A stretch of 64,000 nt of DNA from an uncultured bacterium (lineage in GTDB: Bacteria; Actinomycetota; Acidimicrobiia; Spongiisociales; UBA5794): contig CAVZRA010000001.1 in assembly GCA_963777645.1 (NCBI GenBank), forward strand, positions 669-64,668, written 5' to 3'. Positions 1 through 64,000 of the stretch are shown piece after piece. Below the pieces are notes generated by a model that saw only the letters and a list, made by a program, of their open reading frames with translations, made no database searches and was not told where the DNA came from. Each line of letters starts with the position of its first letter. The first letter of the stretch is position 1. Both the position numbers and the translations under genes were made by a program.

Positions 1-7
1 CTCCACA

Positions 8-661
8 GTGCCGCCGACGGGACCCGAGACCACAGAACCGACCACAGTTGACGACGGCATGGATAACGCCGTGTTCTGTGATCCGGAGGATGGCGGGACG
101 GAGCTCGGAGTATGGCCGGCGACGACATGGGCGCAAGCGTGCGATGCGGTGACGAGCGGCACATGGGACTCGCTCCCGACCGACGACCCCGCCGCTCTCG
201 CTGAGAAGTTCCTGACCGACCAAACGGGGTGGACGGAGCTCACAGTCCTGGAGGACCGTGTAACGGAACCGGCTGACTATGCCCGTCGTGCCTATCTCAC
301 CTTCGAGGTCCCGGAAGCCGATGGGTCGACCACGGTCAACCTCGTCGAGCACGGTGGCTATTGGTTCGTCGACTCAGTATGGATGACCGAGACGGAACAT
401 CCGCCGATGTTCTCGCTGAAGGGTGACATCCTGTGGCTCGGGGCGGTGCCGCCGCCCGAGCCGGGTCTGCTGGAGGTCAGCGTTCAGCAAGGTGGCTCCT
501 CCGTTCTCGTCAACCTGGATGCGACCGAGGTCGCGACCACCGCGATCATCGATCGCAGGCTTGACAGGCCGATCGCCGTGACCGTGATGTGGAGCGACGG
601 AGAGAGCGTCAACGCCATTGCGGCGTTTGCGGTCGGCGCAGGCGACTCAGCCGCGGGTTGA
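8..661 (+). CDS. Hypothetical exported protein, probably 5'-truncated at the window edge
   Basis: 217-aa ORF with a Pro/Thr-rich linker at the start; no family recognised. Confidence 0.55.
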   Translation: MPPTGPETTEPTTVDDGMDNAVFCDPEDGGTELGVWPATTWAQACDAVTSGTWDSLPTDDPAALAEKFLTDQTGWTELTVLEDRVTEPADYARRAYLTFEVPEADGSTTVNLVEHGGYWFVDSVWMTETEHPPMFSLKGDILWLGAVPPPEPGLLEVSVQQGGSSVLVNLDATEVATTAIIDRRLDRPIAVTVMWSDGESVNAIAAFAVGAGDSAAG

Positions 662-702
662 GCGACTGTTCTAGTCAGCCTGGTTTGGCTGAGTGGCGTA
701 TT

Positions 703-792
703 GCGATAACCTCGTGCCCTTCGTCGAAGAAGAGTGGGATGCGCTGGTTACCCAAATCTATGGTTGTTCGGGTGAGAACGATCGATTCTGTC
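703..792 (+). repeat. Internally deleted duplicate of the 5' end of the SLH/VanW gene
   Basis: 719-773 matches 2000-2054 (54/55 nt) and is joined directly to 774-792, which is identical to 2227-2245. Confidence 0.9.
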
Positions 793-810
793 GTCTTCTC
801 TCCGACACCG

Positions 811-834
811 CGGACCGGCCCAAAGGCCGGTCCG
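811..834. terminator. GC-rich hairpin between convergent genes
   Basis: CGGACCGGCC-CAAA-GGCCGGTCCG perfect 10-bp stem. Confidence 0.55.
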
Positions 835-901
835 TCGCAGTTTGGCTCAGCCATACTGGTTCTTGGGTCGCAGGGCGCTGAGGCCGCTCCGATGACCGTG
901 G

Positions 902-1861
902 TCAGACCGTTATGACGACGTTGCCGATCTTCTGGCCGGTCTCGACGTAGCGGTATGCCTCGACGATCTCGTCGAGCGGGTATGACCTATCGATCACCGG
1001 GGTGAACTCTCCCATTTCGACCATGTTCTTGAGGTACTTGATCTCCTCGGGATCTTCGCGGGGGATGACAAAGAGCACTCTTCGGCGGCGAAAGATGGGT
1101 GTGATCAGGGCAAGCACAGGGCCGTGCCAGAGGAAGCCAACGTCCGATGACGCATAGATCCCGCGTGGCTTGAGCAGCCGCCTACACCTCCGGAAGGAGC
1201 TCTTGCCGACGGCGTCGAGCACTGCGTCATAGCGCTGCGGATCCTTGGTGAAGTCCTCGACGATGTAGTCGACGACACGGTCGGCTCCGAGTCCGCGGAC
1301 GAGATCGACGTGTTCGGTGGCGCACACCGCGGTCACGGTGAGCCCAAGGCTCTTGGCAATCTGGACCGCTGCCGATCCGATGGCGCCGGTTGCGCCGTAT
1401 ACGAGGAGGTCCTGACCGGCCGTCAGCCTTGCCCTGCGCAGGAAGCCGAGTGCGTAGTGCGAGCCCTCCATACTGGGAGCGGCCCGATCGAAGGTCAGGT
1501 TCGCTGGCATCGACGCAATCAGACCGTCCTGCCCAATGACCATGTACTCGGCATGGGCGCCGAAGCTGCCTTCGCAGTAGCCGCATAGGCGATCGCCGAC
1601 GGCGAAGGCGGTGACCGATCGGCCGATCGCCTCGACCTCTCCAGCGAACTCGGTACCGAGGACCGTCTTCTTCGGCCTGGGGAAGCCACTCATGAATCTG
1701 ATGATGAACGGCTTGCCGGCCCGGTAGCCACAGTCCGTACGGTTGACGGTGGTCGCACGAATCCGGATCAGTAGTTCGCCATCGGCCGGTGCTGGTTTGT
1801 CTGCTGTCTCGATCGAAACTACGTCCGGTGGTCCGTAGCGGGTGCGTGACGCTGTCTTCAT
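902..1861 (-). CDS. NAD(P)-dependent alcohol dehydrogenase / quinone oxidoreductase-like (MDR family)
   Basis: GTEFAGEVEAIG GroES-like motif, GATGAIGS nucleotide-binding motif, C-terminal YVETGQKIGNVVI. Confidence 0.9.
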   Translation of the reverse strand: MKTASRTRYGPPDVVSIETADKPAPADGELLIRIRATTVNRTDCGYRAGKPFIIRFMSGFPRPKKTVLGTEFAGEVEAIGRSVTAFAVGDRLCGYCEGSFGAHAEYMVIGQDGLIASMPANLTFDRAAPSMEGSHYALGFLRRARLTAGQDLLVYGATGAIGSAAVQIAKSLGLTVTAVCATEHVDLVRGLGADRVVDYIVEDFTKDPQRYDAVLDAVGKSSFRRCRRLLKPRGIYASSDVGFLWHGPVLALITPIFRRRRVLFVIPREDPEEIKYLKNMVEMGEFTPVIDRSYPLDEIVEAYRYVETGQKIGNVVITV

Positions 1862-1972
1862 GGTGGTCGAGTATATGCGGAGTCATTCTCCGTCGCCTTT
1901 GTGCCGTTCCGGACGGCGTTTGCCCCGAGCGGAACCCGCTCTGCAGGCCATTGGTTGTGGCTGGGATCCCAT

Positions 1973-1994
1973 TGTCGGTCGGTCGCGATAACAT
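1973..1994 (+). promoter_or_regulatory. PafBC/RecA-NDp-like promoter motif
   Basis: TGTCGG-N10-TAACAT, 25 nt upstream of the ATG at 2020. Confidence 0.4.
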
Positions 1995-2019
1995 CCGGGC
2001 TTCGTCGAAGAAGAGTGGG

Positions 2020-3336
2020 ATGCGCTGGTTCCCCAAATCTATGGTTGTTCGGGTCGTGGTTTTTGCCATGTTCTCCGGGGTGTTCTTCGGGGTTGCGGCG
2101 GCCGGCGCCGACGACTCGAGTGGTCTCCGTGCGGGCGGTACCTTTCTCGACGACGATGACATGCAGCAGGAGGGTTACATCGAGGCCCTGGTCGCTTCCG
2201 GTATCACCAAGGGATGCAACCCGCCGGAGAACGATCGATTCTGTCCCGATGCATCGGTCACCAGAGGCCAGGTCGCTTCGTTCCTGGTCAGAGCTCTCGA
2301 TCTACCACCGGCGACCGACACTGACAGGTTCACCGACGACGACAAATCCCCACATGAGGCCGATATTGACGCTCTGGTTGCTGCTGGGATCACCAAAGGG
2401 TGCAACCCACCGGCGAACGACCAGTTCTGCCCCGACCGGCCCGTAACGCGTGGTGAGATGGCCGCTTTCCTGGTTCGCGCGTTTGGCTACGAAGCACCCG
2501 AGGGAGCGGACACTTTCACTGACGACGACCAATCTGTCTTCGAAGTCCAGATTGAGGCATTGGCTGCGACAGGGATAACAACAGGCTGTGGTGGGACGGA
2601 CTTCTGTCCCGGGCGGTCGATCAAGCGGAAGAACCTCGCAGTGTTCCTGGTGAGAGCGCTCGGCCTGGACCTGATCGTGCCTCCGGTTCGGCCGTACGTC
2701 ATCGGGGAGTTCACCACGTACCACGATTGCTGTGAATCGAGGGTCACCAACATTCACACGATCGCCGACGCCGTCGACGGGGCAGTCGTTGCTCCGGGCG
2801 ACACCTGGTCGCTGAACGACTGGGTAGGGCAACGGACGGAGGCAAAAGGATATCTCCCGGCAGGGGCGATCCGGGGCGGCGAGATGGTCGCCGAGGTTGG
2901 TGGCGGCACCAGTCAGTTTGCGACGACCCTGTACAACGCCATCTTCTTCGCAGGTCTCGAGGATGTCTTTCACCAGCCACATTCGATCTACTTCACCCGC
3001 TATCCGCTGGGGCGGGAAGCGACGCTCGGGTGGACTCTGCCCGATGTCGTCTTCCGTAACGACACCGATTACCCGGTGACCATCGACACCAGTTACACCG
3101 GTACCAGCATCACCGTGCAACTGGTTGGTGCCAACGGCCGTCGCAGGGTCGAGACCACAACCACCGGATCTGCGACCACCTACGGGGGTGGCTACGCCAC
3201 TGTGACCAGGACGATCAAGTTCCAAGACGGGACGACGACATTCGAAACCTGGTTCCACTCGTACAACCCGATGGTTACCAGCCCGCCCGATCCCGAGCCT
3301 CCGCAGGATCCCGATCCGCCGATTGTCCCGCTCTAG
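2020..3336 (+). CDS. Secreted S-layer homology (SLH)-repeat protein with a VanW-like domain
   Basis: Signal peptide; three GIT.GC...FCP...TRG.MA.FLVRA repeats; VanW motif GGGTSQFATTLYNAIFFAGL...HS.Y..RYP.GREAT; start moved to ATG 2020. Confidence 0.85.
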   Translation: MRWFPKSMVVRVVVFAMFSGVFFGVAAAGADDSSGLRAGGTFLDDDDMQQEGYIEALVASGITKGCNPPENDRFCPDASVTRGQVASFLVRALDLPPATDTDRFTDDDKSPHEADIDALVAAGITKGCNPPANDQFCPDRPVTRGEMAAFLVRAFGYEAPEGADTFTDDDQSVFEVQIEALAATGITTGCGGTDFCPGRSIKRKNLAVFLVRALGLDLIVPPVRPYVIGEFTTYHDCCESRVTNIHTIADAVDGAVVAPGDTWSLNDWVGQRTEAKGYLPAGAIRGGEMVAEVGGGTSQFATTLYNAIFFAGLEDVFHQPHSIYFTRYPLGREATLGWTLPDVVFRNDTDYPVTIDTSYTGTSITVQLVGANGRRRVETTTTGSATTYGGGYATVTRTIKFQDGTTTFETWFHSYNPMVTSPPDPEPPQDPDPPIVPL

Positions 3337-3338
3337 CC

Positions 3339-3812
3339 GTGGCTGCCGGTCGGCTGAGCGCAGGTGTCCTCATGTTCCGCAATCAGCAGGGCGTGCTCGA
3401 GGTACTGGTCGGTCATCCTGGTGGTCCCTTCTGGGCAAAGAAGGACGAGGGAGCGTGGAGCATCCCCAAAGGGCTTGTCGAGCCAGGCGAGGACATCGAG
3501 TCGGCTGCCAGGAGAGAATTCGAGGAGGAGACCGGGGTGGCGGTGACGGGAGACATGATCGAGCTTGGTTCCATTGTGCTCAAGTCCGGCAAGGAGGTCG
3601 TTGCCTGGGCGCTCGAAGGCAACCTCGACCCGGCGTCTGCCACCAGCAATCTGGTCAGCATGGAATGGCCGCCGGGGAGCGGTCGCCAGATCAAATTCCC
3701 CGAGATCGATAGGTTGTTGTGGTGCTCCATTGCCGAGGCCGAAGTGCGGCTCAACCGGGCACAGACATCTTTTCTCGCGAGGCTGATGAAATACCTTGAC
3801 CACCCAGAGTAG
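3339..3812 (+). CDS. NUDIX hydrolase
   Basis: Nudix box PKG...AARREFEEETG; HPGGPFW motif. Confidence 0.9.
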   Translation: MAAGRLSAGVLMFRNQQGVLEVLVGHPGGPFWAKKDEGAWSIPKGLVEPGEDIESAARREFEEETGVAVTGDMIELGSIVLKSGKEVVAWALEGNLDPASATSNLVSMEWPPGSGRQIKFPEIDRLLWCSIAEAEVRLNRAQTSFLARLMKYLDHPE

Positions 3813-3867
3813 TGACCGATACACTTAGGGTAGCGGTAGTGGTCTGTGTAGACAATGGAGAACGGCC

Positions 3868-4548
3868 GTGAAGCTTTGGAATGAGATCGAACGAGCACAG
3901 TTCTCGTTGGCTGTGCGTGGCTATGACCGTGGCGAGGTCGACGATTTTCTGGATGCAACGGTGGCAGCCGTCCGCGGGTTGGAGGACAAGAGCTCAGCTC
4001 TGCACGGAAAGGTGAAGACGCTCGAATCCGAGTTGGCGGCACGTCGGGAGACCTCTGAGAGTATCGAGCATGCCTTTCTCGAGGCTGTTGAGAAGAAGCA
4101 AGCGATGCTTGCCGATGCCGAGAGGCGCGCCAACGAGATCCTGGCCAATGCCGAGAGCCATGCGGCCAACAACGACGGCGCCATCGAGGGCGAGGCCCTG
4201 AGAGAGCAGGCGAAGCTGATGCTCGACCAAGCGTCGACCATGCTCGCCGATGCAGAGCGTGAGTCGGCGATGATTCGCTCCAAGGCAGCGGCCGAGGGCG
4301 AACGAGCGGTGGCAGTGATAAAGGCCGAGGCAGAGAGAATGCTCGCTGCCGCGGAGGCGGAGGCCGCCGCTATCGTTGCCGGGGCCGAGCAGCAGCATGA
4401 GCGGCTGGCCGCGGCGCTGCGCTTGCTTCAGGAATCGGTGAGCGAGATGCTCGCTACAGGCGCAGAGCGCCACGAGATCATAAAGGTCGTACTCGGTGGG
4501 GAGCGAACCTCCGACATTCCCGCAACCCACGACGTGGCCATCGCCTGA
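3868..4548 (+). CDS. DivIVA domain coiled-coil protein
   Basis: F...VRGYDRGEVDDFLD DivIVA signature followed by an Ala/Glu coiled coil. Confidence 0.85.
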   Translation: MKLWNEIERAQFSLAVRGYDRGEVDDFLDATVAAVRGLEDKSSALHGKVKTLESELAARRETSESIEHAFLEAVEKKQAMLADAERRANEILANAESHAANNDGAIEGEALREQAKLMLDQASTMLADAERESAMIRSKAAAEGERAVAVIKAEAERMLAAAEAEAAAIVAGAEQQHERLAAALRLLQESVSEMLATGAERHEIIKVVLGGERTSDIPATHDVAIA

Positions 4549-4632
4549 CGCCGATAGGTCTCAGAACACGGGTCTTCCGTTACTATGCGTGTCTGGTGCG
4601 CCCGATGGTCGGGTCAAGTCCCCCTTTGATCG

Positions 4633-5859
4633 ATGGCCAAAAAGAAGAAGGTAAGTAACCGACTCCAGCAGATCAGCAACGCTGGCTCAAAGAAGACGCC
4701 TGTGCCACCCATGCCCGGGCGAGTCAGCGAGACTCAGCTGGTCGAGTTAGGCATGTTCGTTTCAGCAACCGTGGTCGGCACGATCATCCTTGCGGTGCTA
4801 GCGGTGGTGTTCGGAGTCAAGGCCATAGAGAACCGTCTCGAGACCGAGGCAACGGATTTGATCAATCGCCAGGTAGCGGCAGCTGTCGACGCACAGGACG
4901 ACCCTTCGATCTCCTCACGCACCGACATCTCCGTGGACGCCAACGCCACCACCCTCAACCTGCGTGGCACGGTAGGTTTCGAAGACTACGTTCTCCTGCT
5001 TCCCGAGATGGTGCAGGGACTCGAAGGCGTCAGCAATGTCGACGCCGAGCTGCAGTATGTCGCCCCAGCCAGGGTGAACATTCCCGACATCAAGGCCGCT
5101 CCGCTGACGGTGAGCTGGGCCGACGGGAGTGCTGAGATCGCTGGCGAGGTGTCGACCGAAGCGATCCGTGACCTCTTCGTCTCGACACTCGAGGCTCTGT
5201 TCCCGGGCAAGGTGAGCTCCGATGGGCTCGTAGTAGTCGACGGGGTGCCCAGCGAGCGGGACTGGGTCTCGTCTGCGGTCGGTATCGTGAAGATCGGGGG
5301 CAGCACGCTGCCCGAAGGGAGAGTGCTCATCAACGCGCCGGAACGTCTCATTCAGGTGAGCGGCGAATACGCCACCCGTCAGGAGCGCAGAGATGCCGAG
5401 GAGGACGTCCAGGCGCTGATAGATGCCACGACCTTCGACTTCATCAGTGGCCTCTCCATCCCGGAGCCTCCAGCGTTCACACATCAAGATGTCGAGCAGC
5501 TCCAGGAGAGCATCGACGATCTGATTGCGGGGAAGGTGGTCGAGTTCGAGCTGAACAGCGACACGCTCACCCCGGTAGGCATCTCCCTGCTCAATGAGAT
5601 TCTCGACGCACTGGAGAAGTTCCCCAACGTCCCGATCGAGATCGCCGGGTACACCGACAACCAAGGGGATGCCGTGGCGAATCTCGATTTGAGCGAGCGG
5701 CGGGCACAGGCGGCCTTTGACTATTTCGTCTCGAAAGGCCAGGATCCGGCACGATTTGTTGTACAAGGCTACGGTGAGGAATCCCCGGTGGCATCGAACG
5801 ACACAGCCGAGGGCCGGGCGCGCAACCGCAGGATCGAGTTCAAGGCGCTGGAGAATTAG
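4633..5859 (+). CDS. Membrane-anchored OmpA-like peptidoglycan-binding protein (ArfA-like)
   Basis: N-terminal TM helix, BON-like middle, C-terminal IAGYTDNQG...NLDLSERRA...GYGEESPVASN...NRRIEF. Confidence 0.85.
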   Translation: MAKKKKVSNRLQQISNAGSKKTPVPPMPGRVSETQLVELGMFVSATVVGTIILAVLAVVFGVKAIENRLETEATDLINRQVAAAVDAQDDPSISSRTDISVDANATTLNLRGTVGFEDYVLLLPEMVQGLEGVSNVDAELQYVAPARVNIPDIKAAPLTVSWADGSAEIAGEVSTEAIRDLFVSTLEALFPGKVSSDGLVVVDGVPSERDWVSSAVGIVKIGGSTLPEGRVLINAPERLIQVSGEYATRQERRDAEEDVQALIDATTFDFISGLSIPEPPAFTHQDVEQLQESIDDLIAGKVVEFELNSDTLTPVGISLLNEILDALEKFPNVPIEIAGYTDNQGDAVANLDLSERRAQAAFDYFVSKGQDPARFVVQGYGEESPVASNDTAEGRARNRRIEFKALEN

Positions 5860-5864
5860 CTGAA

Positions 5865-5987
5865 ATGTTGTTTGTCGCCGGAGAAATCATCGTTTGGATC
5901 ATCGTCGCGGTGATCTTCGGTTTCCTGATCGGCTGGTTGGCGCGGGGGCGTGGCAAGAGCCAGCCCAAGCGACGCGGCTTTCGCTGA
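5865..5987 (+). CDS. Small single-TM protein (40 aa), possibly an ArfB/ArfC-like partner
   Basis: Manually translated MLFVAGEIIVWIIVAVIFGFLIGWLARGRGKSQPKRRGFR, 5 nt after the OmpA-like gene. Confidence 0.65.
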   Translation: MLFVAGEIIVWIIVAVIFGFLIGWLARGRGKSQPKRRGFR

Positions 5988-6008
5988 TCGGCGCATTCCG
6001 GCCGCAGG

Positions 6009-7298
6009 TCAGCTTTCGGTGCTCTCTGCGATGTCACCCGACCACACGGCGGTGCGCATGACGAACAATGCGGTCGCGAGCACGCCGAGGCTCCCAAAGA
6101 CATAGACGGTCTTGATCCCGATCCAATCGGCGATGGCACCACCAACGGCAGCGCCGATTGGGATGAGCGACCAGCTTATGGTGCGTGACGCCGAGGCGAC
6201 CCGACCCAGCTTTTCGGCCGGCGAGAGACGTTGCCTCATGGTGACGATGGCGATGTTGGCAAAGCCCACCCCGCCGATACCGATTCCAGCGGGCACGAAC
6301 CCCCAGAAACTGTTCGAGAACGCCATCGTGATGAAGCCGGCACCAAACAGGAATAGCCCAACCGTGAACATCCGGCCCAGATGGACCCTGCTCGCGATAC
6401 GAGGCCCGAGGACGATGAGCACACTTCCCACGGCCGCCTGCAGCCCGATGAACAAACCGATCTGTGCCTCTTCGGTGAAGAGGAACGCGAGGAAGTGAGG
6501 CCCCGTGATCCCGCTTCCCAAGTAATCCGCGATGAATAGGGGAAGCAACGCTTCGAGCGGGGCGAAGACCAGATTGACAATTGCTGCTCCCAGTGTGACC
6601 CACCGCAGTTGGGCATGGCTCAGCAGGAAGCCGACACCGGAGCGCAGCGCGGTAACGAAGCGCTCGGTTGATTTCACCCTGACCCGGCTACGAACCCGCA
6701 CACCGGAGAGGTAGAAGGCCGATACGAGGAATGTGCCTGCGTTGGCAGCGAAGGCGACCGGGAATCCGCCACCCACCGAGATGAGCACCCCTCCCAACGC
6801 CGGTCCGAACGCAAATGCTGCGGTTCTGGCGAGGGCGAGGTGAGAATTGACGGTGACCAGGTGTTCCTCTGGCACAACGGAAGGCAGCAGCGCCTCGAGT
6901 CCGCTGTTGAAGAAGGTCGCCAGCGATCCAACGATAAACGCGGCCAGGAAAACCATCGGTACGGTTGCCGCGTTTGCAGCCGCACCCATGGCGAGTAGGA
7001 AGAAGGCGGCGGCACGCAGCAAGTCGGCACCGATGAGGATGGGTTTGATGGCAAACCGGTCGAGGAAGACACCCGCAGTAAACCCGAAGAGTACGGTCGG
7101 GATCGTTTCTGCAGCCGAGGTGAGGCCGAGGTCGAGTGCTCGTCCGGTGAGATGGACGACGAAGAGCGGTACCGTCACATACGCTATGTAGTCGCCGAGT
7201 AGCGAGACCGCTTGTCCCCAGACGATCGGTCGTGAGCGATGACGGCTTCCACTGAGATCGCGCAGCGTGCTGAGATCTGGGGGCTCGACGAAGGGCAT
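6009..7298 (-). CDS. MFS transporter
   Basis: About 12 TM helices; GVFLDRF...ADLLRA MFS motif A; start placed at ATG 7298. Confidence 0.88.
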   Translation of the reverse strand: MPFVEPPDLSTLRDLSGSRHRSRPIVWGQAVSLLGDYIAYVTVPLFVVHLTGRALDLGLTSAAETIPTVLFGFTAGVFLDRFAIKPILIGADLLRAAAFFLLAMGAAANAATVPMVFLAAFIVGSLATFFNSGLEALLPSVVPEEHLVTVNSHLALARTAAFAFGPALGGVLISVGGGFPVAFAANAGTFLVSAFYLSGVRVRSRVRVKSTERFVTALRSGVGFLLSHAQLRWVTLGAAIVNLVFAPLEALLPLFIADYLGSGITGPHFLAFLFTEEAQIGLFIGLQAAVGSVLIVLGPRIASRVHLGRMFTVGLFLFGAGFITMAFSNSFWGFVPAGIGIGGVGFANIAIVTMRQRLSPAEKLGRVASASRTISWSLIPIGAAVGGAIADWIGIKTVYVFGSLGVLATALFVMRTAVWSGDIAESTES

Positions 7299-7470
7299 TG
7301 CCCAGGCATCATAACGACCTCCGGGGGCTCTTTTCAGTTCGCCCGACACAGTGTCGGGCCGACCCAGATGGGAGAGGATCTGCGGCGATGGCCATGGTGG
7401 TCATAGAATCGGTTAGCCTCATGGTGGTTCCCTCCGGGGGATGCAACCGAGTCGACAAAGAGGATTGTCC

Positions 7471-7791
7471 ATGGCGGGACCGTCAGAGCTACCCCAGCTC
7501 GTAACTGAATTCGTCGACCTGTCGAAGGAGTACCTTCGTCAGGAGACACTCGAACCCGCCAAGCGGTTGGGGCGTTTCGCTGGTTACACGATTGCCGCTT
7601 CGATGGTGTTTGCGATTGGTGGCCTGCTGCTGGCGATCGCTGCAGTGCGGGGGATCATCTACCTGCTCCCGGACGGGCCCAACTGGTCGGGACTTGGTTA
7701 CCTGCTCGGAGCCATCGTGATCGGCGTGGTAATCGGGTTGATCATTGCCGTTGCCAGCCGGGACGGTGCATCTGGAGACGGGAGAGTGTGA
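7471..7791 (+). CDS. Actinobacterial holin-X-like membrane protein
   Basis: ELVDL.K.YLRQET.EP.KRLGR-type N-terminus plus two TM helices. Confidence 0.6.
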   Translation: MAGPSELPQLVTEFVDLSKEYLRQETLEPAKRLGRFAGYTIAASMVFAIGGLLLAIAAVRGIIYLLPDGPNWSGLGYLLGAIVIGVVIGLIIAVASRDGASGDGRV

Positions 7792-7991
7792 CGATGGCGG
7801 TTGAACGAGCTGATCTCGAGGCCAAGCTGCGCGAAATCGAGGGAATCGTCGAGGAAACGAAGAGCCAGGCACAGACAACCGGCACTGCGATCGCAATCGT
7901 CGCAGTCGTGGCCATCGTGCTCATCTTCCTGTTCGGCAAGCGTCGAGGCAGGAAGCGGGGCGGGGCCCGCGTAGAGATCTACCGGGTCTGA
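7788..7991 (+). CDS. Small membrane protein (DUF3618-like)
   Basis: Coiled coil, TM helix and basic tail; overlaps the upstream stop. Confidence 0.55.
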   Translation: MTMAVERADLEAKLREIEGIVEETKSQAQTTGTAIAIVAVVAIVLIFLFGKRRGRKRGGARVEIYRV

Positions 7992-8215
7992 TGTTCAAGC
8001 GGCTCGTCTCCTTCGGTGTGAAATCCCTTTTCGGGGGTGCTCGTCGTGGTCAACCCCTCCTGGCTGCGTTCGGCACCGCCGTTTCCATCTGGGGGCTGTT
8101 TCGCCACTTCTCGCGGGACGACAAGCCCGTCTACACGCGGGAACTCGCCGACGGCGAGACGCTGCGTATCACTCAGCGGCGTGGTGCCCGACCCGTTGTA
8201 GAAGAGGAGGTGTAG
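7991..8215 (+). CDS. Hypothetical protein
   Basis: 74-aa ORF translationally coupled to the upstream gene (TGATG). Confidence 0.55.
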   Translation: MFKRLVSFGVKSLFGGARRGQPLLAAFGTAVSIWGLFRHFSRDDKPVYTRELADGETLRITQRRGARPVVEEEV

Positions 8216-8218
8216 GGC

Positions 8219-8320
8219 GTGTTCCGAAACCGGGAGTTGTTCATCAAAATCGTCGTCTGGGCCGTTGTCCTGGCGATGCTCTTCACTCTGGCTGCTTCGC
8301 TATTCTCCGTCCTCGCCTAA
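8219..8320 (+). CDS. Small single-TM protein (33 aa)
   Basis: Manually translated (V)FRNRELFIKIVVWAVVLAMLFTLAASLFSVLA; fills the gap between flanking genes almost exactly. Confidence 0.5.
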   Translation: MFRNRELFIKIVVWAVVLAMLFTLAASLFSVLA

Positions 8321-8324
8321 GCCC

Positions 8325-9113
8325 GTGGCCCGGTTTGAAGCGGGCGATGCCTGCCTCCTGTTCGATCGCAAAGGCCGTCGGTACTTGATCGAGTTGATTC
8401 CGGGAGCGGAGTTCCACCATCACCAGGGCAAGCTGCCCCACGACGAGATCATCGGGAGCGAGGAGGGTGTCACCCTCAAATCCTCGCTGGGACGCGCCCT
8501 GATCGTGGTCCGACCCCGTCTCGCCGACTTTGCGTTGAAGATGCCAAGAGGCGCCGCTGTTGTGTATCCGAAGGATACGGGCGCCATCATCGTCTGGGCC
8601 GACATCAAGCCTGGCAATGTCGTAGTGGAAGCCGGTACCGGATCCGGTGCCCTGACGATGGCGCTGTCACGGGCGGTTGGTGACTCAGGGAAGGTCATCA
8701 CCTTCGAGGTCCGCGAGGACCATGCAGCCCTTGCGGCGAAGCGAATTAGCGGTTTCTTCGGGTCCATCCCCGAAAACGTCGATCTGCGACTTGGATCTGT
8801 GGAGAGCGGTCTCGAAGACCTTGCCCCTGATCGGGTCGTCCTCGACCTACCTGAGCCATGGCACTCTGTGCCGCTGGCTGCCCGGAATCTGGCGCCGGGC
8901 GGGATCTTCTGCTGCTACCTACCGACTGTGCCGCAAGTGCAAACCGTACGAGAGGCGATATCCGAATCGCGGAGCTTCCTCGATGTCATGACCTTCGAGA
9001 TGATGATGCGGGAGTGGTCGGTCGACGGGCGCTCGGTGCGGCCGAGCCACCGGATGATCGGTCACACCGGTTTCATAACAATCGCCCGCAAGCGGGAGCC
9101 TGCGGGCGATTGA
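8325..9113 (+). CDS. trmI: tRNA (adenine(58)-N1)-methyltransferase
   Basis: MPRGAAVVYPKD, EAGTGSGAL, LDLPEPW, SVRPSHRMIGHTGF; usual position upstream of arc. Confidence 0.92.
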   Translation: MARFEAGDACLLFDRKGRRYLIELIPGAEFHHHQGKLPHDEIIGSEEGVTLKSSLGRALIVVRPRLADFALKMPRGAAVVYPKDTGAIIVWADIKPGNVVVEAGTGSGALTMALSRAVGDSGKVITFEVREDHAALAAKRISGFFGSIPENVDLRLGSVESGLEDLAPDRVVLDLPEPWHSVPLAARNLAPGGIFCCYLPTVPQVQTVREAISESRSFLDVMTFEMMMREWSVDGRSVRPSHRMIGHTGFITIARKREPAGD

Positions 9114-9132
9114 ACGAGATCCTGTAACGGAG

Positions 9133-9378
9133 TTACGGCTCGACGAAGATGCACTCGCCGGGGCATTCCTCAGCGGCTTCCACCACGAGATCTACCTGAC
9201 CGTCGGGGATATCCGCGAGGCCTTCGGCCCCCTCGGAGTTTCCCTCAGATGCGGCAAAGATCTTGTCACCCTCGCGCACATAAGCGAGACCGTCGTCGAG
9301 CAGAACGAAGACATCGGGCGCAATCTCTTCGCAGAGGCCGTCTCCCGTGCAGAGGTCCTGGTCGATCCAGACTTTCAT
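9133..9378 (-). CDS. Ferredoxin
   Basis: IDQDLCTGDGLCEEIAP...AAEECPGECI. Confidence 0.9.
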   Translation of the reverse strand: MKVWIDQDLCTGDGLCEEIAPDVFVLLDDGLAYVREGDKIFAASEGNSEGAEGLADIPDGQVDLVVEAAEECPGECIFVEP

Positions 9379-9610
9379 GAGTTACCTTTCGCAGGTTGAT
9401 TGGCGGGCAATTGTACCCAACCGTTGCGAGTTTCCAATGCAACCACTGTAGATCACACGATCCGGCTTAGACACCGGCCGAGCGAGTCACCGCGCTCCGG
9501 TATTGTCACCGTCATCGTGCCTGTACGGTGACTGATACCTTGATCGGGACGGGGTCGCTAGAGCTTTAGCGGGCCTACACTGAAAAGAGTGAACATGTTG
9601 GGAGCCAGAC

Positions 9611-11329
9611 ATGGACGACTCCGGTAAGAACGAGAACCTGCAGACGACGGTGCGCATGCTCGAAGAGGAGATCGCCGTGCTGCGGCGACGCCTCCAGGAT
9701 GCACCGCGCCGGGTACGGGTCCTGGAAGAGCGCCTGCTCGAGAGTAGGAACAAACTGGCACAGGCGGCAGGGCAGAACCAGAAGCTCGCTGCCGCCCTCG
9801 AGGAGACCCGGGAGCAGCTTGCGTTGCTCCGCGATGAGGTCGAGAAGCTGACCGCACCACCAAACCCGTTCGGCGTCGTGCTCGGGGTCAACGACGATGG
9901 CACCGCAGACGTGTACAGCGCCAACCGCAAGCTGCGGGTCAACGTCGAGCCCAACCTCGAGATCAAGGCGCTCGAGATCGGCCAGGAAGTGCTGCTCAAC
10001 GAGTCGTACAACATCGTCGACGTCAGATCGTTCGAGGGTGGCGGTGAGGTTGTCGCCATCAAGGAGTCGCTCGGCGACGGGAGATTGCTCGTGTTGGGCC
10101 GCGCCGACGAGGAACGTGTCGTCGAGCTGGGAGCACCGTTGCGCAATGAGCAGTTGCGGGCCGGTGACCATGTTCGGATTGAGCCCAAGACCGGGTTGGT
10201 GCTGGAGAGGCTTGTGCGACCCGAGGTTGAAGAGCTTGTGCTCGAAGAGATACCCGATGTCACTTACGAGGCGATCGGCGGTCTCGAGTCACAGATCGAG
10301 GTCATCAGGGATGCCGTCGAGCTCCCCTATCTCTACAAAGAGCGATTCCAGGATTACAGCCTGCCCCCGCCGAAGGGCGTGCTCCTTTACGGGCCTCCGG
10401 GCTGTGGCAAGACTCTGATCGCCAAGGCGGTCGCCAACAGTCTGGCGAAAGCGGTGGGTGAAAAGGAGGGTGATGCCGACGTTCGCTCCTACTTCCTCAA
10501 CATCAAGGGCCCCGAGCTGCTCAATAAATATGTTGGTGAAACCGAGCGTCAGATCCGGCTCATCTTCCAACGAGCTAAGGAAAAATCGGACGAGGGTGTG
10601 CCGGTCATAGTCTTCTTCGACGAGATGGACTCGCTGTTCCGCACCAGAGGCACCGGGGTGTCATCCGATGTCGAGTCGACGATCGTGCCGCAGCTCCTTT
10701 CGGAGCTCGACGGTGTCGAGTCGCTCAAGAACGTGATCGTCATTGGTGCGTCCAACCGCGAGGACCTGATCGATCCTGCGATTCTCCGCCCGGGGCGACT
10801 AGACGTGAAGGTGAAGATCGACCGGCCGGGGCCGGAAGCAGCAAGGCGGATCTTTGAGATCTACCTCAGCCCCGATCTTCCGTTTGCGGCGAGCTCGCTT
10901 GCCGAGCACAACGGAGATGCGAATTTGCTGATCAAGACGATGGTCGATCGGGTTGTCGAGAGAATGTACGCCGAGTCGGAGGAGAACCGGTTTCTCGAAG
11001 TCACCTATGCCAACGGGGACAGGGAGACTCTGTATTTCAAGGACTTTGCCAGCGGAGCGATGGTTGAGAACATCGTGCGGCGTGCCAAAAAGGACGCCAT
11101 CAAGAATGAGATTGCCGGCAACCTGCCGGGCTTGCACGAGCGATATCTCATCGACGCCATCGTTCAAGAGTTCCGCGAGCACGAGGATCTGCCCAACACG
11201 ACGAACCCCGACGACTGGGCTCGCATCTCCGGTAAGAAGGGGGAACGGATCGTTTACGTGCGCACCCTCATCGAGGGCGAGGGTGAGAGCAGGTCCATAG
11301 AAGCAGTAACCCCCGGACAGTATCTGTGA
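9611..11329 (+). CDS. arc: Proteasome-associated AAA ATPase ARC/Mpa
   Basis: N-terminal coiled coil, GPPGCGKT Walker A, FFDEMD Walker B, C-terminal GQYL. Confidence 0.97.
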
Positions 11330-12822
11330 CCCAGCCGACGGTGACACAGATGGTTCTGGGCACCGAGACAGAGTTTGGGATCACCGTACTCAACCAGGAC
11401 GACTTCAACCCGGTGTCGGCTGCGTCAACGCTGGTCAACTCCTATGCGGGCAGCCGTGCTCGGATCAGATGGTCGTTCGACGAGGAGACCCCTGGTCGCG
11501 ATGCCCGCGGCTTCGGCTATGACCTGAGTCCCTCATACGACCTCGAGTCGGGTTTAGTCAACGTCGTGCTTGGCAACGGCGCGCGCTTCTATGTCGATCA
11601 CGCACACCCTGAGTACTCGAGCCCGGAGTGTGTCGACCCGCTCCAGGCTGCGCTGTACGACAAGGCAGGCGAGGTGGTGCTCGCCCATGCTGTGCGAGCA
11701 GCCCAGCAACTGCTGGAGCCCGGGCAACGGTTCATCATCTACAAGAACAACTCCGACGGGAAGGGCAACTCATACGGTGCCCACGAGAACTATCTGATCT
11801 CGAGGTCGCTGCCGTTCGGACAGATCGTCGACCACATGACTGCATTCTTCGTCACCCGGCAGATCTTCACCGGGTCGGGGAAGGTGGGTGCCGAGAACGG
11901 TCGGCCGCGGGTCGATTTCCAGATCACCCAGCGTGCCGATTTCTTCGAGGAGGAAGTCGGGTTGGAGACCACGTTGAAGCGGCCCATCATCAACACGAGG
12001 GATGAGCCGCACGCCGACGCTTCCAAGTACCGGCGGCTACATGTGATCATCGGCGACGCCAACCTCTCCGAGGTGCAGACCTTCCTCAAACTCGGGGCAA
12101 CCGCGGCGGTGTTGCATGCGGTCGAGGCGGGTGCCATTTCGGAGCCGCTGCTGCTGGCTCGGCCGGTGGAGTCTGTCTGGAAGGTGAGTCATGATGTGTC
12201 GTTGGGGCTCGTCCTCGAGCTCACCAACGGCAAGACGATCACGGCCCTCGAAGCGCAGTGGCAGTATCTCGAGTGGGTTCGCAAGTACCTGGCATCGGCG
12301 GACGTCGCCGAGCAGTACTCCGATCTCATCCCCACGTGGGAGGCGATGCTCACCGATCTCGAGAGAGATCCCATCTCTACTGCAGATCGGCTCGATTGGA
12401 CCGCCAAGCTCCGTGTCCTCGAGGGTTACCGGGAGCGGGACGGTCTCGGCTGGGACGACCCCAAACTCCGACTCCTCGATCTGCAATACCATGATGTCGA
12501 TCCGGATCGGGGTATCTACAACCGGCTGGCGGCGACAGGACGGATGAGGCGGTTGTTCGATGACCGTGCAATCGTCGAGGCGGCACACCGTCCTCCTGCT
12601 GAGACGAGGGCGTACTTCAGGGGCGAGTGTGTCACTCGATTTGGCGGCTCACTGGTGGCCGCCAACTGGGACTCGTTGGTGTTCGACATCGGTGAAGCTG
12701 CACTACGACGGGTGCCTATGATGGAGCCACTTCGCGGCGGCAAGGATCGAGTCGGGGAATTGCTTGATCGAGTAGCTACGCCCGCAGAGCTGATACGGGC
12801 CCTAGGAGGCGACAGTGACTGA
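11326..12822 (+). CDS. dop: Pup deamidase/depupylase
   Basis: [39 protein letters not shown]. Confidence 0.95.
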
Positions 12823-13003
12823 GAGAGACCGCAAGCAGACCGGTTCGCGCGAGTCTGACGAGGCCGTCGAGAAGATCTCCGGTAGCGAGCAGGGTGAGGA
12901 GATCACCGATCGAATCGATGACATCCTCGATGAGATTGACACCGTTCTCGAAGAGAACGCCGAGGAGTTCGTCAAGAACTACGTCCAGAAGGGCGGAGAG
13001 TGA
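12815..13003 (+). CDS. pup: Prokaryotic ubiquitin-like protein Pup
   Basis: [28 protein letters not shown]; the GGE end means no deamidation step is needed. Confidence 0.97.
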
Positions 13004-13800
13004 GCGAGCGTCAGCCGTGGCGTGGTGATCTTCTGCCACTAGATGTCGTCAGCCCGGGTTCCAGCTTCCAGTCTCTACTCGAGTCGCAAGGTCTGGCACC
13101 GACGTGGGCGACACCGGGTACAGGTCACATCGAAGCCCCCGAAGCCACCACCGTCCTCGCGATCCGGTACGGCGAAGGCGTCATCATGGCCGGTGACCGC
13201 AGAGCGACCGCAGGCAACGTGATCGCCCACCGCAGAGTCAAGAAGGTCTACGCGGCCGACGGATTCTCAGCCGTAGCCATCTCGGGTACCGCCGGCATGG
13301 CCATCGAGCTGACAAGGCTCTTTCAGACCGAGCTCGAGCACTACGAGAAGATCGAAGGCATGCGGCTCAGCCTCGAGGGCAAAGCGAACTTCCTCGCCCG
13401 CATGGTTCGTGGCAACCTCCCACTTGCGTTCCAGGGCCTTGTTGTTGTTCCACTGTTCTGCGGCTACGACGAGCTGAGCAACGTTGGTCGCCTCTACACG
13501 TTCGATGTGGTCGGCGGCCGCTACGAAGAGCAGGACTACGCCGCCACCGGTTCGGGCGGAGCCGAGGCGAAGTCGTTCATCAAAGGTGTATATGAGGCCG
13601 ACCTCGGAGAGGATCGCGCCGTCGAGATCGCGATTGAGGCTCTGGTGGCTGCGGCAGAGGAAGACGCCGCGACCGGCGGGCCGGATCTCCGGCGCGGCAT
13701 CTACCCGAACGTGGTTGTCATCAATGAGAACGGGATCAGTGAGGTGGCCGACGATCGTGTCGGAGAAGTGGCATCCAGGGTGATGGGAGGCCGGCCATGA
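13000..13800 (+). CDS. prcB: 20S proteasome beta subunit
   Basis: Propeptide then [28 protein letters not shown]. Confidence 0.96.
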
Positions 13801-14480
13801 GCATGCCGTTCTACGTCCCCCCCGAGCAACTCACCAAGGATCGTGCCGACTTTGCGAGGAAGGGAATCGCAAGAGGGAGACCGATCGTCGTCATCGAATA
13901 CACAGACGGCGTTCTCCTCATCGGAGAGAACCCGAGTGGCTCGTTGCACAAGACCAGCGAGATCTATGACCGGATCGGTTTTGCCGGCGTTGGCAGATTC
14001 AACGAGTTTGAGATGCTCCGGGTCGCCGGGATCAGGTACGCCGACTTGAAGGGCTACTCGTACGAGCGTGATGACGTGACTGCAAAGGGCCTGGCAAATG
14101 CCTATGCGCAGACCCTCGGTCAGATCTTCACGCACGAGATGAAGCCGTACGAGATCGAGGTGATGATTGCCGAGATCGGCAGAGACAGCGACCAGACGGA
14201 GATCTATCGGATCCAATTCGACGGAACCTTGCGCGACGTGCGCAAGTACGGCGCCATGGGCGGCATGGAAGAAGCGTTGACCGAGCGGTTGGAGGGCGCA
14301 TATGACGGTCTTCCAGAATTGAGGGCCGCCGTGCGCATGGCGGCAGACACGATCGAAGCCGTGCTGGAGAGCACCGTAGAACCCGAAGACTGGGAAGCGG
14401 CGGTCCTCGACCGGTCGCTGACGAGGAGACGGAAGTTCCGCAGACTCGAACCGGCGGAGATCGCGGAGTTGCGCTCCTAG
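13797..14480 (+). CDS. prcA: 20S proteasome alpha subunit
   Basis: MPFYVPPEQL.KDRADFARKGIARGR, KPYEIE. Confidence 0.96.
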   Translation: MSMPFYVPPEQLTKDRADFARKGIARGRPIVVIEYTDGVLLIGENPSGSLHKTSEIYDRIGFAGVGRFNEFEMLRVAGIRYADLKGYSYERDDVTAKGLANAYAQTLGQIFTHEMKPYEIEVMIAEIGRDSDQTEIYRIQFDGTLRDVRKYGAMGGMEEALTERLEGAYDGLPELRAAVRMAADTIEAVLESTVEPEDWEAAVLDRSLTRRRKFRRLEPAEIAELRS

Positions 14481-14552
14481 TAGGTCATCGCAGGTCGTAG
14501 CCTGCCGCGGTGTGGTCGGAAGCGGGCACTTCTCACCCATCACTGCACTACT

Positions 14553-15917
14553 GTGCCATTGATGCGTCGCAGGATCATCGGAATCGAGAACGAGTACGGA
14601 GTGACGTGCGTGCTGCGCGGGCAGCGCCGGCTCTCTCCCGACGAGGTTGCCCGCTATCTCTTCCGCCGCGTTGTCAGCTGGGGTCGTTCCTCGAATGTCT
14701 TCCTCGAGAATGGGGCTCGGCTCTATCTCGATGTTGGGAGCCATCCCGAGTATGCGACCCCGGAATGTGACAGCCTCTACGACGCAGTTGCTCATGACCG
14801 GGCGGGTGAGCGAATTCTCGAAGGCCTCGTCGACAGTGCCGAGCGCAGGCTCGAGGACGAGGGGATTCGTGGCCAGATCTACCTGTTCAAGAACAACACG
14901 GACTCTGCGGGAAACTCGTACGGTTGCCACGAGAACTATCTGGTCGGGCGCCACGGCGATTTTCAGAAGGTCATCGACACCCTGATCCCGTTCTTCGTCA
15001 CCCGTCAGATCTTCGCAGGCGCAGGCAAGCTCCTGCACACGGCGCGCGGCACCATCTTCAGTCTGGCGCAGCGGGCCGAGCACATATGGGAAGGGATCTC
15101 GTCGGCGACCACCAGGAGCAGGCCGATCATCAACACGCGGGACGAACCACACGCAGACGCTGAGAAATACCGCAGGCTTCACGTGATCGCAGGCGACTCG
15201 AACATGTCGGAGTACGTGTCATACGTCAAGCTCGGTACCACGCTGGCGTTGCTGCAGATGCTCGAAGACGACATCGTCTTCCGGGATCTCAGCCTCGAGA
15301 ACCCGATTCGCGCCATCAGGGAGATCTCTCACGACGTGACCTGCAAGCGCCGGGTCCGGCTAGTCAACGGTCGGGAGCTCTCTGCCCTCGACATCCAGTG
15401 GGAGTACCTGGACCGGGCCATGCGCTATGCCCGTACCACCGGGTTCCCCGCCGAGGTCGAGAGCGCCATCATGATGTGGGAGAAGCTGCTGACCGGGCTG
15501 GAGAAAGATCCGATGACGCTCCATCGAGAGTTGGATTGGGTGGCCAAGTACAGGTTGATCGAGCGGTACCGGGAGAAGCACAACCTGGCACTTTCCGACC
15601 CGAAGCTCGGATTGCTCGACCTGACTTATCACGACGTCAACCGGGAGCGTGGTCTGTACTACTTGCTCGAGCGGCGTGGCGAGATGGAGAGGGTTGTCAC
15701 AGATGAGAGTGTCGAACAGGCGATGACCGAACCGCCGCAGACGACGCGAGCACGACTGCGCGGCGAGTTCATCAAGGCAGCCAAGGCACGGAAGCGCGAC
15801 TTCACCGTCGACTGGGTCCACCTCAAGCTGAACGATCAGGCGCAGCGCACGGTGTTGTGCAAGGACCCGTTCAAATCGGTGGATGATCGTGTCGAGAAGC
15901 TGATCGCCGGTCTCTAG
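14553..15917 (+). CDS. pafA: Pup--protein ligase
   Basis: [42 protein letters not shown]. Confidence 0.97.
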
Positions 15918-15981
15918 CCAGAGAGCATCGTCCGCCGACAGGGTCATTGCACCAGGCGCACCGGGGTCTAATGTCGACGCT

Positions 15982-16902
15982 GTGCACAAGGTTATCGAAC
16001 GCATCCTCAATCTGCTCGCCTTCCTGCTCACCGCGGGCCGCCCGGTGACCGCCGACGAGATCAGGACTACGGTCGCGGGCTACGACCAGAGCACGGACGA
16101 AGCGTTCCATCGCATGTTCGAGAGGGACAAGGACTTGCTGCGGCGCCTGGGCATCCCGCTGGAGCTGGCTCCTACAGACGGATGGCAGGTCGAGCACGGC
16201 TACATGGTCGACCCGGATGCCTATGCATTACCCGACCCAGGGCTCACCGACGAGGAGCGAGCCGCATTGTGGCTCGCCGCAGAAGTTGTCCGGGTTGGTG
16301 GCGTGGCGGCAGGGAATGAGGCTCTGTTCAAGCTGGGAGGGGCGCCGGTGACGGCTTCCGGCGAGCCACTGGCGGCCTCACTCACCGACGGGTCCGAGGA
16401 TCTCGGCGACGCGTTCATGGCGATCGCCGAACGGCGCTTCATCAACTTGACCTACCGGGGGCGGCCTCGTCGCGTCGCCCCATACGGTCTCGTGCACCGT
16501 CGCGGCCATTGGTACCTGGTGGGTGACGACGATGGGGTGGTCAAGGTATTCCGCATGGATAAGGCAACCGCGGTTTCGGCCGGTGTTGATCCCGGCGTGT
16601 TCACCCGCCCGCAGGGTTTTCGTGCTTCCGAGTTCATTCCGGAGACACCGTGGGAAGCCGGCGCGGAAGAGCTCATCGCAACAGTCCGGATCGATGCGAG
16701 CATCGCCTGGTGGGCCAGGCGCCAGATCGGTGGTAGGAGCGAGATCGTCGAATCAGCCGATGGCGGCATCGAGGCTCGCCTGCCGGTGGCCAACCCGGAA
16801 GCATTCATCGGCTGGCTGCTCTCCTTCGACGACCAGGCAGAACTACTCGGCCCCCCGGAGCTGCGCCAGCGTCTGATCGCCCGGGTCGAGGCGCGCACAT
16901 GA
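15982..16902 (+). CDS. pafB: WYL-domain transcriptional activator PafB
   Basis: ERILNLL...RMFERDKDLLRRLGIP wHTH; WYL motif HWYLVG. Confidence 0.9.
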   Translation: MHKVIERILNLLAFLLTAGRPVTADEIRTTVAGYDQSTDEAFHRMFERDKDLLRRLGIPLELAPTDGWQVEHGYMVDPDAYALPDPGLTDEERAALWLAAEVVRVGGVAAGNEALFKLGGAPVTASGEPLAASLTDGSEDLGDAFMAIAERRFINLTYRGRPRRVAPYGLVHRRGHWYLVGDDDGVVKVFRMDKATAVSAGVDPGVFTRPQGFRASEFIPETPWEAGAEELIATVRIDASIAWWARRQIGGRSEIVESADGGIEARLPVANPEAFIGWLLSFDDQAELLGPPELRQRLIARVEART

Positions 16903-17834
16903 CGAGCCCCAAGACAGAGAAACGCCTCAGCCGACTGCTTGCGATGCTTCCGTGGGTGATCGCCAATCCTGGGAGCACCGTCGCCGAGGTTTGTGATCGC
17001 TTCGGCTACACGAGTGCGGAGCTCGCCACGGATCTGAATCTCGTCTTTGTGTGCGGTCTGCCCGGCTATGGCCCGGGTGACCTCATGGTCGCCTACGTCG
17101 ACGAGGATGAGGTTGTGGTTGAGATGGCGGACTACTTTGCCAACCCGATCAAGCTCACGCCGTTGGAGGCCCTCTCGCTGCTGGCAGCTGGTATGGCCTT
17201 GCTCTCGACGGGTCAAGCACCTGCGGCGTTGAAGACGGCGGTGGTCAAGCTGCAGAAGGCGATCGTCGGGGGGGATGAGGAGAACCTCATCGTTGACCTT
17301 GCCGAGCCCCCGTTCGTTGCTGAGCTGAGAGCCGCTGCCCGGAGCTCGACGGTCGTCGAAATCGTCTACACCGCACTCGGCACCGGCAAGACGAGCACCC
17401 GGGAAGTGGAGCCGTGGATCGTCTTTGCCACGATGGGCAACTGGTACCTGAGGGCGTACTGTCGCTCGGCAGCGGCAGAGCGTGTCTTTCGCGTCGACAG
17501 GATCCAGACGGTTCTCACGAAGGCAGAGAGTTTCGAACCGCCAAAGGAGAAGCTCGCACCTGAAATCGGTTACGTGCCGAATGAGGAAGATGTACGTGCG
17601 GTGATCAGGCTCCACGAGCAGGCGCGCTGGGTCGCTGCCTACTACCCGGTCGAGATCGTTGCCGATACCGGTGCTGGTCTCGACGTGCGGTTCTCTGCTT
17701 CGGACGCCTCGGTAATCGCCCGGCTGCTCATCCGTCTGGGCGGTACGGCAGAGCTGCTCGAAGGTGATGAGGTTGCTGAGAAAGAGGCCCAATTGCGGGC
17801 CAGCATCCTGGGTCGCTACGCCGTAGCCGGGTGA
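16899..17834 (+). CDS. pafC: WYL-domain transcriptional activator PafC
   Basis: RLLAMLPW...CGLPGYGPGDL; WYLRAYC...FRVDRI. Confidence 0.9.
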   Translation: MTSPKTEKRLSRLLAMLPWVIANPGSTVAEVCDRFGYTSAELATDLNLVFVCGLPGYGPGDLMVAYVDEDEVVVEMADYFANPIKLTPLEALSLLAAGMALLSTGQAPAALKTAVVKLQKAIVGGDEENLIVDLAEPPFVAELRAAARSSTVVEIVYTALGTGKTSTREVEPWIVFATMGNWYLRAYCRSAAAERVFRVDRIQTVLTKAESFEPPKEKLAPEIGYVPNEEDVRAVIRLHEQARWVAAYYPVEIVADTGAGLDVRFSASDASVIARLLIRLGGTAELLEGDEVAEKEAQLRASILGRYAVAG

Positions 17835-17857
17835 CAACCGGCGGAGGGGCTACTCCG

Positions 17858-17888
17858 AATGACTACCCGCTAAATAGTCATTTAGCGG
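17858..17888. promoter_or_regulatory. Overlapping inverted repeats (candidate operator or alternative hairpins)
   Basis: CCGCTAAAT-AGTC-ATTTAGCGG (17867-17888) overlaps the pair AATGACTA (17858-17865) / TAGTCATT (17875-17882). Confidence 0.45.
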
Positions 17889-17946
17889 CAGGAGGATGTG
17901 CCGATGTCAAAGAGGAGAAACACACGCTCATTTGGAGTAGGGCCAC

Positions 17947-18240
17947 ATGACCACCATCAGAACTACGTGCAACCGCTGCGGGGACGTAGAGCTCACGACC
18001 GCCGACATCGGCCTGGAGCTGAGTTCAGAGACCTCGAGCGGCACCTATCGGTTCGCCTGCCCCTTCTGCGGCATTACCCAGCGACGCCCGGCAAACCACC
18101 GGGTCGTCAGCATCCTCCTCGCAACCGGCGTTGAGTACGACATCATCGCCACCACCGGCCCGATCACCGAATCCGAGATCGACGGTTTCGTTTCGTCACT
18201 GGACAGCGACGACTGGTTCTCGGAACTAGCCACCAACTAG
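17947..18240 (+). CDS. Small zinc-ribbon protein
   Basis: CNRCG...CPFCG; GGAG RBS upstream; terminator downstream. Confidence 0.75.
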   Translation: MTTIRTTCNRCGDVELTTADIGLELSSETSSGTYRFACPFCGITQRRPANHRVVSILLATGVEYDIIATTGPITESEIDGFVSSLDSDDWFSELATN

Positions 18241-18267
18241 CGAGAACTCCGACCCATACTCCAACAG

Positions 18268-18295
18268 GCGCCGACCATCACTGGTCGGCGCTTTT
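18268..18295 (+). terminator. Intrinsic terminator
   Basis: GCGCCGACCA-TCAC-TGGTCGGCGC followed by TTTT. Confidence 0.8.
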
Positions 18296-18348
18296 GTGTG
18301 CCACGACGGCGCAGCACAGAGTTCCGCGACAGCTAGCATCCTGCGTCT

Positions 18349-18780
18349 ATGGGCAATTTCAGCCTCTCCGAGATCGTCACCATCGTCGTCATCATCCTGA
18401 TCGTCTTCGGTCCGGACCGTCTGCCCGAGATGGCCAAGAAGGCGGGCCAGCTGGTCAGCAAGGGCAGGACGATGATCAACGACTTACGCCAGGAGTTCGA
18501 GAGCGAGTGGGGAGACGTTGCCCAGCCGCTCAAGGATGTCCGGCAGGAGCTCATGGGTGCCAAGGCCGACATGGAGTCGTCGATGGCTTCGCTCAACGAG
18601 GAGATCGCCAGGGCAAAGAGGGAGCTCGAAAAGCAGGTGGACGACGCCAAGGAGCAGCTCGAGGCGCAGCTAGGCGACACGGCAAAGGAGCCCAACGAGC
18701 CGGGGTCTGAAGATGACGGCGGCGAGCCGGGCGGAAACGGCGAAACCGGGCGGGGCGATGACGAGGAAGACGGCGAGTGA
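18349..18780 (+). CDS. tatB: Twin-arginine translocase TatA/TatB-family subunit (TatB-like)
   Basis: EIVTIVVIILIVFGPDRLPEMA, amphipathic helix, acidic tail. Confidence 0.8.
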   Translation: MGNFSLSEIVTIVVIILIVFGPDRLPEMAKKAGQLVSKGRTMINDLRQEFESEWGDVAQPLKDVRQELMGAKADMESSMASLNEEIARAKRELEKQVDDAKEQLEAQLGDTAKEPNEPGSEDDGGEPGGNGETGRGDDEEDGE

Positions 18781-19487
18781 TGGACGCCCGGATGTCATTG
18801 ATGAGCCACCTCGTCGAGCTGCGCTCGCGGATCATCAAGTCGGTGATCGCGCTTGCGGTCGGTACCGTGATTGGCTTCATCTTCTACATGGATATCCTCA
18901 ATATCCTGGCCAAGCCCTATGTGGACGCCACCAACGAGGGGCTTGCCTTCTTCCAGCCGACCGAGCCGTTCTCGCTGGCGTTGCGGGTGGCGCTGTTTGG
19001 CGGGGTGATCATCGCGAGCCCGGTCATCATCTATCAACTCTGGCGATTCATCGGCCCGGCCCTCACCAAGCGGGAGCGTCGCTATGTGTATCCGCTGAGC
19101 GGCATCATGGCGCTGTTGTTCGTCGCCGGCGTCGCGCTTGGCTACTACACGTTGCCACTGGCACTGCGTGTCCTGTTCAGCTTCGGCGGTGATCTGCTGA
19201 AGGAGACGGTGGGTGTCAACTACTACTTCAGCTTTGCGATGCGCTTCCTGCTCGCTTTCGGGGTCGCGTTCCAATTCCCGGTGTTTCTGTTCGCCGCTGC
19301 CGCTCTCGGGCTTGTCTCGAGCGACACGTTGCGGAGCCAGCGTCGCTGGGCTGTTGTGATCGTCGTCGTGACGGCGGCTCTGCTGACACCAGGCGGCGAT
19401 CCACTGTCGCTGACCCTGCTGTCGACGCCGATGTACGTGTTGTTCGAATTGTCGATCCTCGCCATCCGTCACATCCTGCATAAATGA
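18777..19487 (+). CDS. tatC: Twin-arginine translocase TatC
   Basis: MSLMSHLVELRSR, YQLWRFIGPAL...ERR, AFQFP, LTPGGDP. Confidence 0.95.
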   Translation: MMDARMSLMSHLVELRSRIIKSVIALAVGTVIGFIFYMDILNILAKPYVDATNEGLAFFQPTEPFSLALRVALFGGVIIASPVIIYQLWRFIGPALTKRERRYVYPLSGIMALLFVAGVALGYYTLPLALRVLFSFGGDLLKETVGVNYYFSFAMRFLLAFGVAFQFPVFLFAAAALGLVSSDTLRSQRRWAVVIVVVTAALLTPGGDPLSLTLLSTPMYVLFELSILAIRHILHK

Positions 19488-21988
19488 CAGCGGCGTTCAC
19501 CCCCGACCCGTTCCAGAGGGAGGCCGTGGCTCATATCCAGGACGGGAAGTCCGTTGTAGTCGTGGCACCGACCGGAGCAGGCAAGACCTACGTAGCCGAG
19601 CAGGCGGTTGCGTTGGCCGTTGCGGGTGGTGGAAGAGCTTTTTACACCGCACCGATCAAGGCGCTGTCGAATCAGAAGTTCGCCGACTTCTGCGCCGCCT
19701 ATGGAGAGGACCGGGTCGGTCTGCTGACCGGGGACAATGTCATCAACGGTGAAGCCCCGATAGTGGTGATGACCACGGAGGTGCTCCGGAACATGATCTA
19801 CGCCGAGTCGACGGCACTCCAGGGTCTTGCGGTGGTTGTCCTCGACGAGGTGCACTATTTGCAGAACCGCTACAGGGGATCGGTGTGGGAGGAGGTGATC
19901 ATCCATCTGCCCGGCGAGATACCGCTCGTCTGTCTCTCGGCGACCATCGCCAATCCCGAGGAGTTCACAGCCTGGGTGCGCAGCCGGCGAGGAGGCGAGA
20001 CGGAGCTGGTGGTTGAGACCCATCGACCGGTTCCGCTCGAGAGCATGTACATGATCAAGGACCGCCATCGCGACGGGGCGATCATCCTGCTACCGGTTTT
20101 TCAGGGCAAGCGAGCTAACTCCCAGGTCACGCGGCTACTCCAGAAGGGCAGGGGCCGGTACCGCCGGTTCATGCCCCCGCGGCGGCTGGAAGTCAGCGAA
20201 GAGCTTGCGGCGGACGGTTTGCTCCCCGCCATCTACTTCATCTTCTCGAGGGCGGGTTGTGACCAGGCAGCGGAGCTGGTTGCCGGGGCAAGGCTCGGTC
20301 TCACCTCCGCAGCGGAGCGAACCGAGATCAGGGAGAGGGTGGCGGCACTCACCGAGCACCTCCCGGAGCAGGATCTGAGGGCGCTTGGATACGACGCATG
20401 GCTGGAACGCCTCGAGCAAGGGATTGCCGCACACCACGCCGGGATGGTGCCCGCATTCAAGGAAACCGTTGAGGCTCTCTTTGCGGCCGGGCTCGTCAAG
20501 ATCGTGTTCGCCACCGAGACCCTGTCGCTCGGCATCAACATGCCTGCTCGCACCGTTGTGCTGGAGCGGCTGAGCAAGTTCAACGGCGACGCCCACGAGA
20601 TCATTCAGCCGGGGGACTACACCCAGCTGACCGGTCGGGCCGGCCGGCGCGGGATCGACGTGATGGGGACGGCTGTAGTTCTGCACAACCTCGATATCCC
20701 GTTTGAGCGTGTGGCCGCGATAGCCGCCGAAGGCTCACACCCCCTGGTGTCGAGTTTCCAGCCCACCTACAACATGGCGGCGAACCTGATAGCCAACTAC
20801 TCGCAGGAAGCGGCAGAGAAGTTGCTCAGTGCCTCCTTCGCCGAGTTTCGCTCCGAGCAGAGAAAGACCCAGCTGGAAGAGCAGCTGCACGAGCGTGAAG
20901 AGGAGGCGGAGCATTTCAGGCAGCAGGCGGAGTGTGAACTGGGCGACATCTGGGCCTTCGTGGAAGGGGCAGAAGGTGCACAGCTCAACCAGCTACAGAC
21001 GTTGCGTGATTTTGCCCAGCAGCTCCGAGAGGGCGACGTGCTCCGGTCGAGGAGGGGAGCAGCGGACCGCTGGGTCTTGCTGGCCCGGGGATGGGGAGCC
21101 AGCCCGCGTATGGTGTTTGTTGACGGGAATGGAGCCGAGCATCGGGTGAGTGCAGATCGTCTCGATCCTGGTGTTGCCATCCTCGGGAGCATGGACTTGC
21201 CGCTGCCGGTTCGAAGCCGCGATGGTGGCTACCGCAACAGTGTCTCGCAGCGGCTGCGCCAATGGGTCCCGAACCCCGATTTCGTGGTGCGGGAGCACGC
21301 GGCCGGCTCAGGTGATGGGGCTGGTTCATGTCCGCATCTTGCCGATCACCTCCGGTGGGTGCGCCGATTCCAGCAAACGGACAAGGACGTGCGCCGACTG
21401 CGGCGACGGGTGCGGAAGGACAAAGAGGGTCTCGTGACGACGTTCCGTGCCATTCTCGGGCTGCTCGGCGATTGGGGGTACGTGAGCGCGTGGTCGCTCA
21501 CGGAGAAAGGCCGCAGGCTCCGCTTCATCTACAACGAGTTGGACCTGCTGCTGGTCGAGGCGGTGTCGCGGGGGCTGTTCGACGATCTCGATGGTGCCCA
21601 TCTGGCGGCGCTGACGTCACTATTCACCTATGAGGCGCGGCGAGCCGACGGCCCCGACGGTGCGCCTCCGCAAGGGATCGCTGCGCGTGTCGATCAGATC
21701 GAACAACTCGCCGGTGAGTTGATCCATGCCGAGGGCGGAGCGGGAATACCCGAGTCACGTCTTCCCGACCCGGGCTTCGCTGCGATCGCATACGCTTGGG
21801 CTGTGGGTCACGACCTCGAGGAACTGTTCGATGATGATCTCGCCGCAGGTGATTTTGTGAGAAACTGCCGACAGCTGATCGATGTGCTTCGTCAGCTCAG
21901 GGACGAGTTTCCCGGGCTGCGGACGGCAGCAGCCGACGGTGTGAAGGCAATCGATCGGGGAGTGGTCGCGGCCGGAGGACGAGCATGA
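19484..21988 (+). CDS. helY: Ski2-like DEVH RNA helicase HelY
   Basis: APTGAGKT, PIKALSNQK, DEVH, ATETLSLGINMPA, GRAGRRGID, GDFVRNCRQLIDVL. Confidence 0.92.
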   Translation: MTAAFTPDPFQREAVAHIQDGKSVVVVAPTGAGKTYVAEQAVALAVAGGGRAFYTAPIKALSNQKFADFCAAYGEDRVGLLTGDNVINGEAPIVVMTTEVLRNMIYAESTALQGLAVVVLDEVHYLQNRYRGSVWEEVIIHLPGEIPLVCLSATIANPEEFTAWVRSRRGGETELVVETHRPVPLESMYMIKDRHRDGAIILLPVFQGKRANSQVTRLLQKGRGRYRRFMPPRRLEVSEELAADGLLPAIYFIFSRAGCDQAAELVAGARLGLTSAAERTEIRERVAALTEHLPEQDLRALGYDAWLERLEQGIAAHHAGMVPAFKETVEALFAAGLVKIVFATETLSLGINMPARTVVLERLSKFNGDAHEIIQPGDYTQLTGRAGRRGIDVMGTAVVLHNLDIPFERVAAIAAEGSHPLVSSFQPTYNMAANLIANYSQEAAEKLLSASFAEFRSEQRKTQLEEQLHEREEEAEHFRQQAECELGDIWAFVEGAEGAQLNQLQTLRDFAQQLREGDVLRSRRGAADRWVLLARGWGASPRMVFVDGNGAEHRVSADRLDPGVAILGSMDLPLPVRSRDGGYRNSVSQRLRQWVPNPDFVVREHAAGSGDGAGSCPHLADHLRWVRRFQQTDKDVRRLRRRVRKDKEGLVTTFRAILGLLGDWGYVSAWSLTEKGRRLRFIYNELDLLLVEAVSRGLFDDLDGAHLAALTSLFTYEARRADGPDGAPPQGIAARVDQIEQLAGELIHAEGGAGIPESRLPDPGFAAIAYAWAVGHDLEELFDDDLAAGDFVRNCRQLIDVLRQLRDEFPGLRTAAADGVKAIDRGVVAAGGRA

Positions 21989-22869
21989 CCTGGTGGGTGA
22001 TCGTGAACCCGGCGGCAGGAAAGCCGCAGGAACTGATTCCGCGCGTGGAGGCGGCATTGGGCGATGCTGGTGTCGAGTATGCCATTCGGGAGTCGACGAG
22101 CCCCGCTCACATTCACGAGTTGATAGCCGAGGGTAAACAGGCCGGTATCCGCCAGTTCGCTGGTGTCGGGGGTGACGGCACAGCCCACCTCATTCTCAAT
22201 GCCCTGATGAGCAGGGAGTGGCCGCGGCCTCCAGCTGTTGCGATCCTTCCGGCGGGAAGCGGATCGGACTTCATCCGGACCTTTGCTTTGCCGCGCAACA
22301 TCGAAGATATGGCGAAGCACCTTGCGTCCGACAGCTGGTACACGACCGATGTACTGCGGATGGAGGGCAGCTTTGGCACGGTGTATGCGCTCAACGCCAT
22401 CGAGCTTGGAGTGGGCGCCGCTGCCGTCACCACCGCGGCGCGGCTACCACGCTGGGTGGGGGAGAAGCGATATGCCATAGCGTTCTGGCTGGCGCTTCCC
22501 AGGTTTGGTTCCGATGTGGTCGAGATCACCGTCGACGGCGTTAAAAGAATCTCCGGGCGGGCGATCGAGGTGGTGATCGCCAACGGGCAGTTCTTCGGTG
22601 GAGGGATGAACATCGCGCCGAAAGCGAGCGTCTCAGACGGGATAGCAGACGTTCAGGTATTCTCGGGGCCTCGTCGCAAGGCCTTCAGCGTGATGCCGAG
22701 AGTTGTCCGTGGCATGCATCTACAACATCGCAATCTGCGCCGAACAACCGGGAAAGATGTCATAATCCACACGCCGGCGGACTGGCCCGTTGAAGCTGAT
22801 GGCGAATTGCTCGGGAGTGGCCCGATTTCGGTTACTGTGCTGCCCGCCGCGATTGAATTCAAGATTTGA
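21985..22869 (+). CDS. Diacylglycerol/lipid kinase family protein
   Basis: NPAAG, GGDGT, PAGSGSDF, NGQFFGGG, ADGE. Confidence 0.9.
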   Translation: MTWWVIVNPAAGKPQELIPRVEAALGDAGVEYAIRESTSPAHIHELIAEGKQAGIRQFAGVGGDGTAHLILNALMSREWPRPPAVAILPAGSGSDFIRTFALPRNIEDMAKHLASDSWYTTDVLRMEGSFGTVYALNAIELGVGAAAVTTAARLPRWVGEKRYAIAFWLALPRFGSDVVEITVDGVKRISGRAIEVVIANGQFFGGGMNIAPKASVSDGIADVQVFSGPRRKAFSVMPRVVRGMHLQHRNLRRTTGKDVIIHTPADWPVEADGELLGSGPISVTVLPAAIEFKI

Positions 22870-22940
22870 GGAGAATCGCCGAAAAGGTGGTTGGGAACGG
22901 CCAAGCCGTCAACTTACTCCTTGCTCCATTGTGAGGTGCC

Positions 22941-23414
22941 ATGACGACAAAAGACATTGATTTCGAGGATGAGATGCCGGACGACGAGTTGCCTGACGAC
23001 GACATACCTGATGACATCGACGACTCCGACATGCCGGATGATCTTTTCGATGATGAGCCTGCTGAGGATGATCTTCTCGACGATGCCCTCGAAGACGACA
23101 CGGTCGTAGTCGGCGATGATGACGACGATGCCGGCGACGATGATGACGACGACGACGACGATGAGACAGAAGCACTTGACGACCTCGAAGCTGAAGAGCT
23201 CGACATGCTCACAGACGACGAGGCCTCGGAGACTATCGCCGCCGACGAAGAGAAGCAGCTTCGTGACATCCGCAGAGCTCAGATCTCGATCGAGGCAAGC
23301 GCAGCCGGTGGCGCGGGCGCCAATGAGTTCGTTTGCTCGTCTTGCTTCCTGGTGAAGAAGACGTCGCAGCTGGCGAACAAGCGCAAAAAGATCTGTCGCG
23401 ACTGTGCGACCTGA
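22941..23414 (+). CDS. DUF4193-like acidic protein with C-terminal Zn-binding motif
   Basis: Very Asp/Glu-rich N-terminus; EFVCSSCFLVK..SQLA.....CRDC. Confidence 0.75.
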   Translation: MTTKDIDFEDEMPDDELPDDDIPDDIDDSDMPDDLFDDEPAEDDLLDDALEDDTVVVGDDDDDAGDDDDDDDDDETEALDDLEAEELDMLTDDEASETIAADEEKQLRDIRRAQISIEASAAGGAGANEFVCSSCFLVKKTSQLANKRKKICRDCAT

Positions 23415-24122
23415 AGTTCTGGTAGTCGTTCCCACGTACAACGAAGCAGAGAACATCGCGCTCATTGCCAACGCCGTCCGTACCCAGGACCTCGGTCTTC
23501 TTATCGTCGATGATGGCTCGCCGGATGGCACCGGAGACATCGCGGACGAGCTTGCCGCCGACGACGATGGTTTCTGGGTGTTACACCGCAGCGTCAAACA
23601 AGGTCTCGGCCCCGCCTATGCAGCCGGTTTCGAATACGCGCTGGAAAGGGGCGCCGAGATCATCTGTGAGATGGACGCCGATTTCTCGCACGACCCCAGG
23701 GACCTCCCGCGGTTGCTGGCCGCGGTGCACGAAGGCGCAGACCTCGCCATAGGTTCCCGCTACACGACCGGTGGCGGGGTGGAGAACTGGCCGTGGCATC
23801 GGCGCTGGCTGTCACCGGTGGGAACATCTATGCGAGGTTCATGCTGCGCACCCGGATTAACGACATGACGGCCGGTTTCCGCGCCTTTGACGCATCCGCC
23901 CTCCGGAAGCTCGATTTCGCCGGGTGTGAGGCATCCGGATACGGGTTCCAGGTGGAGATGGCCTGGCGGGCGTCACAGCTGGGGCTCGACGTCCGCGAGG
24001 TACCGATCATGTTCCGGGATCGGACCGCCGGACAGTCGAAGATGGGAGCCCGCATCGCGGTCGAGGCGATGCTGCTGGTCACCAAATGGGGAATCGGCAA
24101 CCTGATCAAGAGGCGCCGTTAG
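23404..24122 (+). CDS. ppm1: Polyprenol monophosphomannose synthase (GT2), one frameshift near 23815
   Basis: VPTYNEAENI, DDGSPDGTG, MDADFSHDP in the first frame; DMTAGFR...GYGFQVEM in the second. Confidence 0.85.
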
Positions 24123-24162
24123 AGTCCGCCCCGTACTGGAAGCGGATGCGGGGTGGCAAGGG

Positions 24163-24636
24163 ATGCAGGTTCGACAGCGGCAAGCGTCGACTGAGGATCT
24201 GCCCCGAATCGCTGAGATGTACGAGCCCGCCGAAGGTGAGCAGGTCCTTCTGCGTGAGCCGTGGGGGCTCGCCGACGGGCTCGCCGCACCCCAGCTGGAG
24301 ACCCTCGAGGCGATTTTGGGCGATCCCGACGCCCATCTGGTGGTCGGGTTGATCGACGAGGTCACCGTAGGGTTCGCATATGCGACCATCGAGGACCTGT
24401 TGCCCCAAGCGGCAGGTGAGCGGATCGGGGTGATCAAGATGATCTATGTCGAGGACGACGCTCGCATGGTCGGCATCGGGGAGGCGATGCTCGTCGGGTT
24501 GATGGATTGGTTGCATTCGCATGGGATCACCCGGTTCGATGCGATCGTTTCCCCCGGGCACCGGCTGGCGAAGAACTTCTTCGAGGCCGCCGGTTTCAAG
24601 GCACGGCGGATAACCATGTACCGTCACGACAAATGA
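24163..24636 (+). CDS. GNAT family N-acetyltransferase
   Basis: IYVEDDARMVGIGEAM acetyl-CoA motif; KNFFEAAGF. Confidence 0.8.
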   Translation: MQVRQRQASTEDLPRIAEMYEPAEGEQVLLREPWGLADGLAAPQLETLEAILGDPDAHLVVGLIDEVTVGFAYATIEDLLPQAAGERIGVIKMIYVEDDARMVGIGEAMLVGLMDWLHSHGITRFDAIVSPGHRLAKNFFEAAGFKARRITMYRHDK

Positions 24637-25973
24637 CGACACAGACCATCGCACTTCTCCAGCAGATGATCCGCAACCGTTGTGTCAACGACGGCACTCC
24701 GGACTCGGGTTTCGAGTCCCGTTCAGTCGACACCCTCATCGACTACTTCGGTGTTGCCGGCGAGATCATCGAACCGCACCCCGGGCGGCAGAACCTCATC
24801 TACCGGGTCTCGGGCCGGGATCCGGGTGCACCGGCGCTCACGTTGCTGCCGCATCTCGACGTGGTGCCGGTCACCGAGGCGAGCTGGCTTCATGATCCCT
24901 TTGGTGGCGAGATCATCGAAGGGTACGTGTGGGGCAGAGGTGCCGTTGACATGCTCAACCTGACTGCTGCCATGGCGGCTGTGTTCAAACCGTACCTTCT
25001 CGGCGACCGGGAGCCGTTGCCCGGTGACCTCGTCTTTGCAGCCGTTGCCGACGAGGAGGCGGGGGGCAAACTGGGTGCGGGGCACCTGGTGAGCGAGCAT
25101 TGGGATCTCGTCGCATGCGACTATCTGCTCACAGAGGTCGCTACCCCGGGGTTCAGGACCGATGGCGGGTTGACCCTGCCGGTCACGGTCGCCGAGAAGG
25201 GGCCTGCCTGGCGTTCGCTACGGTTGCGGGGCACTCCCGGTCACGGCAGCCAGCCGTACGGGACGGACAATGCTCTCATCGGGATGGCCGAAGCGATCAG
25301 CCAGCTGGCGGGGACACCAACACCGGTGGATATCTCACCGAGCTGGATCGAATTCATTACGTCAATTGGTCTGCCCGACGATATGGTGTCCCGGCTCATC
25401 GACCCCGATCGCATCGATGGGGCCATCGACGAGCTAGACGATCCCGATTTCGCCCGTTGGGTTCACGCTTGCACCCACCTAACCGTTGCCCCGACGCTGA
25501 TCCGCGCAGGCGAGAAACAGAACACGATTCCCGATCTCGGCGGAGCGAGCCTCGATGTGCGCACCACCCCGGGCCAGGATCGGGCAACGGTCGATGACAT
25601 GTTCCGCAAGGCTCTCGATCCCGGCCTGTACGAGCGCATCGAGATCATCGAAGATCTCGACTTCCCGGCAAATGAATCCGTGGCGACCGGTCCACTGTGG
25701 GACGCAATCGACGCGGCCGCCAATGATCTCGCCGGGCCGGCGACGCTCGTCCCGATGCTGACCCCTGTGCTCACCGACGGTCGGTATTTTCGCCAGCGGG
25801 GAGTGACCGCCTACGGAGTCGGCTTGTTCGAGGAGGACATGCGCTTCGCCGGTGCTCTTTCCATGTTCCACGGCAACAACGAACGGGTCGGGGTTCGCAG
25901 TGTTGCCCTAACCGAGGATCTGCTCACCAGGACTCTCGAGCATTTCGGGGAGCTGACAGGGGCCTCCCAATGA
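24633..25973 (+). CDS. M20/M25/M40 metallopeptidase
   Basis: HLDVVP, GRGAVDM, ADEEAGG, HGS, FHGNNER; start at ATG 24633. Confidence 0.9.
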   Translation: MTTQTIALLQQMIRNRCVNDGTPDSGFESRSVDTLIDYFGVAGEIIEPHPGRQNLIYRVSGRDPGAPALTLLPHLDVVPVTEASWLHDPFGGEIIEGYVWGRGAVDMLNLTAAMAAVFKPYLLGDREPLPGDLVFAAVADEEAGGKLGAGHLVSEHWDLVACDYLLTEVATPGFRTDGGLTLPVTVAEKGPAWRSLRLRGTPGHGSQPYGTDNALIGMAEAISQLAGTPTPVDISPSWIEFITSIGLPDDMVSRLIDPDRIDGAIDELDDPDFARWVHACTHLTVAPTLIRAGEKQNTIPDLGGASLDVRTTPGQDRATVDDMFRKALDPGLYERIEIIEDLDFPANESVATGPLWDAIDAAANDLAGPATLVPMLTPVLTDGRYFRQRGVTAYGVGLFEEDMRFAGALSMFHGNNERVGVRSVALTEDLLTRTLEHFGELTGASQ

Positions 25974-26764
25974 CGGCACAGCTCGACGGCTACGGCCCCG
26001 TCGATACCGTCATCTGTGACATCGATGGAGTGATCCTGCTCGGCAATCAACCGATCGTGGGTGCCGGTGCCGCCCTGGAGCGGATCCGCGGCGCCGGGCT
26101 CGAGATCATCCTCGCAACCAACAATTCCACAAGAAGACCCGTAATGGTGCGCAAGCACGTGCTTGATGTGACCGGGTTCGACCCGGGGCCGGATGCGGTG
26201 GTCAATTCCGGTGAAGCCACCGCCGAGCTGATCGCCGGCAGCTACGAGCACGTGCTGGTCGTCGGTACCGAAGGGTTGCGCGACACACTGCGCGACGGTG
26301 GCATTTCGGTGACCAACGATTGGAGAGTGGCCGATGCCGTTGTGGTGGGCCTCGACCCGGGGGTCGACTACGACATATTGGCCGCGGCGGGCCTTGCCAT
26401 CCAGAACGGCGCGGACTTCTACGCCACCAACACCGACAGTTCCTTTCCCCGACCCGAAGGTCTCTACCCCGGAGCGGGGGCTGTCGTGGCGGCGGTGGTG
26501 ACCACAACGGGCCGGGAGCCGTTCGCCGTGTGCGGGAAACCACACGAGCCGATGCGCAAGGCGCTTGCCCGCCGCAGCGGACGGCATCCGGTGATTGTTG
26601 GTGACCGTCCCGACACCGACATCGCGCTCGGCAAAGCCGAAGGCTGGGCGACCGTGCTCACCCTGACCGGCGTGGTCGGTGACGCGAGCCAGGTTCCTGC
26701 CGATCTGATGCCTGACGTCGTCATCGACTCGATAGCGGAGCTGCCCGGGCTACTCGGAATCTGA
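25970..26764 (+). CDS. HAD-IIA (NagD-like) hydrolase
   Basis: DIDGV, TNNS, GKP, VGDRPDTDI. Confidence 0.9.
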   Translation: MTAQLDGYGPVDTVICDIDGVILLGNQPIVGAGAALERIRGAGLEIILATNNSTRRPVMVRKHVLDVTGFDPGPDAVVNSGEATAELIAGSYEHVLVVGTEGLRDTLRDGGISVTNDWRVADAVVVGLDPGVDYDILAAAGLAIQNGADFYATNTDSSFPRPEGLYPGAGAVVAAVVTTTGREPFAVCGKPHEPMRKALARRSGRHPVIVGDRPDTDIALGKAEGWATVLTLTGVVGDASQVPADLMPDVVIDSIAELPGLLGI

Positions 26765-26766
26765 TC

Positions 26767-27567
26767 TCAGCGGTACATAGCCCCATACGTCGGGACGGGT
26801 TGATGGATGCGCCGCAGCCGTTCCACCAGGAGGGGTCGAAGCAGCATCGTGATCACGACACCGAAGATGAAGCCACCGACATGCGCCTCCCAGGCGACAC
26901 CCTGATCCTGGGTGACGAACTGCAGCCCGAACCAGATGATCAGGTAGAGCGCGGCGGGCACGTGCACGAAGAAGTAGAAGAAGATGCTCAGGATCTTGTG
27001 GCGCGGGAATAGCACGAGGTAGGCACCGAGCACCCCGGCGATCGCTCCCGAGGCTCCGATCATTGGCACGGTCGCATTCGGGTTGGCAAACACAAATGCA
27101 GCCGTCGCAGCGACCCCAGCAGCGAGATACAACAGCAGATAGCCCACGAACCCGTATGCCTCCTCGATGTTGTTCCCAAAGATCCACAGGAACCACATGT
27201 TGAACAGGAGGTGGGCGATGCCGCCGTGGAGGAACATCGAGACAAAGGCTGCGAGCCAGATGTTCTTGTTGGGGAACTCGGGGGTCGCCGCAGGGTTCTC
27301 GAGGCACTGGCCGGTCCGGATCTCGTTTGCGGTGAGTGGCTCTCCTGTGGTCAGCTCGCACGCCACGCCCGCTTTCTCGTATAGGAACGCTGTCTCGCTG
27401 GTGGCGTTGTCGTGTGGCTGCCATGCGAAGTAGACGGCGATGTTGATCGCGATGATTGCGATGGTCAGTATCGGGAAGACCCGGGTGGGGTTGAGATCTC
27501 GGATCGGAAACAAAACGCCGTCCTTCCCCTCGTGGCGGGTGATAATGCTGCCATGGATGATACGCAA
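26767..27567 (-). CDS. Rhomboid intramembrane serine protease (true start may lie slightly downstream)
   Basis: MFLHGG.AHLLFNM.FLWIFGNNIE, GASGAIAG, AHVGGF. Confidence 0.9.
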   Translation of the reverse strand: MRIIHGSIITRHEGKDGVLFPIRDLNPTRVFPILTIAIIAINIAVYFAWQPHDNATSETAFLYEKAGVACELTTGEPLTANEIRTGQCLENPAATPEFPNKNIWLAAFVSMFLHGGIAHLLFNMWFLWIFGNNIEEAYGFVGYLLLYLAAGVAATAAFVFANPNATVPMIGASGAIAGVLGAYLVLFPRHKILSIFFYFFVHVPAALYLIIWFGLQFVTQDQGVAWEAHVGGFIFGVVITMLLRPLLVERLRRIHQPVPTYGAMYR

Positions 27568-27774
27568 TCAACACCAGGGCCCGACCGTTTCCTCCAGGAC
27601 GTGACCCCGAACGATGATCCCGTGGCCACACTCGCCGGGATGGACCCCGCCGAGGCACCCCCTGCGGCGGAACGATATGCGGCGGCACTCGAAGCGGATC
27701 TCGAGAGCGCAGGGGTCCAGCCTCGTGAGCCCGAACAGATGCAGGTCGATCTTGGAGCGGGCACCGAGACATGA
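27553..27774 (+). CDS. Hypothetical acidic protein
   Basis: ORF from ATG 27553 coupled to tlyA through an ATGA overlap. Confidence 0.45.
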   Translation: MDDTQSTPGPDRFLQDVTPNDDPVATLAGMDPAEAPPAAERYAAALEADLESAGVQPREPEQMQVDLGAGTET

Positions 27775-28552
27775 AGCGGAGCCGGCTCGATCGGGAGCTG
27801 GTCCGGCGGGATCACTTTCCCTCGCGCAGCGCGGCTCGGAACGCCATAAATGCGGGTTTCGTGCTTGTAGATGGCCTTGTGGTCAACAAGCCGGCAATGA
27901 ATGTCACCGGTGACACCGACATTGCCGTGTCGGACCAGGCGCGTGACTATGTGGGGCGAGGAGCCTACAAGCTCGCCGCCGCTCTCGAAGAGTTCGGCGT
28001 TGCCGTGTCCGGCAAGAGGGCCATCGATGTGGGCTCGTCGACCGGTGGCTTCACTCAGGTTCTGCTGGAGGCCGGAGTCACGAGCGTTGTTGCCCTCGAC
28101 GTCGGACGTGACCAGCTGCATCCACGTCTGCGTGCAGATCCCCGGGTTGTGGCCCGGGAGGGCACCAACGTGCGTGACGTCGATGCGGGTGATATTGGCG
28201 GCCCATTTGATGTGATCACCGTAGATCTCTCGTTCATCTCGCTGCTGACGGTGGCAGCTGATCTGGAGCGATTGGGCGATGCAGATGCCGATTGGATCGT
28301 GCTCGCCAAGCCACAGTTCGAGGTTGGCAGAGACCGGCTGGGTAAGGACGGTGTGGTGAGGGATCCCGGGGCGCGGGCGCCTCCCTCGTACGCGTGATGG
28401 ATGCGTTTCTTCGTGTCGGTCTCGTGACCACAGGTCTGACGAGATCCCCGATTCGGGGCGGGACCGGCAACGTGGAGGCGCTGCTGTGGTTGCGCAGGCG
28501 TGGTGGCGCAATACTGTCGGCGCGGGCGTTTAAGGTTCTTGCTGATGAATGA
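27771..28552 (+). CDS. tlyA: rRNA 2'-O-methyltransferase TlyA, one frameshift near 28380
   Basis: S4 domain RLDRELV, YVGRGAYKL, DVGSSTGGFT, DLSFISL, KPQFEVG; shifted frame gives SPIRGGTGNVEAL. Confidence 0.9.
28515..28536 (+). promoter_or_regulatory. PafBC/RecA-NDp-type promoter upstream of nadK-recN
   Basis: TGTCGG-N10-TAAGGT, 8 nt before the nadK ATG. Confidence 0.6.
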
Positions 28553-29360
28553 CATCCCAAAGACCCTCGGCATAATCGCCCTCAACGGGCGTGATGGCGT
28601 ATCGGAGGTTCTCGACCGTTTCGAGGCTTCGGCACGGCAGCAGGGCTTTGACGTTGTCGACACGCGTGCAGACTCATATGTGGCAAGCGACCTCGACCTC
28701 ATCGTCGGCATCGGCGGCGACGGCACACTGATGCGGGCCGCTCATCTCGCTCACGAACTGGCGGTTCCGGTGATCGGCATCAACCTCGGCACCGTCGGTT
28801 ATCTGACCGAGGTCGAGCCCTCGAATGTGGAGGACATGCTGGAGCGGCTCGCCGCAGGGAGCCTCGGCAGTCACAATCGCATGACCGTGGCTGCCGAGAT
28901 GCCGGACGGGACCGTGCTGCACGGCATCAACGATGTTGTTCTCGAGAAGGTATGGAGCCAGCGTCTGGTGAAGATCTCGGTTGAGGTGGACGGGGAGTTC
29001 TTCACAACGTTCCGGTCGGACGGCCTCATCATTTCGACCCCGCTCGGTTCAACCGCGTATTCGCTCTCCGCCGGGGGTCCCATCGTCGCACCCGACCTGA
29101 ACGTGCTCATCATGACCCCGGTGGCTCCGCACAGCTTGATGAGTAGGGCCATGGTGTTCACTCCGGGGACCACCTTCCGCTTCACTGTCGCCACCGAGCG
29201 CCAGGTGCGGGTGAACGTGGACGGCCATGTCGGTGGTGTGCTCGACGAGGGTGAGAGCGTTCTCGTGCGGGCCGGTCACGACGATGTGCAGTTCCTGACC
29301 ATGGGTATGCACCCGTTCTCACAGGCGGTCCGTCACCAGTTCGGGCTCGACCATGCTTGA
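28545..29360 (+). CDS. nadK: NAD(+) kinase
   Basis: GGDGT, NLGTVGYL, ND, DGLIISTPLGSTAYSLSAGGP. Confidence 0.93.
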   Translation: MNDIPKTLGIIALNGRDGVSEVLDRFEASARQQGFDVVDTRADSYVASDLDLIVGIGGDGTLMRAAHLAHELAVPVIGINLGTVGYLTEVEPSNVEDMLERLAAGSLGSHNRMTVAAEMPDGTVLHGINDVVLEKVWSQRLVKISVEVDGEFFTTFRSDGLIISTPLGSTAYSLSAGGPIVAPDLNVLIMTPVAPHSLMSRAMVFTPGTTFRFTVATERQVRVNVDGHVGGVLDEGESVLVRAGHDDVQFLTMGMHPFSQAVRHQFGLDHA

Positions 29361-30957
29361 CGAGCTGATCGTCGAGAACCTAGGGATCATCGAGCATGCC
29401 CACCTCGAGCCGGGTGCCGGCTTTGTCGTCATCAGCGGCGAAACCGGTGCAGGCAAAACCATGCTGCTCGGCGCCCTGCGCTTGTTGATGGGGACGCAGA
29501 GTCGGCGTGAGTTCGTCGGCGCGTTCGGCGCTGAGGCTGTTGTCGACGGGCGCCTCGTGCTCGCCGGGGATGAGGTGACTCTGCGCCGCCGGGTCACCGG
29601 GGAAGGCAGGTCAAAGGCCTATGTCGACGGGGCAATGGTGCCGGCAAAGGCGCTGTCGGAGCGGACGGAAGGCCACATCGAGGTAGTCGGGCAGCACGAC
29701 CACATGCTGCTCACCTCCGCCACCGGGGCACGCATTCTCGTCGACGGCGCCCTCGAAGCCGGCGGCAAGCGGAGCCGCGAGGATTATCGCCTGGCGTGGG
29801 ATGCGCTAGTGGAGATGAGGCAGCGTCTGGAGCTGCTCGGTGGCAGCAGGCGCGAGCTGGAGCGGGAGCTGGAGGTGGTGCGTTTCCAGGCAGAGGAGAT
29901 CGCTGCTGCCGGGTTCAGCGCCGACGAGGAGGAAGAGCTGAATACCAGGGTGGCCCGGCTGCGCAACGCCGAGCAGCTGGCCAGCGGTTTCGGTTTGGTA
30001 TTCGACGCGGTGGGAGACGATGGCGCCGCCGCCGAGCTGGGGCGGGCAGCCGCTGAGTTGTCGCGGCTTTCCCGTCTCGATGAGAGTCTCCGGGGCGCAG
30101 GCGAACGCCTCGATGCGATCATTGAAGAGCTCGGCGAGCTGCAAGTAGATCTGGCAAGGACGGCTGCGGACCTCGAGCACGAGCCCGGTGAGCTCGACAC
30201 CGTCGAAGAACGTGTTCACACCATGCACCAGCTACAGCGCAAGTATGGTGAAACGCTTGCCGAGGTGCTGGAGTTTGGTGCCGGTGCCGAGGCGCGGGCC
30301 GGTGAGCTCACGAGGCTGCTCAGCACCGCAGATCAGCTCGGTGCGGAAGTCGAAGCGGCAGGCGGCAAGGCCAGGGACGCGGCGGAGGATCTCTCCGCGG
30401 CCCGCCGCAAAGCGGCTGCTTCCCTCGAGAAGCGCACGGTCGCTCATCTGAAGGAGCTCGGGATGACGGCCCCGCTGGTCGAGTTCGATTTCATCGACGC
30501 GGAGCTCGGTCCGGAAGGAGCCGACCGCATTCAGCTCCTCTTCGCATCCGACTCCAGCCTCACCCCCGCAGCTGCCACCAGGATCGCTTCTGGTGGCGAG
30601 CTGAGCAGGCTCACGCTTTCGCTGCGGCTTGCGGCGGGGATCGGCGACGCCACGGTGCTTGCTTTCGACGAAGTCGACGCCGGAATCGGTGGGGCCACGG
30701 CGCTGGCCATGGGGGAGAAACTGGCCGCACTCGGTGCCGGTCGCCAGCTCTTCTGCGTCACGCACCTGCCACAGGTGGCCGCACACGCCGACACCCATTA
30801 TGTCGTCGCCAGGTCCGGCAACCGGGCAGAGGTGCGGAAGGTCGCAGGTGGCGAGCGACTCGAGGAACTGTCCCGCATGCTGGGTGGCTTGCCGGACAGC
30901 GAGCGAGGCCAGCTTCACGCCGCCGAGCTACTCGCTTCGGCGCGGCGACCGAAATAG
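29353..30957 (+). CDS. recN: DNA repair protein RecN
   Basis: GETGAGKT, ASGGELSR, FDEVDAGIGG, VTHLPQVAA. Confidence 0.95.
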   Translation: MLDELIVENLGIIEHAHLEPGAGFVVISGETGAGKTMLLGALRLLMGTQSRREFVGAFGAEAVVDGRLVLAGDEVTLRRRVTGEGRSKAYVDGAMVPAKALSERTEGHIEVVGQHDHMLLTSATGARILVDGALEAGGKRSREDYRLAWDALVEMRQRLELLGGSRRELERELEVVRFQAEEIAAAGFSADEEEELNTRVARLRNAEQLASGFGLVFDAVGDDGAAAELGRAAAELSRLSRLDESLRGAGERLDAIIEELGELQVDLARTAADLEHEPGELDTVEERVHTMHQLQRKYGETLAEVLEFGAGAEARAGELTRLLSTADQLGAEVEAAGGKARDAAEDLSAARRKAAASLEKRTVAHLKELGMTAPLVEFDFIDAELGPEGADRIQLLFASDSSLTPAAATRIASGGELSRLTLSLRLAAGIGDATVLAFDEVDAGIGGATALAMGEKLAALGAGRQLFCVTHLPQVAAHADTHYVVARSGNRAEVRKVAGGERLEELSRMLGGLPDSERGQLHAAELLASARRPK

Positions 30958-30997
30958 CGTTCAAGAAGGTCCTAGGTAGCGACCGGTCCGGTGGTAA

Positions 30998-33218
<2,221 letters not shown>

Positions 33219-33240
33219 TCGTCCGAGCGAGTGCACCGTC

Positions 33241-34140
33241 GTGAAGATCGAGCCTGCCATCGAGGAGTACCTGACCGCCCTGATCACCGAACGGGGCCTG
33301 GCAGGCAACACCGTCGCCGCCTACCGGCGTGATCTGAGCCAATACCGCGACTTCCTCGCCGCACAAGGAGTTGACGAGGTCGAGGACGTCGACCACACCC
33401 TGGTTACCGGGTTCGTCGCCCTGTTGCGAGAGTTGGGTGCCGTCGAGGGAACCGTGAACCGCAAGGTGGCTGCGATCCGGGGGATGCATCGCTTCCTCGT
33501 CATCGAGGACTATGTGGCAGCCGACCCGACCAGCCTTCTCGAATCGACGCGGCGCAAAGACACCATCCCGAAGGCCCTCGAAGTCGACGAGGTGACGAAG
33601 TTGCTTGATGCGGCCGGGGGTGACAGCGATCTGGCGCTGCGGGACACGGCCTTGCTCGAGTTCATGTATGCCACAGGATGTCGCGTTTCAGAAGCGATCG
33701 ACCTCGATCAAATCGACGTCGATCTCGAGGAGGCTACGGCCCTGGTGACCGGGAAAGGCTCAAAGCAGCGGGTGGTTCCGCTCGGGAGTTACGCCGTGGC
33801 CGCGCTCGAGGCCTACTACCCGGCGCGGCGACGATTCATCGGCGCGAGTGTGGACCCAGGAGCGGTGTTTGTCAGCGCCAGAGGCCGCCGTCTCACCAGG
33901 CAGGCAGTGTGGCAGATGATCAAGAAGATCGCGGTTCGGGCGGGCATCGCACCGGACCGGGTTTCACCTCATGTGTTGCGTCACTCGGCCGCGACCCATA
34001 TGATCGAGGGCGGCGCTGATCTGAGAACAATCCAAGAATTGCTCGGTCACGCTAGTATCTCGACCACGCAGGTATACACGAGGGTTTCCCCTCAGCATTT
34101 GTATGAGGTTTATGTAACCTCACATCCACGCGGCAGATAG
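33241..34140 (+). CDS. xerD: Site-specific tyrosine recombinase XerD
   Basis: NTVAAYRRDL, YATGCRVSE, GKGSKQR, SPHVLRHSAATH, LGHASISTTQVY; usual pyrG-nudix-xerD order. Confidence 0.92.
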   Translation: MKIEPAIEEYLTALITERGLAGNTVAAYRRDLSQYRDFLAAQGVDEVEDVDHTLVTGFVALLRELGAVEGTVNRKVAAIRGMHRFLVIEDYVAADPTSLLESTRRKDTIPKALEVDEVTKLLDAAGGDSDLALRDTALLEFMYATGCRVSEAIDLDQIDVDLEEATALVTGKGSKQRVVPLGSYAVAALEAYYPARRRFIGASVDPGAVFVSARGRRLTRQAVWQMIKKIAVRAGIAPDRVSPHVLRHSAATHMIEGGADLRTIQELLGHASISTTQVYTRVSPQHLYEVYVTSHPRGR

Positions 34141-34175
34141 CGGCCGCACAAGAAGTGGGTCCGGAAGGGTTTGTC

Positions 34176-34520
34176 GTGAACACCGATGGCGCCATAGCAG
34201 CGTTGAAAAAAGAGCGACAGAAGCTGGTACGACAGCTCGCCGACCTCGGTGCAACCGAGGAGGGTGAGTTGACCGGCGACGTCGAGTACAGCGACGGATT
34301 CGCCGATGCGGCCGCTTCGACCGCGGAGCGAAGCGAGGTGCTCGGCATCGTCGACAATCTGGCGAAGCTGCTTGCCGACGTCGACCAGGCGCTCGGGCGT
34401 GTCGAAGATGGCACCTACGGCCTCTGCAAGAACTGTGGCAAGGAGATCGGTGCCGACCGGATGGAGTTCCGGCCCACCTCCCGCTACTGCGTGGACTGCA
34501 AAGCCCGCCGCGCCATTTGA
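34176..34520 (+). CDS. TraR/DksA C4-type zinc-finger protein
   Basis: DAASTAER; GTYGLCKNCG..I...R....P....CVDCK. Confidence 0.85.
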   Translation: MNTDGAIAALKKERQKLVRQLADLGATEEGELTGDVEYSDGFADAAASTAERSEVLGIVDNLAKLLADVDQALGRVEDGTYGLCKNCGKEIGADRMEFRPTSRYCVDCKARRAI

Positions 34521-34530
34521 GCGCACCTCG

Positions 34531-35088
34531 ATGAGCCCGTTCCGCCAGTTCTGGCATCTCGCCACCCGTTTCTTCGGGACGTTGTTTCACCGACCGCTCG
34601 GTCCACGCCGCCAATACGAGGTGCACAGGGTGCTGACCCGTGCCGAGGCGGACTTGTTCTTCCGCCAGCAGGCAATAGACCAGCGTCATGCCTATGCCGT
34701 GGCGCAAAGGGTGCAGGTGGCGACAGGTGATGCAGACGCAGTGGCCGCTGCGCTGCTACATGATGTGGGCAAGGCAGCCAGCGACATTGGGCCGTTTGCC
34801 CGCTCGCTCGCCACCCTGTGCGATACCGTCCGGCTACCCGTACCGGAACGTTGGCAGAGCTACCGCGACCACGGTGCGCTCGGTGCCGCCACGCTGGTCG
34901 CAGCAGGCGCCCGTCCGCTTGCCGTGGCGTTTGCAGCCGGCGAGCCGACCGGTGACCCCGACGTCTGGCAGGCACTGGTGGCCGCAGACGAAGCGTCGGG
35001 CGTGCGACGTCTTGATGCTGTGTCGCTTGGAGAAACCCCGGAATCGGCTGGTTCCCGTAATACCATGCGCCCCGAGGTGAACCGATGA
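34531..35088 (+). CDS. HD-domain protein
   Basis: DQRHAYAVA, AALLHDVGK, YRDHGALGA. Confidence 0.75.
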   Translation: MSPFRQFWHLATRFFGTLFHRPLGPRRQYEVHRVLTRAEADLFFRQQAIDQRHAYAVAQRVQVATGDADAVAAALLHDVGKAASDIGPFARSLATLCDTVRLPVPERWQSYRDHGALGAATLVAAGARPLAVAFAAGEPTGDPDVWQALVAADEASGVRRLDAVSLGETPESAGSRNTMRPEVNR

Positions 35089-35855
35089 GCTACGAAGTCA
35101 AGACGCGGGTGTTTGAAGGGCCGCTTGATCTGCTGCTGCAGCTGATCACCTCGCATCAGGTGGAGATCACCGAACTGAGCCTGGTCGACCTGGTGGGGGA
35201 GTACCTGGTCCATCTCGAGCTCATGGGAGAGATGGACATCGAGGTGACGAGCGAGTTCCTTCTGATCGCAGCGACCCTGATCCAGCTGAAGGCACGCCAT
35301 CTACTCCCCGACGACCGCGCCATAGACATCGACGACGAGCTCGCCCTCGCCGAGGAGCGGGATCGGCTGCTGTCGCGGCTGCTCGCCTGTCTCACCTTCA
35401 AGGACGTTGCTGCCGTGCTGGCCCACCGGTTCGACGGCAACGCCCGTTTCGTGCCCCGTCTTGTCGGGCTCGACCCTGGCATCACGCCAATTCAGCCCGA
35501 AGTCAGGTTGGACATCGACCTCGACGAGTTCCGGCTGATCGCCGAGCACGCCTTCGAAACTGCACCCGATGAGCCCGACCTCGACCATCTCGATCTCGAT
35601 CTGCCCTCAGTGGGCGACGCCATCGCAGATGTTCGCATCCGGGTGGCGGCGGTTGTCGAGACGGAGTTCGAGACGCTGGTCGCCCACTGTGACCGCTCCA
35701 TCGACGTGGTTGCCTACTTTCTGGCACTGCTGGAGCTGGCCCGCTGGGGGGTCATCAGTGTCAGCCAGGAGCATCGTGAGGCACCGATCCGCGTTGTGAG
35801 CAAGAACCCCGCAGGATTCGACGCAGGCCAGCTCCAGAGCGAATGGAACGGCTGA
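35085..35855 (+). CDS. scpA: Segregation and condensation protein A
   Basis: FEGPLDLLLQLI, SEFLLIAATLIQLKA, FLALLEL. Confidence 0.95.
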   Translation: MSYEVKTRVFEGPLDLLLQLITSHQVEITELSLVDLVGEYLVHLELMGEMDIEVTSEFLLIAATLIQLKARHLLPDDRAIDIDDELALAEERDRLLSRLLACLTFKDVAAVLAHRFDGNARFVPRLVGLDPGITPIQPEVRLDIDLDEFRLIAEHAFETAPDEPDLDHLDLDLPSVGDAIADVRIRVAAVVETEFETLVAHCDRSIDVVAYFLALLELARWGVISVSQEHREAPIRVVSKNPAGFDAGQLQSEWNG

Positions 35856-36433
35856 TGGAGCTGCGTGCCGTCATCGAAGCGATGTTGTTTGTTGCCGAGG
35901 ACCCGATCCCGGTGACCGAGATGGCCGAAGTTCTGGAACAGCCCCAATCGGTGATTGTGGACGAGTTAGCCGCCTACGCCACCGATCTCGAGGAATCGGG
36001 CCGGGGTCTGGTGCTCCGCGAGGTGGGGGTCGGCTGGAGGCTGTTCACCCATCCTGACGCTCGCCCCTATCTGGAGCGCTTCGCTGCAACCGACCGGGTC
36101 ACCAAGCTCTCGAAGGCGGCGCTCGAGACCCTTGCGGTAGTTGCCTACAAGCAGCCGGTGTCCCGTGGGCAAGTATCCGAGATCAGGGGAGTGGATTCCG
36201 ACCGTGCGCTGCGAACCCTGGAGCGGCGAGGGCTGATCGCAGAGGTCGGCACCGCACCCGGGCCCGGGCAGGCATTGTTGTTCGGGACGACCGAGCTGTT
36301 CCTGGAGAAGCTCGGTGTGCGCGGGCTAGATGAGCTGCCCCCGCTTGCCGACCACGTGCCTCCCGCCAGTGTGGTCGAGGTACTGGAACGCCCGTTCCGC
36401 CCGGAGGGATCATCGACAGACTCCAGAAGCTGA
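35855..36433 (+). CDS. scpB: Segregation and condensation protein B
   Basis: IEAMLFV, LSKAALETLAVVAYKQPVSR, FLEKLG...LDELP. Confidence 0.95.
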   Translation: MELRAVIEAMLFVAEDPIPVTEMAEVLEQPQSVIVDELAAYATDLEESGRGLVLREVGVGWRLFTHPDARPYLERFAATDRVTKLSKAALETLAVVAYKQPVSRGQVSEIRGVDSDRALRTLERRGLIAEVGTAPGPGQALLFGTTELFLEKLGVRGLDELPPLADHVPPASVVEVLERPFRPEGSSTDSRS

Positions 36434-37164
36434 TCGCACACACCGGTTTGATGTCTCGGCGTCATGCCGAGGAGCTCATCAAGCGAGGTCGGGTCACCAT
36501 CGACGGGCAGATAGCCCGGCTCGGTGACCGTGGCGACCCCGCACATGTGGTTGTCGCCATCGATGGTGTGCCCATCCCGACCCGGCCCGACCTCGTCTAC
36601 GTGCTGCTCAACAAGCCCGAGGGCGTGATCAGCACAGCAGATGATCCGCAGGGTCGACCCACCGTGGTCGACCTTGTCGACATCGACACCAGGCTCTACC
36701 CGGTTGGCCGACTCGATTCGACTTCTTCAGGGTTGTTGCTGATGACCAACGACGGGACGCTCACCAACCTGGTCACCCACCCCCGCTACGGCATCGAGAA
36801 GACGTACGTGGCGCTTGTCGAAGGTGCGCCGGGTAGAGAGGCCATCAGCAGTCTGCTCAATGGGATCACATTGGAGGACGGTATTGCCAGGGCCGCCAGG
36901 GCAAGGCTGCTCACAAGCCATCGGGGTCGGACCCAGCTCGAGATCGTCATGACCGAGGGGCGCAAACGTGAGGTGCGCAGGATGATGGAGGCTCTCGGCT
37001 ATCCGGTGGCTGCACTGGTGCGGGTCTCCATCGGCCCGCTGTCTGACGGTGCGCTCGAACCGGGGTCGTGGCGGTATCTCACCATCGCCGAGGTGAAGGA
37101 CCTGTACGCTGCCGCCGGTGCCACATGGGAAGATGCCCCCAAGATGATGGAAGACGACGCATGA
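36412..37164 (+). CDS. rluB: rRNA pseudouridine synthase (RluB/RsuA family); start codon uncertain
   Basis: S4 motif DRLQKLIA.TG..SRR.AEELI, LNKPEG, PVGRLD, EGRKREVRRM. Confidence 0.88.
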   Translation: MDRLQKLIAHTGLMSRRHAEELIKRGRVTIDGQIARLGDRGDPAHVVVAIDGVPIPTRPDLVYVLLNKPEGVISTADDPQGRPTVVDLVDIDTRLYPVGRLDSTSSGLLLMTNDGTLTNLVTHPRYGIEKTYVALVEGAPGREAISSLLNGITLEDGIARAARARLLTSHRGRTQLEIVMTEGRKREVRRMMEALGYPVAALVRVSIGPLSDGALEPGSWRYLTIAEVKDLYAAAGATWEDAPKMMEDDA

Positions 37165-38444
37165 ACGAACAGCTTGAGCTGTCCGGGCCCCGGGCGCCCT
37201 TCGCTGCGGGTATCGAGGTGCCGGGTGACAAGTCGCTGTCACATCGGTCGATAGTCCTCTCCGCCATGGCGAAGGGCACCAGCACCATAGAGCGACTCGC
37301 CACCGGGCAGGATGTGCAGTCGAGCCTCGCCGTGGTGCAGGCGCTTGGAGTCGACGTCGACGGGACACGACTCTCATCCCCCGGCATCGACGCTTGGCGA
37401 ACGCCGACAGAAGCGCTCGACTGTGGAAATTCGGGAACCACGATGCGGCTGCTGGCAGGCGCACTTGCAGGCTCTCCGATCTCGGCGACGCTGGTGGGAG
37501 ACGAGTCGCTGTCACGCCGCCCGATGCGACGATTGGTACCGCCGCTCGAGGCTCTCGGCGCTTCGATAGCACTCTCCGAGGACGCCACCGCACCGGTGAG
37601 GATCACAGGCAATCCGTCACCGACACCGGCAGATGTGGAGATCCCGATCGCGTCGGCACAGGTGCGCACGGCGTTCTCCCTCGCCGCGGTACGCGGCACC
37701 GGGGAATCGACGATCACGAGCCCTCCCGGGTATCGCGACCACACCGAACGCTGGCTAGAGGCGATGGGGTTGGGCAAACGTGAGGACGGGACTACTTTCC
37801 GGATCTACCCGGGCGCAGTGCCTGCGTTCAACTACGTGATCCCGGGTGATCCTTCTTCGGCGGCGTTCCTGTGGGCCGCCGCTGCCATCATCGAAGGGGC
37901 ACAGGTGGTCACGCCCAACATCTCACTGAATCCGGGGCGAATCGGCTTTCTCCAGGTCCTGGAGCAAATGGGTGCCGTCGTATCTGCAGAGGTGACCGGG
38001 GCGATCCTAGGCGACCCGGTGGGCACGGTCGGTGTGCGTGGTGCCGGTCTGCGGGGGGCGGTGGTTAGCGGGGCGCTCGCTGCGGCCACGCTCGACGAAC
38101 TGCCGCTGGTGGCGGTGGTCGGCTCCTATGCGGAGGGTGTCACCCGGGTGACGGATGCTGCGGAGTTGCGGGCGAAGGAAAGCGACAGGATCGCATCGAC
38201 GGTGGCAATGATCAACGGTCTCGGCGGGGGAGCGGAGGCTACCGAAGACGGTTTCAACGTGCTCGGGATCGGTTGGCTGGAGAGCGGCACCGTCGTTGCA
38301 GCCGGTGATCACAGGATCGCCATGGCGGGGGCGGTGGCCGCAACCGGCGCCACCGGCCCGGTTACGATTTCAGGTGCAGACGTGGCCGGGGTGTCCTGGC
38401 CGAGATTCTTCGAGGCTTTGGAGGCGCTGTGGTCATCGCGATAG
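37161..38444 (+). CDS. aroA: EPSP synthase
   Basis: PGDKSLSHR, DCGNSGTTMRL, SAQV, RDHTER, ELRAKESDRI, GDHRIAM. Confidence 0.96.
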   Translation: MNEQLELSGPRAPFAAGIEVPGDKSLSHRSIVLSAMAKGTSTIERLATGQDVQSSLAVVQALGVDVDGTRLSSPGIDAWRTPTEALDCGNSGTTMRLLAGALAGSPISATLVGDESLSRRPMRRLVPPLEALGASIALSEDATAPVRITGNPSPTPADVEIPIASAQVRTAFSLAAVRGTGESTITSPPGYRDHTERWLEAMGLGKREDGTTFRIYPGAVPAFNYVIPGDPSSAAFLWAAAAIIEGAQVVTPNISLNPGRIGFLQVLEQMGAVVSAEVTGAILGDPVGTVGVRGAGLRGAVVSGALAAATLDELPLVAVVGSYAEGVTRVTDAAELRAKESDRIASTVAMINGLGGGAEATEDGFNVLGIGWLESGTVVAAGDHRIAMAGAVAATGATGPVTISGADVAGVSWPRFFEALEALWSSR

Positions 38445-39085
38445 ACGGTCCCGGTGGGGTCGGGAAGTCCACCGTCACCCGGCTGCTGGCGCAAGTGCTC
38501 GGCATCGACTTCCTCGACACAGGTGCCACCTACCGGGCTGCAACCGTGGCGGCGCTGGGGGCCGGGGCGGATCTCAGCGACGAGGATGCGGTGCTCGACG
38601 CCGTGGGTTGTGTCGAGATCACCTATGAGAACGGGGTCATCATCCTCGACGGCCGGGAGATCAACGATGAGGTACGGTCCGACGCTGTGACCAGGGCGGT
38701 GACTCCGGTATCGGCGTTCCCGCGGGTACGCGAGCACATCGTGCAGTTACAGCGGGATTGGGTGACTGACCACGGCGGGGATGCGGTGGTCGAGGGGCGT
38801 GACATCGGCACCGTCGTGTTTCCGGATGCGCTCGTCAAGGTGTTCCTCACGGCACCTGCCGAGCTGCGGGCGGCGCGTCGCTCGGGAGATGCAGAAGCGG
38901 CCAACCAGGAGGTTTCCGAGATCGTGGCCGACCTGAATCGCCGTGACCATGCGGACTCCACCAGGAAGGCCTCACCGCTGCGCCCTGCCGAGGATGCGGT
39001 GGAGATCGACACGTCGACCATGACCGCCGAAGAGGTTGCGGCGACCATCCTGGCGCTGGTCAGGAAGGCGTCAGACGCCGAGTAG
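38429..39085 (+). CDS. cmk: Cytidylate kinase
   Basis: IAIDGPGGVGKST, DTGATYRA, EGRDIGTVVFPDA. Confidence 0.96.
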   Translation: MVIAIDGPGGVGKSTVTRLLAQVLGIDFLDTGATYRAATVAALGAGADLSDEDAVLDAVGCVEITYENGVIILDGREINDEVRSDAVTRAVTPVSAFPRVREHIVQLQRDWVTDHGGDAVVEGRDIGTVVFPDALVKVFLTAPAELRAARRSGDAEAANQEVSEIVADLNRRDHADSTRKASPLRPAEDAVEIDTSTMTAEEVAATILALVRKASDAE

Positions 39086-40117
39086 ATCGAGCGCCTCGGT
39101 GGCGGAACGGTCGGGATCCTGCTCGATCGGGCCGGGAAGATTCGGCTGAGAAACCGCAAAGGCAGCTTCAACGACCGTTTGCAGGGTCTTGACGAACTGG
39201 CGCAACGATGGGGGCAGCGGGAAATACTCGTCCTCGTCTGTGATCGCCATCGGGAAATCACCCTCGGTCGGGTTGATGGCTGCGATCACCTCGCGCACCC
39301 GCTGATCCGGTGCGGATGCACCTGCGGTGACACCAACGATGCGGCTTCCTTCGAGCCACTCCGGCTTGATGTCGTCCGGCCCGTCCACACGGTACGACGG
39401 AGTTCCTTCCTTGCGACCCACCCGCACCAGCGCCTGGGTGTTTGACGAGTTCTTCGAGCCGACCACGAGGATGGTGTCGGCCTGGCGTGCCAGCTCCCGA
39501 ATGGCTGTCTGCCGGTTGGTGGTTGCGTAGCAGAGGTCGCTGCGTCTCGCCGTCTCGAGGTCGGGGAAGCGGCTGATGGCGTCCTCGAGGACCCCCTCCC
39601 ATTCGTGCATCCCCAGCGTGGTCTGCGCCAGCAGCGCCACCCGGGCAGGGTTCTTTGGTTGGAAGGAGAGGAGGCCCTGGTCGGGGTCGATGAGGGTCAC
39701 CGCGGTTGGGGCTTCTGCCACTGCGCCTACGGCCTCGTCGTGGCCCTGGTGGCCGACGTAGATGATGTCGTAGTCCTTCTTGGCCATGAGACGCACCTCG
39801 TGGTGCACTTTGGTGACCAGTGGGCAAACCGCATCGACCATCACCGCAGCGCGGCTGTTGGCTTCTGCGACGATCTCCGGTGCCGATCCGTGGGCGGACA
39901 GCATCACAGGGCTGCCCTCGGGCACCTCGGTGATGTCGTTGACGAACACCACCCCGGCGCGTTCGAAGGCGTCCACAACGGCCTGGTTGTGGACTATCTC
40001 GTGATAGCAGTAGACGGGAGGCTCGAAGATGTTGACCATCCACGTGAGGGACTTGATCGCCATCTCGACCCCGGCGCAGAACCCGCGCGGTTCGGCCAGC
40101 AACACACGTTCAACCAT
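39071..40117 (-). CDS. ispH: 4-hydroxy-3-methylbut-2-enyl diphosphate reductase
   Basis: PRGFCAGV, HEIVHN, SAHG, DAVCPLVTKVH, CYATTNRQ, NSSN, TAGASAP. Confidence 0.95.
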   Translation of the reverse strand: MVERVLLAEPRGFCAGVEMAIKSLTWMVNIFEPPVYCYHEIVHNQAVVDAFERAGVVFVNDITEVPEGSPVMLSAHGSAPEIVAEANSRAAVMVDAVCPLVTKVHHEVRLMAKKDYDIIYVGHQGHDEAVGAVAEAPTAVTLIDPDQGLLSFQPKNPARVALLAQTTLGMHEWEGVLEDAISRFPDLETARRSDLCYATTNRQTAIRELARQADTILVVGSKNSSNTQALVRVGRKEGTPSYRVDGPDDIKPEWLEGSRIVGVTAGASAPDQRVREVIAAINPTEGDFPMAITDEDEYFPLPPSLRQFVKTLQTVVEAAFAVSQPNLPGPIEQDPDRSATEALDLLGV

Positions 40118-40312
40118 CCCGCAATGGTAGGAGCGGGCTGGCGTCAAGAGTGGCGATGGCACCGATGCGAAGCGGCAAGGCGGCGAAGTCGTGCCATCGT
40201 CGGCAAGAGGACAGCGCCGAAGCAGCCCGAGCCTCGGAGGCGGGGCAAATCGACGGGAGAGACATCGGGAGGGATGACGGTGCCGCAGAGCAGCTGGGGA
40301 AGTGGAGGTGGG

Positions 40313-41431
40313 TCACCAGGGTGGGTCGTGCCCGGGGTTGGGTGGGACGAGTGACCGGCAATACGGCGGGCGACCCTGGTCGAGGGTGAACCCCGCCCGG
40401 TGGATTGCCACGTGGTGGTGGAACCAACAAAGGGTCACGAGATTGTCCGGGTCGTGATCGCCGCCGTTGGCCCGGTGCTTGATGTGATGGATCTGGAGCC
40501 GGTAGCGGCTGTGGCACCCTGAAATCGCACACCCTTTGTCCCGCCATGCCACGTAGTCGCGCACCGCAGGAGGTATCGCCGTTGCGGCCTGGGAGGTGAC
40601 GACAGGCTGTCCATCCTCTAGCCCGACGAGCCGTACCGTGCCACCGCAGAGGATCTCTTCCAGCACGCTCGGCCCGACTCTGGGACCGTATTTCATCTCG
40701 GCGCCCAGCTCCCCGGACGTCCCGTTGGCCTCTTCGAGATCTACGAATACGGTTACGGCGCCGCCGGTCCCCGTGATGTTGTCGTCTCCGGCGTCGCCGA
40801 GGAAATCCTGGGAGATCGCTACGAGGGCGTCTGCGTTGAGCTGGCTGCGGGAGAAGAAATCGGCTCCCGGGAGCCGCCGCAGCTCGTCGACCCGGCCGCT
40901 GATGGCTTGATCAACGATGGAGCCTTCGACGCCAGGGAGTTCGAAGCTGCCGCGCCAGACGCTGTTGTCCAGATTGGGCTGAATGGTCAGATAGCGGTCG
41001 GAGAATGCCTGCTGCTCATCCTTGTGCGAGATGCGCCGGTACTGGCCGATGAGCCGGTTGACCGCGGTCAGGTCGAGGTTGAAGCTGCGGTCGACCACCC
41101 CCATGGGAGCGCTCGCACCCATCAACGAGAGTGTCGCCATCGCCCGATCGAAGCTGATCTCACCATCCTCCATCTGTTCGTAGAGGTACGGGTCGGTGCG
41201 GTACATGCGGTTAGCGGCGTCGACCAGACGTTGGGCGGTGCTTTGGTTGACATCGAGGGCAGTGGCGGTCCAGTCGACCATGGACCTGGCGCCATCAGCT
41301 TCGGCCACCCCGGCGCGCTGCAACTGGTTCAGCAAGGTCAGCTGGCGGGCCTGGAGCCGAGATATCTCGGCCTTGGTCTCGGCCAGCTCTGCCCGGAAGT
41401 CGGTGACCAGTTCGGGATCGGTGAACAACAT
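40313..41431 (-). CDS. DUF222-domain HNH endonuclease (13E12/Rv1128c-like)
   Basis: Helical N-terminus, Q..ADALV motif, C-terminal RDKGCAISGC...IHHIKHRANGG.....NLVTLCWFHH. Confidence 0.88.
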   Translation of the reverse strand: MLFTDPELVTDFRAELAETKAEISRLQARQLTLLNQLQRAGVAEADGARSMVDWTATALDVNQSTAQRLVDAANRMYRTDPYLYEQMEDGEISFDRAMATLSLMGASAPMGVVDRSFNLDLTAVNRLIGQYRRISHKDEQQAFSDRYLTIQPNLDNSVWRGSFELPGVEGSIVDQAISGRVDELRRLPGADFFSRSQLNADALVAISQDFLGDAGDDNITGTGGAVTVFVDLEEANGTSGELGAEMKYGPRVGPSVLEEILCGGTVRLVGLEDGQPVVTSQAATAIPPAVRDYVAWRDKGCAISGCHSRYRLQIHHIKHRANGGDHDPDNLVTLCWFHHHVAIHRAGFTLDQGRPPYCRSLVPPNPGHDPPW

Positions 41432-41437
41432 GACGAC

Positions 41438-41459
41438 ACCGTATCAACGGGGTGTGACA
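41438..41459 (-). promoter_or_regulatory. PafBC-like leaderless promoter of the HNH gene
   Basis: Minus strand TGTCAC-N10-TACGGT, 6 nt before the ATG. Confidence 0.55.
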
Positions 41460-41526
41460 CAAATCCTGGGCTCAAGGTCGATTCGCGTAGCGTTGGCGGC
41501 CGAGGATCTCGCCCAGGAGTACACGT

Positions 41527-41934
41527 TCAACCATCCCGCATCCGTAGGCGCCGGCACGTCTCTGCAGAGGCGCTCGTCGGTGATCGGGTCGCCAGTTGCT
41601 GCAGGATGTAGTCGATGAGCGCCTCCCGCTCGGACCACACCTCGTTGTCGGTGGTGTGGACGACCGCCCAGCCATGCTCCGCGAGCCAGTAGTTGCGACG
41701 CAGATCGTGTCTCCACACGTCAGGATTGTCGTGAGTGAGCCCATCGATCTCGACAATCAGACGGTGCGACAGGCAGGCGAAGTCGGCAATGTACGGTCCG
41801 ATCGGAACTTGTCGCCGAAACTTCACCCCGAGCGTCTGACCCCGCAGCTCCCACCACAAGATGGCCTCCGCCCGGGTCGGATCGTGTCGCATCCGCCGAG
41901 CAAACCGGGTCAAATAGGGTGGTTGTCTGTGCAT
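41527..41934 (-). CDS. DUF559 (Vsr-like PD-(D/E)XK) endonuclease
   Basis: ARRMR...T.AE..LW..LR...LGVKFRRQVPIGPYIADFAC....LIVEIDG.TH. Confidence 0.9.
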   Translation of the reverse strand: MHRQPPYLTRFARRMRHDPTRAEAILWWELRGQTLGVKFRRQVPIGPYIADFACLSHRLIVEIDGLTHDNPDVWRHDLRRNYWLAEHGWAVVHTTDNEVWSEREALIDYILQQLATRSPTSASAETCRRLRMRDG

Positions 41935-41941
41935 GCCAAGA

Positions 41942-41963
41942 CATCTACCACCACCCCCCGACA
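41942..41963 (-). promoter_or_regulatory. PafBC-like promoter of the DUF559 gene (one mismatch)
   Basis: Minus strand TGTCGG-N10-TAGATG, 7 nt before the ATG. Confidence 0.4.
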
Positions 41964-41966
41964 AGC

Positions 41967-42851
41967 TTTCACCCTCCCAGCGTCTTCTTCACCCTCCCAG
42001 CGGGAGGGTCGGTGGGAGTCTTGGGGTTGTTGATCACGCCTAGGTTTCACCCTCCTGCGTCGCTCCGCTCCGCGTCCTCCCTCGAGGGAGGACGAAGGAA
42101 AGGAGGGAGGACGAAAGGAAGGGGGAGGTGGAAGGTGGGGGTGGCCGGTGTTCTTCACCCTCCCAGCGGGAGGGTCGGTGGGAGTCTTGGGGTTGTTGAT
42201 CACGCCTAGGTTTCACCCTCCTGCGTCGCTGCGCTCCGCGTCCTCCCTCAAGGGAGGACGAAGAAGAGGGGGACGAAGGGGTGGGGCGTGTTTGGTTCTC
42301 TTCACCCTCCCAGCGGGAGGGTCGGTCGGATCGTGAGATTCGACCGGGGAGGGAGAGCGGCCGAGGTTGTTGATCACGCCTAGGTTTCACCCTCCTGCGT
42401 CGCTCCGCTCGCGTCCTCCCTCGAGGGAGGACGAAGAAAGGGGGACGAAGGGGTGGGGCGTGTTTGGTTCTCTTCACCCTCCCAGTGGGAGGGTCGGTCG
42501 GATCGTGAGATTCGACCGGGGAGGGAGAGCGGCCGAGGTTGTTGACCACGCCTAGGTTTCACCCTCCTGCGTCGCTGCGCTCCGCGTCCTCCCTCGAGGG
42601 AGGACGAAGGACGGGAAGGGGTGGATGAGGCAGGCGTTGGCCGGTTCTCTTCACCCTCCCAGCGGGAGGGTCGGTCGGATCGTGAGATTCGACCGGGGAG
42701 GGAGGAACGGCCGAGGTTGTTGACCACGCCTAGGTTTCACCCTCCTGCGTCGCTGGCGCTCCGCGTCCTCCCTCTAGGGAGGACGAAAGGAAGAGGGAGA
42801 GACCTTGGGCTTGTTGACCACGTTGAGGTTTCACCCTCCTGCTTCGCTGCG
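41967..42851 (+). repeat. Tandem array of composite palindromic REP-like units (5 full units plus partial ends)
   Basis: Units start near 41987, 42153, 42300, 42472 and 42649 (period 147-177 bp). Each has ACCCTCCC-AG(C/T)-GGGAGGGT and CGTCCTCCCT-NN-AGGGAGGACG. Confidence 0.93.
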
Positions 42852-42952
42852 TACCGGCTACGCCGGTCCGTCGGCAGTTCCTTCGGAACTGCTGCGCTGG
42901 TAGGGTCGCGGCGTACCGGAAGTTGGCGCCTCCATCTATGCTTCGGGTCTCT

Positions 42953-44325
42953 ATGTCGAACCCGACGATTCTCGAAGTAGTGCCCGGTAGCCCAGCCGCG
43001 GTCGCAGGTCTGCGGCCGGGGGATGAGCTGCTGTCCGTTAACGGTGTGGTGCTCACCGACGTCATCGAATATCAGCAGCTCGCAGACGAAGGTTTGGTGG
43101 CGCTGCAGGTGAAGCGTGACGGGGCGACTTCGGAGCTGGATATCGCCAAGCCGGAGGGTGCTCCGCTGGGGCTGCGGCTCAATTCCTCGGTGTTCGATCG
43201 GGTGCAGACATGTGACAACCACTGCGAGTTCTGCTTCATCTACCAGCTGCCGCCGGGGATGAGGACGACCCTGTACCTGAAGGACGACGACTACCGGCTC
43301 TCGTTCCTCTACGGCAACTTCACGACGCTGACCCGGTTCACGGAGCTCGACCTGTCCCGGGTGGTCGAGGAGAAGCTGGGGCCGCTGTACGTGTCGATCC
43401 ACGCCACCGACCCTGACGTCCGCTCCGGGATGCTGCGCAATCCTCGTGGCGGCACCAGCCTCCGCTGGCTGCGGGCACTGCTCGTGAATGGCGTGGAGGT
43501 GCACGGCCAGATCGTGCTGTGCCCGGACGTCAACTCGGGCCCGGTGCTGGAGCAGACGATGGCAGACATCCTGATCTCCTACCCGCGGCTGGCCTCGGTG
43601 GGGATCGTGCCGCTCGGCCTCTCCCGGTACGGGAAGGAGACTTCGCTACGGGTGCACACCCGGGCGGACGCCATCTCAGACCTGGAGATCGTCGACTTCT
43701 GGCAGGAGCAGGCGCTGGAGCGGCTGGGTAGGCGCATGTTCTTCGCCTCCGACGAGATGTACCTCGTGGCGGGCCGTGAGGTGCCGCCGTCCGGCCATTA
43801 CGAGCATTTCGATCAGCACGAGAACGGCATCGGGATGATCCGCGCCTTTTGGACGAGCTCGAAGCGGTCGAATCGGGCCGTAACCAGGGTGCGCCGGTGA
43901 CGACCGGGGCATGGAATGCGCTGCCCGCCGCACCCGCTGAGGGATACCGGGCGCCCCGTGGTGGATTCGTCAGTGACGACACGCCAGGCGAAGGGCCGGT
44001 TGTCATCGTCACCGGCACATACGGTGCCAGGGTCTTCAACCCCATCCTGTCCCGGCTCGAGAAGGTCACCGGGGCACCGCTGCGGGTGCTCGAAGTGGCC
44101 AACGAGTTCTTCGGAGGTAACGTCGCCGTTGCCGGGTTGATGGTTGGCCGTGACGTAGCCGCAGCGGTCGCAGGCGATCAGCAGCCGGCACGCAAGTATC
44201 TGATCCCCAACTCGGCGGCGCCGGGCGGGCGTTTTCTCGACGACGTCGACGTTGCGGACATCCCGGCCCCGATCGACATGGTGCCGCCGACCGTTGCCGG
44301 TTTACTTGAAGGAGCGATGCGATGA
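42953..44325 (+). CDS. PDZ + DUF512 Fe-S oxidoreductase-like protein, one frameshift near 43848
   Basis: PDZ GSPA..AGLRPGD; CDNHCEFCFIYQLPPGMR..LY.KDDDYRLSFLYGN; ENGIG; NEFFGGNVAVAGL. Confidence 0.85.
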
Positions 44326-45653
44326 GCCGTCTTCCCGTTGTGGTTATCATCGGAAGACCAAACGTCGGCAAGTCGACGTTGGTGAACCGCATCCTGCAAA
44401 GGCGGGCAGCGGTGGTCGACGAGCAGCCGGGCGTGACCAGGGACCGTCGGGAGTTCGCCGCCGAATGGCAGGGAAACCACTTTCTGCTGATCGATACCGG
44501 CGGATGGGAGCTCAACCCTGGTGAGGAGCTCACCATGAACATCCGGGAGCAGGCCGAGGCGGCGCTCGGCGGCGCTGATGTCGCCGTGTTCGTCACCGAT
44601 GCCACCGCGGCGCTGGTCGACGACGACCAGGGTGTCGCCAGGATGCTGCTCCGCAGCGGTGTCCCCTTTGTGTTTGCCGCCAACAAGGTCGACGGTCCCC
44701 GCCAGGAGGAGAACCTCGACGAGCTGTGGGCACTCGGGTTGGGGGAGCCGATGCCGATCTCGGCTCAACACGGTAGGGGTACCGGCGACTTCCTCGACGC
44801 TTTGGTCGACAAGCTGCCCGTCTTTGACGATGACATGGATCGTGAGCCGAGGCTTGCCCGTCTTGCCATCATCGGTCGACCGAATGTGGGCAAGTCAACG
44901 CTGCTCAACCAGCTCGTTGGCACCGAACGGGTGCTGGTCTCCGATGTCCCGGGGACGACACGGGACCCGATCAACATGGTGGTGGAGCTCGACGGAGAGC
45001 CGTTCGAGATCATCGACACTGCCGGGATCAAGCGGCGCACCAAGATCAAGGACGATGTCGAGTTCTATGCGGTGCTGCGTGCCCGTGAGGTACTCGCCGA
45101 CGCCGATGTTGCCCTGCTGGTGGTGGACGGGACCAAGGGAGCGACCCACCAGGAGCAAAGACTCGCCGAGGAGATCCGTGATGCCGGCACCGGGCTTGTG
45201 GTGCTGCTCAACAAGTGGGATGTCATCAGCGACGACGAGCGTGCCCGCACCGAGGACTCGGTTGCCGACCGGCTCGCCTTTGTTGCCTGGGCACCCGTGT
45301 TGCGGATCGCGGCACGAACCGGCAGCAGGTTGCACCGGCTGCCCGCCGCGGTGCGGGCGGTGCTGGAGAATCGGCGGCAGCGGATCCCGACGTCGGAGCT
45401 GAACCGGTTGATCCGCCAATGGCAGGAGGCGCACCCGCCACCGGTGAAGAAGAACAAGCGACCCCGCATCATCTACGCCACCCAGACCAGCACCGAGCCG
45501 CCGAGCATCGTATTGTTTGTCCGGGGAGGTGACGTTGGCGACGACTACCTGCGCTACCTGGAGAACCGGCTACGTGAGGAGTACGACTTCATGGGGACAC
45601 CGCTGTTCCTGACGGCACGACGCCGCCACAACCGGAGAGAACTGGAACCGTGA
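44322..45653 (+). CDS. der: Ribosome biogenesis GTPase Der/EngA
   Basis: Two GRPNVGKST G-domains with DTGG/DTAG and NKVD/NKWD, plus a KH-like C-terminus. Confidence 0.97.
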   Translation: MSRLPVVVIIGRPNVGKSTLVNRILQRRAAVVDEQPGVTRDRREFAAEWQGNHFLLIDTGGWELNPGEELTMNIREQAEAALGGADVAVFVTDATAALVDDDQGVARMLLRSGVPFVFAANKVDGPRQEENLDELWALGLGEPMPISAQHGRGTGDFLDALVDKLPVFDDDMDREPRLARLAIIGRPNVGKSTLLNQLVGTERVLVSDVPGTTRDPINMVVELDGEPFEIIDTAGIKRRTKIKDDVEFYAVLRAREVLADADVALLVVDGTKGATHQEQRLAEEIRDAGTGLVVLLNKWDVISDDERARTEDSVADRLAFVAWAPVLRIAARTGSRLHRLPAAVRAVLENRRQRIPTSELNRLIRQWQEAHPPPVKKNKRPRIIYATQTSTEPPSIVLFVRGGDVGDDYLRYLENRLREEYDFMGTPLFLTARRRHNRRELEP

Positions 45654-47185
45654 GCGAGGCCGGCCCCTTCGAACGGTTCCGGGAAGCGGCGGCACACGCC
45701 AGAGAAGGCGGCCCGGAACGACACCACGCCAAGCTGGAACGCCAGGGGAAGCTGTTTGTCAGGGACCGGGTGGATTTGCTGGTCGATGAGGGCAGCTTTG
45801 TCGAGGACGGCCTGCTCGCCAACGCGGTTACCCCCGAGCACGGCGCAGACGGTGTCGTCACGGGGCGGGCGATGGTCGACGGCCGCCCGGTTGCGGTGAT
45901 CGCAAACGATCCGACGGTGAAGGCCGGTAGCTGGGGGCGGCTGACCGTCGAGAAGATGATCAGGACCCTCGAGTACGCATACGACGAGATGCTCCCGGTC
46001 TTCTATCTGATCGATTCGGCAGGAGCACGGATCACCGACCAGATTGACCTGTTTCCTGGCCGTAGGGGAGCGGGCAAGATCTTCTACAACCAGGTGCGGC
46101 TCTCGGGGCGGGTCCCGCAGATCTGCTGTCTGTTCGGCCCTTCTGCCGCCGGCGGCGCCTACATTCCGTCGTTCTGTGACGTGGTGATCATGGTCGACGG
46201 CAACGCCTCGATGTATCTCGGCTCGCCGCGGATGGCGGAGATGGTGATTGGGGAGAAGACCACACTCGAGGAGCTCGGCGGCGCCAGGATGCACTGCTCG
46301 GTGTCGGGATGTGGCGATGTGCTGGTGAATTCGGATTCTGAGGCGATCGACTGGGCCCGCTACTACTTCTCGTACATGCCGGATAGCTTCCGGGCACTGC
46401 CGATGCGCTACGACGCGGCCGGCTCCGACCCGGGCTTCGACCCTGCAGAGATCCTCCCGGAGGCGCCAAACGCGGTGTACGACATGGTGGATCTCCTGCG
46501 CGGCATCGTCGACGAAGGCAGCCTGCTTCAGATCAAGGAGCTGTTTGCCCCGGAGGTGATCACCGGATTTGCTCGCATCGAGGGCCAGTCGATCGGCATC
46601 GTTGCCTCCCAGCCACAGCATCTCGGCGGGGTGCTCTTTGTCGACTCGGCCGACAAGGCGGCGCGGTTCATCTGGCTGTGTGACGCATTCAACATCCCGT
46701 TGCTGTTCTTCGCCGACGTCCCCGGGTTCATGATCGGCACCGATGTCGAGAGGCAGGGGATCATCCGGGCAGGAGCGAAGATGTTGACCGCTATCGCCGA
46801 GGCAACGGTGCCCCGGCTATCGGTCATCGTGCGCAAGGCGTACGGTGCGGGTCTCTACGCCTTCTCTGGGCCTGGTTTCCGCCCTGATGCGACCATTGCC
46901 CTGCCGACTGCCGAGATCGCCGTGATGGGGCCTGAGGCGGCTGTGAACGCCGTCTATTTCAACAAGATCCAGGAGTTGCCTGAGGAGGATCGGGCCGCTT
47001 TCGTCGCTGAAAAGCAAGCCGAATACGTCGAGGACGTAGATCTATTGCGTGTTTCGTCCGAGCTGATCGTCGACGCGGTGGTCGAGCCGGAGGATCTGCG
47101 GGGCGAACTGACCGCCCGCCTCGCCTACGCCGCCCGCAAAACCCGCCATTTCTCAGACCGCCGCCACGGCATCCCCCCGGTATGA
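45650..47185 (+). CDS. Acyl-CoA carboxylase carboxyltransferase (beta) subunit
   Basis: DGVVTG, DSAGARI, GPSAAGGAY, DVPGFMIG, RKAYGAG, C-terminal HGIPPV. Confidence 0.93.
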   Translation: MSEAGPFERFREAAAHAREGGPERHHAKLERQGKLFVRDRVDLLVDEGSFVEDGLLANAVTPEHGADGVVTGRAMVDGRPVAVIANDPTVKAGSWGRLTVEKMIRTLEYAYDEMLPVFYLIDSAGARITDQIDLFPGRRGAGKIFYNQVRLSGRVPQICCLFGPSAAGGAYIPSFCDVVIMVDGNASMYLGSPRMAEMVIGEKTTLEELGGARMHCSVSGCGDVLVNSDSEAIDWARYYFSYMPDSFRALPMRYDAAGSDPGFDPAEILPEAPNAVYDMVDLLRGIVDEGSLLQIKELFAPEVITGFARIEGQSIGIVASQPQHLGGVLFVDSADKAARFIWLCDAFNIPLLFFADVPGFMIGTDVERQGIIRAGAKMLTAIAEATVPRLSVIVRKAYGAGLYAFSGPGFRPDATIALPTAEIAVMGPEAAVNAVYFNKIQELPEEDRAAFVAEKQAEYVEDVDLLRVSSELIVDAVVEPEDLRGELTARLAYAARKTRHFSDRRHGIPPV

Positions 47186-47197
47186 ATGGGGCGACGG

Positions 47198-47517
47198 CGG
47201 CCGCTCTCCCTCCCCGGTCGGATCTGGCGATCCGCCCGACCCTCCCGCTGGGAGGGTGAAGGAGACTTTCGTCCTCCCTTGAGGGAGGACGCGGAGCGCA
47301 GCGACGCAGGAGGGTGGGCCTTGGTGTGGTTGACCACGTCAGGGTTTCTCCCTCCCCGGTCGGATCTGGCGATCCGACCGACCCTCCCGCTGGGAGGGTG
47401 AAGAGAGCCGGGCATCCCTTCTTCGTCCTCCCTTGAGGGAGGGCGCGGAGCGCAGCGACGCAGGAGGGTGAGGCGTTGGTGTGGTTGACCACGTCGGTCG
47501 CTCCCCGCTGGGAGGGT
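47198..47517 (-). repeat. Second cluster of the same REP-like units, inverted (about 2.3 units)
   Basis: Contains ACCCTCCCGCTGGGAGGGTGAAG and CGTCCTCCCTTGAGGGAGGACGCGGAGCGCAGCGACGCAGGAGGGTG, reverse complements of the 42-kb array units. Confidence 0.9.
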
Positions 47518-47552
47518 GGTACCTTCCTGGGGCCTTGGCGGAGGGTTGAGAT

Positions 47553-47693
47553 ATGAGCGAGCAGCCGGAGAGCACACCGGAGGGTGACGAGGAGAAGTGG
47601 CCGATCGGCTTCCTCGTCATCATCACGCTGGTTGCCCTCTACCTCGGCTGGCGGCTCATCCAGGGCGTGATCTGGCTGTTGAACCACCTTTAG
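47553..47693 (+). CDS. Small single-TM protein (46 aa)
   Basis: Manually translated MSEQPESTPEGDEEKWPIGFLVIITLVALYLGWRLIQGVIWLLNHL. Confidence 0.6.
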   Translation: MSEQPESTPEGDEEKWPIGFLVIITLVALYLGWRLIQGVIWLLNHL

Positions 47694-47737
47694 CGTCTCA
47701 ACGCGGAATATATTCCGCAATGCGACGCCAAAGCGGC

Positions 47738-47977
47738 TCAGTTGGCGGCGGTGAGCATGCCTTCGAGCTCGTCGACGCTGGGGACCCGGCCCGACATGAC
47801 CACCTGCTCGTCGATGACAAGCGCAGGGGTGCTCATCACGCCGTATGAGGCGATGTCGCCGAAGTCGGTGACTTTTTCGATGGCGGCGTCGATGCCGAGC
47901 TTGCCTGCAGCTTCTGTGGTTCTCTTCTCGAGGGTCTGGCAGTTGGGACAGCCGGATCCGAGCACTTTGATGTTCAT
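47738..47977 (-). CDS. Small thioredoxin-like redox-active disulfide protein (ars-associated)
   Basis: MNIKVLGSGCPNC...YGVMSTPALVID; AAGGAG RBS. Confidence 0.9.
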   Translation of the reverse strand: MNIKVLGSGCPNCQTLEKRTTEAAGKLGIDAAIEKVTDFGDIASYGVMSTPALVIDEQVVMSGRVPSVDELEGMLTAAN

Positions 47978-47985
47978 GGTTCTCC

Positions 47986-49035
47986 TTAGAGGATGACGTT
48001 GAATAGCAAACCAACACAGAGGATGCCAAAGGCGACGATACCGACGAATACGCCGAGCAGCCGGGGCTTGAGTACCCGTCGCAGCAGCACCATCTCGGGG
48101 AGCGAGAGGGCCACTACAGACATCATGAAGGCGAGCACGGTGCCGGTGGCGAGCCCTTTGGCGTGGAGCGCTTCGACGAGCGGTAGGATCCCGGCTGCGT
48201 TCGAGTACAGCGGCACCCCCAGCCCGACGGCAACCGGCACGGCGAGTGGATCGTCCGGCCCTGCGTAGCGGACGAAGAAGTCTTGGGGCACCCAGCCGTG
48301 GACGACAGCACCGATCCCGATGCCGACCAGCAGGTACGGCCAGATCTTGCGGATGATCGACTTCACCTCGTCGCGGCCGATGGCGAAGCGATCGTTCCAG
48401 CTGAGCGTTCCGGACAGGTCGACGGGTTGGCCTCGCAGGGTGGTCTCGAAGACGAAGGACTCGACCCAGCGTTCCAGATGGAGGCGTCCGATGATCCAGC
48501 CTGCGGCGATGGCGACTACCAGCCCTGCAGCGACGTAGAGGGAGGCGATGCGCCAGCCGAACAGCCCGTAGAGCAGGACGATGGCGACCTCGTTGACCAT
48601 CGGGCTTGCAATGAGGAAGCTCATTGTGATGCCGAGCGGCACCCCTGCTGCAACGAATCCGATGAACCCGGGCACCGCAGAGCACGAGCAGAACGGCGTG
48701 ATGACCCCGAGACCGGCGGCGGCGACGTTGCCGACACCCTCCCTGCGGCCCCCGAGCAACGCCCTGGTGCGTTCCACCGACATGAAGCTGCGCAGCACGG
48801 TGACCACGAAGATGATGCCACCGAGCAGCAGTGCGATTTTGACGGTGTCGTATAGGAAGAACTCAGCTGCCGATCCGGTGCGGCTCTCCAGGTCGAGACG
48901 AAGCATGTCGGTGACGAACCAGCGCCACAGCGGGCCGTTGATGCGGTAGGCGGCGATCCAGGCGACGACGGCTCCACCCAGCCCAACCCAGGGCCGCCAC
49001 TCCTGGCGGCGCAGTGTCATGACGGGTGTGGTCAC
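47986..49035 (-). CDS. arsP: ArsP/DUF318 permease
   Basis: TPFCSCSAVP, FLIASPMVNE, GVPLYSNAAG, ALSLPEM. Confidence 0.88.
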   Translation of the reverse strand: MTTPVMTLRRQEWRPWVGLGGAVVAWIAAYRINGPLWRWFVTDMLRLDLESRTGSAAEFFLYDTVKIALLLGGIIFVVTVLRSFMSVERTRALLGGRREGVGNVAAAGLGVITPFCSCSAVPGFIGFVAAGVPLGITMSFLIASPMVNEVAIVLLYGLFGWRIASLYVAAGLVVAIAAGWIIGRLHLERWVESFVFETTLRGQPVDLSGTLSWNDRFAIGRDEVKSIIRKIWPYLLVGIGIGAVVHGWVPQDFFVRYAGPDDPLAVPVAVGLGVPLYSNAAGILPLVEALHAKGLATGTVLAFMMSVVALSLPEMVLLRRVLKPRLLGVFVGIVAFGILCVGLLFNVIL

Positions 49036-49316
49036 TGTTGGGCTCCGTTGGTGAGGTCTGCCGGCAATGCGGCCGTGACGGCTGCGCTTGCCAGCGGGGT
49101 GATGCTGTAATCGACCCACCGTCCTCGCCGGGAGGCCTCGACCAGCCCTGCCTCACGCAGCACCCTGAGGTGATAGGACAGGAGATTGGGGGCGATCTCG
49201 ATGCTCTCTTGGAGCGTGCACACACAGCATTTGTCGTTGCTGAGGTCGTCGAGGATGCGCAGCCGCAGCGGGTCGCTGAGGGCGGCAAAGAGTGAGGCCC
49301 TCGTTTCAATCGACAT
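49032..49316 (-). CDS. arsR: ArsR/SmtB family metalloregulator
   Basis: FAALSDPLRLRI, CCVC, SYHLRVLREAGLV...RRGRWV.Y. Confidence 0.9.
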   Translation of the reverse strand: MSIETRASLFAALSDPLRLRILDDLSNDKCCVCTLQESIEIAPNLLSYHLRVLREAGLVEASRRGRWVDYSITPLASAAVTAALPADLTNGAQQ

Positions 49317-49334
49317 TGATTCAATAGTTGTTGA
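49306..49334. promoter_or_regulatory. Tandem inverted repeats, candidate ArsR operator
   Basis: Two TCAA-N6-TTGA boxes (49306-49319 and 49321-49334) overlapping the arsR start. Confidence 0.55.
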
Positions 49335-49493
49335 AGTCACAATGCCCATTGTGCGCCGAATGGTCGAACATGGTCAGCGGCAAAGGTCCCTGGGCACGGT
49401 GCCAAGCGGCACCGGCCGACGAGCCATTCAAGGGATCGACGATTGTGTCGAAAAGCTCATGTACGCGGCGTCGGTGTTCTGAGTAGGAGTGAG

Positions 49494-50231
49494 ATGGAAT
49501 CGATCTGGCTGGAGGGGGACGTCCCGTTCCTCACAACCGAGCAAATGAAGGAAGTCGACCGGGCAATGGTCGATGACTTCGGAATAGACCTTCCCCGGAT
49601 GATGGAGAACGCCGGGCGTAATCTCGCCGATCTGGCGCGTCACCGCTTCCTCGGTGGTGACGGGCGGAGCCGGTCGGTGATCATCCTGGCCGGGCCAGGA
49701 GGCAACGGCGGCGGGGCGATGGTCGCTGCCCGCAGGCTCCATGCGTTCGGGGCTTTGGTCGGGGTGGTGGCGACCCGGGAGCCCGCGCATATGGCCGAGG
49801 TGACCGCCCAGCAGTTCCGCATCCTCGAGAAGATTGGAGTGCCGTTGACGGTGGGGGAGATGCCGCGGGTGCGGCCCCCCGATGTCATCATCGACGGTCT
49901 CATCGGCTACAACCTCAAGGGTGCGCCGCGGGGGATCACCGCCGAGCTGATCGAATGGGCGAATGCGAGCATGGCGCCGGTGCTTTCGCTCGATGTGCCG
50001 TCTGGCCTCGATGCTACGAGCGGTAAGGCCCACAACCCGGTGGTGCGGGCCACGGCCACGATGACGCTGGCGCTGCCCAAATCGGGGCTACGGTCTGCGG
50101 AGCGATCTGACGTGGTGGGCGAGCTGTATCTGGCCGATATCGGTGTGCCCGCCGAGCTGTATGCCGCAGAGCCATTGTCGCTCCAGGTGGGGCCGATCTT
50201 TTCGAGATCAGACGTAATCCGGCTCGCCTAA
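49494..50231 (+). CDS. nnrE: NAD(P)H-hydrate epimerase (stand-alone YjeF_N)
   Basis: MMENAGR, GPGGNGG, DGLIGY, SLDVPSG, LADIGVP. Confidence 0.88.
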   Translation: MESIWLEGDVPFLTTEQMKEVDRAMVDDFGIDLPRMMENAGRNLADLARHRFLGGDGRSRSVIILAGPGGNGGGAMVAARRLHAFGALVGVVATREPAHMAEVTAQQFRILEKIGVPLTVGEMPRVRPPDVIIDGLIGYNLKGAPRGITAELIEWANASMAPVLSLDVPSGLDATSGKAHNPVVRATATMTLALPKSGLRSAERSDVVGELYLADIGVPAELYAAEPLSLQVGPIFSRSDVIRLA

Positions 50232-50236
50232 GCGAG

Positions 50237-50875
50237 TCAGAGCTTTCGCACTGCCCTGAGGACGACATCGTGGGTGTGCATGCCCCCGGGGCCTGCCGGA
50301 GCGTGACGTTTCCTGGTCTCGTGCACGACGATTTCCCAAGCCTGCCCGAGGTGGGTGACGACCTCGTCGGGCTGGATGTATAGGGCGGGGTCACGGCCGG
50401 GGGTGTGGGCGGGATCGTGACCGGAGACCTCGTGGGCGACGAACAGGAGCGTGCCGCCGACGGCGACTGCACCGAGGAGGGCGGGCATGATGGTGTCTGC
50501 CTGTGCCTTGGGGAGAGAGACGTAGTGGGCGGTTACCAGGTCGAAGCTGGCTGGGGCCAGCGGTGCGGTGGACGAGTCTCCGGCGATCCATTCGACTTTG
50601 ACACCTGCGGCTCGGGAGGCTTCGGTGGCACGGCCGATAGCGACGGGGGATAGGTCGATGCCGGTTACCTGCCAGCCGTGCTTGGCTAACCAGATGGCGT
50701 CGCCGCCTTCTCCGCAGCCGAGGTCGAGCGCCCGGCCTGGGGGAAGCTCCGAGATCTCGGCGACGAGGGATGGGTTTGGCTCGCCGCTCCAGATGCGGTC
50801 GGGGGCTGATAGGTAGCGCTCGTCCCACTCGGCTGGGGTGGATGGGGGCTTGTGATGTTGCTGCGGTTCGGCCAT
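50237..50875 (-). CDS. Class I SAM-dependent methyltransferase
   Basis: WDERY...WSGEPN, ALDLGCGEGGDAIWLA..GW.VTGID.S. Confidence 0.88.
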   Translation of the reverse strand: MAEPQQHHKPPSTPAEWDERYLSAPDRIWSGEPNPSLVAEISELPPGRALDLGCGEGGDAIWLAKHGWQVTGIDLSPVAIGRATEASRAAGVKVEWIAGDSSTAPLAPASFDLVTAHYVSLPKAQADTIMPALLGAVAVGGTLLFVAHEVSGHDPAHTPGRDPALYIQPDEVVTHLGQAWEIVVHETRKRHAPAGPGGMHTHDVVLRAVRKL

Positions 50876-50961
50876 CCGTCGATCGTAGCGAATGAGCCGG
50901 CCCGTGAGTTCCGCAAGGGTGCTTGATGCACTATCGTTGCCGTCTGCCGGTAACCCGGCAT

Positions 50962-51038
50962 CGGGCTGTGGCGCAGCTTGGCAGCGCGCTTGACTGGGGG
51001 TCAAGAGGTCGCCGGTTCAAATCCGGCCAGCCCGACCA
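50962..51038 (+). tRNA. tRNA-Pro(GGG)
   Basis: Cloverleaf CGGGCTG...CAGCCCG-ACCA; anticodon arm CTTGA-CTGGGGG-TCAAG; T-loop GGTTCAAATCC; encoded CCA. Confidence 0.97.
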
Positions 51039-51041
51039 CTG

Positions 51042-51074
51042 GAATCCCTTGCGCTGCAGGGGATTCTGTTTGTT
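51042..51074 (+). terminator. Intrinsic terminator after the tRNA
   Basis: GAATCCCTTGC-GCT-GCAGGGGATTC followed by TGTTTGTT. Confidence 0.75.
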
Positions 51075-51440
51075 GGGGGTGGCGTTCTGAGACGCCGGAT
51101 TCGCCGAGAGTCCGCGAGAAGTCCGCGGAAGGATGTTCCAGCGGCGGTTCAACAGACGGAGGTGGGTCGACACCGCGTCTCTGGCCTTGAAGTCGCAGCC
51201 ACTTGTACCGCTCTTGTCTATCGGCGGGCCAGGATGGCTCCGAGCGTGGAACAGACGCTGCTGACTTCCGGAATGAATGCCCAATGTGGACTGCCTAGTT
51301 GTGCCATGCTTGAGCAAGCGGGTTCTCCGCTGGTGATGGGATGGAGGAACGAGTGAGATTCGAGTAATGCACACAGCTAGAAGGCTGTCGTTGGCCACCG
51401 TCGTCGCCCGATCCACCATGCGCAGGTCGAAGTCGCTCCG

Positions 51441-54392
51441 ATGGAGAGCGCGCGTAAGGCCCTTCGCCGCCTAGACGCCCCAAGGAGGTCGGCATCGCTG
51501 GTAAGCAGGCTGCTGGGTAAGGCTTGGTCTGCGACAGGACGACCTTGGGTACTCCCCGTGATTGCATCAGTAGGTGTGGGCCTCCTGCAGGCAGGAGGAT
51601 CTGGACATGCACCCCTAGCCGTCTTTCATGATGCGGAGCGGTCTCGTGAACTCCTCGGGATACTGTGGCAGGTGGAAGGGGCGACTGTCGCGCTCGTGCT
51701 TGCCGCGTCGTTGTTCGCTTTTGAGAGTCTGTCTCGCCAGCGGTCCAACGTGCCGCTTGTCGAATACGCAAATCGGTCTTGGCTTGCTCAGTTTCTGATG
51801 CTGGCAGCCTCGGGTCTAGTGGCAGTGCCGATCGTTCTGTTTGCGACACCGGATCTGCCTGCGCCCTCTGCATCGTTTGCCGCGGTACTAATTGGTGTTA
51901 GTGGATTGATGGCTCTTCCCTTCTTCTTCGCTAGGGCCATGAAGGTGGTTCAGCCGTCGTGGCTTCGAGGCGAGAGGCTTCGTGATATTCGGTACACGAC
52001 ACGAGCACTCGTTGACAAGGAATCACTTGAGCGAGCAGCCCTTCTTGAGTTGCGGCGATGGGCTGAAAGCTGCCAGGTCGAGGTGCTTCATCGCATGGTG
52101 ATCGATGGTGATCGCGTAACGGAGGTCTCGCCAGCAGCCGGTGTTGTCCTGGATTTGGACCTCGATCGGATTGAGCCGATTGCCAAGGCTCACCCTGATG
52201 AGGTCGTGGTCGCCACACGATTGATGGAAGAAGTCTGGGGTGCTGCGCCTCTGCTTGGACGAATGCAGCCGGCAACGCCCACGCACGAGCGACGGGCAGT
52301 CACGGTTTCTCGTCACGCTCCCACGGACAAGATGGATCAGCTGGTTGAGGATCTGCACGAAGAGGGTCTCGAGGCGGTTCGCAGTGGATCGCCAGCTGCG
52401 GCCGAGCAGGTGGCAGCAATGTATGGCGAGGTTTGGCTCGCATGGCCGAAGGCGTGGGCCGAGTACGGCCAGAGACTGCAAGGAGGGCTCATCGAAGGTG
52501 TTGAGCCATTCAGGATCAAACCTACCGATCGGCTCAGGAGGAATATCGCAACGACCATCGGCCGGTCTGTCGACCAGGGTCTGAGCGATCATGTGCACGC
52601 TTTCGCGGGGATCCTCTACACCGTGGGCTTTGATGCCATTCGCCTTCAGGCGTATGACCTCGTCAAGGAAATGAACACGTTGGCTCGTTGGCTTTTCAGC
52701 ATCGAATCCTCGGCATATCCGGCTGTTGCGGACGTTGTTGCTGAAGCCGCCTGGCGTTTTCAGATTGAACTCTGCGAGTTTGCGGGACGCGAGTTGGAGA
52801 TGAATCGGGCTGACCTATCCAGTGTTGAAGAGGCGAGGGAGCCGATTGGCCAGTGCTTCCGGAGCATCGTTGAATCACTAAGGCAGCTCTTCGATGGGGG
52901 CAAGTTCGAGCTATTTCGATCCCTTGACCACCGATTTCAACGAATCCTCGCTCATTGGGATCCGACTCGCGGTGAGCCGCTTGCAGACCTGATCCTGCAC
53001 GATCCGGAACGGTTTGGCGCTGACGACGAGAGGGTGGCAGGCGCGCATGAAGCTCTGAGCATGGCTGCGGTGAAGCGTGAACTCGAGCAACAGCGCCGCG
53101 CTGGACGCCTGTCCGTACTCGGTTGGATTCTGCGGCAGAAGCGTAGCCATGCGATCGGCGAGGACGAGATCATCTTGATCCGGAATCTGTCTGGGACTCT
53201 TGGTTCTGTGCCGGATCTGGTGCACACGACCGGTGTATCGCTGGCAGACGCTCACGACACATTGTCCCATTGGATCATGTTGGAGCGACCAGAGCTCGAA
53301 GTGGGCTTTGTAGATACCGATGGACCAATCCTCAAGGCCTTCGCTCACTCCCTCTTGAGTCGGCCCTCTGTGGATGAGATCCCCGCTGCGAGTTGGATCA
53401 ATAGCAATCACGTTTCCCGGTTGAACGAGATCCTTGACGAACTCGCAGATTGGAGCGAGCTCTGGCGGAGATTGGGAGAGTCAGAGGGCGACGTCTCGGA
53501 GCGTGCTGAGCTACTCAAGAGTCTTCTTCAATCCGCCCTCGATCGGCAAGTAGCTAGAGAGCACCAGGAACTCGCGGAGCAGGAGCTTGATGCCGAGAAG
53601 GTAGAGGAGTTCGTTTCCACCGTGGTCCGCAGCTGGATGGAGCATCGTTTGCTCCCAGAGTTCGCTCGCCTCAGTGGCTTAGGCATCACGGAGATCCGTG
53701 TCGAGGAGTGGACGGGGCCAACATTCGGGTTCAAACCGATGCTGGATCCGAAGGGCCTATTCGTGTCTCCCACAAACTGGGTCGGACTCGACCACGTTGC
53801 TGACGACAGGGGGCGGGTTCTCGCACAGGGCGAGGTGACAGCGATTGTGGAGTTGGCGACTGTTCATGCTCGCGAAGTCGCCTCTGGCGGTGAACCGAGC
53901 GAGCGGTTGTCGAGCCTATTGGAACAGCTCCGCGTTGACGGTTTCAATCCGAGTCTCATAGTTGTGCCAATTGACTGGAGGCTCGCTGACTCGCTCGGTC
54001 TTGATGACCATAATCGGCATCGGCGGGGCGTTGGCTTAGGTCGCAACTTCCAAGGGCGACACGACGGTGTTCCAGTGATTGACTGGTGGGATGTACCGTC
54101 CGGTCGCGCATTTGCTATGGACATGAGCCAATTCTGTGAGGTCATAGACGGCGTAGCCGGTCCCGGGGAGTCCTCGCCGCCAAACGTCGCTGTTGAACCA
54201 ATCGACGGCCGCCGCGCCGATGAAATCATTGCCCGATGGGAGGACGAATCGATTCCTGAGTCCGATCAGGTCCCAAGACACGAGTTGCTAACGAGCGTAC
54301 GAATCGACATTCGCCGCCCTTACGAGGTGCGTCTCCGAAGTTCGGCAGCCGTACGCTCCATTGTCTTGGCCGACGAGGAACCGAGCGTGTAG
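51441..54392 (+). CDS. Large hypothetical membrane protein: about 4 N-terminal TM helices, helical middle, possible HK97-like C-terminal domain
   Basis: Intact 983-aa ORF; hydrophobic segments in residues ~30-165; no family recognised with certainty. Confidence 0.75.
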   Translation: MESARKALRRLDAPRRSASLVSRLLGKAWSATGRPWVLPVIASVGVGLLQAGGSGHAPLAVFHDAERSRELLGILWQVEGATVALVLAASLFAFESLSRQRSNVPLVEYANRSWLAQFLMLAASGLVAVPIVLFATPDLPAPSASFAAVLIGVSGLMALPFFFARAMKVVQPSWLRGERLRDIRYTTRALVDKESLERAALLELRRWAESCQVEVLHRMVIDGDRVTEVSPAAGVVLDLDLDRIEPIAKAHPDEVVVATRLMEEVWGAAPLLGRMQPATPTHERRAVTVSRHAPTDKMDQLVEDLHEEGLEAVRSGSPAAAEQVAAMYGEVWLAWPKAWAEYGQRLQGGLIEGVEPFRIKPTDRLRRNIATTIGRSVDQGLSDHVHAFAGILYTVGFDAIRLQAYDLVKEMNTLARWLFSIESSAYPAVADVVAEAAWRFQIELCEFAGRELEMNRADLSSVEEAREPIGQCFRSIVESLRQLFDGGKFELFRSLDHRFQRILAHWDPTRGEPLADLILHDPERFGADDERVAGAHEALSMAAVKRELEQQRRAGRLSVLGWILRQKRSHAIGEDEIILIRNLSGTLGSVPDLVHTTGVSLADAHDTLSHWIMLERPELEVGFVDTDGPILKAFAHSLLSRPSVDEIPAASWINSNHVSRLNEILDELADWSELWRRLGESEGDVSERAELLKSLLQSALDRQVAREHQELAEQELDAEKVEEFVSTVVRSWMEHRLLPEFARLSGLGITEIRVEEWTGPTFGFKPMLDPKGLFVSPTNWVGLDHVADDRGRVLAQGEVTAIVELATVHAREVASGGEPSERLSSLLEQLRVDGFNPSLIVVPIDWRLADSLGLDDHNRHRRGVGLGRNFQGRHDGVPVIDWWDVPSGRAFAMDMSQFCEVIDGVAGPGESSPPNVAVEPIDGRRADEIIARWEDESIPESDQVPRHELLTSVRIDIRRPYEVRLRSSAAVRSIVLADEEPSV

Positions 54393-54648
54393 AGGGCGGA
54401 AATGGAACAGGCTGTCGAACCTGGGGGATAGCGGCGTTGGTCGACCCGCCGGGGCATGTTCGCCAACGAGAACGCCCTCACGACATCATTCGGGCCACGT
54501 GGTGATTTGCACCCAACGGGGCCGCGAAATCCTCCGCAAGCGGTAGGTGTCCGTGGGGTGGACTGAGTCGGGCCGTCGGCTACAGAGTCATCGTCCGGCT
54601 CGCTGGTGCGTCGGCACCCCGCATCCTGCGGACGTAGCGGCGGTCTGC

Positions 54649-55775
54649 CTACATCGATAGATCGGCGTGGGAACCAGAGGGCCGCGCATCCGTTTTCGCC
54701 ACGATCCCAGAAAAGGCTGCATCGAGACGGTCGGCAGCGGCCTCGTCGAGACCTTCGAACAGATGCCCGTAGGTGTCCAGCGTGACCTGAATCGACGAGT
54801 GCCCGAGCCGGAGTTGGATGACCTTCGGGTGCTCGCCCTGGGCGATCAGCATCGCCGCATGGGTATGCCTCAGGTCATGAAACCGCAGCGGCTCGCCCAC
54901 CGAGGACGCGAACAGCCGGTAGCCAGTTCCGTGTCCTGAAGTTGGTGCGTCGCATCGGGCCGCCCTCGGAGGCGGTGAACACGAAGCCGTCGGCAGCGGG
55001 TGGCCACTGGGCGAGATGCCGGCTGAGCTCGTCGGCGAGGAAGCGGGGGAGCGCCACCTGACGGCGTGCAGCCGCCGTCTTGGGAGGCGCCAATGCCACG
55101 TGCCCGCGAATGTCGGTGAGCGTCTCAGCGACCGTCAGGCTTCGTCTGAGGAGATCGAGGCGATGTATCCGCAGACCGGCAAGCTCACCAAACCGGCAGC
55201 CGGTGTAGGCGGCGGTGAGAACCAGGGCACGGTAGGGAGCGTCGATGGCGTCGGCGACCTGGGCGACCTGCTCGGCGTTGAGGAAACGCATCTCGGTGTG
55301 GCGTCTGTGGAGGCAGCTTGATGCCCCGGCAAGGTGTGCGGGCGATCAGATCCGAATCGAGCGCGGAGGAGAACAACCCGGCAACTATCAAGTAGGCGAT
55401 CCGGATTGTCGACGGTGACAAGCCCTTCTCCTCGAGATGGGCGACGAATCCCTGGATGTCCGTTGGCACAACCGAGTCGAGCCGGCGATCGCCGAAGTAG
55501 GGGAGCACATGGTTGCGCAGCAGCGACTCGGTGCCTACCCGCGTCGACGGACGCAGGTGAACGCGGCTCGCCTCCCACGTCGGCCGCCACTCCGAGACGG
55601 TGATCTTGCCCAGCCGAGGATCGGTCCAGGTCCCGCGCAGCTTGTCGGCCTCGACGGTGACGAGGAAGTTCTCGGCGTCGACCTTGCGACGGAAGGTGCG
55701 GGCTCGCTCCCTGTTGGACGGGTCCCGGTAGCGGACCTGCCATTGCCCTGGGCCCTTCTTCCGGATATGCGCCAT
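54649..55775 (-). CDS. Phage-type tyrosine integrase (frameshifts near 55300 and 54900)
   Basis: WQVRYRDP arm-binding N-terminus; AYTGCRFGELAGL, PKT, FHDLRHTHA, LGHSSIQVTLDTYGHL over three frames. Confidence 0.88.
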
Positions 55776-55867
55776 GCTCAGCTCCTTCCGCGGTCACCTC
55801 CCGAAGTCATAGCAGACAGCGACGACGTACCTCAGACGCTGTGCCTGTGGAATTGTCACTCTGCAAC

Positions 55868-55902
55868 CTTTGATCAGAGTCTCATAGACCCTCTGATCAA
55901 AG
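55868..55902 (+). repeat. Palindromic site, copy 1 (12-bp arms, 11-bp asymmetric core)
   Basis: CTTTGATCAGAG-TCTCATAGACC-CTCTGATCAAAG. Confidence 0.8.
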
Positions 55903-55993
55903 TCGCATTCGGGCATCAATACATGTCGACATCGTCTCGGCGCATGGCCGCTCATACAGTTACAGGAAAGGCCGTGCCCTAACATCCGTCTGG

Positions 55994-57400
55994 ATGCTGC
56001 TCACAATCACGTCTACGACGGCGCCGGCAAGGGACCTCGGTCTCATCCTGCACAAGCACCCCGATCGGGTGCAGGACTTCTCTCTTCCGTTTGGACGGGC
56101 GCACGTCTTCTACCCGGAGGCGACGGACGGGAGGACGACGGTGGCGCTCCTCGTGGAAATCGATCCGGTGGCCCTTGTGAAACGGCGAGGACGAGATCTG
56201 GTCCTCAACGACTATGTGAACGACCGGCCGTACGTGGCGTCGTCCTTCCTGAGCGTCGCGATCGCCAGAGTGTTCGGCTCGGCGCTACGCGGGAAGTCGG
56301 AAGGGCACGAGGATCTAGTTGACCGGCCACTCTCGATCACAGCACGGCTGGCGACCGTCGCCAGCTACGACGGCGAGGAAGCCCTTCACCGACTGTTTGA
56401 ACCACTCGGCTACGAAGTCAATGCAGCCGCGCACCCGCTCAACGAACGGTTCCCATCGTGGGGCAACAGTCCCTACTACACGTTGACGCTCCACGGCGAG
56501 GTTCCCGTCAAGAGTCTGCTCGGTCACCTATATGTCCTGCTGCCGGTCCTCGACGGAACCAAGCACTACTGGGTAGACGAGAGCGAAATCGAGAAGCTTC
56601 TCCGTGCCGGAGAGGAATGGCTCAGCGATCATCCCGAGCGTGAAGTCATCACCCGCCGGTACCTGAAGGGGCAGAGGTCGCTCACGGACGCGGCGCTCGG
56701 ACGGCTAATGGCCGAGGATGTCGGCCTAGTCGACAACCAGGACGAAGACGACCCAGTTGATGACGATGCTCGGGTACCGCTCAACCGGCAACGCATCGAT
56801 GCTGCCGTCGGCGAGCTGAAGAGGCTAGGCGCAAGGCGCATTCTCGACCTTGGCTGTGGTGAAGGTCGCTTGATCTCCGAGTTGCTCCGCGATCCTGCCA
56901 CGACTCAGGTCACGGGGATGGACGTATCGATGGCGACTCTCCACAAGGCAGCCCGCCGGCTTCGACTCGATGAGATGTCGCACCGGCAGCGAGAACGAGT
57001 CGACCTTATCCAGGGTTCGCTCACCTACCGCGACCGACGCCTCAGCGGCTTCGACGCTGCGGCCATTGTCGAAGTGATCGAGCACCTCGACCCGTGGCAG
57101 CTCGGACCATTCGAGCGCGTCGTCTTCGGTGAGGCCCGCCCCGGCGCGGTTGTGCTGACAACGCCCAACGCCGAATACAACGTGCAATACGAACACCTGG
57201 CCGATGGATCGCATCGTCATCTCGACCATCGATTCGAATGGACTCGAGCTGAGTTCTCCGAGTGGGCCGCCGGAGTCGCAGAGCGGAACGGATACGCGGT
57301 CGAGATCTCCGGTATCGGCGAGGCGTCCGAGGACACGGGAACCCCAACCCAGATGGCAGTGTTCACGCTCAGCGGAAGCGGCGAGGAAGAGCAGCGATGA
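55994..57400 (+). CDS. hen1: 3'-terminal RNA ribose 2'-O-methyltransferase Hen1
   Basis: DLG..LHKHPDR.Q.F.L.FG.AHVFYPEA, YVNDRPY, LDLGCGEG, EVIEH, TTPN.EYN, HRHLDHRFEW. Confidence 0.95.
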   Translation: MLLTITSTTAPARDLGLILHKHPDRVQDFSLPFGRAHVFYPEATDGRTTVALLVEIDPVALVKRRGRDLVLNDYVNDRPYVASSFLSVAIARVFGSALRGKSEGHEDLVDRPLSITARLATVASYDGEEALHRLFEPLGYEVNAAAHPLNERFPSWGNSPYYTLTLHGEVPVKSLLGHLYVLLPVLDGTKHYWVDESEIEKLLRAGEEWLSDHPEREVITRRYLKGQRSLTDAALGRLMAEDVGLVDNQDEDDPVDDDARVPLNRQRIDAAVGELKRLGARRILDLGCGEGRLISELLRDPATTQVTGMDVSMATLHKAARRLRLDEMSHRQRERVDLIQGSLTYRDRRLSGFDAAAIVEVIEHLDPWQLGPFERVVFGEARPGAVVLTTPNAEYNVQYEHLADGSHRHLDHRFEWTRAEFSEWAAGVAERNGYAVEISGIGEASEDTGTPTQMAVFTLSGSGEEEQR

Positions 57401-59924
57401 CCAATATCGAGATCCCCGAGCTTTGCGTCGTCGCTCTTGTCGGCGCGAGTGGTTCCGGCAAGTCGACGTTTGCTGCGGACCATTTCCTGCCCACCGAAGT
57501 GCTGTCGTCGGACTTCTTCCGGGGACTGATCGCCGACGATGAGAACGATCTCGCCGCCACCGGCGATGCCTTCGACGCCCTGTACTACGTGGCGGCCAAG
57601 CGTCTGCGCGGGGGACGACTCACCGTCGTCGACGCGACCAACGTGCAGAAGCCAGACCGGAAGCAGATCGTCGAATTGCCCGAGACAACGACTGCCTCGC
57701 CGTTGCCATCGTGCTCAACCTTCCTGAGCAGATCTGCATCGAGCGCAACGAGTCCCGCTCCGATCGGCAGATCCCGCGACGGGCCATCGCCAGGCAAGTC
57801 AAGAATCTTCAACGATCACTGCGACACCTCCGGAGAGAGGGCTTCCGATACGTCTACGTCCTCAACAACCCCGAAGACGTCGCCTCGGCGGAGATCGCCC
57901 GGCAGAAGCTGTGGGTCGACAAACGAGACGATTCAGGGCCGTTCGACATCATCGGTGACATCCATGGATGCTTCGACGAACTGGTCGAACTCCTGGAGCG
58001 ACTCGACTACACCGTGGATCGGTCAACCCTCACGGTAGCCCACCGGAGGGACGCAAGGCCGTGTTTCTCGGCGATCTTGTCGATCGAGGACCGAACACGC
58101 CGAACGTCGTTCGCCTGGTCCAAGGGATGGTCGAGGCCGGTACCGCTCTCTGTGTCACCGGCAACCATGAGAACAAACTCGTTCGCAAGCTGTCGGGGCG
58201 CGACGTACAAATGACGCACGGCCTCCCCGAGACCATGGCGCAACTAGAAGGCGAATCCGAGCAATCCCTCGAAGACCTCCGAGGACTTCCTCGACGGACT
58301 GCTCAGCCACTACGTCCTGGACGGCGGCAAGCTGGTGGTGGCGCACGCCGGTCTCCCGGCCGAATACCACGGACGGGCCTCGGGGCGGGTCCGGAACTCG
58401 CCCTCTACGGGGAGACCACCGGCGAACAGACGAGTACGGCCTGCCGGTCCGCTACGACTGGGCGTCCGACTACCGGGGTGACTGCCATGGTCGTCTACGG
58501 CCATACTCCCGTTCCCGAAGCCGAGTGGGTGAACCGCACAATCTGCATCGACACGGGTGCGTCTTCGGCGGGAAACTCACCGCTCTCCGCTATCCCGAGA
58601 ACGAATCTCGTCTCGGTCGATGCGGCCAAGGTCTACTACGAGCCGGTGCGTCCGCTCGACAGCCAAACCGAACGCGGCGATCTGTTGGATATCACGGATG
58701 TAACCGGGAAACGGATCGTGGAAACGTCGCTCGGCGGGCCGGATCACCATCCCCGAGGAGAACTCGGCTGCCGCCCTCGAGATCATGAGCCGCTACGCGG
58801 CAGATCCCCATTGGATCATCTACCTTCCCCCGACCATGTCGCCCGCGGAGACTTCAGAGCAGGATGGATTCCTCGAGCATCCCGACGAAGCGTTCGACTA
58901 CTACTTAAAGCACGGAGTGGATCGGGTCGTCTGCGAAGCCAAGCACATGGGTTCCCGTGCAATCGTCATCGTCGACCCGGGATGCCCAGAGCGCAGCCGA
59001 ACGCTTCAAGGCTGCGGACGGCGCAACCGGGGCGGTCCTCACCCGAACCGGACGGCCCTTCTTCGACACGGGAGAGGCGACCGAGGAAGTGATTGACGAG
59101 ATCCGTGACGCGGTCACCGCGGCGGGACTGTGGGATGAGCTCAAGACCGACTGGCTCTGTTTTGATGCCGAGCTCATGCCATGGAACGCCAAAGGGGCAG
59201 ACCTCGTCATCGGCCAGTACGCACCGGTTGGGTCGGCGGCCAGATGATGTTCGCCGAAACCAACGCCGTGCTGGATCAGGCCTCGAGCCGGCTGGACGTA
59301 GCCGACCTCAGCAGCAGATACCACCGGCGGGCGAGAGCAGCCGACGCATACGTCGACGCCTACAGCAACTACTGCTGGGACGTAGCGAGCATGAGGGATC
59401 TCCGACTCGCCCCGTTCCAATTGCTCGCCAGCGAAGGACGGACCTACTTCGACCGGGACCACGTCTGGCACATGAACACCCTTGCCCGGTTAGCTGACGA
59501 CGACAACGGAGGGCTCCTGACAGCGACTCCATTCCTCGAGATCGATCCCACCGACCCAGCCGGTCGCGCCGAGGCGACCACTTGGTGGGAGACCATGACG
59601 GCCGATGGAGGCGAGGGCATGGTCGTCAAGCCGAGGAATCCGATCACGAGAGATCGCAAGGGACACATCGTGCAGCCCGGCATCAAGTGCCGAGGACGCG
59701 AGTACCTTCGCATCATCTACGGCATCGACTACGACGCACCCGAGACCATCGAAGCTCTCCGCACCCGCAACTTGCAGCGCAAACGAGCCATGGCCCGCCG
59801 TGAGTTCGTCCTCGGCATCGAGGCACTGGAACGATTCGTCACCGGCGAACCGCTGTACCGGGTCCATGAGGCCGTGTTCGGGGTGCTGGCGATCGAGAGT
59901 GAACCTGTCGATCCTCGTTTGTAG
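57397..59924 (+). CDS. pnkp: Bacterial polynucleotide kinase-phosphatase-ligase Pnkp (several frameshifts)
   Basis: Kinase GASGSGKST and DATN; phosphatase IIGDIHGC, GDLVDRGP, GNHE, YGHTP; ligase KHMGSR, EGMVVKP; C-terminal ESEPVDPRL; ATGA overlap with hen1. Confidence 0.92.
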
Positions 59925-59983
59925 CGGCTTGCATCTAGGGGGACTGCGGGCGGTCTCTTCTTGGGGATTGTCGCTAGGAATCC

Positions 59984-60016
59984 TCTGATAAGAGTCTCAT
60001 AGACCCTCCGATCAGA
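59984..60016 (+). repeat. Palindromic site, copy 2 (same orientation as copy 1)
   Basis: TCTGATAAGAG-TCTCATAGACC-CTCCGATCAGA; 27/29 identity between 55871-55899 and 59986-60014. Confidence 0.8.
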
Positions 60017-60430
60017 ATCTCAGAGCCCGAGAATGGGTCGCGAACCTCGGGGGTTCGGCCGGCTGTACGCCCATCGGGATCGGCGCAGCAGCTGCGGCGC
60101 GCGACCGAACTCACGCAGTCCAGCGGCCGCAGGGCGCACGGTCAGCCCTCGGTCTCGGGGGATTTCTCAGCTTCTAGCGGCGAACTCGTCCCTTAACCGC
60201 CCGGAATGAGACTCCAGTGAGAGGATCCGCCCACATCATGAGCCTCGTAGGCAGCCGAGGAGGAGAAGCTCCATGTCAGCGCAACAATCCGTAGCCCAAA
60301 GCTTCGCCGATGGCACTTCTGAGACCGCGATCACGATTCGCGCCGCACCCCTCTCAACACCACACGCACGTGCAACAAGTTGCTCGGGGTCAACTGGTTA
60401 ACCGGGGAGGTGCGGTGATGGCATTGGATC

Positions 60431-60939
60431 GTGGCAGGCTGGCGAAGAATCGACAGGCGGTTGTTGGCCGAGCTAGACCATGGCGATGGACCGCAGACGG
60501 TGAAGGTTCCCCTGTCCGACGCGGCGTGGTCGACATGGCGGCGCCATTGCGGCGTAATCGGTCTGACCATGGGGGAAGGAATCGCCGTGCTCATCGATGG
60601 CGAACTGGCCACGGTCGTCGATGACGGTGGCAACGAGACTGCTGCGGTGTTGGCGATTCGGGCTGCGGAGCAGCTGGCTGTCCGTGAGGGTGAGGTCGCG
60701 GTTCGGGAACGCCACGTCGGGGCGGTCGAAGAGAGGCAGCGGGCTTGGGGCGAGCGCCTTCGCCAGTGGGAGGCTGAACTCAAGGTCAGGCAGGTGCGGG
60801 TAGAAGATGCATCGAAGTCGGTACTGGGTCAGAGCGACAGCTTCGCGAAGGTCGGGAGGAATGACCGCTGTCCGTGCGGGTCCGGCTCAAGTACAAGCAC
60901 TGTCACGGCCTGCCCCAACGTTCGCCTGCCGCGACGTAG
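60431..60939 (+). CDS. SEC-C metal-binding motif protein with coiled coil (frameshift near 60887)
   Basis: KVGRNDRCPCGSG, then KYKHCHG in the shifted frame. Confidence 0.65.
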
Positions 60940-61063
60940 CGGAGTTCTACAGGTTGATGAGAGGGCAGGCATCGTCGGGACCACGGATGCAGGCAACCTG
61001 GGATCTCGGGCTGTTGCGGTGATGAATCGCAATCGTGTCACAGGAATCTGAGCCTGTTGGCGA

Positions 61064-62516
61064 TCACATGAATAGCCGATACGGGTAGACCTCGCCGTCG
61101 TAGATCGGGGACGTTCGCGATTGTTCGGCGAGACGCTGCGAGTACCGCACAGTCACCGGTACAGGGTCATAAAGGGCATCGTTGTTCCAATCCATCTTCG
61201 TCAAGGCGAGCGCTTCAAGTGCTCCCAACTCGAGCGGTCCGCGGCCAACGTGTCGCGTGAGGAGCAGGGGCGTTGGAATGCTCTTGCCCCCTTGGTAGAA
61301 GCTGTCGCTCGTCGATACAGACGGAGCGTTGCCAGCTACCCAGAGGAGCAGCGCCGTTCCGCTCAACGGTGCCATCGTCCCGCGTCGTACTGGATATCTG
61401 TCGGCTTCGCTCTTCTTCTTTTGGTCCTGCGAAGACCTGAGCCATACGCCGCGCCATGCGACGCGTGCCGTCGTTATCTCGATGCATTCCATCTCGTCCA
61501 CTGCAGCGAGGGCATCAGACGCACCAGCAATCTCATCGAGGCGAAACGGCGTCGTTTTGTGGATGACGACTCGCTTGGGAAGGCTACCGCCGTTGCGCCG
61601 CTGGTAGAGCTTCAGGCTGCGCGCGAGGACTGCGCGGATGTCATCTCGGGACAGGTACGGGTTTCGGCGGGCGGTCGAGACCTCATCAATCGGGTCTCGA
61701 GCGCCGTAGGCGACAAATGCATTCCTCCGCCATCGGCATCGAAGACCTGTGAGCAGCAGGTTACGAACTGTGCGCCATCCGATTGGCCGCGAAGGGCGTA
61801 TGCGAGACCGATGTAGGCAGTCCCATCGGCGCACCCTCTATCGGCGCAGCTTCCATGGTGGACCACCTGCCTTGGCATAGATTGCGATAGCAAGGCGCCA
61901 CGCGTGATGCCACGTACGGAAGGTCAACGTGCTGTCGTTGATTACCTGCGTCGGATTCCAGCAGCGGCCCCTAGAGCCTTGAGTTCATCGTGCGCATCGA
62001 AGCCCTCGGACCGGAATCCTGGCTCCACGTGTCGGGCAGATGTAGACCGCAACGTCAAACGCGTCGCGGACCATTGAAGAGGCGGCCCATGAGATTCACA
62101 AAGGCGTCACGGACTCGCATCTGGGCTCTTCCGCAGAGCTGTTGATCTGGCCCAGGGTTTCAGCCAGTGAGATCTGCGCTTCAGGGCCAGCCGGCACGAG
62201 TTCCCGCCGAACGGTGCCATGAAGCCGGCATAGGCAGGCACGTAGTCCTTGCGGTCCGCTGGACCGTGCGGCTCACGAAGGCTGGCTAGAAGCCGTCTTC
62301 GAGGCCTCGGCACGCCGATCCGGTCCGGCGATTCCGATCCGTATCTTTGGGGTGAACGCCGGGAGAGCGTCCTTCGAATGCAGGGCCCAAACTAACTACG
62401 GCCGCGCACAGAGCGGATGCGGGTCGAAGCCGTAGGAGTTGTCAGCGGCGAATGCGAGAAGTGGCTCAGAGAGCCGGGATGAGATTTACGGGGGCGGCTT
62501 CGATGAGATCAGCCAT
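61064..62516 (-). CDS. Short prokaryotic Argonaute (MID-PIWI, predicted catalytically inactive), multiple frameshifts
   Basis: About 480 codons. Fragments read LSEPLLAF...HPL..FGP, DYVPAYAGF, TAYIGLAY...CCSQVFDADGGG, RVVIHKTTPF, RGT, LALTKMDWNN, PVTVRYS, YPYRLFM. Confidence 0.88.
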
Positions 62517-62517
62517 C

Positions 62518-64000
62518 TCAACGTCCGGTCCGGGCTACGGCCCACCGGCGCACCACGCGGTCTCGAACGACAGACGGAAGGACGCCTCGATGCCGTCGCG
62601 GCCCGCGGAACTCGATCGCAGACTGTGCTTCTTGTCCGGAAACGAGCAGTCCTGCCCAAGCATCGAGAATGGCAGACCATTCTGGTTGTAGCGTCTCGCC
62701 CAGCGCTCCCTTCGCCAATCACCTGCCGGGTTACCAACGCGGCGGGGGGTTGGCAACCTCTTTGTCGTTCGCACCGTTGGGCTGCCTGTCGAGGGAAGTC
62801 GACCCAAGTAAGGGAATGAATACACACCACCATTAAAAATCGTGTGCAAATTCCAACTGGATCCGAACGCCTTCTGCGAATGCGAACTCAGACCCCGGGC
62901 ACCGAGCCAACGAGGAGTCACTGTGCCTGCCGCAGTGGACGCAATCTAAGCGACCTGATTCTGCGCCTCGATTGGCTGGACGAATCGGGTCGTCGCACGG
63001 CGGCGGGGAGCGTGGCCCCGCCCTCTCGAATCGGCCTGAGCGGCCTCCCCCGACAAACGCTCTCGCAAGGCATTCGTACAGCATGCCGAGAGCTAGCGAG
63101 TCGCTACTGGATCTAGTCGGGAGCTACTCCGTCGAGAGTGCCGGGCCCCCGGGAAAGGTTCGAATGCCTTCTGGATATCGTCGTCTGCGCCGAACGCAAA
63201 AAACCTCCCGACCGCGCGGCCGCAACGACACCCAGGATACCGGCCGCTCTAGTGCATCGCCGGCGGTTGGAGGTCGTCATGGGCTGGCTCAGCCGATGAG
63301 CCGCGCCTGATCTGGCGATGTCCGGTACAGGTAGCGCCAGAGCAGCGCAGAACAGGAATGGCGCAGCCTCAAGCCTCGAGACGCGAACTGGCTGTGCCAG
63401 CTTCGGGCGGTCGCGCCTTCGATACGCTGGCCAGAGAGCGAATCGGCAGTGCGATTTGTGATCGATGTCGGCGCTGAGTTCGTCGAACGTTCTGAAGTCC
63501 TGGTCACTGTGCGTCGACTCCCCACGATTCAGCCCATTTCCATGAATGAGCTGACTGATCGAGCGGCTCATGCCCGCTCCGGAGAACCCATCGAAGGCCG
63601 GGTGCGAATGGGGACGGCCCGTCGAGCGATCGGATGCGTATGATGGACTGGTCCGACGGCTTAACCCACAACGATCAAGCCGAAGCGGTTCGGCGTCAAC
63701 AAGAACGTCGCGTAAGCTGAGCATCCTGAGATTGGAGTTCGGCCGTCGTGTTCTTGAGCCGAACTGACTGATAGTCCCCGTGAAGTTTCACGAGCAGAGG
63801 CCAGGCCGATTCGTGCATGCACCTTACGGCGCGTTTTGCCGAATCGAGTGCTGCGACGGTGAGGTGCACCTGCTCTTCGACCGGCAGGACGTCAGATGCA
63901 ATAGTCGCCGACCGTTCGATGAGCGGGTCGAATTGGTTGTGAACAGGCATCTCGTCTGCCCTGAAGCAATCATCGCTGCGAGCACCGGTGTCCAAATGAT
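62518..64000 (-). CDS. SIR2-APAZ NADase partner of the short pAgo (5' end outside the window, frameshifted)
   Basis: SIR2-like N(Q)FDPLIE, LVKLHGDYQSVRLKNT..EL..QD and a broken GLIVVG(YSGR)D. APAZ-like AEGVRIQLE and DWRRERWARRYN..WSAILDAW. Stop codon 1 nt before the pAgo ATG. Confidence 0.82.

Follow-up and report, generated by a model that had tools for sequence, protein, structure and literature searches.

Insertion of hen1-pnkp between two copies of a family-wide phased repeat array in the control region of a tRNA-associated island

The RNA repair genes hen1 and pnkp are located between two direct copies of a phased repeat array in the control region of a tRNA-associated genomic island. 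The island is part of the window, by which we mean the whole stretch of 64,000 nucleotides analyzed here, from the genome of an uncultured bacterium of the Actinomycetota (G000). Our analysis shows that the gene pair has been inserted into this region, that the array has been duplicated, that the array is present family-wide and that the crossover sites of the integrases are located elsewhere. The hen1-pnkp block in the control region looks like a case of cargo capture and not like an integron.

A repeat search of the window identified a single family of direct repeats, consisting of two 59-nt copies on the forward strand (55849–55907 and 59964–60022) that are 80% identical and have a start-to-start period of 4115 bp. 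The 27-mer described in the initial annotation matched positions 55872–55898 without mismatches, positions 59987–60013 with two mismatches and no third place in the window, and a two-match outcome was obtained in 0 of 100 shuffles. The repeat search and the shuffles confirm that two direct, similar sites bracket hen1-pnkp. Both copies contain the 18-mer AGAGTCTCATAGACCCTC without mismatches, and its flanks are more diverged, with mismatches at 8 of 27 positions to the left and 4 of 14 to the right. By a rough estimate, the perfect run of 18 nt is in itself not significant (p ~0.15 at 20% divergence). The position of copy 1 near the divergent integrase was borne out, with 92 nt between the ATG end of the integrase gene (55775) and the start of site 1 (55868). 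Another 90 nt separate the end of site 1 (55903) from the ATG of hen1 (55994), and 58 nt separate the stop codon of pnkp (59922–59924) from the start of site 2 (59983). A 1045-nt contig of the public run X2, obtained from another sample and about 92% alike, covers the integrase start, site 1 and hen1 (55714–56751), showing that the left side is not an assembly artefact; none of the pieces listed bridged the right junction. A joint of ~60000 to ~55890, which the initial annotation had proposed to look for, was not seen in four public runs, which provided short contigs only.

The inverted arms and the hairpin of the initial description were found in copy 1, which has a DNA fold of -12.2 kcal/mol (z -5.6), but not in copy 2, which folds at the level of shuffled sequences (z 0.03); homologous sites from two sister islands were likewise at the shuffle level (z -0.16 and 0.62). 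The conserved feature is instead a phased direct-repeat array, in which pentamers of the form T[C/G]T[C/G]A recur at a spacing of 11–12 bp, that is, short repeats about one helical turn apart that are conserved across relatives. A normal direct array contains two to three units of ~23 bp. Copy 1 has two such units, with the phased pentamers TTTGA, TCTCA, TCTGA and TCGCA, and TGTCA further to the left; the array of copy 2 is built in the same way, and a rare spacer variant, TAGACCC, is common to both copies. The search of the genome and its relatives suggested in the initial annotation found the array family-wide: the pattern TSTSA-N6-TSTSA-N7-TSTSA was obtained 132 times among the matches listed, in 44 of 133 family genomes, and the backwards pattern used as a control gave 6. 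In G000, strict arrays with four or more pentamers were present three times, each upstream of an integrase (control, 0). Each of the six other tRNA-integrating islands of G000 has one array in its integrase-proximal control region, and a unit scan of the seven islands showed that the array units are confined to this region. In every sister island, the direct array is partnered by one inverted unit 150–225 bp away. The corresponding single inverted unit of the window island was located at 60206–60226 on the reverse strand by inverted-repeat search, alignment and the seven-island unit scan.

Comparison with the sister islands shows that the gene pair interrupts a backbone with a single array. 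The backbone starts with the tRNA and an integrase gene in the opposite orientation, followed by the control region, the small ORF that contains the conserved nucleotide block, div, and cargo. Five other loci in G000 consist of the integrase, one site, approximately 400 bp and div, with no cargo, and two islands of other genera, the integrase genes of which are 79% identical at the nucleotide level, likewise lack hen1; the empty loci with a single site that the initial annotation called for thus exist. Site 2 and 430 bp downstream of it align over the whole intergenic region of the sister loci, and site 1 has only the 59 nt in common with these regions. The distance from the integrase start to the core of the block is 4576 bp in the window, or 461 bp after subtraction of one 4115-bp period, as compared to 435, 442 and 457 bp in the sister loci C3c, C3a and C12; in the two islands of other genera, the distance from the integrase start to the block homology is 511 and 542 bp. 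The spacing between copy 1 and the integrase start is normal, as is that of copy 2 to both the inverted unit and the block. The distance from the array to the tRNA end is 1.3–1.7 kb in the six sister islands and, because of insertions, 4.9 and 9.0 kb in the window island.

The integrase gene (54649–55775, reverse strand; Pfam and tblastn to sister integrases) encodes a tyrosine integrase of the lambda/Tn916 heterobivalent type. It is split into three frames in the assembly, the pieces of which match only the general phage-integrase domains Phage_int_SAM_3 and Phage_integrase in Pfam; both domains were also found on the integrases of four relatives. Contigs from runs X3 and X4 show a one-base difference at 54906, one of the frame breaks, and the broken integrase and the broken pnkp gene are probably both due to assembly indels. 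In an AlphaFold model of a sister integrase, strands at residues 3–8, 14–21 and 27–32 are followed by a helix at 35–51 (pLDDT 80–91), so that the N-terminus is predicted to form an arm-type DNA-binding domain with a three-stranded sheet and a helix. Residues 1–60 match no Pfam family. Foldseek matched the model to the integrases of Tn1549 and lambda (E 6e-14 to 7e-11).

The six sister islands are bounded by 44–65-nt repeats of the 3' part of a tRNA, at 95.6–100% identity, and no array units were found within 300 bp of either island end. These data show that the real crossover sites of the integrases are the tRNA 3' repeats at the island ends, which are unrelated in sequence to the array. The arm-core-arm crossover site proposed in the initial annotation is not supported, since the palindrome is not conserved and tRNA genes are where these integrases recombine. 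In the window island, the tRNA repeat is only weakly represented: ARAGORN and the repeat search identified a tRNA-Pro (GGG) at 50962–51038 on the forward strand as the probable integration target at the left island end, and a 17-nt repeat of its anticodon-loop region is located just past the window end (G000:C1:65318-65334). The island is thus probably ~13.7 kb long and integrated at tRNA-Pro. The ORF list contains a 983-aa ORF between the tRNA and the integrase (51441–54392, forward strand), with no match in Pfam, NCBIfam or PADLOC; in the sister islands this position is empty.

The hen1 gene (55994–57400, forward strand) is intact and encodes an RNA 3'-terminal 2'-O-methyltransferase of 468 aa, which matches Pfam Hen1_L and scores 655 bits against NCBIfam TIGR04074 (cut-off 340). 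No frame-breaking indels were seen in comparison with the nearest operons, L087 (84% amino acid identity) and L088 (70%). The pnkp gene (57397–59924, forward strand) overlaps hen1 by 4 nt, and its pieces match AAA_33, Metallophos and PNKP_ligase in Pfam, so that the kinase, phosphatase and ligase modules are all recognisable. Its frame contains 11 single-base indels relative to two homologues, five of which are contradicted by contigs of public runs, and the indels are likely to be assembly errors. The nucleotide identity to L087 is 77.6%, and Pnkp of L087 is intact (840 aa; TIGR04075, 1339 bits). The homology to L087 and L088 extends from 55979 or 55973 to 59917 or 59922, leaving both sites outside. 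In L087, hen1-pnkp is located between two integrases and beside an AbiEii-like gene. A full Hen1 match was obtained in only one of 41 relatives, G000 itself, with the unpublished genome G027 included among the negatives. Hen1 is an accessory gene. Pnkp-Hen1 is described as a bacterial RNA repair system (PMC3675462, PMC4411300). The pair described here resembles this system in that Hen1 matches the equivalog model and Pnkp has the three modules, but differs from it in being cargo of a mobile island that also bears a short Argonaute system. Our literature search found no paper tying Hen1-Pnkp to integrases or genomic islands.

Downstream of site 2 and the inverted unit, a 42-codon ORF with a ribosome-binding site was identified from the sequence and the alignment (60273–60401, forward strand). 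Its 3' half is the conserved nucleotide block (core 60351–60376), which is present once per div-type island and is followed on its 3' side by a GCAAC..GTTGC stem and a variable 6-bp inverted repeat. The block is ~90% conserved between islands at the nucleotide level, and the Div proteins of these islands are ~50–60% identical. The div gene (60431–61051, forward strand; tblastn, alignment and model) belongs to a family found in 70 of 133 family genomes, and its product has a strand-helix-helix part at the N-terminus, together with a long coiled-coil helix and a zinc motif of the SEC-C type. The latter was recognised by Pfam on a sister copy and is out of frame in the present assembly. Together, the phased arrays, the inverted unit, the nucleotide block and the SEC-C protein define a conserved control module of small tRNA-integrating islands, which form a widespread but undescribed family in uncultured bacteria of high GC content; a literature search found no description of such a control region. 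The downstream cargo of the island is a short prokaryotic Argonaute with a SIR2-APAZ partner (61064–64000, reverse strand), frame-broken in the assembly and identified by PADLOC (pAgo_I, E 2.5e-85; Aga_SIR2-PNTD, E 2.6e-26). The Argonaute gene extends from 61064 to ~62450 and the SIR2-APAZ gene from ~62535 to beyond 64000. In this island, the Pnkp-Hen1 pair travels as cargo next to a defence system with a short Argonaute, which fits a role in ribotoxin or phage conflicts.

We somewhat favour the explanation that the arrays are protein-binding regulatory sites and that a recombination event between two arrays brought in the cargo. The 4115-bp segment comprises hen1-pnkp, flanks of ~106 bp in total and an additional array copy. 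One array faces the start regions of the integrase and hen1, and the other is still in place ahead of the small ORF and div. The arrays are putative sites for one conserved DNA-binding protein, with a putative regulatory or nucleoprotein-assembly role; candidate binders are the N-terminal arm-type domain of the integrase, Div or a host factor. If the arrays are regulatory sites, hen1-pnkp would have come under the control of the island itself. Consensus promoter scans returned 0 sites in either site region, and the operator role is thus argued from position. With this qualification, an operator duplicated at insertion, the fallback of the initial annotation, is nearer to the evidence than a crossover site. 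The simplest origin would be a circle with an array and hen1-pnkp, or a sister island, that recombined with the resident array through short homology or with the help of a bound protein; a crossover by the integrase at the site would not be required. Among the points against this explanation, recombination over ~59 bp of short homology is inefficient. In addition, site-specific integration of a circle would leave exactly this layout, in which a single cargo block lies between two direct copies that share an identical 18-nt centre and have more diverged flanks.

The initial annotation had proposed an integron-like cassette. In a true cassette system, the arrays or a core within them would serve as recombination sites at which the neighbouring integrase captures and releases array-bearing circles. 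We consider it quite improbable that hen1-pnkp is one such cassette. The order of a divergent tyrosine recombinase, a site, cargo and a similar direct site resembles an integron, and the 18-nt centre is identical between more diverged arms. The insert length is exactly one site-plus-cargo period, the removal of which restores the backbone spacing. A related integrase adjoins hen1-pnkp in another organism (L087), a second pair of direct arrays surrounds genes in L187, and the modelled arm-type domain could bind repeated sites. The part of the proposal that stands is the inserted block between duplicated sites next to an integrase. However, the demonstrable crossover sites are the 3' parts of tRNA genes, and the palindrome is restricted to copy 1. 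The sites lack the conserved hairpins of attC, and arrays of both orientations are found within one control region in relatives, unlike attC arrays. The cargo is a single block of two genes, no array series with several cassettes was seen in a scan of the 133 genomes, and the joined form was missing from the four runs, although these data are weak. The sister integrase C3c scored 34.4 bits against the integron-integrase model TIGR02249 (cut-off 265), in agreement with the initial view that the enzyme is of the phage type and not IntI. Arrays acting as portable joints of a gene-capture system, with circles excised and inserted by the integrase or by array-bound proteins, have an equally small probability; if true, this would be an independently evolved, integron-like cassette exchange, in which defence and RNA-repair cargo is shuffled between islands.

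It is unlikely, but deserves some weight, that the arrays, the inverted unit and the block form a transfer origin or relaxosome-assembly region of mobilisable or conjugative elements, in which case the duplication would be a by-product of cargo insertion there and the arrays would be bound by Div or a different accessory protein. The oriT of R388 involves the accessory protein TrwA and the TrwC relaxase, and genes for TrwC-type relaxases are similarly preceded by a directly adjacent repeat-bearing region at four related loci: C8 (Pfam TrwC, E 3.6e-73) and C5b of G000, L190 and the metagenome contig L172, in which the site, the inverted unit and the block directly precede a gene for a 1059-aa relaxase. 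These arrays may have a role in transfer instead of, or besides, transcription control, and the stronger conservation of the block than of Div suggests constraint at the DNA level. In contrast to R388, the visible part of the window island contains no relaxase and no nick site is recognisable; the block was not found, at up to five mismatches, in the two relaxase-type islands of G000, and a ribbon-helix-helix fold of Div found no support in Foldseek. We regard it as very unlikely that two arrays ~300 bp apart existed beforehand and that an unrelated, illegitimate event placed hen1-pnkp between them, which would make the bracketing uninformative about the mechanism. At least nine genomes (G057, G058, G097, G101, G095, G103, G094, G013 and G129) have direct array pairs 250–330 bp apart within one control region, and the two copies, at 80%, are no more alike than arrays of one island usually are. 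Nevertheless, each sister island in this genome and genus has a single direct array, removal of one full period gives the normal backbone length, and both copies share the TAGACCC variant.

The island also resembles known elements. The pSAM2-like layout is that of actinomycete integrative elements with a heterobivalent tyrosine integrase. As in other tRNA-integrating islands, the integrase stop in the sister islands is located beside the tRNA 3' end (15–73 bp apart), tRNA repeats of 44–65 nt are present at their far end, the cargo is variable and some members have an HTH_17 excisionase upstream of the integrase. The differences are the family-wide conserved control region and, here, cargo inside this region with a duplicated array. 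Phased-repeat operators are bound by phage switch and excision proteins, such as P2 Cox, 186 Apl and the Xis proteins of lambda and L5. The arrays are similar to these operators in having short direct repeats one helical turn apart between divergent genes that include an integrase, but they are also found in islands where no excisionase gene adjoins the integrase, and none of the copies here is near the attachment sites.

Kilobase-scale duplication of the array was seen in two cases only, the window and L187, a locus from another genus, which also counts against the favoured explanation. In L187, arrays A and C are direct copies of 60 nt that are 93% alike and begin on either side of two divergent ORFs, at a distance of 2291 bp. 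The inverted array B is located between these ORFs, and an array is present in each intergenic region. With one clean case and L187, array-mediated exchange becomes a testable question. None of the four inspected loci with longer integrase-div spacers had a duplicated array. The longer spacer of L063 contains insertion-sequence genes and inverted repeats, and that of L065 contains segments of ~1.3 kb flanked by inverted repeats.

A repeat search of the window recovered the two sites that bracket hen1-pnkp as a 59-nt direct repeat, with site 1 (55849-55907) beside the divergent tyrosine integrase and site 2 at 59964-60022. The copies are 80% identical and 4115 bp apart from start to start, and an 18-mer is common to both without mismatch. 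The 27-mer noted in the initial annotation occurred twice, with 0 and 2 mismatches (none of 100 shuffles gave two occurrences), and the distances reported there for the integrase start, the hen1 start and the pnkp stop were correct to within 1-2 nt. The description of the site as a palindrome able to fold into a hairpin held for site 1 (z -5.6), but neither for site 2 (z 0.03) nor for two homologous sites (z -0.16 and 0.62). The array unit of ~23 bp consists of two T[C/G]T[C/G]A pentamers spaced 11-12 bp, and the variant at locus C5a displays four phased TGTCA pentamers with the palindrome wholly absent.

Strict arrays with at least four pentamers were observed three times in the genome of the window (G000), each upstream of an integrase, and not in the reversed control. 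Across the family, 132 matches to a three-pentamer pattern were listed (44 of 133 genomes; control, 6), nearly all in agreement with a single consensus. Pairs of arrays were common inside one control region, with spacings of 130-470 bp for inverted pairs and 250-330 bp for direct pairs. An Rfam search over 55700-60600 (E up to 1) gave no match, and scanning of the two site regions for promoters and terminators gave no sites. The 18-mer was present in 20 metagenome contigs, 17 of which represented unrelated low-GC contexts; the only related ones were L168 and L172, identical in sequence, and L170. Elsewhere in the window, weak motif-scan matches marked three copies within 5 kb (~42004, ~42170 and ~47252) of a palindromic element with CCCTCCC-GCTGGGAGGG.

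A looser whole-genome scan found related sites at further loci. At C3:482.8k, C3:744.3k, C3:761.5k, C12:66.2k and C5:240.3k, a tyrosine integrase gene is divergent from a conserved SEC-C-motif gene, here called div, whereas at the variant sites C8:275.0k and C5:277.9k a TrwC-type relaxase gene stands in the place of div (C8 relaxase, Pfam TrwC, E 3.6e-73). The div homologue of the window lies beyond site 2, at 60449-60886. Multiple alignment placed site 2 with the following 430 bp against the whole integrase-div intergenic region of the five sister loci, while site 1 was common with these loci over 59 nt only. In the control region, the site is followed by a variable stretch of ~200 bp, and the inverted unit (60206-60226) comes next; a 42-codon ORF with its ribosome-binding site, a strongly conserved nucleotide block (core 60351-60376) and div complete the order. 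The block, at 60318-60430, is found once per div-type island and is conserved far above the flanking genes, with copies at C3:483229, 744612 and 761909, C5:240658 and C12:65786 in this genome and at L172:3865, where it stands ahead of a relaxase gene. On its 3' side, a GCAAC..GTTGC stem is followed by a 6-bp inverted repeat directly before div, both arms of which vary together from island to island.

The hen1 gene is intact (equivalog model match, 655 bits). A full-length Hen1 match was obtained in one of 41 relatives, namely G000 itself, with the unpublished genome G027 among the negatives; the remaining matches were generic methyltransferase domains. The closest hen1-pnkp operons are found on contigs L087 (84% amino acid and 77.6% nucleotide identity) and L088 (70% amino acid identity), and the homology to these runs from 55979 or 55973 to 59917 or 59922, which includes both genes and excludes both sites. 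No repeats flank the pair in L087 and L088. In the window, 4576 bp separate the integrase start from the block core, and subtraction of one 4115-bp period leaves 461 bp; the corresponding distances at the sister loci C3c, C3a and C12 are 435, 442 and 457 bp. Islands from two other genera, with integrase genes 79% identical to that of the window at the nucleotide level, contain no hen1 and show 511 and 542 bp from the integrase start to the block homology. A contig from the public run X2 (~92% alike) spans the integrase start, site 1 and hen1, so that the left junction is genuine and predates the split from the X2 strain. We conclude that hen1-pnkp is an insertion.

On L087, a 9.3-kb contig, hen1-pnkp is located between two tyrosine integrase genes and adjoins an AbiEii-like gene, with an intact Pnkp of 840 aa. 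Thus, the pair behaves as mobile, defence-associated cargo. An excisionase of its own goes with the downstream integrase on this contig, and so does a different repeat of 23 bp in two copies (8677-8722). In the main texts of the literature, no paper tied Hen1-Pnkp to an integrase or a genomic island.

At seven loci in G000, the integrase stop is located 15-73 bp from a tRNA gene. At six of them, a second copy of the tRNA 3' part, starting at the anticodon loop, lies at a distance of 4.1 to 24.9 kb (44-65 nt, 95.6-100% identity), which defines both island ends. The island in the window has its left end at tRNA-Pro (50962-51038) and a repeat of only 17 nt at C1:65318-65334, just beyond the window end, giving a length of ~13.7 kb. 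No array unit was located within 300 bp of either end in seven islands, the units being confined to the control region; the arrays are thereby ruled out as arm-type sites of the attachment complex. The structural model of a sister integrase contains an N-terminal three-strand sheet and helix followed by core-binding and catalytic domains, and matches Tn1549 and full-length lambda Int. Thus, based on the repeats at the island ends, the placement of the arrays away from these ends and the similarity of the model to lambda Int and Tn1549, the crossover sites of these integrases are the tRNA repeats and not the arrays. The G000 islands are ordinary tRNA-integrating islands. Past the first far end, the 3' repeat of the tRNA recurs in further incomplete copies (C3:481134-488213 and C3:760225-771508; 93% alike at 488171 and 23 nt at 771486), which suggest that islands lie in tandem or persist as remnants at tRNA-Glu and tRNA-Val.

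In our judgement, the chances are slightly better than even that a conserved phased-repeat control array was duplicated around captured RNA-repair cargo. Recombination of the resident array with one carried by a circle or by a sister molecule would yield an extra array together with cargo, the array copies being direct, and this is the geometry of the locus. The initial annotation had proposed an integron-like cassette, which agrees in part with the layout but not with the mechanism. Several results weigh against crossover by the integrase at the arrays. The attachment sites of these enzymes are known and are unrelated to the array. The inverted-arm structure is not conserved among arrays, which are found in both orientations, and the integrase is unlike IntI, with a score of 34 bits for a sister integrase against a cut-off of 265 in the integron-integrase model. 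The contigs of four public runs contained no joint between ~55890 and ~60000, a result that says little since these Logan contigs are short and of low depth.

As for other cargo between integrase and div, none of the four longer integrase-div spacers of related loci L062-L065 contained a duplicated array; the L063 spacer holds insertion-sequence genes with inverted repeats, and that of L065 ~1.3-kb segments flanked by inverted repeats. Cassette exchange is kept alive by a second case, L187 from another genus (G136:C31, 5269-7760), where an integrase and an excisionase are followed by array A, a leftward ORF, an inverted array B, a rightward ORF and array C. A and C form a direct pair (60 nt, 93% alike, 2291 bp apart) and the two unknown ORFs encode 249 and 226 aa. 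Every intergenic region contains an array. The arrangement suits an operator for each start region better than a cassette.

The arrays are helically phased, are conserved among integrases that differ greatly and lie between divergently oriented genes, all of which is evidence for a putative protein-binding, regulatory or assembly site. A transfer function is a serious alternative, since arrays precede relaxase genes in L172, C8, C5b and L190. Neither Div nor the integrase showed informative co-variation with the array sequence: Div is 88% identical between C3c and C5a and yet the pentamers differ, genome G058 has TGTCA-type units despite an integrase gene of 79% identity, and the C/G positions differ even inside single arrays. 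In the Div model, a strand-helix-helix segment and a long helix accompany the SEC-C motif. The model had no Foldseek match at E up to 0.001, and its SEC-C tail resembles the SecA C-terminus at E 0.63. The literature contained nothing relevant joining the SEC-C motif, ribbon-helix-helix and integrase.

Both pnkp (57397-59924) and the integrase gene are recognisable yet spread across several frames. Compared with L087 and L088, pnkp displays 11 single-base indels and the neighbouring hen1 none, a clustering that suggests errors confined to this part of the consensus, the assembly being contiguous otherwise. Five of the 11 indels (near 57675-57678, 58482, 58554-58557, 58606 and 59240) are contradicted by public-run contigs, as is the integrase frame break at 54906, and stretches of 200-270 nt in some X1 pieces show no difference from the window. 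Based on these comparisons, the frame breaks probably reflect errors in the consensus or changes found in this assembly alone, rather than island decay. Single-base indels also lie in the integrase gene (the break at 54906) and in div (~60880).

The island carries additional cargo. An ORF of 983 aa between tRNA-Pro and the integrase (51441-54392), where the sister islands have no gene, had no match in Pfam, NCBIfam or PADLOC. Downstream of div, on the minus strand at 61064-64000, a short prokaryotic Argonaute (PADLOC pAgo_I, E 2.5e-85) and a SIR2-APAZ partner (E 2.6e-26) are spread over several frames in the assembly. With a short Argonaute adjoining its SIR2-APAZ partner, the pair resembles a defence system of the SPARSA type that the island carries as cargo.
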